Part shown: in pieces, positions 1 through 54,482 of the stretch
How the letters are laid out: the number at the start of each line of letters is the position of its first letter
How positions within the stretch are numbered: position 1 is the first letter of the stretch
Made by a program: the position numbers and the translations under genes
Assembly (NCBI GenBank): GCA_041498515.1
Contig: JBGQIO010000001.1
Location: forward strand, 1 to 54,482
Reading direction: 5' to 3'
Source: Anaerolineae bacterium
GTDB lineage: Bacteria; Chloroflexota; Anaerolineae; Anaerolineales; Villigracilaceae
Length of the DNA stretch: 54,482 nt
Notes under the pieces: generated by a model
Told to the model about the DNA's origin: nothing
Database searches by the model: none
The model's input: the letters and a program-made list of their open reading frames with translations, nothing else

Positions 1-536
1 CCGGGCAGGCCATCCCAAGTACCATTCAGCCCATTGAGCGAGGTCAACGTCCAGGGGTCGGTGTTTGCTTTTACAGCCAGTTCGAGCAAAGACTCGCCAG
101 GATCCGGCGTAATTCGCTGGGTCAAGTCTGTTGCATTATCCTGCTTTGGGATGATCATACTTGCACCAACGTAAAATTCCGTTGGGCTGACCACGTGATT
201 TAACTTGCGTAAAAGATCGATCGGGATCTGCGTTCGTCGTACCAAACTATTAAAGGAATCGCCAAAAGCTATGATTTCAGTATCCAGCGTCCCGGTCACG
301 CCTTCCAGGCCGGGTATGAGGAGCTGTTGACCCGTAGCCAGCAAATTCGGATTACTAATGTTATTTGCAGCCATTAGATCATTGACGGTGACGTTAAATC
401 GCGTGGCAATCGAAGATAGCGTATCACCCGGCTGAACGATGTAAAAAGGCCCGGACGAGGGCGTTTGAGCGGCAGCTGGTCGAACGTCGAATAAAAGGCT
501 GGCGATCAATGCTACGATCAAAAGATGTTTAAGCAT
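1..536 (-). CDS. LysM domain secreted protein, 5' part only (runs off the window start)
   Basis: Not in the ORF track because no stop lies in the window. The reverse complement from the ATG at 536 reads MLKHLLIVALIASLLFDVRPAAAQTPSSGPFYIVQPGDTLSSIATRFNVTVNDLMAANNISNPNLLATGQQLLIPG. That is a signal peptide followed by a canonical LysM motif. The start overlaps the stop of the upstream gene (ATGCTTAA). Confidence 0.6.
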   Translation of the reverse strand, partial: MLKHLLIVALIASLLFDVRPAAAQTPSSGPFYIVQPGDTLSSIATRFNVTVNDLMAANNISNPNLLATGQQLLIPGLEGVTGTLDTEIIAFGDSFNSLVRRTQIPIDLLRKLNHVVSPTEFYVGASMIIPKQDNATDLTQRITPDPGESLLELAVKANTDPWTLTSLNGLNGTWDGLP

Positions 537-900
537 TTTGGAATTCTACTTTATGTCCTACCTCATATTCGTTAAGGCGGGCAGGGTGAATTTCGAGAAT
601 GTAACGTGCCGCTCGGGCAGGGATGTAGGCGGGCCGCCAGGACCTGGCAATTACCTTATCTACTACCTCCATCTGTGAATTGATCCAGAAGACGGCCAAA
701 TCGAAGGGGACGAACAACATATGGATGGACGAGTCGAGGCGTGCATCGCGTTCGATCACGAGCAGCAGGCCCGCATCCAAGGCAAGCTGCGAGCGAAACA
801 TTAAGCCTCTCAGACGACAGGCGAACGAATTGCAGTACCTGACCCGCGCCGGCGCTTTGATCTTTTTGTCCAGGTTTTGTATAAAAATATCGGGGGACAT
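529..900 (-). CDS. DUF192 family protein
   Basis: 123 aa with RLRGLMFR...GLLLV...FDLAVFWIN...ARYILEI, which matches my recollection of the DUF192 (COG1430) pattern. Confidence 0.6.
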   Translation of the reverse strand: MSPDIFIQNLDKKIKAPARVRYCNSFACRLRGLMFRSQLALDAGLLLVIERDARLDSSIHMLFVPFDLAVFWINSQMEVVDKVIARSWRPAYIPARAARYILEIHPARLNEYEVGHKVEFQNA

Positions 901-1069
901 GATCGAAATAAATTAAAACAACGCGCAAAAAGACGAATAGATTTTATTCGGAAGAATCCATAGATTTAGCCTCGGAGTCCGCTGAGGCAAATCGAAGGAA
1001 AGATCTAATATTTAGTGGGTTCAAATTAAATTTGATGGATGAACCGCTGCCTAAAACCCTGGTCTGGAT

Positions 1070-1471
1070 TCAAGGTGTAGCGTTCTTCTGTCCGAGGATT
1101 TTTTCGACGCTGTTCAATAACTCCTGAGGACTGAAGGGCTTGGCGATATAATCGTCCACTTTGGCGATATGCAAGCCAAGAACTTTATCTATACTCTGTG
1201 CGCGGGCAGTGACAACGATGACCGGTATGTGCCGTGTTGATTCGTCGGCTTTCATTTGCTGGTATACTTCCCATCCGTCCATATCCGGCATCATTAAATC
1301 GAGCAACACCAGATCGGGCAGTTTTTCACGGACGGCTGACAAGCCTGCTTTCCCACCGGCAGCACCTGATACCTCAAAACCTCGGCGCACGAGGATGAGC
1401 CGGATCAGGTCGATCATTTCCGGTTCATCTTCAATACATAAAATATGTTTTATCGACTTGTTGTTATCCAT
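1070..1471 (-). CDS. Single-domain response regulator (CheY-like receiver)
   Basis: ILCIEDEPEM...DLVLLDLMMPDMDGWEV...IPVIVVTA...DYIAKPF shows the receiver acidic pocket, phospho-Asp and conserved Lys. There is no output domain and no kinase nearby. Confidence 0.85.
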   Translation of the reverse strand: MDNNKSIKHILCIEDEPEMIDLIRLILVRRGFEVSGAAGGKAGLSAVREKLPDLVLLDLMMPDMDGWEVYQQMKADESTRHIPVIVVTARAQSIDKVLGLHIAKVDDYIAKPFSPQELLNSVEKILGQKNATP

Positions 1472-1516
1472 GGACTGTCTTTTAATAGTTTACCATAATG
1501 CGGTATATAGGAAAAG

Positions 1517-2278
1517 ATGAAGATTGTTACATGGAATGTGAATGGCATTCGCGCTGCGCTGCGAAAGAATGCATTGGACCAAATTTGGTCGCGCTCCCCG
1601 GACGTGATTTGTTTGCAGGAGGTCAAGGCGAGGCCGGAGCAGTTGACACCGGCACAGCAGCAGTCCTTGAGAATGCCCTTTACCTGGTATCCGGCTGAAC
1701 GTCCGGGTTACAGCGGTGTGGCGACATTTTATCGAGAATCGCCGGATGAGATTACGCTGGGTTTGGACAATTCAAAATTTGACCTTGAAGGCCGGGTCAT
1801 TCGGACCCGCCACCATGATCTGGTTTTATACAACGTCTATTTCCCGAGCGGTCAACGCGGGCAGGAGCGCGTAGGCTATAAGCTTGAATTCTATTCTTAC
1901 CTGCTTGGCATCTGCGACAAGCTTCACAAAAACGGCGAAAACCTGATCATTACGGGCGATTTCAATACCGCCCACACACCGATCGACCTCAAGAATCCCA
2001 AGCAAAATCAAAAAACCTCCGGTTTTCTGCCTGAAGAGCGCGCCTGGGTGCAAAAATTCCTGGATCATGGTTTTGTGGATATTTACCGCTATATATATCC
2101 AGACCGTGTTCAATACACCTGGTGGACTTACCGCTCCGGAGCCCGCCTGAAGGGAGTCGGCTGGCGGATCGATTATTTTCTGGTTTCGGAATCGCTCATT
2201 CCGCGTGTGAAGGATGTGATCATCCATGAAAATGTGACCGGTTCCGACCATTGTCCGGTGGAGATGGAATTTATCTAG
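1517..2278 (+). CDS. xthA: Exodeoxyribonuclease III / AP endonuclease
   Basis: MKIVTWNVNGIRA...CLQEVK...GDFNTAH...SDHCPV are the signature blocks of the ExoIII/EEP family. Confidence 0.9.
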   Translation: MKIVTWNVNGIRAALRKNALDQIWSRSPDVICLQEVKARPEQLTPAQQQSLRMPFTWYPAERPGYSGVATFYRESPDEITLGLDNSKFDLEGRVIRTRHHDLVLYNVYFPSGQRGQERVGYKLEFYSYLLGICDKLHKNGENLIITGDFNTAHTPIDLKNPKQNQKTSGFLPEERAWVQKFLDHGFVDIYRYIYPDRVQYTWWTYRSGARLKGVGWRIDYFLVSESLIPRVKDVIIHENVTGSDHCPVEMEFI

Positions 2279-2409
2279 TCTTCAAGCATGTTTTAACCCT
2301 AAATACGTCGTGAGCAATTTATTAGAAAATCATATAAATAATTCCTTTGGGCTATTCGCCTGAAGCCTAGATTGGTATAATCCCCCTCGCAAGATTTTCG
2401 GAGGAATCA

Positions 2410-4287
2410 GTGAATTCTAATCGTACTCAGTCGTTTATTATCTACTTCTTGCTGATCGTGGCAATTGGGGCAATGCTGTATGTCGGATTCAGGCAAGGCA
2501 GCACACCCCAGGAGCCCTTAACGATCAACGAAGTAGCCGATGCCATAAAGAGTGGCACTGTAGGGCAGGTCGTTATTAATAGTGATGATACAATCCACGT
2601 CGTTTATAAGTCGGGCAAAGAAGCGGACTCGAATAAAGAACCGACCACTACTCTGGTGGATCAACTTATCAGCCTAGGCGTGACGCCGGCAGAACTTACC
2701 TCGGCGAATATCAAAATCGAAGTCAAGCCGCCCTCACAATGGGCGGGAATCCTGAGCAGCCTGTTATATATCCTGCCGATTGTTTTTATGGCTGGCGTGC
2801 TTTGGTTTATCTTCCGACAGGCGCAAGGAAGCAATAACGCGGCCATGGCATTCGGTAAATCGCGTGCCCGCATGTTTAGTGGTGAACACCCAACTGTTAC
2901 CTTCGAAGATGTGGCCGGTATAGAAGAATCCAAACAGGAACTATCAGAAGTTGTTGAGTTCTTAAAAGAGCCGCAGAAGTTCATCCAGCTTGGGGCGCGT
3001 ATTCCCAAGGGCGTATTACTAGTGGGGCCTCCAGGCACCGGCAAGACCCTGCTAGCCAAAGCCGTTTCCGGTGAGGCCGGTGTTCCATTCTTTTCCATCT
3101 CTGGCTCGGAGTTTGTTGAAATGTTTGTCGGCGTCGGCGCCAGCCGCGTCCGCGATCTGTTCGATCAGGCGAAGCGCCATTCGCCGTGTATTGTCTTCGT
3201 AGATGAAATTGATGCGGTTGGCCGGCAGCGCGGCGCAGGGCTAGGCGGTTCGCACGATGAGCGCGAACAAACCCTGAATCAGATGCTGGTTGAGATGGAT
3301 GGTTTTGATACCGATACCAACGTCATTATCATTGCTGCAACCAACCGTCCTGATATCCTTGACCCGGCTTTGCTGCGTCCTGGCCGCTTTGACCGCCGGG
3401 TGACACTTGACCGCCCGGATGTAAAGGGACGCGAAGCCATCCTCAAAGTCCACGTAAAGGGCAAACCGCTGGACCCGGTCGTTGATCTTATGTCGCTGGC
3501 GCGCGGTACACCAGGTTTTGTTGGTGCGGACCTTGAGAACCTGGTCAACGAAGGCGCAATCCTGGCAGCCCGGCGCAACAAGAAATCGATCGGGCAGTCT
3601 GAGCTCGAAGAGGCCATCGAGCGCGTGGTGATGGGGCCCGAACGAAAGTCACGTTTAATATCGGACGAAGAGAAACGCATCATTGCCTATCATGAGGCTG
3701 GTCATGCCGTAGTGGCGAACGCCATACCGGAGGCGGATCCTGTTCAAAAGGTTACCATTGTAGGGCGCGGTCAGGCCGGAGGCGTGACCTGGTTCCGTCC
3801 CGATGAGGACCGCGTGCTCTACTCGCGCAAGAAGATGTTGGCAAACCTGGCCTATGCGCTCGGCGGAAGGGTTGCTGAAGAGATTGTCTTCGATGATATT
3901 ACCTCGGGCGCTTCAAACGATATTGAGCAGGTAACGCGCATGGCGCGCACCATGGTGACTCGCCTTGGCATGAGCGGTGAATTAGGGCCGCTGCAATATG
4001 GTCAGAAGGAAGAGTTGATCTTCCTGGGACGTGAGATCTCGGAACAACGAGATTACTCCGAAGCCATTGCCGAAAAGATCGACCAGGAAGTTCGCAAGAT
4101 CGTCGAAGAATCTTATGACCTTGCCAAAAGCCTGCTGACCAAGTATCGCAGGCAGCTAGATAGTGTCGCCCAAAAATTGCTTGAAGCGGAAACGATGACG
4201 CGCGAAGAATTCGAAGCTATCTTCCCCCCGCCGTTTCCGAAGAAGAGCGGTACTCCGCAGCCAGCTCTGGCGGCCGTACCTAATTAA
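2410..4287 (+). CDS. ftsH: ATP-dependent zinc metalloprotease FtsH
   Basis: N-terminal TM pair; Walker A GPPGTGKT; Walker B VFVDEID; SRH; zinc site HEAGHA. GTG start. Confidence 0.95.
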
Positions 4288-4301
4288 TAACCACATCAAA
4301 A

Positions 4302-4335
4302 GAGGTCTTCCAAATTCGGAGGACCTCCTTTTTAT
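4302..4335 (+). terminator. Intrinsic terminator after ftsH
   Basis: 10-bp stem GAGGTCTTCC / GGAGGACCTC with a 6-nt loop, followed by CTTTTTAT. Confidence 0.6.
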
Positions 4336-4408
4336 CACTTACTAAATTTCATCCCCTTGTTAATTTTAAGGCGGGGCTTGTGGCTGTGCCAACGATGTTC
4401 GATGGGGT

Positions 4409-6121
4409 TTACGCTTTCACAATTTCTGTTTCTTTGTGCTGTCTCACCAATTCGCGCCTTAAGATCTTACCAACGGTAGTCTTCGGCAACTCGTTCCGGA
4501 ATTCATAATGGCTCGGTACCTTATATGGAGCCAGTCGTTCCTTGCAGAAGGCCTTGATCTCATCTGCCGTCGCCGTCTCACCGGGCTTGAGCACGATCCA
4601 GGCTTTGACCGTCTCACCGCGATACGGGTCGGGGATGCCAGCCACGCCGACTTCCAGCACCTTCGGATAGGCGGCAATCGCTTCTTCTACCTCGCGGGGC
4701 CAAACCTGGAATCCTCCAGGTTTGATCAATTCTTTTTTCCGATCGACAATGTAGAAGTAGCCGTCCTCATCCATCCGGACGATATCGCCGGTGAACAGCC
4801 AGGTTTTGCCATCTTTCAGCTTGCGCAGGGAATTGGCCGATTCGGTCGGCATATTGTGATAACCTTTCATCACCTGGGGCCCGTGAATGACCAATTCGCC
4901 GATCTCGCCTAATGGCATTTCGGTCTCGCCATCATCCAGGCTGATAACCTTGCATTCCACGTCCGTGATCGGCAAACCAATCGAGCCAGTTTTGTTAATA
5001 CCCAGCAGGGGATTGATATGGGTGGCCGTCGGCGCTTCGGACAAACCGTACCCTTCGAAGACTTTTCCCCCGCTCAATTCTTCGAACCTCTCTTTTGTCT
5101 CACGGAGCAGCGGAGCCGAACCTGATATACATACCTTGATGGAGCGCAGGTTTATTTTTCCCGATTTAACGTCGGGATGATTGTTAATGGCATTGTATAA
5201 GGTGGGAACGCCCGGAAAATTCGTGGGATGATATTTATTAATGTTCTCTAGGACATCCGGGATATCGCGCCCGTTCGGTATTATTATCATCGTGGCGCCA
5301 ATAGAAACAGCATAACTCAAGCCGGCAACCATGCCATAAACATGAAATAAAGGGATCGCCATTAAGAGGATTTCCCTGCCGTCATCCATGTTAACGAACC
5401 ACCCTTTGATCTGTAAAGTATTTGCTACCACGTTGCGGTGCATGACCACAACGCCCTTCGAGACGCCTGTTGTTCCGCCGGAGTATTGGAATAAGGCTGT
5501 GTCGTCGGGCTGGATGTCCACGTGAGGACGATCGGAGGCTTGGTATTTGGAGATCAAGTCCTTCATCCAAACATCGCCTTCCATCAATCCACCCTCTATT
5601 TTGAATCCGCCTTTCTTTTCACGGCCCAGGGTAAACAGCACACGCAGGTGAGGCGGCAGGGTCTCCTTCAAATTAGTGACGATCAATTTCTTGATCTTCG
5701 TATTGGGCTGCGCAGTTTTAATGGTCTTGTAGAAATTGGTCATGACGAACATAATCTCGAACCCCGCGTCGCTGGCTTGATAAGCGATTTCCGGCGGAGT
5801 ATAGAGTGGGTTTGTCGCCACAACCACGCCGCCTGCCTTCAATATTCCATAGTAAGCCATCACAAACTGTGGTGAATTCGACATGAATATCCCGACGCGG
5901 TCGCCCTTCTTCACACCCATATCGACCAGGGCTGCCGCAATGTGATTTGTGATATCGTTCATCGCTTTGAATGAAATGACCGCGCCTTTGAAAATCGTGC
6001 AGGCGCGGTCGGGATATTTACGGGCTGACTCCTCCAGGAAATGGAACAGCGGCTCTTTTGGATAATCAATTGTTGCCGGCACCCCTTTGTCGTAATGCGC
6101 GATCCATGGGCGGTCGTTCAT
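4409..6121 (-). CDS. fadD: Long-chain fatty acid--CoA ligase (AMP-forming acyl-CoA synthetase)
   Basis: AMP-binding motif YSGGTTGVSKG, plus TGD...DGYFYIVDRKKELIK and a C-terminal GKILRR. Confidence 0.9.
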   Translation of the reverse strand: MNDRPWIAHYDKGVPATIDYPKEPLFHFLEESARKYPDRACTIFKGAVISFKAMNDITNHIAAALVDMGVKKGDRVGIFMSNSPQFVMAYYGILKAGGVVVATNPLYTPPEIAYQASDAGFEIMFVMTNFYKTIKTAQPNTKIKKLIVTNLKETLPPHLRVLFTLGREKKGGFKIEGGLMEGDVWMKDLISKYQASDRPHVDIQPDDTALFQYSGGTTGVSKGVVVMHRNVVANTLQIKGWFVNMDDGREILLMAIPLFHVYGMVAGLSYAVSIGATMIIIPNGRDIPDVLENINKYHPTNFPGVPTLYNAINNHPDVKSGKINLRSIKVCISGSAPLLRETKERFEELSGGKVFEGYGLSEAPTATHINPLLGINKTGSIGLPITDVECKVISLDDGETEMPLGEIGELVIHGPQVMKGYHNMPTESANSLRKLKDGKTWLFTGDIVRMDEDGYFYIVDRKKELIKPGGFQVWPREVEEAIAAYPKVLEVGVAGIPDPYRGETVKAWIVLKPGETATADEIKAFCKERLAPYKVPSHYEFRNELPKTTVGKILRRELVRQHKETEIVKA

Positions 6122-6195
6122 AATGGTTCCTCCTTTGGCGGTTAAAAGAGTATATGCTGGAAAAAATTAAAAGTCAATTCTTCGGCGGCGATCCA

Positions 6196-7167
6196 TTATT
6201 CGCGCAGCGCGTCCCGGATAAACGATTCAATCGCTTGTAAAACACCTTCCTCCCCTGCGTAAAACCACCTTATATTTGGATCGGTCTCTTTGAACCAGTT
6301 TGCCTGCCTTCGGACAAAAAGGTGCGTGGCATGCTGCATCACGACCTTTGCTTCATCAAGACTCCATTGACCTTCGATTACTTTGACGCATTCGCGATAC
6401 CCAATGGCAGACATCGTGGGCATTTCGGGCGAAACTCCTTTTGCAAGCAGCCCATTGACTTCATCCAGCAGCCCCGCCTGGAACATCGCCTCGATCCGTG
6501 TGTCAATGCGAGCGTAAATTTCAGCCCGTGGACGGGTTAACCCAATCGTAAGGAGGTGATAAGGCGTAGCACCCTGCCCGCGTAATTCAGAAAATTTCCT
6601 TCCAGTCTTGAGAATTACTTCGAGTGCCCGAATAGTTCGCCTCACATTCCGTCCATCGATATTTTCCGCCGCTTTAGGATCAAGAGACTCCAACTTAGCA
6701 TGAAGCCACTCTTTCCCTCGATCTTCTTTCAACTTCTCTAATTGAGCCCTCAGCCTTATATCGGGTTTCACTGGAGGAGGCCTCCAATCTTGTGTCACCG
6801 CCCGGACATATTGCCCGGTGCCTCCAACAAGCAGAGGTAGTTTGCCGCGGAGGTGAATGTCAGAGATAACCAGCTGAGCTTTTTGTTGAAAGACCGACAA
6901 CGACAAGGTTTCATCGGGACTAGCAATGTCGATCAGATGATGAGGAACCCGAGATCGTTCTTCGCGGGTAGGTTTGGCTGTTCCAATATCCATACCTCGA
7001 TAGAAGAGGCGCGAATCAGCCGAGACGATCTCGCCGCCAAGGTGTTCAGCGAGCTGGAGCGCGATCTCCGTTTTGCCGACCGCAGTGGGGCCGACGAGCA
7101 AAACCAAAGGTAATCGGTGCGCCACCCCTTCTATAGCAGGCTTGATAGGTAACGTTTTAGATTGCAT
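6196..7167 (-). CDS. miaA: tRNA dimethylallyltransferase MiaA
   Basis: P-loop GPTAVGKT, SADSRLFYRGMDIGTAKP, HHLID. I chose the MQSK start at 7167 because the ORF-track start at 7197 would overlap yraN by 41 nt. Confidence 0.9.
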   Translation of the reverse strand: MQSKTLPIKPAIEGVAHRLPLVLLVGPTAVGKTEIALQLAEHLGGEIVSADSRLFYRGMDIGTAKPTREERSRVPHHLIDIASPDETLSLSVFQQKAQLVISDIHLRGKLPLLVGGTGQYVRAVTQDWRPPPVKPDIRLRAQLEKLKEDRGKEWLHAKLESLDPKAAENIDGRNVRRTIRALEVILKTGRKFSELRGQGATPYHLLTIGLTRPRAEIYARIDTRIEAMFQAGLLDEVNGLLAKGVSPEMPTMSAIGYRECVKVIEGQWSLDEAKVVMQHATHLFVRRQANWFKETDPNIRWFYAGEEGVLQAIESFIRDALRE

Positions 7168-7504
7168 TCTCGAAATGTGTAATTTCAGCCCTGCCATTAA
7201 TCTCTTCCACTGCGATCACGTCAACCTGCCAATGGTCAATTTCATTTTGTTGGGCGTAGTGTTCAGCACAAGCCAGCATGTGTCCTTGTTTGCGGGGTGA
7301 AACGGCGATCTCTGGCGGGCCAAATACCCTCGAAGTGCGCGTTTTGACCTCGACGAAGATCGTAAAGCCGTCTTTTTGCGCTATCAAGTCAATCTCGCCG
7401 TAAGGTGTGCGTACGTTACGCGCCACGATCTCGCAGCCCCTTTTCATCAAGTAATTTGCTGCGGCTTGCTCACCCCATTTTCCAACGCGCTGATTGCGTG
7501 TCAT
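7157..7504 (-). CDS. yraN: YraN family (UPF0102) endonuclease-like protein
   Basis: GEQAAANYL...GEIDLIA...FVEVKTR motif. The MTRN start at 7504 forms an ATGA overlap with the stop of the upstream glycosyltransferase. Confidence 0.8.
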   Translation of the reverse strand: MTRNQRVGKWGEQAAANYLMKRGCEIVARNVRTPYGEIDLIAQKDGFTIFVEVKTRTSRVFGPPEIAVSPRKQGHMLACAEHYAQQNEIDHWQVDVIAVEEINGRAEITHFENAI

Positions 7505-8703
7505 TGCAGATATTTTTCCAACAGTCCGCGCAGCCGTACTTCCCAATTAACCCGGCGCGGTCGTGTACCATAGACAAGCCTCTCGTAATGCTCCAGCAAG
7601 ATTTGCGTCGTCCGTTCGATGGCATAACGTGTGGATGCCTGGCGTGCTGCCGCGCCCATTCGTTTACGCAAGACGGGATCGAGACAAAGGTGGGTCAGCT
7701 TGGCGGTAAAGGCAGACAAGTCTTCGGTTGCGATGAAGCCGGTCACACCGTCCTCCACGGAATCGCTCAAGCCCGGTGAAGAGATACCCATGATTGGCAG
7801 TCCGGCCGCCATTCCTTCGATCACCGAAAGTGGATGGACTTCCGTTACCGAGGCAGTGATGAACACATCGCACATGGCGAGATACGAGGGCAGGTTTTCA
7901 TACGTCACCATGCCTGTATATCGCACGCGATGGTTGATGTTAAGTTCTGCTGTAAGTTGCTGCAAATCGGCCTCAAACTGTTTTTGCCCACCACCTACAA
8001 GGATAAGCTTCACGTTTTCGAGCGCCTGTGCGACGCCTGCAAAGGATTGCAGAAGGAAAGACAGATTTTTTTCGGTCGCAAGGCGGCCAGTGTAAATGAG
8101 CAGGATGTCACTTTGGGTAAAACCGAAATCCGCACGTGATTGGGGTTCGGCATTGTGAAAACGATGAAGTTCCACACCGTTAGGGACCACCGCGATCGGG
8201 CTGGTTACATTCATTTCACGCAGGATTTCCGCCATACCAGCCGAAGGGGAGATGACCAGATTCATGGCTTCACAAAAAGGCGGCATGTAAGCCTGTAATA
8301 AGCCATCGCTGATCTCTTCCGGTAAGAGTGGAATATAGGCCTGGGCGTACAGGTCGTAACGTGTGTGATTGGTGAAAATGATCGGAATACGAAGTGGCTC
8401 ACAGTAGCGCAAAGCCAGGCGGCCGCTTAAAAATGGATGGTGCACATGCACAACGTCCATCGTTTGTAAAAGTTTCTTGGCTGCCCGGTTGTAGCTGAAG
8501 GAGAGATAGTAACCGGTATCCACCAGCGGAAGTCCGGGAGACCGGATGACCCGCATTTCTTCATCGTGATAATCCTGATCGCCGAAAGTGAACACGAAGA
8601 CTTCATGTCCGGCCTTTTCGATATAGCGTTTGTTCAGGTCTATATAATTTGTGATCCCGCTGACATGCGGTTTGTAGGCGTCCGCCATCATACCGATTCG
8701 CAT
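7501..8703 (-). CDS. Glycosyltransferase, GT4 (GT-B fold) family
   Basis: 400 aa with an N-terminal MRIGMMADAYKPHVSGI and a C-terminal E..(7)E-type motif (SVTEVHPLSVIEGMAAGLP). Confidence 0.85.
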   Translation of the reverse strand: MRIGMMADAYKPHVSGITNYIDLNKRYIEKAGHEVFVFTFGDQDYHDEEMRVIRSPGLPLVDTGYYLSFSYNRAAKKLLQTMDVVHVHHPFLSGRLALRYCEPLRIPIIFTNHTRYDLYAQAYIPLLPEEISDGLLQAYMPPFCEAMNLVISPSAGMAEILREMNVTSPIAVVPNGVELHRFHNAEPQSRADFGFTQSDILLIYTGRLATEKNLSFLLQSFAGVAQALENVKLILVGGGQKQFEADLQQLTAELNINHRVRYTGMVTYENLPSYLAMCDVFITASVTEVHPLSVIEGMAAGLPIMGISSPGLSDSVEDGVTGFIATEDLSAFTAKLTHLCLDPVLRKRMGAAARQASTRYAIERTTQILLEHYERLVYGTRPRRVNWEVRLRGLLEKYLQ

Positions 8704-8741
8704 GATTACCTTAACAATGTCAGATTATTCAAAAGATATCC

Positions 8742-8792
8742 GAATTTTGGGGTATGGGGTGGGTGTTTACCCCACCCCATACCCCAAAATTC
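8742..8792. repeat. Perfect 22-bp inverted repeat (7-nt spacer) in a divergent intergenic region
   Basis: GAATTTTGGGGTATGGGGTGGG (8742-8763), spacer tgtttac, then CCCACCCCATACCCCAAAATTC (8771-8792). It lies between the GT4 gene start (8703, minus) and the ttuB-like start (8872, plus). Confidence 0.9.
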
Positions 8793-8871
8793 TGGGCCTT
8801 CTTCGAATGTGACATCGGTAAGTTACATAGTACAGGCAAGCGGGCTTGCCTGTCAAGACGCCTATGGTAGA

Positions 8872-9090
8872 ATGAAAACTCTCCTGCAAAAAATGGTCAA
8901 ATTAATCCTACGGACCAAGGAATACGAAGTGAAGCCGGGGATGACCTTACTCTCGGCGCTGGAGAAGAGTAACATCATTCCCGAGTCGGTGATCGCCACG
9001 CGCGACGGTGAAGTCATTCTCGAGGACGAGATATTGAAAGATGGTGAGGTAGTCAAGCTGATAGCTGTGATCTCGGGGGGAAGTGATTAA
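8872..9090 (+). CDS. ThiS/MoaD-fold sulfur carrier, TtuB-like, ending ...VISGGSD
   Basis: 72 aa: MKTLLQKMVKLILRTKEYEVKPGMTLLSALEKSNIIPESVIATRDGEVILEDEILKDGEVVKLIAVISGGSD. It has a beta-grasp pattern and a GG near the C-terminus, and sits directly upstream of a TtuA-like gene. The 5' part of ORF 8566..9090 is antisense to the GT4 gene and was discarded. Confidence 0.65.
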   Translation: MKTLLQKMVKLILRTKEYEVKPGMTLLSALEKSNIIPESVIATRDGEVILEDEILKDGEVVKLIAVISGGSD

Positions 9091-9140
9091 CAAACACGTA
9101 ATAAGTTTTTGAGGCAAGAATTACTGGTTCGGAGTTTCCA

Positions 9141-10079
9141 ATGAAATGTAAAAAATGTGGAGAGAAAGCTTCGGTCAATATGCGGCAGCACAGGCTGGCG
9201 CTGTGCAAGGAGCATTACCTGGAATGGGTACCCGAGCAGACCGAGCGTTTTATTAAGAAATACAATATGTTTACCCACGACGAGAAAATCCTTGTGGCAG
9301 TATCAGGCGGCAAGGACTCACTCTCCGTATGGGATATCCTGGTCCGCCTGGGTTATTATGCCGATGGGCTTTACCTCGGTCTCGGCATCGACGGAGGCTT
9401 CGGTTATTCAACAGAGTCGCATCGTCTGACCGAGAAGTTTGCCGACGAACACAACCTGAAGCTTATTGTGGTGGATATTGAAAAAGAATATGGTCAACCC
9501 ATCCCCGTGCTGGCTGAGGTCAGTCACCGCGGGCATGGTAAACCCTGTGCCGTTTGCGGTCTGACCAAACGCCACGAGATGAACCGCATGGCGCGGGACC
9601 TTGGCTATGATGTACTGGTAACCGGACATAACCTGGATGATGAGGCGGCTGTCCTCTTTGGTAATACGCTTCAATGGTCAGGCGAGTATCTCCTCAGGCA
9701 GGGCCCCGTTCTAATGGAGATGCCCGGGATGGCCCGCAAGGTTAAGCCGCTCTGCCGTCTGTACGAACGCGAAATGACCGCCTATGCTATCCTGCGCGGT
9801 ATTGAATATATATATGAGGAATGTCCTTTTGCAGAAGGGTCGACCTCGATCTACTATAAGGAACTGCTCAATAAATTGGAGACCGACCGCCCGGGTGCGA
9901 AGCTCACCTTTTATTTGCGTTTCCTTGAAGCCCGCCAAAGCGGATTATTCGTTGAGCAAAGCAGCAGCGATGTTCATCTGCATTCCTGTCCGAATTGTGG
10001 GCAGCCCACCTCCACACCGGATCTTTGTTCGTTCTGCCGTTTGATGGAAAAAGCAAAATCTGAATCTGCAGCCGTATGA
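9141..10079 (+). CDS. ttuA: PP-loop ATPase, tRNA 2-thiolation enzyme (TtuA/TtcA family)
   Basis: N-terminal CxxC...CxxH zinc finger (CKKCGEKA...CKEH), PP-loop SGGKDS, central CAVCG...RH, and a C-terminal CPNCG...CSFC zinc finger. Confidence 0.8.
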   Translation: MKCKKCGEKASVNMRQHRLALCKEHYLEWVPEQTERFIKKYNMFTHDEKILVAVSGGKDSLSVWDILVRLGYYADGLYLGLGIDGGFGYSTESHRLTEKFADEHNLKLIVVDIEKEYGQPIPVLAEVSHRGHGKPCAVCGLTKRHEMNRMARDLGYDVLVTGHNLDDEAAVLFGNTLQWSGEYLLRQGPVLMEMPGMARKVKPLCRLYEREMTAYAILRGIEYIYEECPFAEGSTSIYYKELLNKLETDRPGAKLTFYLRFLEARQSGLFVEQSSSDVHLHSCPNCGQPTSTPDLCSFCRLMEKAKSESAAV

Positions 10080-10420
10080 CTTCGCCCGTCTCCATACTCA
10101 ACGCAGAACATTACTTATGGGGTGATTCATGCGATGGCTGGCTTTTGCTCAAGCGCGAGGATGTCAGCGTGATCCAGGAGCGCGCGCCTGCGGGCCATGC
10201 AGAAGTGATGCATTACCATCAAATCTCGCGGCAATTCTTCTTCATCCTCGAAGGCCAGGGGAAGATGGTTTACAAGGATCAAAGCGTGACCCTGCGAACG
10301 GGGGAGGGGTTGGAAATCCCACCCGGCGTCCCCCATCAATTTACCAACCGATCGCAAAGTGAAGTCCATTTCTTAGTTATTTCCGTCCCTAAAACTCAAG
10401 GGGACAGAATAAACCTATGA
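10076..10420 (+). CDS. Cupin domain protein
   Basis: 114 aa with the two-motif cupin signature H.H....E (HAEVMHYHQISRQFFFILEG) and a GxPH block (PPGVPHQFTN). ATGA overlap with ttuA. Confidence 0.75.
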   Translation: MTSPVSILNAEHYLWGDSCDGWLLLKREDVSVIQERAPAGHAEVMHYHQISRQFFFILEGQGKMVYKDQSVTLRTGEGLEIPPGVPHQFTNRSQSEVHFLVISVPKTQGDRINL

Positions 10421-11697
10421 ATCCCATCGTCATTTCGAAACAGACTGCCAGACGGTTCGTGCTCGGGCGTCAGGGTTTGTGGCCAGGCCGACGCTGGAAA
10501 GGAAAGCAGGGAACAGCACAAGCTCTCCGTACCTGCGAAGCAATTCAACTTGACCCTTTGACCGTGATTGCACGCAGTCAGGATATTGCGCTCCACAGTC
10601 GCGTCTTGGATTACAAACCCGAATATCTTTATCAAGTAATGTATGAGGATCGTGAATTTTTTGATTACGGCGGTCACTTGAATGTATATCCCATGTCCGA
10701 GCTCCCTTATTGGCGGAACCATATGGAGAGGCGAAGTCACGATAAGCGCGTAGAAGATTATGTGTTTACACATGCGGGTCTATTCGACCAGGTTCGTGCG
10801 GAATTGGCACAGCGCGGCACATTAGGGAACCGCGATTTTCAAGGGAATTCCGTCGGTGCGTGGAACTATCGCGGGCGGAAGGATACATCGTTGGCGATGT
10901 ACGATATGTGGTTATCAGGCGAGCTGATGATCCATCATCGCGTGGGTTTTCAACGCTATTATGATTTTCGTGAAAATATTGCCCCAAAAGAATTTGATTC
11001 TATAGCCTCTGAGAAAGAGACCGAAGATTTCTTTGCGCGCAAATGTATAGCCATCAAGGGGTTGATGAACGAAGGAAGATGGAAAACCGATCTTGGGTAC
11101 TACCTGCACCGCACGATCGGGCTTGAAGAAATGAGGGAACGACTAGGATGCTCGATCGAGCAGGGGCTGGTTGCGCGGCTCAGGGTTGAGGGAAGCGATG
11201 ATAAATTCCTGATATTGTGCGAAGATCTTCCCAAGATTGAATCCCTCCAGGCTGGCAGGATCCCCAAAGTTTGGAAACCGATCCGACCGACCAAACAGGA
11301 TGAAGTCAGTTTTCTGGCGCCCCTGGATATTGTCAGTGCACGGGGACGGGCGAACAAGCTGTTTGATTTCGAATATCTGTGGGAGGTTTATAAGCCCATC
11401 CATCTACGCCGTTGGGGATACTACACCCTTCCGATTTTATACGGTGATGAGCTTGTAGCGCGGCTTGACCCAAAACTAGATCCTTCAACTATGACCCTGC
11501 AGATCAATGGCTTTTGGCATGAAGACGATGCGCCTGTTAAAGACCCCGGCTTTGTGAGAGCGCTGGCTCTTGGATTGATACGTTTGGCAAAGTTTGTGGA
11601 AGCTGGGAAAATAGATTTGGCAACAATCCAGCCTCCACGAATGCGAACGGAAATTAAGAACCTCATCAAGGGCGCTTCGGAGATAATTGTAAAATAA
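10417..11697 (+). CDS. Winged-helix DNA glycosylase-like protein, YcaQ/AlkZ family (DUF1006)
   Basis: ARRFVLGRQGL...AQALRTCEAIQLDPL...IARSQDIALHSRV is typical of the N-terminus of this family. ATGA overlap with the cupin gene. Confidence 0.7.
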   Translation: MNPIVISKQTARRFVLGRQGLWPGRRWKGKQGTAQALRTCEAIQLDPLTVIARSQDIALHSRVLDYKPEYLYQVMYEDREFFDYGGHLNVYPMSELPYWRNHMERRSHDKRVEDYVFTHAGLFDQVRAELAQRGTLGNRDFQGNSVGAWNYRGRKDTSLAMYDMWLSGELMIHHRVGFQRYYDFRENIAPKEFDSIASEKETEDFFARKCIAIKGLMNEGRWKTDLGYYLHRTIGLEEMRERLGCSIEQGLVARLRVEGSDDKFLILCEDLPKIESLQAGRIPKVWKPIRPTKQDEVSFLAPLDIVSARGRANKLFDFEYLWEVYKPIHLRRWGYYTLPILYGDELVARLDPKLDPSTMTLQINGFWHEDDAPVKDPGFVRALALGLIRLAKFVEAGKIDLATIQPPRMRTEIKNLIKGASEIIVK

Positions 11698-11771
11698 TCG
11701 TGTGGACTTTATGAGAGGCCAGGCCTAACTTTTCGGTGGGTTATAGGTAAAAGTGAAAGTGAAAGGGGTAA

Positions 11772-11811
11772 ATAAACCGGCGGTTGGTTGAGGTTCCAAC
11801 CGCCGGTTTAT
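11772..11811. terminator. Bidirectional intrinsic terminator between convergent genes
   Basis: ATAAACCGGCGGTTGG / CCAACCGCCGGTTTAT is a 16-bp stem flanked by an A-run and a T-run. It sits between the ycaQ-like gene (plus) and glnA (minus). Confidence 0.7.
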
Positions 11812-11824
11812 CCTTCTTTAATAG

Positions 11825-13162
11825 TTATGCTGCTTCTAGATAACGTTCGATCTCATAATCACTCACGCGCAGGCGGAAATCATCCCACTCTTCCCACTTA
11901 GCGCGGGTGAAGGCTTCGTAGGTGGTCTCACCCAGGGCGGATTTCACGACATCATCTTTCTCCAATTCATTCAGCGCTTCAGCGAGAGAACCCGGCAGTT
12001 CATGAATACCCATCTTGATCCGTTCCTCTTTATCGAGATGATACAAATTGACGTTGTTGAGAGGTGCAGGCGGCGTCAGGCCTTTCTCAATGCCATCCAG
12101 CCCGGCGGCCAGTATGGCGGCGAAGGCCAAATATGGATTTGACGATGGATCCGGGAAGCGGAGTTCGGCGCGCACGGCTTTATCGCGGCCTTCGGTGTAG
12201 CGCGGAATGCGGATCAATGCGGAGCGATTCTGCTGCGCCCAGCCGATATAGACGGGGGCTTCGTAACCGGGAACGAGACGCTTGTAAGAGTTGACCGTGG
12301 GGGCCACGACTGCGGCCAAAGCACGGGCGTGCACCAACTGTCCGGCAATAAACGAGTAAGCAAGCTTCGATAGATGTACTTCATCTTTCGGATCGAAGAA
12401 CAGGTTGGAACCTTTCTTATCGAACAATGACTGATGGCAATGCATGCCGGAGCCGTTGATGCCAAAAACCGGCTTAGGCATAAATGAAGCGGTCAATCCG
12501 TGTTGGGCGGCGATGGCTTTGACCGTGTATTTCAAAGTTAAAACATTATCTGCCGTCTTCAGCGCATCTGCAAAGCGGAAGTCAATCTCATGCTGTCCGA
12601 GAGCCACCTCATGATGGCCAACTTCCACCTCGAGTCCCATCATATCGAGTGAATCCATCAATGCCGTACGCACGTGCGCGGCTTCGTCATCGGCGGAGAA
12701 ATCGAAATAACTGCCGGTATCGTGAGGCACCGGATGGACACCTTCTCCGTTCATGCCTTTAAATAAGAAGAATTCAGGTTCCGGGCCGACGTTATAAACC
12801 CAGCCGCGGTCGTCCAATTTGGAAAGAATTCGCTTTAACGTGCCGCGTGGATCACCTTCAAAGGGATCGCCCTTTGGAGTTAAGATGTCGCAGAAGATGC
12901 GAGCACGCCGTAAATCGGACGACGTCCAGGGTAGGACGGCGTAAGTCTCCGAGTCGAGGATCAACAGCATGTCGCTTTCCTGAATACGGGCGAAGCCCTC
13001 TACCGAGGAGCCGTCAAACCAAACGCCATCCTTGAGCGCGCTCTCCAAACCATTGATGGGCATATCCACGCTCTTTACTGCTCCGGTGACGTCGGAAAAT
13101 TGCAACGAAACGAACTTGACGTTATCATCCTTTACCCGCTTGAGCAATTCGATTGAATTCAT
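11825..13162 (-). CDS. glnA: Glutamine synthetase, type I
   Basis: VKFVSLQFSDVTGAVKS..., FDGSS, NGSGMHCHQS, and the ATP site KPVFGINGSGMH. I chose the start at MNSIELL (13162), which has GAGG 8 nt upstream. The 54-codon upstream extension of the ORF looks non-coding. Confidence 0.9.
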   Translation of the reverse strand: MNSIELLKRVKDDNVKFVSLQFSDVTGAVKSVDMPINGLESALKDGVWFDGSSVEGFARIQESDMLLILDSETYAVLPWTSSDLRRARIFCDILTPKGDPFEGDPRGTLKRILSKLDDRGWVYNVGPEPEFFLFKGMNGEGVHPVPHDTGSYFDFSADDEAAHVRTALMDSLDMMGLEVEVGHHEVALGQHEIDFRFADALKTADNVLTLKYTVKAIAAQHGLTASFMPKPVFGINGSGMHCHQSLFDKKGSNLFFDPKDEVHLSKLAYSFIAGQLVHARALAAVVAPTVNSYKRLVPGYEAPVYIGWAQQNRSALIRIPRYTEGRDKAVRAELRFPDPSSNPYLAFAAILAAGLDGIEKGLTPPAPLNNVNLYHLDKEERIKMGIHELPGSLAEALNELEKDDVVKSALGETTYEAFTRAKWEEWDDFRLRVSDYEIERYLEAA

Positions 13163-13346
13163 ATTTACCTCTTTTCGTTTTTCAGTATCGATGAAAACAA
13201 TTTCAGTAGTGTATATTTTCATCTTGCAAAAGATCTCGGCAGGACACTTGGAGAGGCCTTTTGCTATTACCAAATCCTTCCTTGATCCAGAACAATGTTT
13301 CTTTTTCTGCCAAACTCGGTTCAATTATATTTCATCAATGCCTCTC

Positions 13347-14276
13347 TTACTCCGCTATGGGTGTTGCGGCTTCTTCCACTTGAATGATCTTTGCCTGCTT
13401 CGATAAGTTAATCACACCCACCGAACCAATTATGACCAGCGCAGCGATGATGATGCGACCGTTTATTAACTCATTTCCGATCCAAGCGCCTACAAAGATA
13501 GCCACGACAGGATTGACGTAGGCGTAGGTAGAGACAAGTGAGAGCGGAGCATTCCTCAGCAACCAGACGTAGGAAACGAACCCAACCAAGGAGCCAAAAG
13601 TGACGAGGTAGGCCAACCCAAGCAGAGAATTGCTTGTAATTGACGCGAGATCCAGCGACCGCCATTCGCCCGTTAAAGTCCCCACCAGGAAAAGACCCGC
13701 CGCGCCGCCGAGCATCTCCATGCCAGTGCTTAACAATGACGATTCGGGCATATCCGCATCACTGCCATAGACTGAGCCGATGGACCAGAGTAGGGAAGCC
13801 AGGATCAGCGCGCCAATGCCAAGCGGATTCATTCCCTCGGAAGCGCCGTCGCTCTTTGTCGAAGTGACCAGCAAGGCAATGCCGCCAAAACCTACCAGCA
13901 ATCCAAGAACGATTTTCCAATCAGGTTTTATTCCCTTGGGACGAAGGGTGTCTATCAATACCATCCACAGAGGCACCGAGGCGATCATCAACGCAGCAAT
14001 GCTTGAAGCCACATGCTGCTCTGCCCAACTGACCAGTCCGTTGCCCCCCAATAGGAGAAGCAGACCTACGATGAGCGCCGAGCGCCACTGCCGCGGTGTT
14101 GGGCTAGGGTCACCGACCAACCGACGCCAGACATACAAGATCAAACCTGCGACCAGAAAGCGCGTCCCTGCCATCAGGAATGGAGGAATCGTCCCCACAG
14201 CGAACCGGATCGCCAGATAGGTCGAACCCCAGACGATATAAATTGCTAAAAGTGCAGCCCAAACTTTGACCTTCAT
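13347..14276 (-). CDS. EamA/DMT superfamily transporter
   Basis: 309 aa, about 10 TM segments, and a duplicated EamA pattern. Confidence 0.85.
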   Translation of the reverse strand: MKVKVWAALLAIYIVWGSTYLAIRFAVGTIPPFLMAGTRFLVAGLILYVWRRLVGDPSPTPRQWRSALIVGLLLLLGGNGLVSWAEQHVASSIAALMIASVPLWMVLIDTLRPKGIKPDWKIVLGLLVGFGGIALLVTSTKSDGASEGMNPLGIGALILASLLWSIGSVYGSDADMPESSLLSTGMEMLGGAAGLFLVGTLTGEWRSLDLASITSNSLLGLAYLVTFGSLVGFVSYVWLLRNAPLSLVSTYAYVNPVVAIFVGAWIGNELINGRIIIAALVIIGSVGVINLSKQAKIIQVEEAATPIAE

Positions 14277-14305
14277 TCATCTCCTTCTGCTTGACAGTTG
14301 ATCGC

Positions 14306-15184
14306 CTACAGTCCAGTATTAAATGCGGCAAGCTCGCTAACCAGCAGCGCTTTCTTGCGGGCTGTCCCATATCTATAATTTCCAAACTCACCCATCTTGC
14401 GGATGACGCGGTGGCAGGGGATGAGCACGACAATCGGGTTGTGGGCTACCGCGGTCCCAACCGCCCGGGTCGCGCCTGGTTGTCCTATTTCCTTTGCGAT
14501 GTGCTCGTAGGTGGTCACACTTCCAGTTGAGATGTGCATTAGTGCTTCCCAGACTTTGATCTGGAAGTTCGTGCCGCGCAAGTACAAATGCAAAGCGTGT
14601 TCCCCGCGCCGGTGCATGTCAAAGATAGGCTCGATGAGCGGAGCTGTGGCACTGTAATCTTCGATCATCTTCGCCTGCCTCCAGTTTTCGACCAGCTCGT
14701 CCAAGGCGTCGGCTTCACTTGTTTGAATAAAACCGAGCTGACAGATACCTCGTTCCGTAACTCCGATCAGACACTTTCCAAAGGGCGTTGCATGCAAGCC
14801 ATAGCGAATTGTAAGCCCTACGCCTCGGCTCTTATATTCGCCGGGTGTAACGGCCTCTGTGGTGACGAACAAGTCATGTAAACGGCCCAAACTCGAAAGT
14901 CCGACTTGGACCGTAGTGTCCAATAGATTCTCGGATCGGTCAAGTAGCTGCTTCGCGTTTTCCCTGGTCAGGAATTGCAGAAACCGCTTGGGGCTAATAC
15001 CCGCCCAGCGTGTGAACAGGCGCTGGAAGTGGAACTCGCTTAACCCGACTGCACCCGCAACCTCACTCAACTCAGGCTGGTTGTGTGCGTTCTTTTCAAG
15101 ATACAAGATGGCCTGCTCGATGCGCAGGTAATCCTCATTCAACTGGCGATAATCTGTGACAGTGATATTCATGTGAGCCTCCAA
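14306..15184 (-). CDS. AraC-type HTH fused to methylated-DNA--protein-cysteine methyltransferase (Ada/Ogt-like)
   Basis: N-terminal AraC HTH (LSEVAGAVGLSEFHFQRLFTRWAGISPKRF). C-terminal MGMT active site IPCHRVI with a helix-turn-wing. Confidence 0.85.
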   Translation of the reverse strand: MEAHMNITVTDYRQLNEDYLRIEQAILYLEKNAHNQPELSEVAGAVGLSEFHFQRLFTRWAGISPKRFLQFLTRENAKQLLDRSENLLDTTVQVGLSSLGRLHDLFVTTEAVTPGEYKSRGVGLTIRYGLHATPFGKCLIGVTERGICQLGFIQTSEADALDELVENWRQAKMIEDYSATAPLIEPIFDMHRRGEHALHLYLRGTNFQIKVWEALMHISTGSVTTYEHIAKEIGQPGATRAVGTAVAHNPIVVLIPCHRVIRKMGEFGNYRYGTARKKALLVSELAAFNTGL

Positions 15185-15309
15185 TGATTTAATTACTCAC
15201 ATTTTATAGATATTTGTCGCAAAGGGCTACCCGATTCTTGCTCAATTGGCATAGAATGTGTCACCGTTTTTGTGAAACTCCGAAAGAATGAGAAAGGGGT
15301 GAAAATAAA

Positions 15310-15336
15310 CCAAAAAGGCACGCCTGGGCGTGCCTT
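15310..15336 (-). terminator. Intrinsic terminator closing the glmS-like RNA transcription unit
   Basis: The minus strand reads AAGGCACGCCCAGGCGTGCCTT followed by TTTGG, so the U-run lies only on the minus strand. Confidence 0.7.
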
Positions 15337-15364
15337 CTCAATAGCAATATGCTAATTAATAGAG

Positions 15365-15650
15365 CAGCCCTTCCATTTCTAACAGGCCTGGATCAAAAAT
15401 ATTTTGACCCGTTCACCGCGCCCGCCTTGTCTCACATGTTGCCATGTGGTTTTCGGCGGCGAGCAACAGAGTTTTTTAAACTGCTGCTCCTTGCGCTTTC
15501 TTTGGAAGGGAGAAGAGAGTCTGTGACAGACTCCAGAGGCATCCGCTGATCTATCCGATTTTTTCCCGTCAACCGGGATTAGCGCGTCCTTCGCGGGACG
15601 GAACCTCCACCTCGTGATCTCATTTTGCAATGAGACCCAGCCGCTATTTC
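15365..15650 (-). ncRNA. glmS-ribozyme-like structured RNA (candidate)
   Basis: The minus strand carries these blocks in order. A|GCGGC at 15645|15644. A 9-bp hairpin capped by GCAA (15616-15637). ACGAGGTGGAGGTT (15602-15615). GCGGATGCCTC (15536-15546). Hairpin GAGTCTG-TCA-CAGACTC (15517-15533). Hairpin CACATG-GCAA-CATGTG (15433-15448) followed by GAGACAAGG (15425-15433). These match my memory of the glmS core blocks AGCGCC, GACGAGGnnGGAGGUU, GCGGAUGCCUCC and GACAAAG. The three GNRA loops exist only on this strand. No CM search was run. Confidence 0.55.
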
Positions 15651-15678
15651 TCCGTTATTCAATTGTAACTTGCGGGTG

Positions 15679-15707
15679 ATTGTACACGCGCAATATAGAC
15701 TCGTCAA
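15679..15707 (-). promoter_or_regulatory. Sigma70-like promoter for the glmS-like RNA
   Basis: The minus strand has TTGACG (15707-15702), a 17-nt spacer, then TACAAT (15684-15679), about 35 nt upstream of the putative cleavage site. Confidence 0.5.
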
Positions 15708-15785
15708 GGCAGGCAGGAATAATAGGTGAGTTGCCAACACTCAGCCTCGTAGATATGATAAGTCATATTCGCCTCGGAGGTATGT

Positions 15786-17234
15786 ATGAAACCTGCACAT
15801 TCGATTCAAGATTATCTAGGTGTCATTCGCAACGGGATCCCTGCACCAGCTATGGATGGTCAAAGGAATGCAGGTCGACGGAAGAAGGTAGTGATCGTCG
15901 GAGCGGGTGTCGCCGGACTTGTTGCCGGCTATGAATTAAAACGCGCCGGTCACAACCCGGTTATCCTCGAAGGCCAGCAGCGCGTGGGAGGCCGCGTTTA
16001 TACGCTTCGCCAGCCCTTTACAGAGGGACTGTATGCAGACGTCGGTGCGATGCGTATCCCGCGTGCTCACCTACTTACGCTGGAATATATCGCGAAGTTT
16101 GGTCTCAAGACCAATGACTTCACAATGGACAATCCCAACGCATATTATTATATAGGCGGACAAAAGATCCGGATTGCAGAGGGGAATGCCAACCCTTCTT
16201 TGCTTGGTTTCGATGTGTCAGACGAGGAGAGAGGCCACACGGCGGGAATGTTGTGGATGAAGACCATCCGTCCGCTGCTCGATATATTGGAGAAAGGCGG
16301 AGAGGCTGCCTGGGATGAAATAGTCTCCAGGTATGACCAGTACTCCACCCGCGAATTTCTTGAAGCAAATGGGTGGTCTGAGGGTGCGATCGAGATGTAC
16401 GGCTTGGTCGCCAACCAGGAAGCGGTAATGAACTCATCCTTCCTTGAAGTATTCAGGGAAGACTCGGGAAACTACTACACCAACATGGTCGAGATCCAGG
16501 GCGGCACCGATCGTTTACCGCACGCTTTTCTGCCTGAACTCAAGGATCATATCCGTTTCGGCGCCAAAATGATCGCTATCGATCAATCGCCGGATGAAGT
16601 AACCATCCATTATCAAACTGCGGCAGGACGATTTAAGGAGACAGGTGATTATGCAATTATCACCATACCATTCCCGGTCCTGCGTCATGTTGAAGTGCTC
16701 AAGCCTTTCACGCGCGCCAAACAACGCGCCATCCGTCAACTGCATTATGACGCCTCCGCCAAGATTCTCTTCCAATGTAAACGTCGTTTCTGGGAGGAAG
16801 ATGAGGGCATCTTTGGCGGTGGGACAATGACGGATTTACCCATTCGCAATCTTTACTATCCCGATCATGGACGGGAAACCGGGCGGGGTGTGATCCTGGC
16901 CAGCTACACCTGGTCGGAGGATGCGCAGCGCTGGGGTTCGCTCTTTCATCATGACCGTATCGAGCAGGCGCTGGAAGATGTAGCACAGATCCATCCTCAG
17001 ATCAATCAGGAATTCGAAGTCGGCGCGTCGTGGATGTGGCACGATGACGAGTATGCGGGCGGCGCCTTCGCGTTATTCGACCCCGAACAGCAAACATTAT
17101 TGTACGAACCGATCATTGCCCCGGAAGGACGCATCCATTTTGGAGGCGAGCATACCTCGCTGCACCATGCCTGGATCCAGGGCGCCATTGAATCCGGATT
17201 GCGAGAAGCAATTGCCATCCATCAGGCCCCGTAA
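15786..17234 (+). CDS. FAD-dependent amine oxidase, L-amino-acid-oxidase-like
   Basis: Dinucleotide fold VVIVGAGVAGLVAGYELKRAGH...LEG..RVGGRV; an N-terminal DYLGVIRNGIP resembling the LAAO N-terminal helix; C-terminal FGGEHTS...WIQGAIESG. Confidence 0.8.
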   Translation: MKPAHSIQDYLGVIRNGIPAPAMDGQRNAGRRKKVVIVGAGVAGLVAGYELKRAGHNPVILEGQQRVGGRVYTLRQPFTEGLYADVGAMRIPRAHLLTLEYIAKFGLKTNDFTMDNPNAYYYIGGQKIRIAEGNANPSLLGFDVSDEERGHTAGMLWMKTIRPLLDILEKGGEAAWDEIVSRYDQYSTREFLEANGWSEGAIEMYGLVANQEAVMNSSFLEVFREDSGNYYTNMVEIQGGTDRLPHAFLPELKDHIRFGAKMIAIDQSPDEVTIHYQTAAGRFKETGDYAIITIPFPVLRHVEVLKPFTRAKQRAIRQLHYDASAKILFQCKRRFWEEDEGIFGGGTMTDLPIRNLYYPDHGRETGRGVILASYTWSEDAQRWGSLFHHDRIEQALEDVAQIHPQINQEFEVGASWMWHDDEYAGGAFALFDPEQQTLLYEPIIAPEGRIHFGGEHTSLHHAWIQGAIESGLREAIAIHQAP

Positions 17235-17265
17235 ATTGTTACTCCTGCAGTTCCATTACCTGGCA

Positions 17266-17309
17266 AAATAAAATGTGACAGGCCACCAGGAGCCGTCACA
17301 TTTTATTAT
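17266..17309. terminator. Intrinsic terminator, U-runs on both strands
   Basis: AAAATGTGAC / GTCACATTTT stem flanked by AAAATAAAA and TTTTATTAT, immediately after the oxidase stop. Confidence 0.7.
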
Positions 17310-17705
17310 CGATAAAGGATATGGATAATACAGACCCCGCCTGTGCCGTGTAATGCTAGGTTTTGAACCTGCTTTCGCAGGTGGGCTCCGACCCGGAAAC
17401 TCCGCCTTGGCTCTAGCCTATCGCGTCGTTCCTGAAAGATGGAAGCCCTTGTTATAAGTGTTGGCTCAAAACGGGAGTGCAATATCGCGAACACCGCAGG
17501 GTGAAAAACTTATACCATGAATCATATTGAAGAGGGGAGGGAAAGATTAAACTACGCCTTTCTTAAAGCTTATAAAAACGTAAGGTTTTCGAAAAGGAAA
17601 AATTCAGACTTTAAGAGGTCAAACAATTTCCCATTGCTTTTGTCCACATTTTGTGCTAACCTTTTAGGGTTGCCATTTTGAATCCAGCGAAAATAGGAGG
17701 AACCT

Positions 17706-18692
17706 ATGACCACTGTGCCTGGGATCGACGTTTCCTATTGGGATTCGGGGATTGATTGGCCCAAGGTCCGTGCCACGGGGCAACGCTTCGTCTTTGTCAA
17801 AGCAAGCGAAGGAGAGACCTATGCAGACCCGACCTTCGAGACCAACTGGGTCGGCGCCAAAACCAGTGGGTTATTGAGAGGGGCTTATTGTTTCTTTCAT
17901 CCAAACCAAGACGGGAAGAAGCAGGCGGATCGCTTTATTAGTGTTGTAAAAGCCCTCAACGATAATGGTGAGTTACCTACGGTCCTCGACCTGGAAGTGC
18001 CGGATGCAACTCCCAAGGATAAGATCATTGCCAAGGCCAAGATCTGGCTCGATGAAGTTGAGCAGGCCTTTGGCCGCAAGCCAATCATTTATTCAGGCGT
18101 CTCATTCCTTGAGACCAATTTCTCTGAGTTGGGCGGCGGTCCGCCTGTCTGGGTTAAAGATTATCCGTTTTGGGTGGCGTGGTACCCCAATCAATATACT
18201 CCGGGGATGAGTCCGTTGATGCCGCAAGGCTGGTTCAATTGGACCTTTTGGCAATATTATGACAAAGGATACCTCAACGGCATTAATACGAAAGTTAACC
18301 TTGACCTTTTCAATGGGGCACTGGATGATCTTTATAAATTTGCAGGTGTACAGGTGACTGACCAGACACCTAGTTCACACACCGTTGCCGCAGGTGATTC
18401 ATTCGAGACGATCGCGAATAAATATGGCGTTACGGTCCGTGAGCTGGTAGGAGCCAATCCGCAGCTTATAAAGATCAGCGACAAATTGACGGTACCGACC
18501 CCTGTCGCCATCCCACAGGAAGGTGCTCCAGGGGCTGCACCAGCTCCAAAGCAGACGTATACCGTCCAGCGCGGCGACACACTTTATTCAATTGCCATCA
18601 AATTTGGTACGACCGTTCCACAATTGGTATCCGCAAATAACATCGCTAATCCTAATTTGATCCAAGTCGGTCAAGTGCTGGTGCTCCCTTAA
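17706..18692 (+). CDS. GH25 muramidase (lysozyme) with two C-terminal LysM domains
   Basis: [13 protein letters not shown]...FVFVKASEG...DPTF is a GH25 N-terminal block. The two LysM repeats are [18 protein letters not shown]... and [18 protein letters not shown].... No signal peptide is visible. Confidence 0.9.
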
Positions 18693-18696
18693 TGTA

Positions 18697-18730
18697 AACC
18701 CCGGAGGTTTTCAAAACCTCCGGGGTTTTT
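18697..18730 (+). terminator. Intrinsic terminator
   Basis: AACCCCGGAGGTTTT / AAAACCTCCGGGGTT stem followed by TTT. Confidence 0.8.
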
Positions 18731-18812
18731 GGCCAAATCGTCCCGCATATTTTTAATTAACAGGTCGGCCCGTATTAAACCTGCGGGATGATGAGTAACA
18801 TTCGAGTTCCAC

Positions 18813-21386
18813 TCAGGGTAGCAACCTCAAATGCCCTTCAGACTGTGCCTCAATTGATCCTTGATCCCATAACATCGGATAATATTGAATATTGGACCAA
18901 AGACGGGACATATCAGCGTAATGCCGGTTATAGGCGTGGCCGGACTCGCCGGTGGTGTGGACGGTGAGCGAGTTGGTCAGGTTGCTCATATCGACGATCA
19001 TGCGCATGGATGGCAGCCAGTTTGTCTCGTATCCGTCCACTACTGACCAGCCCGTTGCATCGATGATCGCCTCGCCGCCGCCAACCGGGAAAGGACCGCG
19101 GTTGAACAGATCCTCGATCAGGCCGACGCCGGATTCACCCAGCGTTTGATTCCGGAAAGTAGCGGCGTGCATATCGCCCCAATTCCATTTAGCGGGATCA
19201 CTGCCGAACATTCCATCGAGTTCTTTTACCGCATCCGCCAGTGATTTCTTCAAGATGTCGGCCTCGGTCTCGACCACGATTTTCGTGGATTTGTCATCCC
19301 AGAATGGATCGTTTGGATTCTTGACCAGGTTGCGCATCACTTCGTTCCAACGCGAGCCTCCGTCAGGCCAATAATCTTTAGGCAGGTCATCGTCGAAGGT
19401 GTTTTGTAGAAGGTGACGCCAGAAAGATTCAAAAATAGCCGCGGCGGAGGAATCTGGTCTCGCCTGGAAGTCCCACGTCTTGAGCAGGTTGAACGCGGCG
19501 GATTGATCTCCGCTGAATAAACCTTCCAGTTTCAGGAGCAGGGGTACAAAAGTTGCAGCGTTCGCATCGTACATGTCGCCCTGCATCTTTTGAATATATG
19601 AGATATCAATCTTGCCCGGGGCGTTCTTGATCAAGTCCACAATGCGGTTGGCGCGGTAGCCATAATCCCAATCAGCCGTAATGAGATAAGGATAACCCGC
19701 CGGCGGTATTTCGTTGTTGGCTGTTGCGATATAGCCCTCGGCAGGATTAAAAGTGTAAGGCAGTTGGTCGAAGGGGATGAAGCCAGTCCAATCGTATATC
19801 CCGGTCCAGCCTGGCACCGGGTAGCGCCCATCGCCATTTTTGCGGATGGGCACATCACCGGGCATTTGATAACCAATGTTACCCTGTGTGTCTGCATATA
19901 AAAGATTCTGAGCCGGCACGTGGAAGTTCCGTGCGGCTGCCCGGAATTGATCCCAGTTCCGGGCTTTGTCAAAACCCCAGATCGCTTCGAAAGGGCTGGA
20001 AGGGTTGAGCGCAGTCCAGGCTAACGCGAGCACATAATGCTCAGGCAAAAAGACACCTGACTGTTTTTTGAAAGGAATAAAATCAGGGACGTTATCAGTA
20101 TTCGTGTCTTTCAACGGACCATACGTATCCGAGATGACCGGCCCGTGGCGCGTCGAGTGCACGGTGATCTTAACAGGTTTATCGCCGACTACATTTATGG
20201 TCTCCGTGCGGATCTGGAAGTCAACCCATTTGCCGTCAGCTTCGTATTGATTGGGGTTTTCGGGGTTGACCTTTTCAATGAATAAGTCCATCACATCCGG
20301 ACCGGTGTTGGTGAATCCCCAGGCGATGTTCTCATTGTGACCGATGATAACCCCCGGCACACCTGCGAAGGAAAAACCGCCCATTTCATATGGGCATTGA
20401 TCGTTCTTCGGAAGGCAGTGCATATCGACCTGATACCAAATGGAAGGCATCTGGATGCTGAGGTGCGGATCGTTGGCCAGGATAGGCAGGCCCGTCGTGG
20501 TATGCGCACCGGATATCGCCCAGGAATTGGAACCTATTCCGTCACCCTGCCGGCCCAACGCACCGTCCAGTAAGGATACGTTCTGTTGGATGGCGTCCAG
20601 GGCGTAGTCAGGAACTATAGGTGTCTCAGATGTTGAACCTTTCAAAGCAGAAGAGGCTGTGCCATTACCGATCTTGTTGACAATGAGGGGATGATCGGGA
20701 GGATAGGGCGGGAAGAGCTGGTCAACCTGCTGGGCTGTAAGGGTTTTTAGCAAGACGGCGCGTTCGATCTCTTCATCCATATTGCCGCGCAAGTCCCACG
20801 CCATCGCCTTGCCCCAAGTAAGGCTGTTCACAGGAGTCCACGGCACGATCTTGTAAGCCGGGCTAAGCAATCCAAGAACGGCATATTCGAGGCTGAGTGA
20901 CGCACCATTATGATCTTCGAGATAGGCATTGACACCGTCAGTGTAAGCCTGCAGGATGGACTTCGACTCTGGCCCCATACCGTCCCATTCAGCTTGCGCC
21001 ACTTCGCGCCAGCCAAGCGTGCGCAGGAACGCATCGGTTTCCACCTGACCTTTGCCAAACATCTCGGAAAGCGTGCCGGAACCGATATGCCGCCAGGCAT
21101 CCATCTGCCAGAAGCGATCCTGGGCGTGGACGAAGCCCTGCGCATAGAACAGATCGTGCAAAGTACTAGCGTATATATGCGGGATACCCATCTTGTCGCG
21201 ATAGACATCCACCGGGCCATCCAGACCTTGCAAATGGATCACACCGTCAATCTGCGGGAACGATCGGGGTGCGACGGCATTGGGCAGATAACTCTTGAAA
21301 TAGAAAAGCCCGCCTGCCGTGAGCAGAAGGGCGATGATGACCACTCCAATTAGTAAACGACTCAGGACATTGCGTGCCTTTTTCAT
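18813..21386 (-). CDS. Penicillin acylase family (S45 Ntn-hydrolase; penicillin amidase / acyl-homoserine-lactone acylase type)
   Basis: 857 aa with an N-terminal TM anchor, DKMGIPHIYA...AQGFVHAQDRFWQMD, and a putative nucleophile site GSNSWAISG. Confidence 0.9.
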   Translation of the reverse strand: MKKARNVLSRLLIGVVIIALLLTAGGLFYFKSYLPNAVAPRSFPQIDGVIHLQGLDGPVDVYRDKMGIPHIYASTLHDLFYAQGFVHAQDRFWQMDAWRHIGSGTLSEMFGKGQVETDAFLRTLGWREVAQAEWDGMGPESKSILQAYTDGVNAYLEDHNGASLSLEYAVLGLLSPAYKIVPWTPVNSLTWGKAMAWDLRGNMDEEIERAVLLKTLTAQQVDQLFPPYPPDHPLIVNKIGNGTASSALKGSTSETPIVPDYALDAIQQNVSLLDGALGRQGDGIGSNSWAISGAHTTTGLPILANDPHLSIQMPSIWYQVDMHCLPKNDQCPYEMGGFSFAGVPGVIIGHNENIAWGFTNTGPDVMDLFIEKVNPENPNQYEADGKWVDFQIRTETINVVGDKPVKITVHSTRHGPVISDTYGPLKDTNTDNVPDFIPFKKQSGVFLPEHYVLALAWTALNPSSPFEAIWGFDKARNWDQFRAAARNFHVPAQNLLYADTQGNIGYQMPGDVPIRKNGDGRYPVPGWTGIYDWTGFIPFDQLPYTFNPAEGYIATANNEIPPAGYPYLITADWDYGYRANRIVDLIKNAPGKIDISYIQKMQGDMYDANAATFVPLLLKLEGLFSGDQSAAFNLLKTWDFQARPDSSAAAIFESFWRHLLQNTFDDDLPKDYWPDGGSRWNEVMRNLVKNPNDPFWDDKSTKIVVETEADILKKSLADAVKELDGMFGSDPAKWNWGDMHAATFRNQTLGESGVGLIEDLFNRGPFPVGGGEAIIDATGWSVVDGYETNWLPSMRMIVDMSNLTNSLTVHTTGESGHAYNRHYADMSRLWSNIQYYPMLWDQGSIEAQSEGHLRLLP

Positions 21387-21464
21387 GTCTGCTCCGGTGT
21401 GTAATATTGAAGATTATCTGACCGATGGAACAAGAAACGAAGTACCTGGTAATCAGGTCGTTGA

Positions 21465-22502
21465 CTATCGGATTTGAGCCGCAAAGGGCAGCGCTAAATT
21501 GAGCGCAATATATATGAAAGAAATGGTCGGAAATGATGCCCGGTCGAATACGCGAGAAAATTCCTGTTCGCCGTTGACGGCAAATCTTGATGAAATGACG
21601 GTCTGTATTAGGCAGAGAAAAATAGTTGCCAGTCCGATAAGGTTGATTTGATCCAGAAGTGTCATTGTGCCTGTATCAGGCAGATAGGTCGAAGTGATAT
21701 AGGAATTCGCCACGGCAGCGAAGAAGCCGCCTACCAGCAGTTCGATCCGAATTTCCTCGTGCGCCTTGAAGAATCCAGATAACAAGGCAACGCCGACTGC
21801 GGCGAAAAGCGCCTGGAATAATTTTAGATAAAAACCGTAACCCTGCCGAAATATGAAAATACCATATCCGAACTGCGCAAATTCTTTTGGCCCTGACGGA
21901 TTACCGAAAGTTGTATCCTCAGAAACATCCTTTGCGCCCATTATGCTGCGCGTGATGATATAGCCGGGAATACGGATGGAGGGATCGACGCGTGAATTTA
22001 CTTTATCAGCAACATATTGAATTTGAGGATGGATAGGATCCTGAATGAACATGCTCAATAAATGATCATCCAATGGATAGCGTGCCACATTAAATGGATA
22101 GTTGATACTGGCAGATACGCGGTACAGGACATAATGTTCATCTCCATTTACCATGTCTATGATTTTCTGTTTGTTCTGTACCGTTCCAGCAACGACCTGA
22201 AATGCTTCGCCAGGGTTAAAGGCCGGGTCATCGGTGGGCTGCTGCCATTTGAACCAGACATAAAAGTCTGCGTTCCAGGCAACGTTCTTAATTGAAAAAT
22301 CAGAGATCTTTTCGATCGATATCCCCACCTGTACAGGCAGCTTACCGTTCTGGGATTTATTCGAAATGGCCAGGATCTGTTGATACCCCGTAAAATCCTG
22401 ATTCTTATTGAGCAGAGCTGGTCGCAAGGTGAGCCAGGCGGCCAATAAACCGATAGCGACCAATCCTGCGACCCAACCAATTAAAAATCTACGGTGCGAC
22501 AT
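21465..22502 (-). CDS. Pentameric ligand-gated ion channel (GLIC/ELIC-like Cys-loop receptor homologue), candidate
   Basis: N-terminal anchor; about 190-aa beta-rich domain with VQVGISIEKISDFSIKNVAWNADFYVWFKWQ and a Cys-less loop FNVARYPLDDHLLSMFI; pre-M1 FRQGYGFYL; four TM segments with LPDTGTMTLLDQ between M2 and M3; and a short M3-M4 loop. Confidence 0.55.
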   Translation of the reverse strand: MSHRRFLIGWVAGLVAIGLLAAWLTLRPALLNKNQDFTGYQQILAISNKSQNGKLPVQVGISIEKISDFSIKNVAWNADFYVWFKWQQPTDDPAFNPGEAFQVVAGTVQNKQKIIDMVNGDEHYVLYRVSASINYPFNVARYPLDDHLLSMFIQDPIHPQIQYVADKVNSRVDPSIRIPGYIITRSIMGAKDVSEDTTFGNPSGPKEFAQFGYGIFIFRQGYGFYLKLFQALFAAVGVALLSGFFKAHEEIRIELLVGGFFAAVANSYITSTYLPDTGTMTLLDQINLIGLATIFLCLIQTVISSRFAVNGEQEFSRVFDRASFPTISFIYIALNLALPFAAQIR

Positions 22503-22760
22503 CGATCCTCTATTGGCAACAAAGTAGCCGACCAGAAAATTTCGCTGATTATACTGCCCAGGGATTAATCTTTATTTAGTGAAAAAAGAGACGTTCGTAT
22601 GAACGCCTCCTTTGTTATCGTCATTACTTTCTGCCTGGCTGTACAAGAGATTATGACGACCGATAAATATTTAGTGATGAAAAATTTAATACTTCCTGAC
22701 TGCGACGCTTAGGAATGGGGCATATAATCAAAGATTAAGAGGAGCGAAAGTAAAGCAACC

Positions 22761-23741
22761 ATGACCTCAGCGTCGATTCACATCCACGACCTGCATAAAA
22801 CTTACGTTGTCAGCAAGCGGGAATCAGGGGTATTGGCTGCCCTCCAGAGCCTGGTCGTTCGCCATACGGAGGAGATCCCCGCGGTGGACGGTATCTCCTT
22901 CCACCTGGATCCTGGTGAGGTTGTAGGTTTCCTGGGTCCTAACGGGGCAGGGAAGACGACCACATTGAAGATGCTCTCGGGTCTGCTGCATCCAACTGCG
23001 GGCGAGGTAACTGTGCTCGGCTACGTGCCCTGGAAACGCGACAAAGCCTTCCTGCGGCAGATCACATTGGTTATGGGGCAGCGCAATGAATTGGTGTGGG
23101 ACATCCCCGCACTGGATTCTTTTGAACTTAACAGAGCCATCTATCGCGTTTCACCCTCGGATTATCGCCTAATGCTCAACGAGTTAACCGAACTGCTGGA
23201 GCTGGGACCGCTTCTACACAAACCTGTCCGTAACTTATCACTGGGTGAACGCATGAAATGCGAGATCGCCGCCGCTCTCCTGCACCGCCCACAAGTGGTC
23301 TTCCTGGACGAACCAACGATCGGACTGGATGTAACCATGCAGCGGCGCATCCGTAAATTCATTGCGGAATACAACCGGCGATTTGGGGCCACCGTCCTAC
23401 TCACAAGCCATTACATGGCAGATGTCGAAGCACTCTGCCGCCGTGTTATTGTCATCCATAACGGCAAGCTCTTGTTCGATGGCGAGCTTTCTTCCCTCGT
23501 GCAAAAATTTACCGCCCATAAGACCATCGTGGTGCAGTTGGATGATGTCCAAGCAGACCTGCGCTCCTACGGGGAGGTAGTCTCCCGCGAGGACGGTCAT
23601 ATCACTCTGCGGGTCCCAAAGGCTGAGACGGCGCGTGTCACCGAACGATTGCTGGCGGACCTCCCGGTGATCGACCTGCTGGTTGAAGACCCGCCAATCG
23701 AGGAAGTTATCGAGCGAGTGTTCGCTCAGGAGTCTTCATGA
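22761..23741 (+). CDS. ABC transporter ATP-binding protein (ABC-2 type)
   Basis: Walker A GPNGAGKTT, signature LSLGERMK, Walker B VVFLDEPT, H-loop SH. Confidence 0.9.
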   Translation: MTSASIHIHDLHKTYVVSKRESGVLAALQSLVVRHTEEIPAVDGISFHLDPGEVVGFLGPNGAGKTTTLKMLSGLLHPTAGEVTVLGYVPWKRDKAFLRQITLVMGQRNELVWDIPALDSFELNRAIYRVSPSDYRLMLNELTELLELGPLLHKPVRNLSLGERMKCEIAAALLHRPQVVFLDEPTIGLDVTMQRRIRKFIAEYNRRFGATVLLTSHYMADVEALCRRVIVIHNGKLLFDGELSSLVQKFTAHKTIVVQLDDVQADLRSYGEVVSREDGHITLRVPKAETARVTERLLADLPVIDLLVEDPPIEEVIERVFAQESS

Positions 23742-24541
23742 GAGACATGGCGGTCTTGTACATTCAACAGTTTAAGACCACTTTTGCCTCCATGCTGCAA
23801 TACAGGGCTTCGTTATTCATCTGGATGATCGGCGCGGTGTTGGAGCCCGTTGTTTATCTCGTTGTATGGTCTACGGTCTCGTTGTCCCGCGGTGGAAGCG
23901 TGGGCGACTACACAGCCGGACAGTTCGCGGCTTACTTTATTGTTTTCATGCTCGTCAATCAGGTTACCTATACCTGGATCATGTACGAATATGAATACCG
24001 CATCCGGGAAGGACTGCTGTCGCCCGCGCTGTTGAGACCGGTGCATCCGATCCATGCGGATATTGCTGAAAACGTCTCATCCAAATTGATCAGCCTGCCA
24101 GTCATGGTCCTCATTGCGGGCGGGTTGGCGTTGATCTTTAAACCCACGGCAACCTTTCTTTCCTGGTCGGTTTTAGTCTTTATCCCGGCCTTGTTTTTGG
24201 CTTTCCTGGTCCGGTTCCTGATTGAATGGACCCTGGCACAGTCCGCCTTCTGGACGACCCGGGTCAGCGCCTTCAACCAAGTCTATTTTGTCCTGGTCTT
24301 ATTCCTCTCCGGCCAGATCGCACCGCTTTCTCTCTTTCCACGGCCCATTCAGGTCCTGGCTGACATCATGCCCTTCCGCTGGATGATCGGCTTTCCGGTG
24401 GAGCTGATCCTAGGTCGCCTCACTCCTGTTCAAGCGATTACCGGTCTGGCAGCACAGGCCTTCTGGCTGGTCATCAGCTTGGGCTTGGTAAGGATCGTAT
24501 GGCGCGCTGGTATCCGCATGTACTCGGCGGTGGGAGCATGA
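23738..24541 (+). CDS. ABC-2 family permease
   Basis: 267 aa, 6 TM segments, ATGA overlap with the ATPase gene. Confidence 0.75.
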   Translation: MRDMAVLYIQQFKTTFASMLQYRASLFIWMIGAVLEPVVYLVVWSTVSLSRGGSVGDYTAGQFAAYFIVFMLVNQVTYTWIMYEYEYRIREGLLSPALLRPVHPIHADIAENVSSKLISLPVMVLIAGGLALIFKPTATFLSWSVLVFIPALFLAFLVRFLIEWTLAQSAFWTTRVSAFNQVYFVLVLFLSGQIAPLSLFPRPIQVLADIMPFRWMIGFPVELILGRLTPVQAITGLAAQAFWLVISLGLVRIVWRAGIRMYSAVGA

Positions 24542-25323
24542 ACTACCTGCGCTTGTTCGGTGTATATTTCCGGCTCAGTGTGATGGGTGAACTTGCTTAC
24601 CGGGTGAATTTTTATGTCCAGCTTTTTCAATCTCTTGTGGAGTTAGCTACTGCGTTGACTGGCCTGGCGGTGATCTTCTCCTACACAACGGTCCTGGCAG
24701 GGTGGACCTCCAATGAAATGCTGGCTTTGGTTGGCGTTTACTTTATTACCGGAGGATTGATCGGTCTGGTGATCAGGCCGAGCCTTGAACAATTTATTAA
24801 CTCGGTGCGTGATGGTACGCTTGACTTTACGCTGGTCAAACCTGAAGATGCCCAGTTCCTCATGAGCGTCCAGGTGGTGAATATTTGGAAGTTGATCGAT
24901 ATCGTGATGGGTTTTGCAGTGTTGACTACAGCACTCATAAGGCTGGGAGGTAAAGTGGGAGCGGCGCAGGCAACCTCATTTGGCCTCATGCTGTTAATCG
25001 GCGTCCTCATCATTTACAGTTTTTGGTTAATCCTGGCCACGCTGTCGTTCTGGTTCGTCCGTGTGGAAAATATCCTGGTGATCTTCCAAAGCATGTACGA
25101 AGCCGGCCGCTGGCCGATCAGTTTGTATCCAGGTTGGCTGCGTTTTGCCCTCACTTTTATCGTGCCGGTGGCTTTTGCCACAACAGTACCCGCTCAAGCC
25201 CTCACCGGACGCCTCACCGGTGAAACCGTGCTAGGCGCGGTGGCAGCAGCCTTCGTCTTATTGGTGGTTTCACGGCTCTTCTGGCAGATCGGTCTACGGC
25301 GATATTCCGGCGCCTCGGCATGA
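24538..25323 (+). CDS. ABC-2 family permease (second subunit)
   Basis: Start MNYLRLFGVYF at 24538 forms an ATGA overlap with the preceding stop. 6 TM segments. Confidence 0.75.
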   Translation: MNYLRLFGVYFRLSVMGELAYRVNFYVQLFQSLVELATALTGLAVIFSYTTVLAGWTSNEMLALVGVYFITGGLIGLVIRPSLEQFINSVRDGTLDFTLVKPEDAQFLMSVQVVNIWKLIDIVMGFAVLTTALIRLGGKVGAAQATSFGLMLLIGVLIIYSFWLILATLSFWFVRVENILVIFQSMYEAGRWPISLYPGWLRFALTFIVPVAFATTVPAQALTGRLTGETVLGAVAAAFVLLVVSRLFWQIGLRRYSGASA

Positions 25324-25591
25324 TAAAGTTGGTGGTTGGGTTCGAGGATCTTAACCCGTCATGGATACCGCATCTCTCTGGATGCGTATACGCCAGATCG
25401 CAATGGAGGTTGACAATATTGATTTGACACCATCCGAACCTTGCGAAGGTTTCAGAAGCCACGCAATGACTTTTGTTTCAAAACATCAGTCGTTCCTGCA
25501 ATTTAGGAAACCATAGATACTGTGGCTATATACTATCAAGGTGTCGGTTAATATTAAACTTATTATTATGTGATTGTTAAAATAATTATTT

Positions 25592-25783
25592 CTATTTACT
25601 CTTTTCCCCTTGTACCAACCAGACTCCGGCAATGGCTACGATCACGCCGAGACCCGCCCCGGATAATTGTTTCCAGCCAATGCCCGGTGCACCGCCAATC
25701 CCCAATGAATCGGCTGCCAATGAAACGATCAATAAGATCACACCGAGCACAATGAACGCCATACCTATCGTTCTTTTTGACAT
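25592..25783 (-). CDS. Small two-TM membrane protein
   Basis: 63 aa with two hydrophobic helices, AAAGGAG upstream, and a TATAAT-like box further upstream. Confidence 0.45.
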   Translation of the reverse strand: MSKRTIGMAFIVLGVILLIVSLAADSLGIGGAPGIGWKQLSGAGLGVIVAIAGVWLVQGEKSK

Positions 25784-25915
25784 AATCCACTCCTTTGAAA
25801 GATATGATACCTTTCGGCTAATGAATTATAAGTGATATTAAGAGTATTGCTTCGGAATATAAACACCCACCGGCTGACTCTTACCTTTTAGTTCAAGTTC
25901 GGGGTCTCCAGGTTT

Positions 25916-28411
25916 TTATTTCACCACGCCCGTCAACCTCGGGAACCAATACCACAAAAGATCAGCAGCAGGCTTGCCGTGAACGGAAGCAGATTTATCC
26001 TGCAGCAGGGCAGGCGGATAGTATCCGCGGCTTATGACACCACCCACCCATGTGCGCGTATTAATGAGGGTTAAAATTGCCTCATAGAGATCAGATTGTC
26101 CCTGCAAGTTTAGAGAGACCGAACCGGGGTTATTGGGTTGGTTGAGAGCGGTCCAATCCAAACAGCCGCCTTGTCCATCATTCAGGCAACCATTGATTCC
26201 GCCGCTTGCGGAGGGATAAGCAAGCGCCAGCAGGATGGGCTTATTCAAAATGGAAGCCAGGGGGGAGATTTCATTGTCTAATATTTTTCCGGCCTGATTT
26301 GCCATATCTGTTTTAGATTCGCCGGGCATCGCTGTCAGGGGTGCGTTCCATAACAGGTAAATTCCGTCAGTGGCTTGAAGAAAGTTCAATGAGGTTTGGA
26401 AATTGCCGGGCGTGTAAGGCAAAGCCCATAACACTTTACCGGTAAAGTGCTGACGTACTTCGCTCACGATTGCGTTCCAGCGCGCGTCTGCATCTGCAGG
26501 CACACCCGAGGGCGAGCCATCTGCTAAGGTCCCATTGGGTAATGCCGGGCCGAGCCAGTCTCCACCTAGGATTACAGCCTGCGATCCGGTCTGAGCAGCG
26601 AGGTCGGCGTAATTGACGGCGAAAGCGCGATAGTGATCGAACCAGGTCTGCCACCAGGCTGCGTCGCGCGGCGCGCTTTTCCAGAAATCAGCTGATTTGG
26701 TGTTCGCAAAATGTGGGATGGCGAAAATACCTACGTTCAAATTCATGGCACGCGCCTGGCTGACCATAATGGCCGAATCGAGCCAGAACGGGTCCTCTTC
26801 AGGCGCCAGTCCAAACTCCAAGGGCGATGCACGGTTAAATGTCCAACTGGGCGTGAAGAAAACCCAGTTCGCACCCAGCGCCTGTACATTCTGCACGGCT
26901 TGGGGGATGAAATAAGACCAATTGGGTTGATAACTTGACTGGAATTCAACACCGCTAACAAATCCGGCTCCCCTCGACGTGATGGCCGAGCCAACCAACG
27001 TATTCGGTTCGGTGTTGGTCAACCAAGCCCAATCGGTCACCGTGTCCTGAATATCCTGTCCGGTCAGGCTGGTGGTTACTTCACGCCCCTTGGATGAGTC
27101 GCTGGCGGTGGAATTATCGTCAGCGCTGCCGCACTGTCCATTACGGCAATAGCGATAACGGAGGGTGCCCAATGTGTTGAGCGGTCCGTATAATTTATAA
27201 GCCCATTTATTATTACCCAACGGCCACATTGGGATAGGTTCGGTCCAACCATAAGGGTTGTACTGGATATAGATAAGATCACCGGGAGGCGTGCTTGAGG
27301 GGACTGTCACTTCAAATAAGATGGATGAAGACGTCCCGGATTGCCAGGTTTGCACTTGATCCTGGACGACGAGATCCTGAGCGGGGACGATCATCTCGCG
27401 CATTTGAAATTCGCCGGTGGTTTTATGTTCGGCATTCCAGAACCCATCGCCGAGCGTGTATTTGTATTGCACATAGGCACCTACCGGCAAATTGATGGTC
27501 AAGCTGTAACGTCCATCGGGCTGCAGCGCCATGACGGGCATGCGGTCTGCGATCGTGCTGAGCCCGCCTTTGAGGTTAGCGAAGGTGTTACCGAGCTCGA
27601 GCAGGTTACCGGCAATGCGGATCGGTACACCCTGTATATCTTTCGGGGCGGTGGCGTAAAAGGTCACGTGTATTAACGGAGCCGCTTTGATCTTTATTTC
27701 AACCTCGGTATTGAGTCCCTGGGCGACGGTCGCGCCTTGCTGGAAGGTTTGATAAGTTCCATCCAGAGCATATGCCACCAGATTATGAGTACCCGTCGGA
27801 AGTCCTTCAAGATCGAAACGACCCGCAGAATCTGTGAACGACCGCTCGCCTCCTGCGGTAACCAATATATTCGGGATGGGCGCACCGGTATCCACGTTGA
27901 GGATGCGACCCTGGATGCTGCCTGTTTGTCGCGAATAGGTCCTATCGCTCCAACCAGCCAGGATATCTCTTACCTCAGCCTGGCCCGCGACATAATACAG
28001 ACGATAGCGGATCGTTTCACCCAGTGCCGTATCTTCGGGAGCTTGGGTGCTGCTGAGCCTTACATAGTGATACTTAATGACCGCATTGTATGGAAGAGCC
28101 AGGGTGGCAGTATAGGTATATCCATCGACGGATTGCATTGGATACAGCACCGGGTCAAGCGACAGGCCGGTGACTTCGTCCACCACGCTCAAGGCCAGGC
28201 TTTCACCGGCGAGCAATTGTGCGGGCAAAGTGACGTTAAAGATGGTCTGGGCTTTTGGCAGCAGCGTTGCAGTGGGAATTACCGGGACAGGTAATTGAGT
28301 GGAAATAGCCGGGATGGTTGGGATTTGAAATAATGAAAATGTGCATGCCAGGCTGCTAACAACTACGAGGCAAAGGGCTGCAGAAACGGCGCTCTTGGTT
28401 TTGGATTTCAC
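25916..28411 (-). CDS. Large secreted lipoprotein with beta-sandwich repeats and a C-terminal TIM-barrel-like region; function unknown
   Basis: 831 aa. Signal plus lipobox-like ...VVSSLAC. Carboxypeptidase-regulatory-like GRILNVDTGAPIPNILV. CBM-like YVQYKYTLGDG and LRYRYCRNGQCG. GTG start overlaps the tatC stop (GTGA). Confidence 0.8.
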   Translation of the reverse strand: MKSKTKSAVSAALCLVVVSSLACTFSLFQIPTIPAISTQLPVPVIPTATLLPKAQTIFNVTLPAQLLAGESLALSVVDEVTGLSLDPVLYPMQSVDGYTYTATLALPYNAVIKYHYVRLSSTQAPEDTALGETIRYRLYYVAGQAEVRDILAGWSDRTYSRQTGSIQGRILNVDTGAPIPNILVTAGGERSFTDSAGRFDLEGLPTGTHNLVAYALDGTYQTFQQGATVAQGLNTEVEIKIKAAPLIHVTFYATAPKDIQGVPIRIAGNLLELGNTFANLKGGLSTIADRMPVMALQPDGRYSLTINLPVGAYVQYKYTLGDGFWNAEHKTTGEFQMREMIVPAQDLVVQDQVQTWQSGTSSSILFEVTVPSSTPPGDLIYIQYNPYGWTEPIPMWPLGNNKWAYKLYGPLNTLGTLRYRYCRNGQCGSADDNSTASDSSKGREVTTSLTGQDIQDTVTDWAWLTNTEPNTLVGSAITSRGAGFVSGVEFQSSYQPNWSYFIPQAVQNVQALGANWVFFTPSWTFNRASPLEFGLAPEEDPFWLDSAIMVSQARAMNLNVGIFAIPHFANTKSADFWKSAPRDAAWWQTWFDHYRAFAVNYADLAAQTGSQAVILGGDWLGPALPNGTLADGSPSGVPADADARWNAIVSEVRQHFTGKVLWALPYTPGNFQTSLNFLQATDGIYLLWNAPLTAMPGESKTDMANQAGKILDNEISPLASILNKPILLALAYPSASGGINGCLNDGQGGCLDWTALNQPNNPGSVSLNLQGQSDLYEAILTLINTRTWVGGVISRGYYPPALLQDKSASVHGKPAADLLWYWFPRLTGVVK

Positions 28412-29319
28412 TGGGATCCCTCCTCAACGGTTTTTTTCTTAGTTGGTATTCTTCGTCCGCCATAGGCCATATAACTCAGACCGATACTAATGAAATATAA
28501 CCCGATCATGGGCAGCATGACCAAACCCATATTGACCGGGTCCACGGTCGGGGTTATAGCTGCTGCAACAATGGAGATAATAACCACCGCGATGCGCCAT
28601 TGCTTCGCCAGGACATTCGGTTTGACAATGCCGATGGCTGTCAGCACATAAATAACCAGTGGGAATTCAAACGCCACGCCAATCCAGAACATCAATCCAG
28701 TGATGAAAGAAAAATATGACGAGGGTCGCAGTTGCGCTTTGATCCCCAGGAAGTTTAGCAGGAAAGGCAGGGCGCTGGGAAGTAACATGTAATAAGTGAA
28801 TGCAATCCCGCCGATAAAAAATACGGCCGCTAGCGGAATGCCGACCAGACCAAACATTCGCTCACGCGGTTTTAAGCCGGGCGCGGCAAACAACCAGAAT
28901 TCAAAAGCAACATAGGGAAGAGATATAGCCAGGCCGGATAGCAACGCGACATTCATGAACACACCGATCGATTCCGTCACTTCGATAGCTTTGAGCGCTT
29001 GCAGACCGCCGACCGGGATCGCGAGGAATTGGACAATTTGTTCGGTGAAGGTGAACGAGATGCCCACCCCCACGATGATCCCGAGCAGCGCACGCAACAG
29101 ATGACTGCGTAGGGCTTCGATTTGATCCCAAAATAATTGCCGGGCTTGTTCATTCTGAGTGAGGTCCACGAATACATCGCTAAGAGGGTGTTCCTCAGGC
29201 TCGGTCAGCATGAAGCTTTTCATTGTGGCGAAGGTGCGAAATGGAAGAGTAATAATCCACCACACTGCACGGAACGGAAATGTGATCACCCGCCAAACTT
29301 TGCGCAGGAATCTACGCAT
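28408..29319 (-). CDS. tatC: Twin-arginine translocase subunit TatC
   Basis: 6 TM segments and a TatC-like core (EALRSHLLRAL..., FEFWLFAAPGL). GAGGTG RBS lies before the 29319 start. It has an unusual W/F/R-rich N-terminal extension of about 45 aa. Confidence 0.85.
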   Translation of the reverse strand: MRRFLRKVWRVITFPFRAVWWIITLPFRTFATMKSFMLTEPEEHPLSDVFVDLTQNEQARQLFWDQIEALRSHLLRALLGIIVGVGISFTFTEQIVQFLAIPVGGLQALKAIEVTESIGVFMNVALLSGLAISLPYVAFEFWLFAAPGLKPRERMFGLVGIPLAAVFFIGGIAFTYYMLLPSALPFLLNFLGIKAQLRPSSYFSFITGLMFWIGVAFEFPLVIYVLTAIGIVKPNVLAKQWRIAVVIISIVAAAITPTVDPVNMGLVMLPMIGLYFISIGLSYMAYGGRRIPTKKKTVEEGSQ

Positions 29320-29734
29320 TCTTCACCTCATCTTCGGTCGGAGAAGAAGGAGGGGGTGAAGCAGGTGGCGAAGGAAGGATCGTATTCTCGGGTTCAGAGG
29401 TTGAGTCTAAATTGGGCATGTTAGGTTGGGCCGGCTGGGAGGTCCCGGGAGAAGCGTCTTCTGAAGGGCGGCTGTTTACGCTTAGCGGCTGCTTTAGGTC
29501 TTTTTGCAATTCCTTCAATTCATCCAGCGCGGCTTCGCGCATCAAACGGTTGGGTAGCGTTTGGATCTCACGCGAAGTCTGTTGGAATAGTTTCCAACCG
29601 TCAGAAGTGATGACCTTCCTCATCCATTTACCGATAGTCCTCCCCGCTTTTTGCATGTCTTTCGGCCCCAGAACGATCAGGGCGATAATAATGATAAAGA
29701 GGAGTTCAGAAGGACCAATACCCAGGAATTCCAT
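29312..29734 (-). CDS. tatA: Twin-arginine translocase TatA/TatB family protein
   Basis: MEFLGIGPSELLFIIIIALIVLGPKDMQKAGRTIGK has the TM, hinge Gly and amphipathic helix, followed by a Pro/Ser-rich tail. Confidence 0.8.
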   Translation of the reverse strand: MEFLGIGPSELLFIIIIALIVLGPKDMQKAGRTIGKWMRKVITSDGWKLFQQTSREIQTLPNRLMREAALDELKELQKDLKQPLSVNSRPSEDASPGTSQPAQPNMPNLDSTSEPENTILPSPPASPPPSSPTEDEVKNA

Positions 29735-29737
29735 ACA

Positions 29738-30214
29738 CTAACCTTTAGGATCGGGAGACTCGGATTTTATTGACACAGCGAGAATCGCATTCTTGAGCAA
29801 CTGTTCAATCTCGTGTTGATGTTCAGCCAGGCTGCCCAGGACGCCGTTGACGAAACGCGGCGCGCTATCGGAACCATACATCTTTGCCAACTCGACCGCT
29901 TCATTGATCGCAACTTTAACCGGCGTCTCGCCCTGCACCGCCAGTTCCCAACAGGCCACGCGTAATATATTGCGGTCAATGGCTGCGATTTGATGGAGCG
30001 GCCATTCGGGTGCATACTTGGCAATGATTTGATCGAGTTCGTGGGTGAGAGGTAAAACGCCAAACGTGATCTGGCGAGCAAACTCCGCCAGGTCATCCGA
30101 AAGCGGGGAATCCTGCAGCCGATGTTGGAGCACGTCGGCTGGAGGATGGTTAGTTATATCAATTTCGTAAAGTGCCTGCAGGGCCAGGCTGCGCGCCCTG
30201 GTGCGGGGCTTCAT
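29738..30214 (-). CDS. nusB: Transcription antitermination factor NusB
   Basis: RSLALQALYEIDI...DRNILRVACWEL...INEAVELAKMYG...FVNGVLG. Confidence 0.9.
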   Translation of the reverse strand: MKPRTRARSLALQALYEIDITNHPPADVLQHRLQDSPLSDDLAEFARQITFGVLPLTHELDQIIAKYAPEWPLHQIAAIDRNILRVACWELAVQGETPVKVAINEAVELAKMYGSDSAPRFVNGVLGSLAEHQHEIEQLLKNAILAVSIKSESPDPKG

Positions 30215-30220
30215 GGAATC

Positions 30221-30574
30221 TCAGGCCTCGGTTCCCTCGTAGGCAATATTTTCAATGTGAATATCAACCTTTGCAACATCCATGGCAACCATTTCCTGAA
30301 TGGCGCGGGTTACTTGTAGCTGCACGTTTCGACCAACTTCGCGTATGTTAATATCGTCCTTGACGATCAAATAAATGTCAACCAGGACTGTGTTCTCATG
30401 GACGGTGATCCGAATACCGTCATCTATACCTCGGCGAAAGATGCGATCCACACCACCTGGAACCGGGGCCATGCTGCTTACGCCTGGCACGCTCAAAACG
30501 GCCATGCGCGCAATGCTGGTGAGTACTTCCGGCGAGACCGTGGTTTTGCCCGGAGGGCGATTATGATCTGACAT
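30221..30574 (-). CDS. Asp23/Gls24 family envelope stress protein
   Basis: KTTVSPEVLTSIARMAVLSVPGV...; also the classic position upstream of nusB. Confidence 0.85.
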   Translation of the reverse strand: MSDHNRPPGKTTVSPEVLTSIARMAVLSVPGVSSMAPVPGGVDRIFRRGIDDGIRITVHENTVLVDIYLIVKDDINIREVGRNVQLQVTRAIQEMVAMDVAKVDIHIENIAYEGTEA

Positions 30575-30613
30575 CCTATCTCCTTGGTTTCAAACGTTTA
30601 CAAGGATTAATAA

Positions 30614-31372
30614 CTACATCATCGCCATGCCGCCATCCACACCGAGGACCTGCCCGGTGATGAAACCGGCCTGGTCAGAGGCGAGGAAGGCGGCTGCGTA
30701 AGCGATCTCTTCTGGCTTGCCTTTGCGTCCCATCGGCACCATTTTTAGGGCGGCCTCCAGCGTTTCGGGGGACATTGCATCCAGAATTTTAGTATCTACA
30801 AAACCGGGGGCAATTGCGTTCACCGTGATATTCCGGGAGGCTACCTCACGCGCCAGCGATTTGGTGAATCCGATCTGCCCGGCTTTTGAGGAGGAATAAT
30901 TAGTCTGTCCGGGGTTGCCCATTTGTCCGGCTACCGAAGCGATGTTGAGGATGCGTCCGTAGCGCTTACGCATCATATGTTTGACGGCTGCTTTCGAACA
31001 ATTGAACGTGCTCTTGAGATTGGTCGTTATCACCGAGTCCCAATCTTCTTCCGACATCATCATGATCAACGTATCACGCGTGATACCGGCGTTATTGACG
31101 AGAATGTGCAGGTCACCGAACGTTTCCACTGCAAATTTGACGAGATTTTGAGCCTGCGAATAGTTGGAGACATCCGCCTGGAAAATAGCGGCTTTTCCAC
31201 CGGTCGTTTGAATATCCTTTGACAATTCTTCGGCGGCCTCGGCGGATTTGTTATAGTTCACGACCACAGCCGCCCCGCGTCGGGCAAACTCGAATGCAAT
31301 GGCTCGTCCAATGCCGCGCCCTGCTCCGGTAACGAGCGCAATACGATTATCAAGTGTGAGGGTATCGGGCAT
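30614..31372 (-). CDS. fabG: 3-oxoacyl-ACP reductase FabG (SDR)
   Basis: TGAGRGIGRA, NNAG, and the catalytic YSSSK. Confidence 0.85.
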   Translation of the reverse strand: MPDTLTLDNRIALVTGAGRGIGRAIAFEFARRGAAVVVNYNKSAEAAEELSKDIQTTGGKAAIFQADVSNYSQAQNLVKFAVETFGDLHILVNNAGITRDTLIMMMSEEDWDSVITTNLKSTFNCSKAAVKHMMRKRYGRILNIASVAGQMGNPGQTNYSSSKAGQIGFTKSLAREVASRNITVNAIAPGFVDTKILDAMSPETLEAALKMVPMGRKGKPEEIAYAAAFLASDQAGFITGQVLGVDGGMAMM

Positions 31373-31605
31373 CGTTTGTCCTATTAAAAGTATTATACAT
31401 CATGCAATTGACACTTCGGTCTTTGTTTTTGACGAATTCAGACCATCTTCTCGATGCTTCGAGAAGGAAAGACATGGATAAAATCATCATTAGATCTGTT
31501 GGACATTTATCGAATCAATGTAGGCGGCAAAGGTTGACCCTGTCTGGTCGTATTTATAAGCATTGATTACTATGAATTAAGATAGAAGTCAGTGGGATGG
31601 GATCG

Positions 31606-32298
31606 TCAAGCAGCCTTCTTAAATGTTACCCTCAATCCGAATGCCAATCCAAGCGCGCCCAGCGCGGCGATCAGGCCAATATACAGCACGGCGTCTTCCC
31701 AGAATTTCAACGGATATAACCGGATTAAGGTATCGGAATAAGCGAAGAGCCAGGTGTCTCCTTTAAAGAATAGACCGTGAAAATCACTGAAGAACTGCCA
31801 GAACAGATCCCCAGATCCGCTCGTACCCAGCGTTGCGATCACTCCCGCCGTTCCAGCCAAACCTAGTGTGAGCCAGCCGCCACGCTTCAAGCCTCGTATA
31901 TAAGCTGGCAGCCACTTGCCGCGCCCTGCCAACAACCCAAGCAGGATCAGGATCGCCAGGTCCAGGTACCAAACAAGCAGGAAATCCTGAGTAACAACTT
32001 TGACATCGTGCATATGGCTGAGCTCGCGATCGTTGAAGAGCGATCTACCGTCGGCGAATTTGAGATCACCTAGATAGGAGATATCCGCGTTATTGAGCAG
32101 ATAGTTTATTCCGTATGGTCCCCAGTGCAAACGATCCTGCAATGTGAAACCATAATCATCGGCTGGAAAGTCCGGCAACCGGTACTCGATATTTGGGAAC
32201 AAGGGCGTGAGCAGGATCCGCACACCAAGTCCAATTAAGGCAAGAGGAATAAAGAGGGCGAGGAGCCACGGGAGAAAGAGATAAAGTTTGTTCATCAT
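31606..32298 (-). CDS. Integral membrane protein, TIGR01906/DUF1461-like
   Basis: 230 aa, 4-5 TM segments, and FNDRELSHMHDVKVV, which resembles the family motif as I recall it. Confidence 0.5.
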   Translation of the reverse strand: MMNKLYLFLPWLLALFIPLALIGLGVRILLTPLFPNIEYRLPDFPADDYGFTLQDRLHWGPYGINYLLNNADISYLGDLKFADGRSLFNDRELSHMHDVKVVTQDFLLVWYLDLAILILLGLLAGRGKWLPAYIRGLKRGGWLTLGLAGTAGVIATLGTSGSGDLFWQFFSDFHGLFFKGDTWLFAYSDTLIRLYPLKFWEDAVLYIGLIAALGALGLAFGLRVTFKKAA

Positions 32299-32415
32299 CG
32301 AATTTTCTATTGCAAAGATGCCATCATCGACCGAAAGGCTCCGCCTTAATCACCACGATTTTATGAGTCTTCGCAAATCCGCAGCCTTGGGCTGTGTTTA
32401 TGATCTTCGGTAAGG

Positions 32416-33969
32416 TCACTGTTTTAATCCTTCCAACTGTCCGCTTAAAGCAAAACGCACGACCATATCGTTGACGATCCATTCGATCGGGGCCAGGTCG
32501 TCGGTAAAGACTTGTGAAGTTTCGTAACCGGGTTTCATATTCGCAAAGGTCGTTTGCATCGCTGTGAGCAATAAAGGATGAATATCGCTGCGATGGGAAA
32601 AAAGCGAAAGGTTCGTGGCGAAATTTGCAGTGGTGGTCGGTTGTTTGGTTGCAAAGATCATGGTGTTCAACGTCCCGGGGATGTCCATGATGTGAATGGT
32701 TGGGAAGAGGGTGGCCATCGTGGTTGCCAGCCCATTGATCAAGCGACGGTCGCCGGGCACACTACCGACGTTGATGGTGATCACACCTTGATCTGACAAA
32801 TGATCGTAGCAGATTTGATAAAACTCCTGCGTGGTCATATGCGGAGGGATGTATGGTGGACGGTAAGCGTCCACGGCGATAATGTCATATTTATATGGGC
32901 TCTGTTCGAGATTCCAGCGTCCATCGCCGATATGGATATTCAGGTTGGGAAGATTTTCGTCGAAGTATTTTTTCCCTACATCTATTATTTTCGGGTCAAG
33001 TTCATAGCCGTCAATCGGTATTGGGCCATAAATGGCTGTCGCCTGCCGCGCAGTTGTACCGGCTGCCAACCCGATAATGGCGATGCGGTGTACGTCTGAG
33101 GGCTGTGTGTTTGAATAAAAATAGGGCCCGACGAGGAATAGTTCCCATGGACCCCCGTAGTTCAGAGTATTGGGATTGTACACGGAGTGTATCCCTTCTC
33201 CGTCATTAAGCCTAAGCATCGTATAACCGTGTACCTGCTGCACCTGAATGTAGTTATAAGCCGACTCGGTTTCATATATCTGACCAGTACTGTTCTTTAA
33301 GGATTGTCCGGCTAAAAGCGCGGCGAGGATGATCAGCACCACCGGCATCCACAAATTCTGGAGCATGAGCTTCCGGCTGCCATATCTTCCCAGCCCGACC
33401 AGCGCCACAAAAAGAAGCAAAAGGCTGAAAACTAAGAACGTATTGCGAGTTCCAATGGTAGGGATGGTGACAAGCACCGGCAGGAATGTTCCAATGAATG
33501 AACCCAAGGTTGAGATGCCGTAAATCGTACCGGCGGTCACTCCAGCCGTTTTGGTATCCTCCACGCTGAGGCGGATTGCAAAAGGCGAGATTGTTCCCAG
33601 AAGAGTAACCGGTACACTGAACAAGATCAGCACTGCTGCAAACGAGCCGAGCAGCACAGCCACATCCAACCCTTCGAAAGATCTGGCGGCAAAACGCAAT
33701 ACGGGGTTGGCAAGGTAAGGTACAACACCCAACGAGAATGCGCCCCATGCCAGGACTCGATACATCGAAGCTGGCTCGGGCCAGCGGTCGGCCCAACGAC
33801 CGCCAAGGAAATAACCCAGGGTAAGATAAATGAGAATAAGTCCGATGATACTGGCCCATACGAGGTTGCTTGTCCCAAAAACATTACCGATCAAGCGGGA
33901 CGCCGAAAGCTCCGCGGCCAGCGTGGTCATCCCGGACACAAAGACGGTGAAATAAAGATATTTTTTCAT
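32416..33969 (-). CDS. Membrane-fused spermidine synthase-like protein
   Basis: N-terminal polytopic domain of about 7 TM segments. C-terminal SAM/dcSAM fold IAIIGLAAGTTA...IDGYELDPKIIDVGKKYF...DIIAVDAY. Confidence 0.8.
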   Translation of the reverse strand: MKKYLYFTVFVSGMTTLAAELSASRLIGNVFGTSNLVWASIIGLILIYLTLGYFLGGRWADRWPEPASMYRVLAWGAFSLGVVPYLANPVLRFAARSFEGLDVAVLLGSFAAVLILFSVPVTLLGTISPFAIRLSVEDTKTAGVTAGTIYGISTLGSFIGTFLPVLVTIPTIGTRNTFLVFSLLLLFVALVGLGRYGSRKLMLQNLWMPVVLIILAALLAGQSLKNSTGQIYETESAYNYIQVQQVHGYTMLRLNDGEGIHSVYNPNTLNYGGPWELFLVGPYFYSNTQPSDVHRIAIIGLAAGTTARQATAIYGPIPIDGYELDPKIIDVGKKYFDENLPNLNIHIGDGRWNLEQSPYKYDIIAVDAYRPPYIPPHMTTQEFYQICYDHLSDQGVITINVGSVPGDRRLINGLATTMATLFPTIHIMDIPGTLNTMIFATKQPTTTANFATNLSLFSHRSDIHPLLLTAMQTTFANMKPGYETSQVFTDDLAPIEWIVNDMVVRFALSGQLEGLKQ

Positions 33970-34095
33970 AAACTCCCGGTTTGGCGAGGTTCCGGTTATT
34001 ATACCGTTATGGTATTTGGGATAATGACATTGACGTGTAACCCTGCTTAACTTTACAATTTGAAGTGTGTATTATGCTATCCTCCATTATGAGAT

Positions 34096-35145
34096 ATGAG
34101 AGCTGCCATGCGGACCATTTTCTGGGAACATAATGAACTCAAGATGATCGACCAGCGACGCTTGCCGGATGCGCTGGAGATCGTCGCTTATCAAAGGCAT
34201 AAGGAAGTTGCGCAGGCAATTAAGGATATGGTCATTCGCGGCGCGCCAGCGATCGGGGCGGCTGGCGCGTTTGGACTTGCTCTTGCAGCGCGCGAATCCG
34301 CCTCTGCCACAACTGGTGAACTGATTGCGGATCTGCATGCCGCCGCCGATATTCTTAAAGCTGCACGTCCGACCGCGGTCAACCTGGCTTGGGCGGTCAA
34401 TCGATTAGTGGGGAGGATCGAAGAAAAGAAATTGGATCTGGATGCGCTTCGTCAGGCTGTTTTGGAAGAGGCGCAAAAGATCGCTGACGAAGATGTGGAA
34501 ATCAACAAGCGAATGGCACAGCATGGAGCGGCCCTTATCGATGATGGCGATACCGTTATTCATCATTGCAATACCGGCGCGTTGGCCACCGTGGATTGGG
34601 GTACCGCCCTCGGCGTGATCCGGATGGCACATGAACAGGGCAAGCACGTGCACGTTCTGGTGGACGAGACTCGTCCGCGTTTGCAGGGTGCTCGGCTGAC
34701 AGCCTGGGAATTGGCACAATATGGCATATCATATGAGATCATCAGTGATAACATGGCAGGTTACTTTCTCAGTGCTGGTAAAGCTCAAAAGGTCTTTTTC
34801 GGCGCGGATCGTGTGGCTGCCAATGGCGACGTAGCTAACAAGATCGGCACATATATGTTATCGCTTGCAGCGTATGACAACCGGATTCCAGTTTACGCGG
34901 TTGTGCCCACTTCAACGATAGACCTTGCATTGAAGGATGGAAGTTTAATTCCCATTGAAGAACGCGATCCGAACGAGGTGCTGGACATTCAGTTTCACGG
35001 GGAACGGGTTGTACCCCAAGGAGCTAGAGCTCGCAATCCGGCTTTCGATGTGACGCCCAACCGTTTGATCTCAGCCATTGTGACGGAAAATGGAATTGTT
35101 TATCCGCCCTTCGAGTCAAATATCCTGGAATTTATCCTGCCTTGA
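34096..35145 (+). CDS. mtnA: S-methyl-5-thioribose-1-phosphate isomerase
   Basis: eIF-2B/MtnA family blocks: IRGAPAIGAAGA, RPTAVNL, THCNTGALAT, DETRP..QGARLTAWEL, GADRVAANGD. An alternative start at 34108 is possible. Confidence 0.9.
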   Translation: MRAAMRTIFWEHNELKMIDQRRLPDALEIVAYQRHKEVAQAIKDMVIRGAPAIGAAGAFGLALAARESASATTGELIADLHAAADILKAARPTAVNLAWAVNRLVGRIEEKKLDLDALRQAVLEEAQKIADEDVEINKRMAQHGAALIDDGDTVIHHCNTGALATVDWGTALGVIRMAHEQGKHVHVLVDETRPRLQGARLTAWELAQYGISYEIISDNMAGYFLSAGKAQKVFFGADRVAANGDVANKIGTYMLSLAAYDNRIPVYAVVPTSTIDLALKDGSLIPIEERDPNEVLDIQFHGERVVPQGARARNPAFDVTPNRLISAIVTENGIVYPPFESNILEFILP

Positions 35146-35344
35146 CGAAAGGTTGCCGTCCGGCTAAAATTCAAGCCGTTCGACTTGCGCCTCCTGAGCA
35201 AGGAGGTGCATTTCTTCTGTGATTAAATTTATTGAATACCAGTGACGGATTCGTCCGTTATTGCAAACATATTCTAAAGAGCGAAGGTAACCCGCATCAG
35301 TCAATTGTAGTTTGATCGGGGTGAGAGGCGCTCGAGGAGATAAG

Positions 35345-36028
35345 ATGGAGAAAGTTGTACTCAAAGCATCCAAACGTGAAGTGCGTGGTAAGCAGGTGGG
35401 TGCCCTGCGCCGTGCAGGTATACTGCCGGGAGTCATCTATGGACGCCACACCGAGCCGGTTAATATCGCCTTCGATGCCCGTAGCGCGAACTCGATCTTG
35501 AGCAAAGTCGGCTCGTCCAGCCTTGTCACCATTGACGTGGAGGGCAAGGAATATCCGGCTCTCGTGCGTGAACGCCAGCGCAATTACCTTAAGGGTAACC
35601 TGATCCATGTGGATTTCCTGGCCGTATCGCTGACCGAAAGGATCAAGGCTGAAGTACGTATTGAATTGACAGGTCTCTCGCTGGCGGTCAAGGATAGCGA
35701 TGCTGTACTCGTCACAGGTTTGCACACACTTTCGGTGGAATGTCTACCCGCCGATCTACCGGACCATGTTAATGTGGATATTTCGCCTCTCGTGAAAGTG
35801 GGTGACAGCATCCATGTCCGTGACATCTCATTGGGCGAAAAAGTCCGCATTTTGGATAATGAGGACGATATGGTCGTCAATGCGACCTACGCCAAGATAG
35901 AGGTCGAAGCTCCTGTTGCCGCCGTTGAAGGCGTTGTCGTGCCCGAAGCCGAAGCTGCAGAGCCTGAGCTCTCCGTGGAACGCGGTAAGAAGGAAGAGGC
36001 TGAGGAAGAAACCGAGAAGAAGAAATAA
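35345..36028 (+). CDS. rplY: 50S ribosomal protein L25 / general stress protein Ctc
   Basis: LKASKREVRGKQVGALRRAGILPGVIYG... with an acidic C-terminal tail. GAGGAG RBS lies before the ATG at 35345. Confidence 0.9.
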   Translation: MEKVVLKASKREVRGKQVGALRRAGILPGVIYGRHTEPVNIAFDARSANSILSKVGSSSLVTIDVEGKEYPALVRERQRNYLKGNLIHVDFLAVSLTERIKAEVRIELTGLSLAVKDSDAVLVTGLHTLSVECLPADLPDHVNVDISPLVKVGDSIHVRDISLGEKVRILDNEDDMVVNATYAKIEVEAPVAAVEGVVVPEAEAAEPELSVERGKKEEAEEETEKKK

Positions 36029-36044
36029 ACATCTTTGTTCAATC

Positions 36045-36088
36045 AAACTCCCCGTCAGATGGAACCTGAAGGGGAGTTTTTTGTTTTC
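36045..36088 (+). terminator. Intrinsic terminator after rplY
   Basis: AAACTCCCC / GGGGAGTTT stem followed by TTTGTTTTCC. Confidence 0.75.
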
Positions 36089-36226
36089 CATTGGCGACTC
36101 AACCTCATGTAAAACGAAAACGGGTTTGGCATTGCGAACTCATACCGGGTTCGCGTTTAACATTAACCTTATGGAATTTCAAGTAAGTGCCAGACCGGTG
36201 ATCTTAGTGATCTATCCGAGATCAAA

Positions 36227-36823
36227 TTACAAATCCAATACTTTAAGAAAATCAACCGTCATCCTTGCGGTTGCGCCCCAGAGTAATTCGCCGTCATAAG
36301 GATGATATGCGATTAGAAATCGATTTCTACCTGGCATGGTAAACTCCCAGCGGTTCCGAGAGTCTGCCAGCCAGGTGAGCGGTATCGTGAAAACGCGCTC
36401 CACCTCATCCTGACCCACACGTAGGACAGCCGGCCATTGTATAACCCCAACTACCGGAGTAACGCGGAAGCTTGAGATCGTGATCATGTTGGTTAACCTG
36501 CCGAGAACCCGCACCTTACGCGCATCTATACCGAGTTCTTCTTCGACCTCCCGCAAAGCGGTTTCCTCCGGTGTGTTCTCGCCTTCGTCACAGCCGCCAC
36601 CGGGGAAGGAGACTTGCCCTTTATGGCTTTCGACACGCTCTGTGCGGCGTGTAAATAGCAAGTGCCATTCGTCTTCATTCCATATAAGCGGAACGAGCAC
36701 CGCCGCGCATTTTAGACGCGTTTCATTGGTCAGGTCGATCTCAGCATATCCGTCTGTTGAAGGTCCGGCAGCCTCGATTGCTGCGCGTAGTCGGTTTGAG
36801 ATATATTCTTCAGTGAGATTCAT
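36227..36823 (-). CDS. NUDIX hydrolase, CoA pyrophosphatase-like
   Basis: Nudix box GQVSFPGGGCDEGENTPEETALREVEEELGI preceded by an AAVLVPL motif. Confidence 0.8.
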   Translation of the reverse strand: MNLTEEYISNRLRAAIEAAGPSTDGYAEIDLTNETRLKCAAVLVPLIWNEDEWHLLFTRRTERVESHKGQVSFPGGGCDEGENTPEETALREVEEELGIDARKVRVLGRLTNMITISSFRVTPVVGVIQWPAVLRVGQDEVERVFTIPLTWLADSRNRWEFTMPGRNRFLIAYHPYDGELLWGATARMTVDFLKVLDL

Positions 36824-36902
36824 TTAACAAAGAAGGCACACCAGCTATCTAGGCCTAATAATTACCGAACGGCAGATGAAACAAGAATCGCATTCCTGGC
36901 GG

Positions 36903-37448
36903 TTAATTCTCCCCGCGCACCGGGCTTCCACAGAAGGCACACTCGGCGGTAACATCGTCCAGCCATTCAACTTCATCGGGGCGGACCGGCGCTCCACAGC
37001 CGGGACAATGAGTTGGCAGGGGGGGTCTCTTGGATTGCGAAGGTGCTCCCAGGTTGGCATCAAAATTAGGCAACAGGCTCTTAATATAAGCAGTAATTTG
37101 TTGAGCTTCATTGCTCAGTCCGCGCAAATTTAATTCACCCGCGACCCGGTTCCCCAAATTGAAAACCTTCCCGTTCTGGCCGCGTTTTGCGAAAAGGCCC
37201 AGTCCGCGTTGAATGTATTCCACGCCACCGGCAGTCTGTCCAGCCATGACACGGGCACGTCCAGCCTGGATATAGAAGAATGGCGCGCGCGGTCCGCCGC
37301 GGGCTTCAGCGGCGCGGGCTAATTGTTCAAAGGCACTGGTCGCCTCTACGTAATTACCGGTGGCCATCAATTGGTTGGCGCGTTGGAGCAGGGGCGGGAT
37401 ATTACCGGCGAATGGTCGGCGGAAGGGACGACCGAAACCGTTACGCAT
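36903..37448 (-). CDS. Hypothetical protein with a C-terminal zinc ribbon
   Basis: 181 aa with a helical, TPR-like N-terminal part and a C-terminal CPGCGAP...(17)...CAFCGSP. Confidence 0.55.
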   Translation of the reverse strand: MRNGFGRPFRRPFAGNIPPLLQRANQLMATGNYVEATSAFEQLARAAEARGGPRAPFFYIQAGRARVMAGQTAGGVEYIQRGLGLFAKRGQNGKVFNLGNRVAGELNLRGLSNEAQQITAYIKSLLPNFDANLGAPSQSKRPPLPTHCPGCGAPVRPDEVEWLDDVTAECAFCGSPVRGEN

Positions 37449-37504
37449 AAGCTTTACCTCCTTGGAGTTGTATTATTTCGCTAAAATAAGAAACCCTGAA
37501 ATAT

Positions 37505-38353
37505 TTATTCATTAATATAGCTTGCACCCAGCTCTTCCGATAATTCTTTTCCGCGCGGATCTTCGCTTGGCTCGATCCTTCGTCCAAAAACCAAATAACC
37601 TGTATGGGCTACCATACGGTCAGTGGGGCGCAGGCGGGTCGGTTCGGCTTTGTAATAGCGCACCAGGATCTCACAGACTTCGATAAAGGCAAACCGCTCA
37701 CGTCGCAAGGCGACCAGCAATTGCTCCACCTGATTGACCGTGGGCAGCAAACTGCAAACAAACCCGCCTGGTTTCAGCGCAGTACGCACCTGAGGGATGT
37801 AATCAAACGGATTCGGCAGATCGAGGAAAAAGGCATCGCCATCAGTTTCGTCGCAGCCCTCCTGAAGGTCGCGTAGTTTGAAGTCCACGCGCGAAGCCAA
37901 CCCTACTCGTTCAAGATTCTTCTTCGCCAGATTCTGCATATCCGGCCTAACCTCATAGGAAAAGACGCGGCCCTCCGCGCTGACCGCGTAAGCCAGGGCG
38001 ATCGTCATTGAACCCGACCCCGTCCCCGCCTCTATCACTTTTTTCCCAGGTCCTATGCCCATTGTTATCAAGATGAAACCAATGTCTTTAGGATAAAGGA
38101 TTTGGGTAGACCGAGGCAGGTCGGTTAATAGATCTGCCAGCGACGGCTGAAGCAAGAAGAAAGGGGAACCCATGTGACTGAAGACCTGTGTACCCCACGG
38201 TTTGCCGATCAGGTCGTCGTGCAATAATATGCCGCGATGTGTTTCGAATTTTGCGCCGGCTTTAAGAGTAAGAATGAAATGCTTGTGCCGCAAACCGACC
38301 AGTTCGGCGATGTCTCCATCGCCTGCGTTGGATGAAGTTATGGTAAATGACAT
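37505..38353 (-). CDS. trmI: tRNA (adenine58-N1)-methyltransferase TrmI (GCD14 family)
   Basis: TQILYPKD...VIEAGTGSGSMT...DAFFLDLPNP. I chose the start at 38353, 4 nt after the upstream stop. Confidence 0.85.
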   Translation of the reverse strand: MSFTITSSNAGDGDIAELVGLRHKHFILTLKAGAKFETHRGILLHDDLIGKPWGTQVFSHMGSPFFLLQPSLADLLTDLPRSTQILYPKDIGFILITMGIGPGKKVIEAGTGSGSMTIALAYAVSAEGRVFSYEVRPDMQNLAKKNLERVGLASRVDFKLRDLQEGCDETDGDAFFLDLPNPFDYIPQVRTALKPGGFVCSLLPTVNQVEQLLVALRRERFAFIEVCEILVRYYKAEPTRLRPTDRMVAHTGYLVFGRRIEPSEDPRGKELSEELGASYINE

Positions 38354-38357
38354 GAAA

Positions 38358-39644
38358 TTATTGTACCCCCTCCATACCCCCACCCGGCTTTTGGTCAACC
38401 TCTGCCAAACTCTTCTCAGAGGTTATCGCGGAGGTCAAAGCGAGAGGAGTTCGTAACCGCCGGTTTATGAATGCCAAAGTTAGTGGGATCGCGAGGCACA
38501 AAATGACCAGCACTGAAATCCCGAAGAATACAAATACTTCTCCAATTGGATCCGGGAGACCAACATTGGATGACATTCGTAAGCCTCCAAACAAGATCAT
38601 CATGACTGCTGCGTTCCATAAACTATGTAAAAACATCGCCAGCGCATACGACCCGATCACCCGGCGAGTGCTTTTATTGGTTCTGAAGGAGGCAATGCCC
38701 CAGCCGGTGAGGCTGGCCGTCAACATATGCATCATGGTGCTGCCACCGCGGATCATCAAGGTAGCTGCCCAACTAGAATCGGGAGTTGTGGAGGCCAGCA
38801 AACTTTCCACCAGGCCAAAGCCTGCGCCGCTCAACGTACCGATCACAAACCCTTGTGCAGGCGACTCCAGATGATCGAAGACTGTCCATGGTGCGATCGA
38901 TTTGGCTGTCTCCTCGATGACCGGTATAAACCCGGAGAAAAAGAACAGGGCAAGCACGATGATGAGAGGATTGTTGAGCAGGGGCTCAACAATATGCAAT
39001 GCGGACTCGATTCTCGAAGCATTTGTAAATTGATCGGTAATGTGCTTAAAGACAGATAACTGCTCCGGGTGGAGAAAAAGATATACAGCCCCGCCTGCCA
39101 ATCCAATAATCACAAGCGTTGCTTCGGCGATAATGGATAAGGTCATACCCAGGGCTATGCTGGCAACCGGGATGCCCCAGAAGCGCTGACGCGAACCGGC
39201 GTTCAAACCGCCCGCAGCTAATCTGATCAGGAAATAGACCGGCGTGCCGATAGCCAACAAATATAAAGGTGGTGTGAACCATTTAAAAATATCATTATCT
39301 TCCAGTAGCTGCGCCAGTACGGCTGCACCGGCCCACAACAATACGAGCAAGGTGCCCTGCCAGGGCTTTAGTATTTTTGGCGCTGCTTCAGGAATATCTA
39401 CCCCTCGCAAACGTTGAAAACTGTAATAAGCAGCAGGTAAAAATATTGCACCCGTAAGCATGATTCCGCTGGCAACAATGATGGCCTGTAAAGTGGTTGG
39501 TCCATTTTGGTTTAGGTCGGTGTGAACTGGTAAAAACACTGCATAAAGGATCATCAACACCGCAACGGCGAAACCGGACAAGGCGCCAGCGAGGCTTGCA
39601 ACGCCGAGAAGGATCGAACGCCAATCATGTCCGCGGTCTGCCAT
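38358..39644 (-). CDS. PrsW family intramembrane protease
   Basis: Polytopic protein with an EExxK motif (PVIEETAKS) and an HxxxN motif (FLHSLWNAA). Confidence 0.6.
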   Translation of the reverse strand: MADRGHDWRSILLGVASLAGALSGFAVAVLMILYAVFLPVHTDLNQNGPTTLQAIIVASGIMLTGAIFLPAAYYSFQRLRGVDIPEAAPKILKPWQGTLLVLLWAGAAVLAQLLEDNDIFKWFTPPLYLLAIGTPVYFLIRLAAGGLNAGSRQRFWGIPVASIALGMTLSIIAEATLVIIGLAGGAVYLFLHPEQLSVFKHITDQFTNASRIESALHIVEPLLNNPLIIVLALFFFSGFIPVIEETAKSIAPWTVFDHLESPAQGFVIGTLSGAGFGLVESLLASTTPDSSWAATLMIRGGSTMMHMLTASLTGWGIASFRTNKSTRRVIGSYALAMFLHSLWNAAVMMILFGGLRMSSNVGLPDPIGEVFVFFGISVLVILCLAIPLTLAFINRRLRTPLALTSAITSEKSLAEVDQKPGGGMEGVQ

Positions 39645-40918
39645 TATTTTTCCTCTATGGTCACGCTGATGATTTTATCCCCGGGGGGTAAGTTAGAGGC
39701 TGTTGAAGGATCGCGCGGCGTCAAGCTTTCGACCACGTCCATGCCCTGGAGTACCTGACCGAAAATAGTGTAGGCTCCATCCAGGGTTGGCGCGGGCGCG
39801 TAGGTAATAAAGAATTGGCTGCCATTCGTATCCGTGCCCGAATTCGCCATTCCGACCACACCTGGTTTGTTATATTTCAGATCGGCGCTGATCTCGTTCT
39901 TAAAAAAATAACCCGGTCCGCCCTGCCCTGTCCCGCTGGGATCGCCCGCCTGGGCTACAAAGCCGGGGATCACGCGGTGAAAGGTCACAGCGTTGAACCA
40001 TCCATTTTTCGCTAGGAACACAAATGAGTTAACCGCCAACGGCGCTTTATCCGCGTATAACTGGATCACGATATCACCCTTCTCTAGATGGATGGTCGCG
40101 GTATATTGCCTGGATGGGTCAATACTAAAAGGTGGACAGGATTTAAATTCACGGGCGCCGAGGGCAATCAAGCTAATGGTTGATTCGAGACCATCATAAC
40201 TAAGCGCAGCTCTCGGCTGCAGGCTCCCATTGATGAAAACTGTTGGTATATTGGTGATTCCAAATCGTGTCGCTGAATCATAAAGGGATAGAGCCTGTGC
40301 ACTTGTTTTTGAGCTTTTCATATCAATTATGAATTTTCCTCGGTCAAGCCCCAAATTGACCGCTTGGTCAGCTGCCCACTTTTCGAATTGGTTGCCAGAT
40401 AGCTTTACCCAATCACTGTACTTTGTATGTAAGACATTCCTCATTTCCCAGAACTTACCTTGATCTCCGGCAGCCAGCATGGCTTGAGTTGAGATTTGTG
40501 ACTTGTCAAGCGAGGCAACCAAGCTGACCGGTAGTGTGGCGACTACGCTGATCGGAACAGGAAAAGGCCGAAGGACAACTTTTAAATCGTTTGGGTGGTT
40601 CTTTTGAAGTTCATCGAGAACCCTGTTAAAAATCTCACATTGAGGTGACTGAAAATCGCAATACCATAACATAGTAACTGAGGCATTATCCTGCCCGCTG
40701 ACGTAATCAGCGGATGTGATAGGGGGTAATGCCGATGACACGTTCGGAGTGGGTTCCGCCGTAATCGCGGTACATCCCATAACCGAAGTCGGGCTGGGTG
40801 GAATTAGAGTCGGGGTTTGAGAAGGGGCAGGGGTTGATGCTGGCCCCGATGAGCAGGAGCCGAGTATCAGTAGAATGAAAGATGAGAAGATAAAAAATAA
40901 TAATGGTTTCCCGCGCAT
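39644..40918 (-). CDS. Lipoprotein fusing a DsbA-like thioredoxin-fold domain to a cyclophilin-type peptidyl-prolyl isomerase
   Basis: Lipobox LILGSCS. DsbA-like block WYCDFQSPQCEIF. C-terminal cyclophilin FHRVIPGFVAQAGDP...GVVGMANSG..TNGSQFFIT. Its stop overlaps the prsW-like start by 1 nt (TAATG). Confidence 0.8.
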   Translation of the reverse strand: MRGKPLLFFIFSSFILLILGSCSSGPASTPAPSQTPTLIPPSPTSVMGCTAITAEPTPNVSSALPPITSADYVSGQDNASVTMLWYCDFQSPQCEIFNRVLDELQKNHPNDLKVVLRPFPVPISVVATLPVSLVASLDKSQISTQAMLAAGDQGKFWEMRNVLHTKYSDWVKLSGNQFEKWAADQAVNLGLDRGKFIIDMKSSKTSAQALSLYDSATRFGITNIPTVFINGSLQPRAALSYDGLESTISLIALGAREFKSCPPFSIDPSRQYTATIHLEKGDIVIQLYADKAPLAVNSFVFLAKNGWFNAVTFHRVIPGFVAQAGDPSGTGQGGPGYFFKNEISADLKYNKPGVVGMANSGTDTNGSQFFITYAPAPTLDGAYTIFGQVLQGMDVVESLTPRDPSTASNLPPGDKIISVTIEEK

Positions 40919-40945
40919 ATGTTCCTTTATTTCAACGATTTATTT

Positions 40946-42238
40946 CTATTTTCCCACTGATTTCTTAAGTTGATCGAACGAAGTCATCCAGGCGATGCGG
41001 TTGATGAAATCAGCCAGCGATTTGCTTCGGGCGCGCAAGGCGCGGACGGCAGGTCCTACCGGATCTTCTCCGGCTGCGCCGCCCGGGACATCCGCATATG
41101 CTCCATAGAATGCGAAATAAGCCTGATTAAGTTTGCGAATGTAGTAACCGTTCTTTACAAATATTTGCCGGCGTTGTTCCATGTAAGCTTCGGCTTCACT
41201 GATTTTACCTTCGGCGAGCAGCGCATCGGCATTTACGCGTGTGGTATGCATTTCCGCGCGGAAGTCAAAAGGCGGGCGCTGTAAATCTCCGGGGTTGGGA
41301 TGGACCTGGGGAAACAAGAGCAGGTTCGAGTCGGGGAGAGTTGCACCGAGTAATTCTGGATAATAACGCTTAATAACTTCAGCGCCAATCTCGTTTCCAG
41401 AAATGTCAGCAGTCGTTTCGTTCATTGTCCGCAGCTCGGGTGTATGGTCGTAGAGTAGCCCCAGCGGACGGAACTCAAGATAATTGTGGGTCCATTCATG
41501 GGCGATGGTGCTGGTGAGCCAGACGAGGTCGGTAGTGCGCATGATCATGGTGGGATATACACCCACCCCGCCGATCGGGACGACCAGGGAGGAAACATCC
41601 AAGCCTTTGTCAACGCGATCTTCAAGAGCAGCCTGCTCATCGACGGTGAGATCAGGCGACACCGAGATGTTCGCTGTCTGTTCGATATGGTTGCGCGGTG
41701 AAACGATCAAGGCGTTGGGCACCGGTGTCGAGTGATAGAGAACGGTCGGAAGAGGTTGGCCTAATGTCGTCAGACCAAAATCTGCCGCCACCAGGCTGAT
41801 CTGCGCTTGTAAGACGGCTTCGGCGATGGGCGCGAGTGCTTCCTGCTGTTGGTAAAGTTTATTTAATTGTCCGCGGATATGCTCAGAAGCCGTTTGTTTA
41901 TCAGTAATGTTTGCATCGGCGTAAATTCGGTTCAGCGCATCTTCTGATTGAATGATCTGTTGGGTGATATGCAGGTAATCCGTCACCGCAACCTTACTTG
42001 ATTCTCTATCGAGGTAACCCGGCATCCCCACTGCTCCCTGTTGGATTTTTAACCGGGCAGCGTTGAGCATCCAGGAGGCATAATCGAATTCGATGTCACG
42101 TGTGTATGCGCGCACCCGGTCGACTTCATCTAAAGCCCGCGGCGAGCTGTAGGTCAAAAGGATCAAACAAACTATGGAAAGTATCAACCATTCAAACACC
42201 AGGTTCAGGCGATAAAACATGGCGCGAATTATAACCAT
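40946..42238 (-). CDS. Membrane-anchored putative zinc metallopeptidase (HExxH)
   Basis: 430 aa with an N-terminal TM segment and a single HEWTH motif (TIAHEWTHNYLE). I did not recognise a family. Confidence 0.55.
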   Translation of the reverse strand: MVIIRAMFYRLNLVFEWLILSIVCLILLTYSSPRALDEVDRVRAYTRDIEFDYASWMLNAARLKIQQGAVGMPGYLDRESSKVAVTDYLHITQQIIQSEDALNRIYADANITDKQTASEHIRGQLNKLYQQQEALAPIAEAVLQAQISLVAADFGLTTLGQPLPTVLYHSTPVPNALIVSPRNHIEQTANISVSPDLTVDEQAALEDRVDKGLDVSSLVVPIGGVGVYPTMIMRTTDLVWLTSTIAHEWTHNYLEFRPLGLLYDHTPELRTMNETTADISGNEIGAEVIKRYYPELLGATLPDSNLLLFPQVHPNPGDLQRPPFDFRAEMHTTRVNADALLAEGKISEAEAYMEQRRQIFVKNGYYIRKLNQAYFAFYGAYADVPGGAAGEDPVGPAVRALRARSKSLADFINRIAWMTSFDQLKKSVGK

Positions 42239-42323
42239 GATTGTTTAGCCCCTGATAAGCGTAGAGACGGCTCACTCAGCCGTCTCTACATTATTTATAT
42301 TGGTTATATCGCGAAACGCGATT

Positions 42324-43781
42324 TTAGGTGCCGGCTGGTACCATCTTGTTATTCAGATATTCATCTATTGCCAGTGCGGCTTTGCGTCCAGCGACCATGG
42401 CTGTCACAACAATGTCAGGTCCGGTTACGCAATCACCGCCGGAGAATACGCCTTCGCGTGAAGTTGCACCGGTAGCTTTATCGGTGACGCTGATCAGGCC
42501 CCAATCATGTGTTTCAAGATCGGTCGTGGTTTTACCGATGATGGGATCAGGCCAGTAACCCAGAGCGAGGATCGCCGTATCGCAAGCGACACTGAAGTTG
42601 GAATCCGGCACCGGCACCGGTCTGCGCCGGCCTTTGGTATCCGGATCGCCGAGCACCATTTCAATACATTCGACCGCAGCCAGGTGTCCGTCTTCACCCG
42701 GGATGAATTTTACAGGCTGAGTGAGGAAGCGGTATTTTGCGCCTTCATCACGGGCCATTTGGCGATCCTTTTTACCGCCAGGCATTTCCTTCTCAGTACG
42801 ACGATATAGGCAGGTCACCTCGGCAGCGCCCATGCGCAATGCTGTTCTCAAACAATCGGAAGCCGTATCGCCGCCGCCAACGACAACGACCCGCCGACCG
42901 ATCATAAGAGGCGTCTGCATTTCACTGGGGAGAAGGTTCTTGGCTACGTTACCGCGGATCAAGAAATCGGTGGCCTGGTAAACGCCGGGAAGATCTGTGC
43001 CCGGTGTATCATCCATTTTGGCATCCACCTCGGAACCGACACCGATAAAGACCGCCTCGAAACCTTCTTTGAAGAGCTCATCGATCGTTTTGTCTTTACC
43101 GATATAAGCGTTTGGGACAAATTTGACGTCGGCGCGTTCGAACTCTTCCCATTTTTCAAACCAGACCTTTTTAGATAACTTGAAATTTGGGATGCCGTAC
43201 ACCAGCAGACCACCAGGAACAGGCTTCGATTCGAAGATCGTGACGTCGTGTCCTTTTTGGACGAGGATATCGGTGCATGACACACCTGCCGGACCTGAAC
43301 CGATAATTGCAACTTTTTTCCCGCTTGGCTCACCACGTGGGATTGAATAACCGGTGTTTCGGCGTTCATAATCCTCGGCGAAAGCTTCGAGTTCGCCGGT
43401 CAACACCGGCTCATGAGTTTTGTTGAGAACACAGGATCCCTGGCACAACTGCTCATGCGGGCAAACGCGCCCACAGATCTCGGGCAGGGAGCTGGTCAGA
43501 TGATAAATTTGTGCGGCTTCTAGGAATTTGCCTTGTTCGATCAGCCACATGGCGGATGGGATGTCATTGTGCGCTGGACAGGCAAGCATGCATGGAGCCG
43601 GGTCCGGGCAGTGGACACAACGTGAGGCCTGAACCATTGCTCGTTCCGGATTAAATTCAATTACAACATCTTCAAAATCGCCTGTGCGAAGCCTGGATGG
43701 ACGCAAATCCAGATCGTAAAACGGTTTATTTGCGCGTTCTTTCCGGTCGATGGCAAGGAATTCACTAGGAACAGCTTGCAT
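42324..43781 (-). CDS. Glutamate synthase small-subunit-like NAD(P)H-dependent oxidoreductase (GltD/SudA family)
   Basis: N-terminal Fe-S Cys clusters (CVHCPDPAPCMLACP..., CGRVCP...CQGSC) and two Rossmann GxGxxG motifs (IIGSGPAG, VVGGGDTA). I chose the MQAVPSE start at 43781. Confidence 0.85.
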   Translation of the reverse strand: MQAVPSEFLAIDRKERANKPFYDLDLRPSRLRTGDFEDVVIEFNPERAMVQASRCVHCPDPAPCMLACPAHNDIPSAMWLIEQGKFLEAAQIYHLTSSLPEICGRVCPHEQLCQGSCVLNKTHEPVLTGELEAFAEDYERRNTGYSIPRGEPSGKKVAIIGSGPAGVSCTDILVQKGHDVTIFESKPVPGGLLVYGIPNFKLSKKVWFEKWEEFERADVKFVPNAYIGKDKTIDELFKEGFEAVFIGVGSEVDAKMDDTPGTDLPGVYQATDFLIRGNVAKNLLPSEMQTPLMIGRRVVVVGGGDTASDCLRTALRMGAAEVTCLYRRTEKEMPGGKKDRQMARDEGAKYRFLTQPVKFIPGEDGHLAAVECIEMVLGDPDTKGRRRPVPVPDSNFSVACDTAILALGYWPDPIIGKTTTDLETHDWGLISVTDKATGATSREGVFSGGDCVTGPDIVVTAMVAGRKAALAIDEYLNNKMVPAGT

Positions 43782-44593
43782 AAGTGCTCCAGACTTGGCG
43801 TGAAAAGCGCCTAGAATCATCATACTCAAAGCCACTCGGTGAATACAGGCTCTTATGTCACATGTACATACGACAATCATCCCGGTTTTTGTATGAGGAA
43901 AAAATATGTTTGCATGCTATTGTACATTTCTTCACTAGGTTATTTTTCTTATTTAACCATCACAGCTTCCGGACGAAATATCCATTAAACGTTCCAATTC
44001 CGCGGATTTTTTTGTTTCAGTTTTTTTGTTTATTTTGCGCAAGCAGGTCGAGGAGGCCTATTACGGATAAGATGGACCGGATGCTATATTCACTTCCCAG
44101 GCATGCTCCTTCACCCGAGCTGGCTAATTCCATTCGAACATCTCATCACCGTCGCCATCGCAACAGACAGGTTTTACGGTGGGTGTCAGCGTATGTTTTG
44201 ACACTGAGGGGCATGTCACACATATCCCAAGCTGCCGCCTGGCTTTCAACCAATGAGTTGTATTCAGCGTGAACATTCTGGTTAATTGATAGTGTAGATT
44301 ATCTGAGCCTCGGGTCAATTCAATTCAATTGCTGTATCATTTATGGAAAGAGATGTTCTCGCTTCAAATCCTGGCAGGCTCATCCTTGGGTGTATCCATT
44401 TGGATCGGCGCTTTATTGCTGTGCCTTGCGATGTACTTCGTACTAGACGGCAGGCGGTTCAAAACTCACCGCAACCATATCCGAATTATCAGAAATGAAA
44501 TTTTGTGCCCCTTCATTTCTGAGTTAACATAATATTTATATACTCGTCGTACACTTTCTGGAATATTATAGAAGCCATGCAAAAGGAATTAAA

Positions 44594-45265
44594 ATGATAT
44601 GCTTGCGTTTGACCATTATTGGGCTTGTGGTGATTGCCTTGGCCCTATGGGTTGTATTATTCGTATTGAATTTGCGTCCGGGATATGGGCAGGGAACAGT
44701 ACGTTTTGATTTTCAGCCCCCGAACCCAATCAGTTTGGAAGGGCCGTTACCTCGTCTGCCTGCCTGGGTTTCATCCCTTGGACTCTTGATCACTTTATTT
44801 TTAGCAGGCCTTGCGAATTTTTATCTTTTTCAGGTCCGGGTAAGAAATATGCGCCAGGCATTGACATTAGGTTGGGCGCGGCTTGTCCAGTTGGCTCTCA
44901 TAGGTATAGGTTTTGTTTTGCTGATCCTGGTCTTCGGCATTGGAGCGGTCCTGGCGCGCGCAACATTTCCTTTCAGCATTATCTCGGCCGTCGTCACCTT
45001 TTTTCTATCCTTCTGGTGGTTCCTTTCCCTGTCCTATGTTCGTGGACGCAGCTTATTGATTAGGACCGGATGGCAAGGACCTTCGCCAGCTTTATCCCTG
45101 GCTCTCGGGCTGCTACTTCTAATGCCCTTGGTTCGTATTCCTTATATAGGCGGTTTTTTTGTGATTCTCTACCTTAGTCTCGGATTAGGATTAGTGATTA
45201 CCACTCATTTTGGTTCCAATGAACCATGGACTCTCACCCCATCGCTGGAGGAAGCCTGGAAATGA
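44594..45265 (+). CDS. Polytopic membrane protein of unknown function, first gene of the MacAB-like operon
   Basis: 223 aa, about 6 TM segments, AAAGGA RBS, and a stop that overlaps the next start (ATGA). Confidence 0.6.
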   Translation: MICLRLTIIGLVVIALALWVVLFVLNLRPGYGQGTVRFDFQPPNPISLEGPLPRLPAWVSSLGLLITLFLAGLANFYLFQVRVRNMRQALTLGWARLVQLALIGIGFVLLILVFGIGAVLARATFPFSIISAVVTFFLSFWWFLSLSYVRGRSLLIRTGWQGPSPALSLALGLLLLMPLVRIPYIGGFFVILYLSLGLGLVITTHFGSNEPWTLTPSLEEAWK

Positions 45266-46551
45266 AAGCTTTTTTTTCAAGAATTAGCAAGAGGAATAGG
45301 ATCATCATCGGTGTAGGTGTCGTGGTTTTGGTAATTGTTTTTTTGGTCGTCCGCGGACGAGGTAAATCAAACTCTACTAGCTTGTATCAGACAACACCCG
45401 CGCAGCGCGGCGAGCTAACAGCAATGGTTGGAGCGACGGGCAGCGTGCGTGCAGTGCAAAGCGCGGCGCTGAATTGGCAGACAACCGGAACGGTGGAAGT
45501 GGTGAATGCGAAAGTTGGGGATAAAGTTCATAAAGGCGACGTACTCGCCAAACTGGGTCAGGCATCCCTCCCTCAAAGTGTATTATCAGCGGAAGTCGAT
45601 TTCGCAAGCGCACAGCAGGCTTTAGATGATATGCTGAATTCTGATACAGCACGGGCACAGGCTGCCGTAACCTTACAGTCTGCAAAGGACTCATATAAAA
45701 AAGCTTATGATTATCGGATGAGTCTCAACGGGAAAATTGTTATTGCAAATGTTACATTTGATTATGTCAATGGCCAACAAATCCCCAAAGTTAAATATAC
45801 CAAAGGCTACGCAGATGCCGCAACCATTGCGAAAGCCGATCAAAGTCTGGCTTTGAATAAAGCGCAGCTGGATGATGCCCAGCGGGCATACGATCGCGTA
45901 AAAGATGGCCCCAATCCAACAGATGTTCAAGCGGCAAAAGCCCGCGTTCAAGCGGCGCAGGCGACTTTGAATATGGCCTTTATCATCGCTCCAGTCGACG
46001 GGACAGTGACACAGGCGAGTCCCCTGCCAGGTGATCAAGTCTCAGTCGGGATGCCTGCCTTCCGCATTGATGATCTATCAGGTCTGCTGGTTGATGTGCA
46101 GGTTTCGGAAGTGGATATCAACAATATAGCTGTTGACCAACCGGTCTCACTTACTTTTGATGCTATTTCCGGCAAATCGTATAACGGACAGGTGGTTGAA
46201 GTCTCGCAGGCTGGTGATCCTTCATCTGGCGCGGTCAACTTTACAGTCACAGCCAAGATAACGGATGGAGATTCCCAGGTCAAGCCGGGGATGACCGCCG
46301 CCGTTAATATTATTACTTTTCAAGTTAAAGACCAGCTTCTGGTACCGAATCGTGCAGTTCGATTAGTGGATGGAAACCAGGTTGTTTACATCCTAAAAAA
46401 TGGTCAGCCCCAGCAGGTACAGATTAAACTTGGCGCTTCCTCCGATACGATGAGCGTGGTTGGCAGTGGTGATTTGAAGGAAGGTGACCTGGTCATCTTA
46501 AATCCTCCATCACAGGGCGGCGGTCCCTTCCGCGGTGGCGGAGGCGGATAA
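45262..46551 (+). CDS. HlyD/MacA-type periplasmic adaptor (membrane fusion protein)
   Basis: N-terminal TM segment, a coiled-coil hairpin ([17 protein letters not shown]...[12 protein letters not shown]), a beta-barrel region and a Gly-rich tail. Confidence 0.85.
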
Positions 46552-47243
46552 TGGACTGGGTAGTTGAAGCGCAAGATGTGGTCAAAGTCTATAAAATGGG
46601 GGAGGTCGAAGTCCAGGCCTTACGGGGTGCTTCCTTGAAGGTCAAGCGAGGCGAAGTCGTCGCCATTATGGGGCCTTCGGGTTCGGGAAAAACCACGATG
46701 ATGAACATCCTGGGTTGTCTCGATCGCCCGACCTCCGGTGAATACATTTTGGATGGACAGGCTGTTGCCAAGCTCAATGATGACCAACTTGCCAATATTC
46801 GCAATCACAAAGTGGGATTCGTCTTTCAATCGTTCAACCTGCTTTCACGGCAGTCTGCCCTCTCGAATGTTGAATTGCCATTGCGTTATGCGGGTCTGGT
46901 TGACGGCGGACGACGCGCACGGGCCAAAGCTGCCCTTGAAGCGGTCGGATTGGGCGACCGGCTCAATCACCGTCCGATGGAACTCTCCGGCGGACAGCAG
47001 CAACGCGTCGCTATCGCCCGTGCGATTGTCAACGAACCGGCTATTATCATGGCTGACGAACCGACCGGGAATCTGGATTCAAAAGTCGGGAAAGAAATCA
47101 TGACACTGCTTTTAAATCTGAACAAAGAACGTGGCACGACGCTAATTATTATCACTCACGACCCTACGATCGGCGAGCAGGCGCAACGAATAATCCATAT
47201 CCGCGATGGAGTGGTGGAAGATATTTCAAAAGGGAACTTATGA
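46551..47243 (+). CDS. MacB/LolD-type ABC ATP-binding protein
   Basis: [38 protein letters not shown]. Confidence 0.9.
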
Positions 47244-48478
47244 ACCTATCTCAGGTGATCATTGAGGCACTCGAAAGCCTTAATTCAAACAAGCTACGCT
47301 CCGGTCTTACAGTATTAGGCATCGTGATCGGCGTTGCCGCCGTGATCGCCATGCTGGCTGTTGGTAATGGAGCGCGAGCCTCCATTACAGGTTCCATCAA
47401 TCAGGTTGGAACTAACCTATTGTTCGTCTTCAGCGGCGCAAGGGAAAATCAATCCACCAATGTCCGACCACCGCGCCCGGTGACACTTGGGGATGCAAAT
47501 GCCTTATTGGACCAATACGCGGCTCCACATATCCAAGCCGTTGCTCCTGTTTTACAGGGCAATGGAATTGCAGATTTCGGAGGTCAGTCGAAAAGCACTA
47601 CTATTGTTGGTGTTACACCGTCATACAAACAGGTTCGCAACATCACCCTGCTCGAAGGCGATTTCATTAGCGATGATCAAAACCTCGGACGGGCCTCCGT
47701 TACGGTGATCGGTGTGGATGTAGCCGACAAATTGTTTGGACATCGCGATGGAATCATTGGAGAGACAATACGGATTGTAAACCAGCCATTCAAGGTTATC
47801 GGCGTATTAACTCCTCAAGGCGGAAGCGCGTTCGGTTCGGAAGATAATGAAGTAATCATTCCGCTTGCTACTGCCCAGGCGCGTCTCTTAAATAGGAAAA
47901 ACCCTGATGCGGTTGATGTGATCTATGTCCAGGCAGTTGATTACCAGTCAGTAACCGAAGCATCGGATGAAATCTCTCAGATCTTGCGGACCCGGCACCA
48001 ATCTCCCATTGGGCAGGACGACTTTACCGTCTTCACGCAGGAAAGTATTCTTAGCACCGTTCAAACCGTGACAGGAGTTCTGACCGTTTTCCTGGGCGGT
48101 ATCGCAGCTATATCACTGCTTGTCGGCGGTATCGGTATTATGAACATCATGCTGGTCTCGGTGACTGAACGCACCCGGGAGATCGGGCTGCGGAAAGCCC
48201 TGGGTGCGCGCAAACGCGACATTTTGACCCAGTTCCTGGCTGAGTCATCCCTGCTAAGTTTGATCGGCGGGTTCGTGGGCATCATGTTCGGTTGGCTCAT
48301 TGCCTTCATCGTAGGACGGGTTGCTGTTGCCACAGGTAATAATTTCACACCGATCGTCGGCATGGACGCGATTTTGCTTGCTACCCTGTTCTCGGCCGCA
48401 GTGGGTTTATTCTTTGGTATCTACCCGGCCAATCGCGCCGCAAGCCTCGAACCTGTCGAGGCGCTACGCTACGAATAG
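47240..48478 (+). CDS. MacB-type ABC permease (FtsX domain)
   Basis: N-terminal TM segment, a large periplasmic MacB_PCD-like domain, and a C-terminal FtsX block ([28 protein letters not shown]). ATGA overlap with the upstream gene. Confidence 0.9.
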
Positions 48479-48507
48479 TGTCCAGCAATTGGCATCAGGG
48501 ATGGACG

Positions 48508-49236
48508 ATGTCTTCAAGACCCCGTAATAAATACCTTTGGTTGATCTTTCTGGCCCTGATTATTTCTAACCAGGCCTGTATCGTACCTAAAAGCCCCCCC
48601 GTGGCTGAGACTCAACCATCCATAGCAGCGCAAGCGTCGCCCTCAGAATCTTCAATCCCGCTCGTCTCCACACCTGAAGTCCTGATGAGCCCTGTTCCGT
48701 CGATTACCCCGACGATGGATAGTGTCATTCCTTCTCCGACAATTTCTTCCATAAAAATAACAGCGGTGAAGGGTAATTTATTCATACGACGAGGACCGGA
48801 TTTGGCTTACAATCCAATCGCCGTCCTTCTTGAAGGACAGAGTGCCCCCGTGCTAGCTCACGATGTATTAGGGAATTGGGTTGAGGTTCCCATTTCTACA
48901 CTCCCGGGGAAGACAGGATGGATTTCAATCCAAACCGTTTTCTCCTCAATTTCAGGCAATCTCATGGATATGCCTGAGGTACTCCCAACCGATTGGCCAG
49001 TTGCCTCCTATTTACGGAATTGCACCTATCACCAGATGCTCGTAGAGCCCGGTGATACCACGCTTCCAGCCCTGAATAATTCTCCTGATAACGAAATGTG
49101 GATTTTTCCCGGGATCCATAAAGTCTACGATACGGATGTTGAGGGTCAGCCCGAGGTCTTGTCCGTTGATTTGAGGGAAGGAATGAGAGTGGATATTCGT
49201 GTGGATGGAAACGGTGATCACAGAAAATGCCCATGA
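48508..49236 (+). CDS. Secreted or lipoprotein candidate with an SH3b-like domain
   Basis: MSSRPRNKYLWLIFLALIISNQAC, a Pro/Ser linker, then GNLFIRRGPDLAYNPIAVLLEGQSAPVLAHDVLGNWVEV, which is SH3b-like. Confidence 0.6.
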   Translation: MSSRPRNKYLWLIFLALIISNQACIVPKSPPVAETQPSIAAQASPSESSIPLVSTPEVLMSPVPSITPTMDSVIPSPTISSIKITAVKGNLFIRRGPDLAYNPIAVLLEGQSAPVLAHDVLGNWVEVPISTLPGKTGWISIQTVFSSISGNLMDMPEVLPTDWPVASYLRNCTYHQMLVEPGDTTLPALNNSPDNEMWIFPGIHKVYDTDVEGQPEVLSVDLREGMRVDIRVDGNGDHRKCP

Positions 49237-49321
49237 AAAAGCAATAATCTTTACATCATTAATTTTTTTTGAAACTCCGTAAATTTAGCATGGCTTCAAG
49301 CTAATCGTGTAAAATAAGGAT

Positions 49322-50263
49322 ATGCCAGATTTCAATATTTTGATCACGGATGGACTGAGCGACAATGGCCAGTCCATTCTTCGTGCAGCCTACAAGGTTG
49401 ATGATAAAGCGGGCATCTCTGCCGCAGAGCTTGTTAAAGTTGTCGGCGACTATGACGCCCTGATCGTGCGAGGTCGTACCAAAGTAACTTCTGAGGTTTT
49501 TGATTCCGGAAAGAAGCTCAAAGTAATTGGTCGAGCGGGCGTGGGAGTGGACAACATTGACTTGGAATCCGCCAGAAAACACGGCGTCACGGTAGTCAAT
49601 GCCCCAGTCTCGACCACGCTGGCTGTGGCTGAATTAACCTTTGGCCTCTTATTGGCCGCTGCCCGTGAATTCCCGCGTGCAGACGCGGCCATGAAAATAG
49701 GGAAGTGGTTAAAAAAAGAGTTTGAAGGCGTTGAGCTCAACGGCAAGACGCTAGGCATCATAGGCTTTGGCCGCATTGGCATGGAGGTGGGCAAGCGCGC
49801 CGCCGGTTTTGGCATGAACGTTATAGCCTACGATCCATTTGTATCGGAAGATGATATCAAATCACGGGGTGGTGAGCCGGTAACAATCCAGGAATTATAC
49901 GAATGGTCCGACTTTATATCTTTGCATCTGCCGTTAAACGTTCAGACGCGTGACTTGATCGGGCAAATGGCTCTTTCGGAGATGAAAGACGGTGTGAGGA
50001 TCATCTCTGCAGCTCGCGGTGGCATCATTGATGAGCCCGCTCTGCTGGCTGCGCTTAATTCTGGGAAGGTGGCTTGCGCGGCTTTGGATGTCTTCGCTAT
50101 GGAGCCACCCGGTGCGACTGATCTAGTCAAACATCCAAGAGTGATCACCACGCCGCACATTGCCGCACAGACCATCGAGGCGCAGGCACGCGCCGCGGAG
50201 GATATCGCCCACGAAGTAATTTCGGCCTTACGCGGCGAACCGCTACGGTGGAAAGTAAATTGA
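49322..50263 (+). CDS. D-isomer-specific 2-hydroxyacid dehydrogenase (short SerA-like phosphoglycerate dehydrogenase)
   Basis: GIIGFGRIGMEVG for NAD binding, and the catalytic R...E...H triad context (ARGGIID...TPHIAAQT). Confidence 0.85.
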   Translation: MPDFNILITDGLSDNGQSILRAAYKVDDKAGISAAELVKVVGDYDALIVRGRTKVTSEVFDSGKKLKVIGRAGVGVDNIDLESARKHGVTVVNAPVSTTLAVAELTFGLLLAAAREFPRADAAMKIGKWLKKEFEGVELNGKTLGIIGFGRIGMEVGKRAAGFGMNVIAYDPFVSEDDIKSRGGEPVTIQELYEWSDFISLHLPLNVQTRDLIGQMALSEMKDGVRIISAARGGIIDEPALLAALNSGKVACAALDVFAMEPPGATDLVKHPRVITTPHIAAQTIEAQARAAEDIAHEVISALRGEPLRWKVN

Positions 50264-50344
50264 TCTAGCCCAGTAGAGGCATATGCTTTCCAAAAATTTC
50301 ATTAAAAAACAATCATATTTAGCATATATCACCAGGAGTATTGC

Positions 50345-51847
50345 ATGCACGATAAATTGAATCAATTGAAAAAAATCATTGGGGAGGTAGCCGATCTAGG
50401 CAGCGCAGCCAGCTTGTTGGGCTGGGACCAGCAAACATACATGCCCATAGGAGGCGGGGAAGCCCGCGGCCAACAACTCGCGACCATCGGAAAACTTGCT
50501 CATCAAAAATCCACTTCAGAGGAGGTCGGTAAACTTCTGGACGAATTGAAACAGGAATTCACAGGCGCAGAACCGTCTTCAGATGACGCGGCCATGGTGC
50601 GTGTTGCCGCGCGCGATTACGACAAGGCGGTGCGTATTCCCGCTGAGTTTGTTGCAGAACAAGCCCTCGTGACAACCAAAGCTTTCGAAGCCTGGGCGGA
50701 AGCCAGATCGAAATCGGACTTTTCTATTTTCCGGCCGCATCTCGAAAAAGTCGTGGAGCTTGTCAAGAAATACGTAAGCTTCTTTCCGCCGGCGGACCAT
50801 CCGTATGATATTCTGCTGGATGATTTCGAACCGGGGATGAAGACAGCGGACGTGCAAGCTATCTTCAATGCTCTGCGGCCTAAACAAGTGGAGCTGATCA
50901 AGGCGATCGCGGCTCGTCCGCAGGTCAATGACAAATTCCTGCATAAGAAATATAACGAAAGTAAAGTATGGGAATTCAGCGCAGGTGTTACGAGGAACTT
51001 CGGTTACGATTGGAGCCGCGGACGGATGGATAAGGCTCCCCATCCGTTCGAGTCTTCTTTCAGCGTTAATGATGTTCGCATCACTAACCGTTTCGAGGCA
51101 ACCAGCCCCCTTGCGACCTTGTTCAGTGCCATGCACGAGTCAGGACATGCAATGTACGAACAGGGAATTAACCCTGATTATGAACGAACCTCCTTAGCTC
51201 ATGGGACATCCCTGGCGATCCATGAATCCCAATCACGCATGTGGGAAAACCTCGTAGGTCGATCTCTGCCTTTCTGGGAATTCTTTTATCCCCAACTTAA
51301 GAAAGTCTTTCCTTCCCAATTGGACGGAGTCGGCTTAAAGAATTTCTATAAGTCCATTAATAAAGTTGCGCCTTCTTTCATCCGCGTTAATGCAGATGAA
51401 GCTACTTATAACCTGCACATCATGCTGCGCCTGGAGCTTGAAATTGCCATGGTGGAAGGCAAAATTGCGATCAAAGACCTGCCCGAGATATGGAACTTGA
51501 AGATGAATGAATATCTTGGAGTAACACCGCCAAATGATGCACTGGGTGTTCTGCAGGATATTCATTGGTCTTACGGTTCGATCGGTTACTTCTCCACTTA
51601 CGCTCTGGGCAACCTGGTTTCTGCTCAATTATGGGAACAAATCAACAGGGATATTAAGGACCTCGATGCCCAGATTCGCAAAGGCAAATTCGACGCGCTG
51701 CTTGGCTGGCTGCGGACCCATATTCACAAACACGGTCGCAAATATGATCCGCAGGCCCTCGTCCAAAAGGTGACCGGTTCAAAGATCACCCCCGAACCTT
51801 ATGTCCGCTATTTGAAGACCAAATACTCCGACATATACGGGCTGTAA
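50345..51847 (+). CDS. Carboxypeptidase Taq-type metallopeptidase (M32)
   Basis: HPF, HESGHAMYEQG, HESQSR, DIHWS.GS.GYF.TY.LG family blocks. Confidence 0.9.
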   Translation: MHDKLNQLKKIIGEVADLGSAASLLGWDQQTYMPIGGGEARGQQLATIGKLAHQKSTSEEVGKLLDELKQEFTGAEPSSDDAAMVRVAARDYDKAVRIPAEFVAEQALVTTKAFEAWAEARSKSDFSIFRPHLEKVVELVKKYVSFFPPADHPYDILLDDFEPGMKTADVQAIFNALRPKQVELIKAIAARPQVNDKFLHKKYNESKVWEFSAGVTRNFGYDWSRGRMDKAPHPFESSFSVNDVRITNRFEATSPLATLFSAMHESGHAMYEQGINPDYERTSLAHGTSLAIHESQSRMWENLVGRSLPFWEFFYPQLKKVFPSQLDGVGLKNFYKSINKVAPSFIRVNADEATYNLHIMLRLELEIAMVEGKIAIKDLPEIWNLKMNEYLGVTPPNDALGVLQDIHWSYGSIGYFSTYALGNLVSAQLWEQINRDIKDLDAQIRKGKFDALLGWLRTHIHKHGRKYDPQALVQKVTGSKITPEPYVRYLKTKYSDIYGL

Positions 51848-51894
51848 ATCTCACGAGAAAAGGAAAGATGGACGCCCTCCATACGAGGGCGTCT

Positions 51895-52806
51895 ATGTTG
51901 TTGCTTATGCTGCAAAAATATCTTCTCATCGTCTTCCTCTCGATATTATTAGGTGGATGCGTACTTCCCGGAACTAATTCAGCACCTTCACCCTTTCCTG
52001 CGGGTTACATGCCAACCGTTATATACCTCACCGCCCAATCTATTAACGCGACCATCTCCGCAGGTATCACTCCGACCGAACCGCCCACAGAGACACCCAC
52101 TTCCATCCCACCCACACCTGCCCCGACCATAACGCCTACGCCAGCCCCCGGTTTCTCTCTGGCTGCTATCCAGATCAATAAACCTGGCCCGAGCTCCAGG
52201 ATTGTTTCACCCATAGAAGTCCAAATCCTAGCTGTGGCTGCCGATAGTAAAAAGATCGAGGTGGATTTGTTCGGTGAGGACGGTCGGCTTCTTAGCCGTA
52301 CTGTAAAAGTCGTACCTGGTCATGCAACCGGTGATTTTCTCTCGGTGAAGATTCCATTTGAGATCCGAGCAGCTGCAGAAGTCGGGGTGATCCAGGTCAG
52401 CACGAAGGATCAATTGGGTCTTCTGCAATCCCTGGATTCAGTTCGTGTACTATTATTATCAAACGGCGTCAGCCAGATCAACCCGGCAGGGAATGCGATT
52501 TACGAACGCGTGACTTTCTTTCATCTTACGCCGAAAAGCGTCGTATCCGGAGGCAGGCTGGCGGTTGATGGACAGATCACACCCTATAACCATCAACCCG
52601 TCATCCTTGAGTTGGTATCTGAGGCCGGCACGAGTCTGGGTTTGCGTGTGCTCACTTTTCCAACCCTTGACCCTCAAGAATTCAACACGACCATTCCTTA
52701 TAAAATCAGTCAGCCAACGCAAGCACGCATCTTTATTCATCAGGCAGACGATGTTCTGAATGGGCCAGCTTATGTTTTTAGTCAGACAATAACCCTAAAT
52801 CCGTAA
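51895..52806 (+). CDS. Lipoprotein with a Pro/Thr linker and Ig-like repeats; function unknown
   Basis: MLLLMLQKYLLIVFLSILLGGC lipobox, a TPTEPPTETPTSIPPTPAPTITPTPAP linker, and two beta-rich modules. The start at 51868 is less likely because it lies inside a hairpin. Confidence 0.6.
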   Translation: MLLLMLQKYLLIVFLSILLGGCVLPGTNSAPSPFPAGYMPTVIYLTAQSINATISAGITPTEPPTETPTSIPPTPAPTITPTPAPGFSLAAIQINKPGPSSRIVSPIEVQILAVAADSKKIEVDLFGEDGRLLSRTVKVVPGHATGDFLSVKIPFEIRAAAEVGVIQVSTKDQLGLLQSLDSVRVLLLSNGVSQINPAGNAIYERVTFFHLTPKSVVSGGRLAVDGQITPYNHQPVILELVSEAGTSLGLRVLTFPTLDPQEFNTTIPYKISQPTQARIFIHQADDVLNGPAYVFSQTITLNP

Positions 52807-52984
52807 AACACTTCCAAAGCGAACATAAATAAGAGTCTCCCGTGTTAATAACTGAAGGATCTCCTATTCTTGGTTATGCGGACGATTCAAAAAAACTTGT
52901 TAAAATCCAACCCGGTAGATACAAATTAATGTATAAGGACTGAACCAGACTATTCTGCATTGCTCTACAATTGCCAAATTCCGG

Positions 52985-53014
52985 TTCACAAAATCAAAAA
53001 AGAAGCAGTATAAT
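52985..53014 (+). promoter_or_regulatory. Sigma70-like promoter for tRNA-Pro
   Basis: TTCACA (52985-52990), an 18-nt spacer, then TATAAT (53009-53014), 12 nt before the mature tRNA 5' end. Confidence 0.45.
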
Positions 53015-53026
53015 GCTTCGTGCTTT

Positions 53027-53100
53027 CGGGGCGTGGCTCAGACCGGTAGAGCGCACGGTTCGGGTCCGTGAGGTCCCGAGTTCAAATCTCGGCGCCCCGA
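53027..53100 (+). tRNA. tRNA-Pro (anticodon CGG)
   Basis: Hand-folded cloverleaf. Acceptor CGGGGCG/CGCCCCG. D arm GCTC-AGACCGGTA-GAGC. Anticodon arm CACGG-TTCGGGT-CCGTG, giving anticodon CGG with G37. Variable loop AGGTC. T arm CCGAG-TTCAAAT-CTCGG. Discriminator A. No encoded CCA. Confidence 0.9.
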
Positions 53101-53111
53101 CAAGTCATCGT

Positions 53112-53140
53112 TCACCGCCTGCCTTGGCGGTGATTGATTT
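53112..53140 (+). terminator. Hairpin plus T-rich tract after the tRNA (weak terminator or processing site)
   Basis: TCACCGCC / GGCGGTGA stem followed by TTGATTT. Confidence 0.4.
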
Positions 53141-53323
53141 AATCGATTCCTAAGCTCCCCTCGAGGGGACTTTGTTTCTAATATTCTGTCCGATGATTAT
53201 TCGTTTATACATCTCCGATTTGCGACTGTTCCAAGTGCATGTAACTCGCGTTCGGACGCGCAACCCCCTTATTCCTTGTGCAGTATGAAAATCTAGCGCG
53301 ATCTGCCTAGGCCTGACCCAGAC

Positions 53324-53359
53324 GCCACCTTCGGAGAATTACCGAAGGTGGCTTTTTTT
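53324..53359 (+). terminator. Strong plus-strand intrinsic terminator
   Basis: GCCACCTTCGG / CCGAAGGTGGC is an 11-bp stem with a 7-nt loop, followed by TTTTTTT. The U-run exists only on the plus strand. Confidence 0.75.
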
Positions 53360-53419
53360 ACTAGATTAGCCTCGTCAATCGTAGTAGGCGTCTTGCAATG
53401 CTGTAAATTTCGCTACTCG

Positions 53420-54259
53420 TTATGCCTGTACCACAATCATTCTTCGCCGCGCGGATTCCCAGCGCCTGCCCAATAGGGACACAAGTCGCAAGGTGGGAAT
53501 CAACAAGATCAACCGTTTCAATTGGCGATTGATAAACCCCGGGATGACCATCGGTTTCCCTTGTAATGCCGCATCCAAAGCCTCATCCACTACCGTTCCA
53601 ATATTCTGAGTCGTAATCAGGCCCAACCATCCTTGCCGTTCAATAGCATCGATCGTTTCTGGTACCGTGGGCATTCCTGCCGGACAGAGTGCGGTGACAG
53701 TCACTCCATCGGACCGCACTTCTTCGCGCAAGGCGATTGTAAAGTCCAACAAAAAACGTTTGGAGGCGGCATACATCGCTTTGAGCGGCATCGGGGAGAA
53801 AGCGGCGGCGCTTGCTACATTGAGAATGTGGAAGGGTGTGTGTGGAGTGTGCAGTTCCAGTAACTCGCGAGTCATTTCGAGCGTTCCTTCAATATTCAAA
53901 CGAACGATGGTGCGAATTTCCTCTCGAGCGCGTTCACGGAAAGAGCCTTCGAAATCCAATCCCGCCACGTTTATCAGAAATCGAAACTGCCGCTGCGTGG
54001 CGCGAATAAATTCAAATAATTCGGTCCGGCTCGTCGATTCGGTTAAATCGCATGCATGCTGCAAAACGTGAATACCATACGTTCGACTCAACATATAAGC
54101 CAACATCTCGAGCGCCTCGGGATGGACATCCGTCAGGAATAGATTCCAACCGCGGCTGGCGCATTCGACGGCAAATGCTTTACCCAGCCCGCCGGTCGCA
54201 CCCGTGATCAAGACAGAAATTTTTTCATTGGGAAAGTTCGGCGCGGTCAGGGATTGCAT
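53420..54259 (-). CDS. Short-chain dehydrogenase/reductase (SDR) family oxidoreductase
   Basis: ITGATGGLGKAF, NVAG and YAASK motifs. A perfect AGGAGG RBS lies before the ATG at 54259. The 72-codon upstream extension in the ORF track (TTG start) is probably not part of this gene. Confidence 0.85.
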   Translation of the reverse strand: MQSLTAPNFPNEKISVLITGATGGLGKAFAVECASRGWNLFLTDVHPEALEMLAYMLSRTYGIHVLQHACDLTESTSRTELFEFIRATQRQFRFLINVAGLDFEGSFRERAREEIRTIVRLNIEGTLEMTRELLELHTPHTPFHILNVASAAAFSPMPLKAMYAASKRFLLDFTIALREEVRSDGVTVTALCPAGMPTVPETIDAIERQGWLGLITTQNIGTVVDEALDAALQGKPMVIPGFINRQLKRLILLIPTLRLVSLLGRRWESARRRMIVVQA

Positions 54260-54482
54260 TTCCTCCTGAGGCGCCGCTCCGTCCAAGCCGCACATCCGTG
54301 CTGAAACTTCCCACAACTTGAACGCAGCCGCGCAGTCGAGGGATCTGCGGGACACAGGTTGAGGTATGCCCTGCCTCCACAAATTTGCAGGCGAATTATG
54401 AATCGTCGGCTCATTTAACAGGAACACCACACCGCTCGCCGACTCTTCAGGCGTATCACCGCCTGACCGACGCAATTCCCAA

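Follow-up and report, generated by a model that had tools for sequence, protein, structure and literature searches.

What does an RNA that resembles the glmS ribozyme do at a locus where no glmS gene follows? The question is raised by a 54,482-nt stretch of Anaerolineae DNA, analysed here at its full length and referred to as the window. Among natural ribozymes, none but the glmS ribozyme is known to employ a metabolite as its cofactor. In reviews up to 2022 it is presented as serving one gene only, glmS (PMC5473149, PMC9971707). A first-pass annotation of the window had proposed a stand-alone RNA, either an orphan, a decoy or the relic of a rearrangement, or else a repurposed variant with a different role.

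Location and layout of the RNA

The promoter named in that annotation, TTGACG-17-TACAAT, matches the consensus at 10 of 12 positions and is the sole such site on the minus strand from 15900 to the end of glnA. The terminator scan likewise bore out the intrinsic terminator, whose U-run exists on the minus strand only. The RNA between them, first put at about 290 nt, is longer: counted to the terminator, it measures approximately 335 nt from the cleavage site and 365 nt from the likely start (Table 1). All of the glmS-like blocks are present in the order and at the places originally described, the P3 hairpin included, although this helix has 8 bp rather than 7. The full RNA has an MFE z-score of -5.45, and the MFE fold recovers both P1 and the P4 three-way junction. 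The description ‘ORF-free’ holds only in part. Mechanical ORFs do overlap the RNA, but its hairpins covary and vary in length, and it is therefore probably noncoding.

Table 1 Features of the RNA and of the genes downstream, in window positions (all on the minus strand).
Feature	Position	Basis
Sigma70-type promoter	TTGACG 15702-15707, 17 nt, TACAAT 15679-15684	Consensus scan, 10/12 matches
Likely transcription start	near 15672	
P0 5' strand GGAGAA (leader)	15648-15653	Partner UUCUCC 15509-15514
Predicted cleavage site A15645|G15644 and P2.2 5' strand G1-C2-G3-G4-C5-U6-G7	15638-15645	RF00234 AGCGCC alignment
Position +4 (G)	15641	Counted from cleavage site
P1 hairpin GGUCUCAUU-GCAA-AAUGAGAUC, 9 bp	15616-15637	Compensatory changes and MFE fold
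Core block ACGAGG-U-GGAGGUU (P2.1 5' CGA, P2 5' GGAGG)	15602-15615	RF00234 consensus GACGAGGAgGaGguU
P2-loop insertion hairpins	15564-15601 (P2a 15583-15601, P2b 15564-15578)	Covariation
Core 3' strands AAUCG, CAGCG, GCGGAUGCCUC, CCUCU	15535-15560	Aligned to gCGGaUGcCuCc of RF00234
P2.1 3' UCG	15556-15558	
P2.2 3' CAGCG	15544-15548	
GCGGAUGCCUC	15536-15546	
P2 3' CCUCU	15535-15539	
P3 hairpin	15516-15534	Loop UCAC 15523-15526 is the P3.1 pseudoknot 5' strand
Pyrimidine-rich strand, UUCUCC (P0 3', 15509-15514) overlapping CCCUUCC (P5 5', 15504-15510)	15504-15514	
P4 domain	15418-15496	Block order of canonical glmS P4/P4.1 (Rfam alignments)
P4 5' strand, GCGC and GCCGCC	15493-15496 and 15455-15460	
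Clade-specific P4 inserted hairpin, loop UUUAAAAAACU	15461-15489	
P4 junctions GAAAAC and AGACAA	flanking P4.1	
P4.1 CACAUG-GCAA-CAUGUG	15433-15448	
GAGACAAGG block	15424-15432	
P4 3' strand GGCGGGCGC	15418-15426	
P3.1 3' strand GUGA	15413-15416	Anchored covariation test
P6 distal hairpin and P5 3' strand GGAAGGG	15368-15410 (P6 15390-15410, P5 3' 15368-15374)	
Tail GCUGCU, small hairpin (15342-15354) and intrinsic terminator	15309-15367	
Intrinsic terminator AAGGCACGCC-CAG-GCGUGCCUU and U-run	15312-15338	Terminator scan, span 15309-15342
ada-like gene, AraC-HTH/MGMT	14306-15184, likely start about 15172	Pfam
EamA transporter (eamA)	13347-14276	Pfam
Glutamine synthetase (glnA)	ORF 11825-13324, likely start about 13162	Pfam

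Homology to the glmS ribozyme

Homology was judged by anchored alignments together with Rfam scores. A search of 701 nt with RF00234, the check proposed in the first-pass annotation, gave an end-to-end match (model positions 1-167, E = 0.032), though at 19.2 bits it falls below the gathering score of 37 bits. This low score is explained by two features, namely the P2 insertion, where the spacer from GGAGGUU to GCGGAUG measures 55 nt and holds two hairpins, and the inserted hairpin of P4, which Rfam misaligns. Relatives score higher, with 28.9-43.8 bits for the copies linked to nitrogen genes (the nitrogen type, some of them above 37) and 39-87 bits for glmS-linked copies from Chloroflexota. 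One copy with C at position +4 that precedes glutamate synthase (L044, the single copy of this kind that was scored) reaches 44.8 bits, above the Rfam threshold. No match to the glutamine riboswitch RF01739 was found between 15150 and 15850 at E values up to 10, nor anywhere in the window at its gathering score.

A core-motif scan located more than 240 related loci with the same architecture, nearly all of them in Chloroflexota genomes or unclassified metagenome contigs. These sequences are phylogenetically non-independent. The blocks A-1|G1, ACGAGG, GGAGG, UCG and GCGGAUGCCUC, which follow one another at 15645-15535, are identical in 61/61 aligned relatives, two of them having been demanded by the search pattern. 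Similarly, 25 core nucleotides are invariant across all copies, a conservation that is partly built in because the pattern fixed the exact core. A-1 is kept in nearly all nitrogen-type copies (at least 80% in the profile), with G-1 in three copies only (L033, L114 and L121). The scores of 29-87 bits among these relatives and the covariation of P1, the insertion hairpin, P3 and P3.1 make the glmS-ribozyme homology of the window RNA solid, and the original description of the RNA as glmS-ribozyme-like stands.

Fold and covariation

Covariation in related loci, which the first-pass annotation had looked to for support, was detected for P1, P2a, P3 and P3.1 in the anchored alignments. The covariation score was 0.400 against 0.195 in shuffles, none of 500 shuffles being as high. 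P1 shows two-sided changes in 7/8 pairs (alignment A1), while compensatory changes occur in 7/7 pairs of both P2a (97% of cells paired) and P3; P2b pairs also covary, and P2 is formed in all 61 aligned RNAs. The P3.1 pseudoknot has just 4 bp in the window copy, against 5-7 bp for the relatives. Its pairs 4 and 5 covary, and the native pairing is better than all 500 partner swaps in the anchored test. The P2.1 strands (15612-15614 and 15556-15558) are complementary and both invariant, and so cannot covary.

Two deviations from the Bacillus-type element had been pointed out, the GCGGC 5' block and the long P2 insertion, and both are real. The insertion is no oddity of the window copy, however, as glmS-linked Chloroflexota ribozymes share it; the two-hairpin P2 loop is a Chloroflexota-specific expansion. 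The inserted hairpin of P4 is common to the window and four other loci (L012, L059, L088 and L094).

Two long-range helices were also identified. P0 pairs the leader with the strand just 3' of P3 at -8.5 kcal/mol, where swapping the partners gives -6.4 and shuffling the leader -4.2, and it covaries across loci, as in the GGGGAAGA/UCUUCCCC pairing of L026. P5 gives -15.6 kcal/mol natively and -13.4 when swapped, and occurs in class-specific variants, CCCUUCC/GGAAGGG versus CCCCUCC/GGAGGGG. The MFE fold lends support to P5 and to the distal hairpin P6.

Association with nitrogen-assimilation genes

The order RNA-ada-eamA-glnA found in the window recurs in at least eight species (for example L012, L086, L088, L094 and L120). 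More broadly, at least 139 copies with a nucleotide other than C at +4 lie on the same strand and directly upstream of glutamine synthetase (GS), glutamate synthase (GOGAT), an ammonium transporter or an ada-eamA-glnA cluster. Among the matches listed for species-representative genomes, such non-C4 RNAs precede GS in 61 cases, an ada-like gene in 9, EamA in 1, GOGAT in 6, Amt in 1 and GlmS in none. The metagenome set replicates this pattern: there, nitrogen genes follow 61 copies, and glmS follows a single U4 copy. One assembly (JASFUN01) carries copies before both GOGAT and GS, and none among the matches listed for species-representative genomes has a glmS-linked together with a nitrogen-linked copy. 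The window itself holds no glmS gene by tblastn, as had been annotated, and no GOGAT gene, amt gene or second copy of the RNA.

On this distribution, the nitrogen-gene-linked Chloroflexota subgroup of the glmS family is widespread and not an orphan RNA. With so many copies at nitrogen genes and the window glnA in a conserved arrangement, the orphan, decoy and relic readings lose their ground, and it is the repurposed variant that fits. No earlier description of a nitrogen-linked glmS-type subgroup was found in the literature, and it is apparently undescribed before this work.

A conserved terminator module

In nitrogen-type leaders the sequence of the terminator stem is itself conserved, as GGCAYGCC...GGCRUGCC. 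The conserved-stem hairpin was found in 62/78 and 44/64 nitrogen-gene leaders (two sets) and in 0/29 and 0/30 glmS leaders. It occurs once in the 54-kb window and once per locus, which rules out a generic genomic terminator or repeat. In most nitrogen-type relatives 10-80 nt separate it from the start codon that follows, and it is thus a conserved module ahead of a regulated gene, where the first-pass annotation had seen the end of an independent one. In terminating riboswitches a structured RNA leads into an intrinsic terminator a short way ahead of an ORF, and this layout is present here.

This spacing bears on the proposal that the RNA is a small RNA in its own right, acting in trans or as a decoy with neighbours that are unrelated to it. 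A good promoter and a strong terminator do stand on either side, the next start codon lies 125-490 nt past the terminator in the window's clade, and a 6S RNA gene directly upstream at several loci points to a region that yields stable non-coding RNAs. We nevertheless consider such a role very improbable, given the 139 same-strand copies at nitrogen-assimilation genes and the usual distance from terminator to start codon, which leaves no space for a second promoter. The ada-like gene had been credited with its own promoter, but even in the longer gap of the window, from the terminator to this gene, the consensus scan turned up nothing promoter-like. Nor was there a promoter-like or terminator-like minus-strand site inside the ada-eamA-glnA cluster, where approximately 185 nt separate eamA from glnA; internal promoters of a non-consensus type may exist there.

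A search for an antiterminator partner of the terminator 5' strand gave scattered pairings (-11.7 versus -12.2 kcal/mol when shuffled). Pairing of the leader with the tail or the terminator, considered as a link between cleavage and termination, was rejected, as native and swapped combinations scored alike. That an antiterminator was looked for and none detected is one of the observations consistent with attenuation by a protein, in which a nitrogen-responsive RNA- or DNA-binding protein would control termination by binding to the GGCAYGCC hairpin, or elsewhere in the leader, and the core would serve as a scaffold or in transcript processing, for example by freeing an upstream 6S RNA. The terminator stem is conserved well beyond what termination needs while other stems drift, and four loci (L043, L124, L013 and L088) have a 6S gene 28-68 nt upstream. 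No candidate protein has been identified, however; the 6S neighbour is present in 5/18 loci scanned, most copies being without one, and the catalytic core is as strictly conserved as in true glmS ribozymes, for which a scaffold has no need. Protein-dependent attenuation is therefore improbable.

Position +4 and the P2.2 helix

Among the core columns compared, +4 alone has no nucleotide in common between glmS-linked and nitrogen-linked RNAs. C occupies it in 56/57 resolvable glmS-linked copies, and G, U or A in 139/145 nitrogen-gene copies. Across 240 loci no G4 or A4 RNA precedes glmS, and a single U4 copy does so (L245, from the metagenome set). Conversely, C4 occurs in six copies whose downstream gene is a fused glutamate synthase; such copies are glmS-like at every discriminating column in 5/5 and have the same terminator. 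These six, together with L245, rule out C4 as an absolute marker of glmS linkage. Two further apparent exceptions to the +4 rule, L224 and probably L247, were artefacts of site finding.

In the window, P2.2 keeps C2-G56 and G3-C55, while the canonical pair of +4 with G54 becomes a G-G mismatch. Over the 61 aligned RNAs, +4 and position 54 are unpaired in 33, U-G in 7 and C-G in 21. A shifted register is possible, with G4 bulged and the predicted pairs C5-G54, U6-A53 and G7-C52; in the canonical ribozyme, activity recovers about 24-fold when position 4 is bulged and the strand re-pairs (PMC7125110). The single change C4G is ‘highly detrimental’ to the canonical glmS ribozyme, so that G4 copies may, by analogy, cleave poorly or not at all.

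The GCUGCU tail is complementary to the cleavage-site strand in the G4 subtype only. As a family-wide anti-P2.2, pairing of that strand with the GCUGCU/CAGCYGC tail was rejected, since U4 copies lack it and it outperforms shuffled tails by only 0.6 sd. The pairing does appear in the MFE fold of the window and in many G4 copies, and we retain it only as a possible feature of the subtype.

With the glmS scaffold retained, an altered P2.2 (G, A or U at +4) could also remodel the pocket so that it binds, or takes as cofactor, another nitrogen-status metabolite such as glutamine, glucosamine or a different amine. The near-perfect split at +4 would suit a re-specified ligand, as would the location of this nucleotide in one of the three P2.2 pairs beside the active site, which tolerate mutation least. 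In addition, glnA, gltB-like and amt are the genes classically under glutamine control, and glutamine is what the known nitrogen riboswitches sense (PMC9971707). Yet we regard the proposal as unlikely. Replacement of C4 by three different nucleotides looks like loss or weakening of a pair rather than a specific contact, and the other core positions are unchanged, including those of the active site and pocket (C28-A30, U43-G45 and C2-G56). Furthermore, the C4 cores at glutamate synthase and the U4 core at glmS argue that one ligand is able to serve the two regulons. It is possible, if doubtful, that nitrogen-type RNAs form a new functional class derived from the glmS ribozyme, in which a weak C4-G54 pair turns a pre-folded, GlcN6P-dependent ribozyme into a sensor of another nitrogen-status metabolite or into a conformational or terminator switch. 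If a re-specified class were real, it would be the first natural cofactor-dependent ribozyme with a new ligand and a new regulon, and in Anaerolineae it would act in cis as the master regulator of ammonium assimilation (glnA, gltB, amt).

Proposed function

We favour the reading, with a probability of roughly 0.6, that the RNA is a cis-acting ribozyme of the glmS class, located in the 5' leader of the ada-like, eamA and glnA genes and co-opted from glmS to repress a nitrogen operon. The lineage is most likely a Chloroflexota branch of the glmS ribozyme family, mainly in Anaerolineae, that moved to ammonium-assimilation genes. Transcription would begin near 15672, and the leader would fold into a glmS-type double-pseudoknot core (P1, P2, P2.1 and a re-registered P2.2) braced by P3/P3.1, P4/P4.1 and the long-range helices P0 and P5. 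An amine-bearing small metabolite that signals nitrogen sufficiency would bind this core, the most likely candidate being GlcN6P, as for glmS ribozymes, and binding would trigger self-cleavage at A15645|G15644. The conserved terminator would stop many transcripts, and those that read through it would carry the operon.

In glmS mRNAs, cleavage leaves a 5'-OH end and decay follows. Cleaved read-through transcripts of the nitrogen operon may share this fate, such that plentiful nitrogen metabolites would lower expression of glnA and its companions through decay of the cleaved mRNAs.

Anaerolineae are abundant in digesters, sediments and wastewater, and their genetics has hardly been studied. If correct, this model extends glmS-ribozyme biology to nitrogen control, with a changed active-site helix and a conserved terminator of its own, and offers a first handle on nitrogen regulation in this class. 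It would also present a natural experiment in the re-tuning or re-specification of a ribozyme-riboswitch, as approximately 140 sequences are set apart from their glmS-linked relatives chiefly by a single base pair. Automatic annotation will call some copies a ‘glmS riboswitch’, scores of 38-44 bits being above the Rfam threshold, and will miss others, and regulon predictions for Chloroflexota are misleading as a result.

Comparison with known systems

The association of few core changes with new genes resembles variant riboswitches such as 2'-dG-II, derived from guanine riboswitches, and the PRPP and ppGpp members of ykkC (PMC6847200, PMC6031431). In those systems, however, the substituted positions touch the ligand, whose new identity has been proven, whereas here the changed nucleotide lies two pairs from the pocket and has three alternatives. 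Glutamine-I and -II riboswitches (the glnA RNA motif, RF01739) likewise place glutamine synthetase and other nitrogen genes under cis-acting control by nitrogen status (PMC9971707), but they have an unrelated, small three-stem fold, occur in cyanobacteria and marine bacteria and do not self-cleave.

The closest counterpart is the glmS ribozyme (RF00234) itself. The two RNAs share a location at the 5' end of an mRNA, the order A|GCG.., P1, ACGAGG-GGAGGUU, UCG, GCGGAUGCCUC, P3, P4/P4.1 and P3.1 pseudoknot, and the P4/P4.1 junctions GAAAC and ACAAGG. They differ in that the nitrogen group precedes glnA, gltB-like, amt or ada-eamA genes instead of glmS, substitutes G, A or U for the C of the P2.2 pair C4-G54, adds helices P0 and P5, and carries the sequence-conserved intrinsic terminator 3' of the ribozyme. 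The 34-64 nt two-hairpin insertion in the P2 loop is a further departure, and is common to the glmS-linked copies of Chloroflexota.

Natural variation of this ribozyme has a precedent. McCown, Roth and Breaker reportedly described, in 2011 (RNA 17:728), structural variants from Deinococcus-Thermus with extra stems in the core and an altered periphery, which are said still to reside in glmS mRNAs, as do all but two of the 463 representatives then known. Those variants and the nitrogen group are alike as natural ribozymes with added core stems and an altered periphery; what sets the nitrogen group apart from them is its other regulon and its added terminator.

A diverged glmS-type RNA and its fold

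The structured RNA on the minus strand of the window is bracketed by a sigma70-type promoter and an intrinsic terminator, and every glmS-like block named in the first-pass annotation was located on that strand. The 54-kb window contains no glmS gene, in agreement with the first-pass annotation, and no second copy of the RNA core. The full RNA folds with an MFE of -140.1 kcal/mol (z = -5.45, thermodynamic folding).

Coordinates of the RNA element, its neighbours and associated 6S RNA genes (window unless a related locus, L, from the core-motif scans is named)
Feature	Coordinates	Strand	Remark
Sigma70-type promoter	TTGACG 15707-15702, TACAAT 15684-15679	-	17-nt spacer; 10/12 consensus matches; structured RNA downstream
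Cleavage-site block	A15645/G15644-CGGCUG	-	putative cleavage at the slash
P1	15616-15637	-	9 bp, GCAA cap
ACGAGG-U-GGAGGUU	15602-15615	-	
GCGGAUGCCUC	15536-15546	-	
P3 hairpin	15516-15534	-	
Clade-specific hairpin	15461-15489	-	within P4 5' strand
GCAA-capped hairpin	15433-15448	-	
GAGACAAGG	15424-15432	-	
Intrinsic terminator	15342-15309	-	RNA 3' end; U-run on minus strand alone
AraC-HTH/MGMT (ada-like) gene	14306-15184	-	
EamA gene	13347-14276	-	
Glutamine synthetase	11825-13162	-	
AlkZ-like DNA glycosylase	10417-11697	+	
GH25 lysozyme, LysM repeats	17706-18692	+	
Penicillin-amidase family protein	18813-21386	-	
tRNA	53027-53100	+	
6S RNA gene	17330-17505	-	
6S RNA gene, L043	6014-6189		
6S RNA gene, L124	168-343		
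6S RNA gene, L013	3424-3600		
6S RNA gene, L088	4886-5063		
6S RNA gene, L059	3831-4007		
6S RNA gene, L012	481-659		

Rfam at its curated threshold reported nothing over the window RNA. With permissive filters, RF00234 (glmS) aligned over its whole length (model 1-167 against 15476-15656, with a 53-nt insertion within the P2 loop); the proposed correspondence held end to end, but at 19.2 bits (E = 0.032) against a threshold of 37 bits. The low score is due to insertions, including the clade-specific hairpin, which Rfam misaligns. Relatives before glmS scored 38.7-87.1 bits, one copy before glutamate synthase (GOGAT) 44.8 bits and copies before glutamine synthetase (GS) 28.9-43.8 bits. Because RF00234 matches these relatives, the window RNA is a divergent member of a family with clear homology to glmS ribozymes.

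Scanning one genome per bacterial or archaeal species for two core blocks with a long spacer between them gave at least 120 loci, and metagenome contigs gave at least 120 RNAs; since the pattern demanded an exact core and long spacer, these counts are lower bounds with core conservation partly imposed, and through shared kinship they do not represent independent events. Among the matches listed, genome loci were, by record title, nearly all from Chloroflexota (including Anaerolineaceae, Bellilinea, Levilinea, Leptolinea, Longilinea, Roseiflexus, Chloroflexaceae and Ardenticatenaceae), and 112 of 120 metagenome matches differed from genome-set sequences.

A comparative model comprising P1, P2, the insertion hairpin, P3 and canonical P2.2 was tested against 61 aligned 5'-domain sequences and paired 83% of cells. 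The covariation that the first-pass annotation proposed to test was found, with a score of 0.400 against 0.195 ± 0.008 in shuffles (0/500 as high) and 0.09-0.23 with partners slid; compensatory changes occurred in 7/8 pairs of P1 and 7/7 each of the insertion hairpin and P3. A pairing of the P3 loop (NNCAC) with GUGNN immediately 3' of P4 corresponds to the P3.1 pseudoknot in glmS ribozymes; both variable pairs covary (pair 4 is C-G in 36 and U-A in 29), and native pairing exceeded all 500 partner swaps.

Two additional helices are absent from the Rfam glmS model. P5 is long-range (CCCUUCC 15504-15510 with GGAAGGG 15368-15374 in the window; CCCCUCC/GGAGGGG in glmS-linked copies), at -15.6 native versus -13.4 kcal/mol swapped. 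P0 pairs the 6-9 nt directly 5' of the cleavage site with the strand directly 3' of P3 (GGAGAA 15648-15653 with UUCUCC 15509-15514), at -8.5 native, -6.4 swapped and -4.2 kcal/mol shuffled, with clear covariation. Thermodynamic folding of the window RNA by itself recovered the comparative model almost whole. The G-rich P5 3' strand overlaps the glmS Shine-Dalgarno in glmS-linked Chloroflexota loci (CAGGAGGGAGACUCUAUG, L026 ~1360-1380), which suggests ribosome-binding-site occlusion built into the fold of those ribozymes. Low-complexity sequence of a repeat-like kind, e.g. GTCAGTTACTGATAACTGATTACTG, enlarges P1 to 90-120 nt upstream of the core in L021, L027, L067, L080 and L247.

Linkage to nitrogen assimilation

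The first gene downstream of each RNA was assigned by blastx and Pfam, and the nucleotide at +4 after the cleavage site by a heuristic site finder with at least one wrong call, corrected by eye. In the genome set, among the matches listed, C4 copies preceded GlmS (29) or fused glutamate synthase (5); G4 copies, like the window RNA, preceded GS (49), ada-like (9), EamA (1) or GOGAT (1); U4 copies GS (10), GOGAT (3) or an ammonium transporter (1); and A4 copies GS (2) or GOGAT (2). No G4, U4 or A4 copy among them preceded GlmS, and +4 was the sole core column with zero overlap between glmS-linked and nitrogen-type copies. Among the metagenome matches listed, C4 copies preceded GlmS 27 times (one manually reassigned) and fused GOGAT once, and 61 G4 and U4 copies lay upstream of nitrogen genes; the exceptions were one genuine U4 before glmS (L245) and one ambiguous copy. 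This linkage of non-C4 copies in both sets speaks against the earlier view of an orphan, stand-alone RNA.

The window order of RNA, ada-like, EamA and GS recurs in L012, L086, L088, L094, L120 and others, and the ada-eamA pair also occurs within glutamate-synthase operons headed by such an RNA (L021, L034, L044, L059). JASFUN01 carries copies upstream of both glutamate synthase and GS, and two other assemblies have two nitrogen-type copies apiece, which is regulon behaviour. The separate promoter proposed for the ada-like gene was not recovered: a consensus scan of the window found no promoter-like site from the RNA terminator as far as the ada-like gene, nor onward to glnA. No terminator was found in the window scan within the ada-like/eamA/glnA cluster, and the next strong hairpin downstream (11772-11811) follows glnA.

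The ada-like product fuses an AraC-type HTH to an O6-methylguanine methyltransferase domain with an intact active site (IPCHRV). Paired with the EamA-family transporter, it belongs to RNA-led nitrogen operons in the window (13347-15184, minus strand) and the nine loci named, placed ahead of glnA, ahead of GOGAT or behind it; a DNA-repair-type protein is an unexpected constant passenger of ammonium-assimilation operons. Homologous GS proteins have 445 aa and begin MNSIELL (~13162 in the window), so that ~185 nt between eamA and glnA (13163-13346, minus strand) are non-coding; the mechanical ORF of 499 aa and the 482-aa MAG annotation probably extend the GS N-terminus too far.

A hairpin with U-run ends 62/78 nitrogen-type leaders and 5/5 glutamate-synthase C4 leaders, and the conserved hairpin occurs in 0/29 glmS-linked leaders of the genome set (all among the matches listed); the metagenome matches listed replicate this (44/64 nitrogen-type versus 0/30 glmS-linked). 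The stem is conserved at sequence level (GGCAYGCC-loop-GGCRUGCC), lies mostly 10-80 nt upstream of the start codon and has a single copy in the 54-kb window and one at each related locus; its strands covary (-16.3 native versus -10.7 kcal/mol swapped). The terminator is part of the RNA element. No antiterminator was found; the terminator 5' strand shows no alternative partner that recurs consistently, and no pairing joins leader and terminator.

Several species have a 6S RNA gene directly 5' of the nitrogen-type RNA and on its strand; in the window the two are separated by an amine-oxidase gene (15786-17234, plus strand). The gap is just ~28-68 nt in L043, L124, L013 and L088, leaving no promoter space. 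In these loci 6S, ribozyme and glnA are probably co-transcribed; self-cleavage, if it occurs, would detach 6S from the glnA mRNA in these four loci. Most nitrogen-type copies carry TAYAATTGAAYA about 13-24 nt 5' of the cleavage site (window 15657-15668, minus strand), and similar strings, ATATAATTGAAC and GCCAATTGAGC, lie upstream of glnA and the ada-like gene in the window (~13315-13325 and ~15226-15236, minus strand); the motif may serve as an operator or as part of the promoters of nitrogen-regulated genes. The AlkZ-like, GH25, penicillin-amidase and tRNA neighbours have no obvious relation to the element.

Proposed ligand and mechanism

Canonical P2.2 comprises C2-G56, G3-C55, C4-G54, C5-G53, a bulged A6 and G7-C52, and is most sensitive to mutation in the three pairs adjoining the cleavage site; C4G by itself is 'highly detrimental', and C4A is rescued ~24-fold once position 4 becomes a bulge (Andreasson et al., PMC7125110). 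In the window G4 faces G54, with a possible re-registration to C2-G56, G3-C55, bulged G4, C5-G54, U6-A53 and G7-C52; U4 copies retain a U-G wobble. The near-perfect separation of classes at +4 leaves room for a new ligand in the nitrogen-type RNAs, a reading we consider unlikely: three different nucleotides replace C4, a pattern that resembles selection to weaken or shift the third pair more closely than selection to create a specific new contact, canonical-looking C4 cores control, by linkage, glutamate synthase with a nitrogen-type terminator, and one U4 core is linked to glmS. On these grounds we prefer an unchanged or closely related ligand (GlcN6P), its tuning altered, to a new one.

The homology, the fold, the gene linkage and the terminator module are established by the data. 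The window RNA would act as a cis-acting leader folding as a glmS-type ribozyme. We infer that an amine metabolite signalling nitrogen sufficiency may bind and induce cleavage at A15645/G15644, which would destabilise those transcripts that read through into ada-like, eamA and glnA and make the regulation negative in sign. The terminator would restrict read-through. Destabilisation of cleaved glmS mRNAs is summarised in PMC5473149.

Full-text literature searching found no description of nitrogen-gene-linked or Chloroflexota glmS-type RNAs, and no separate Rfam family was found for them. McCown et al. 2011 reportedly place all but two of 463 representatives in glmS mRNAs. In reviews of 2017 and 2022 the glmS ribozyme class is described as regulating glmS only, and for nitrogen control those reviews present just the glutamine and guanidine riboswitches (PMC5473149, PMC9971707).
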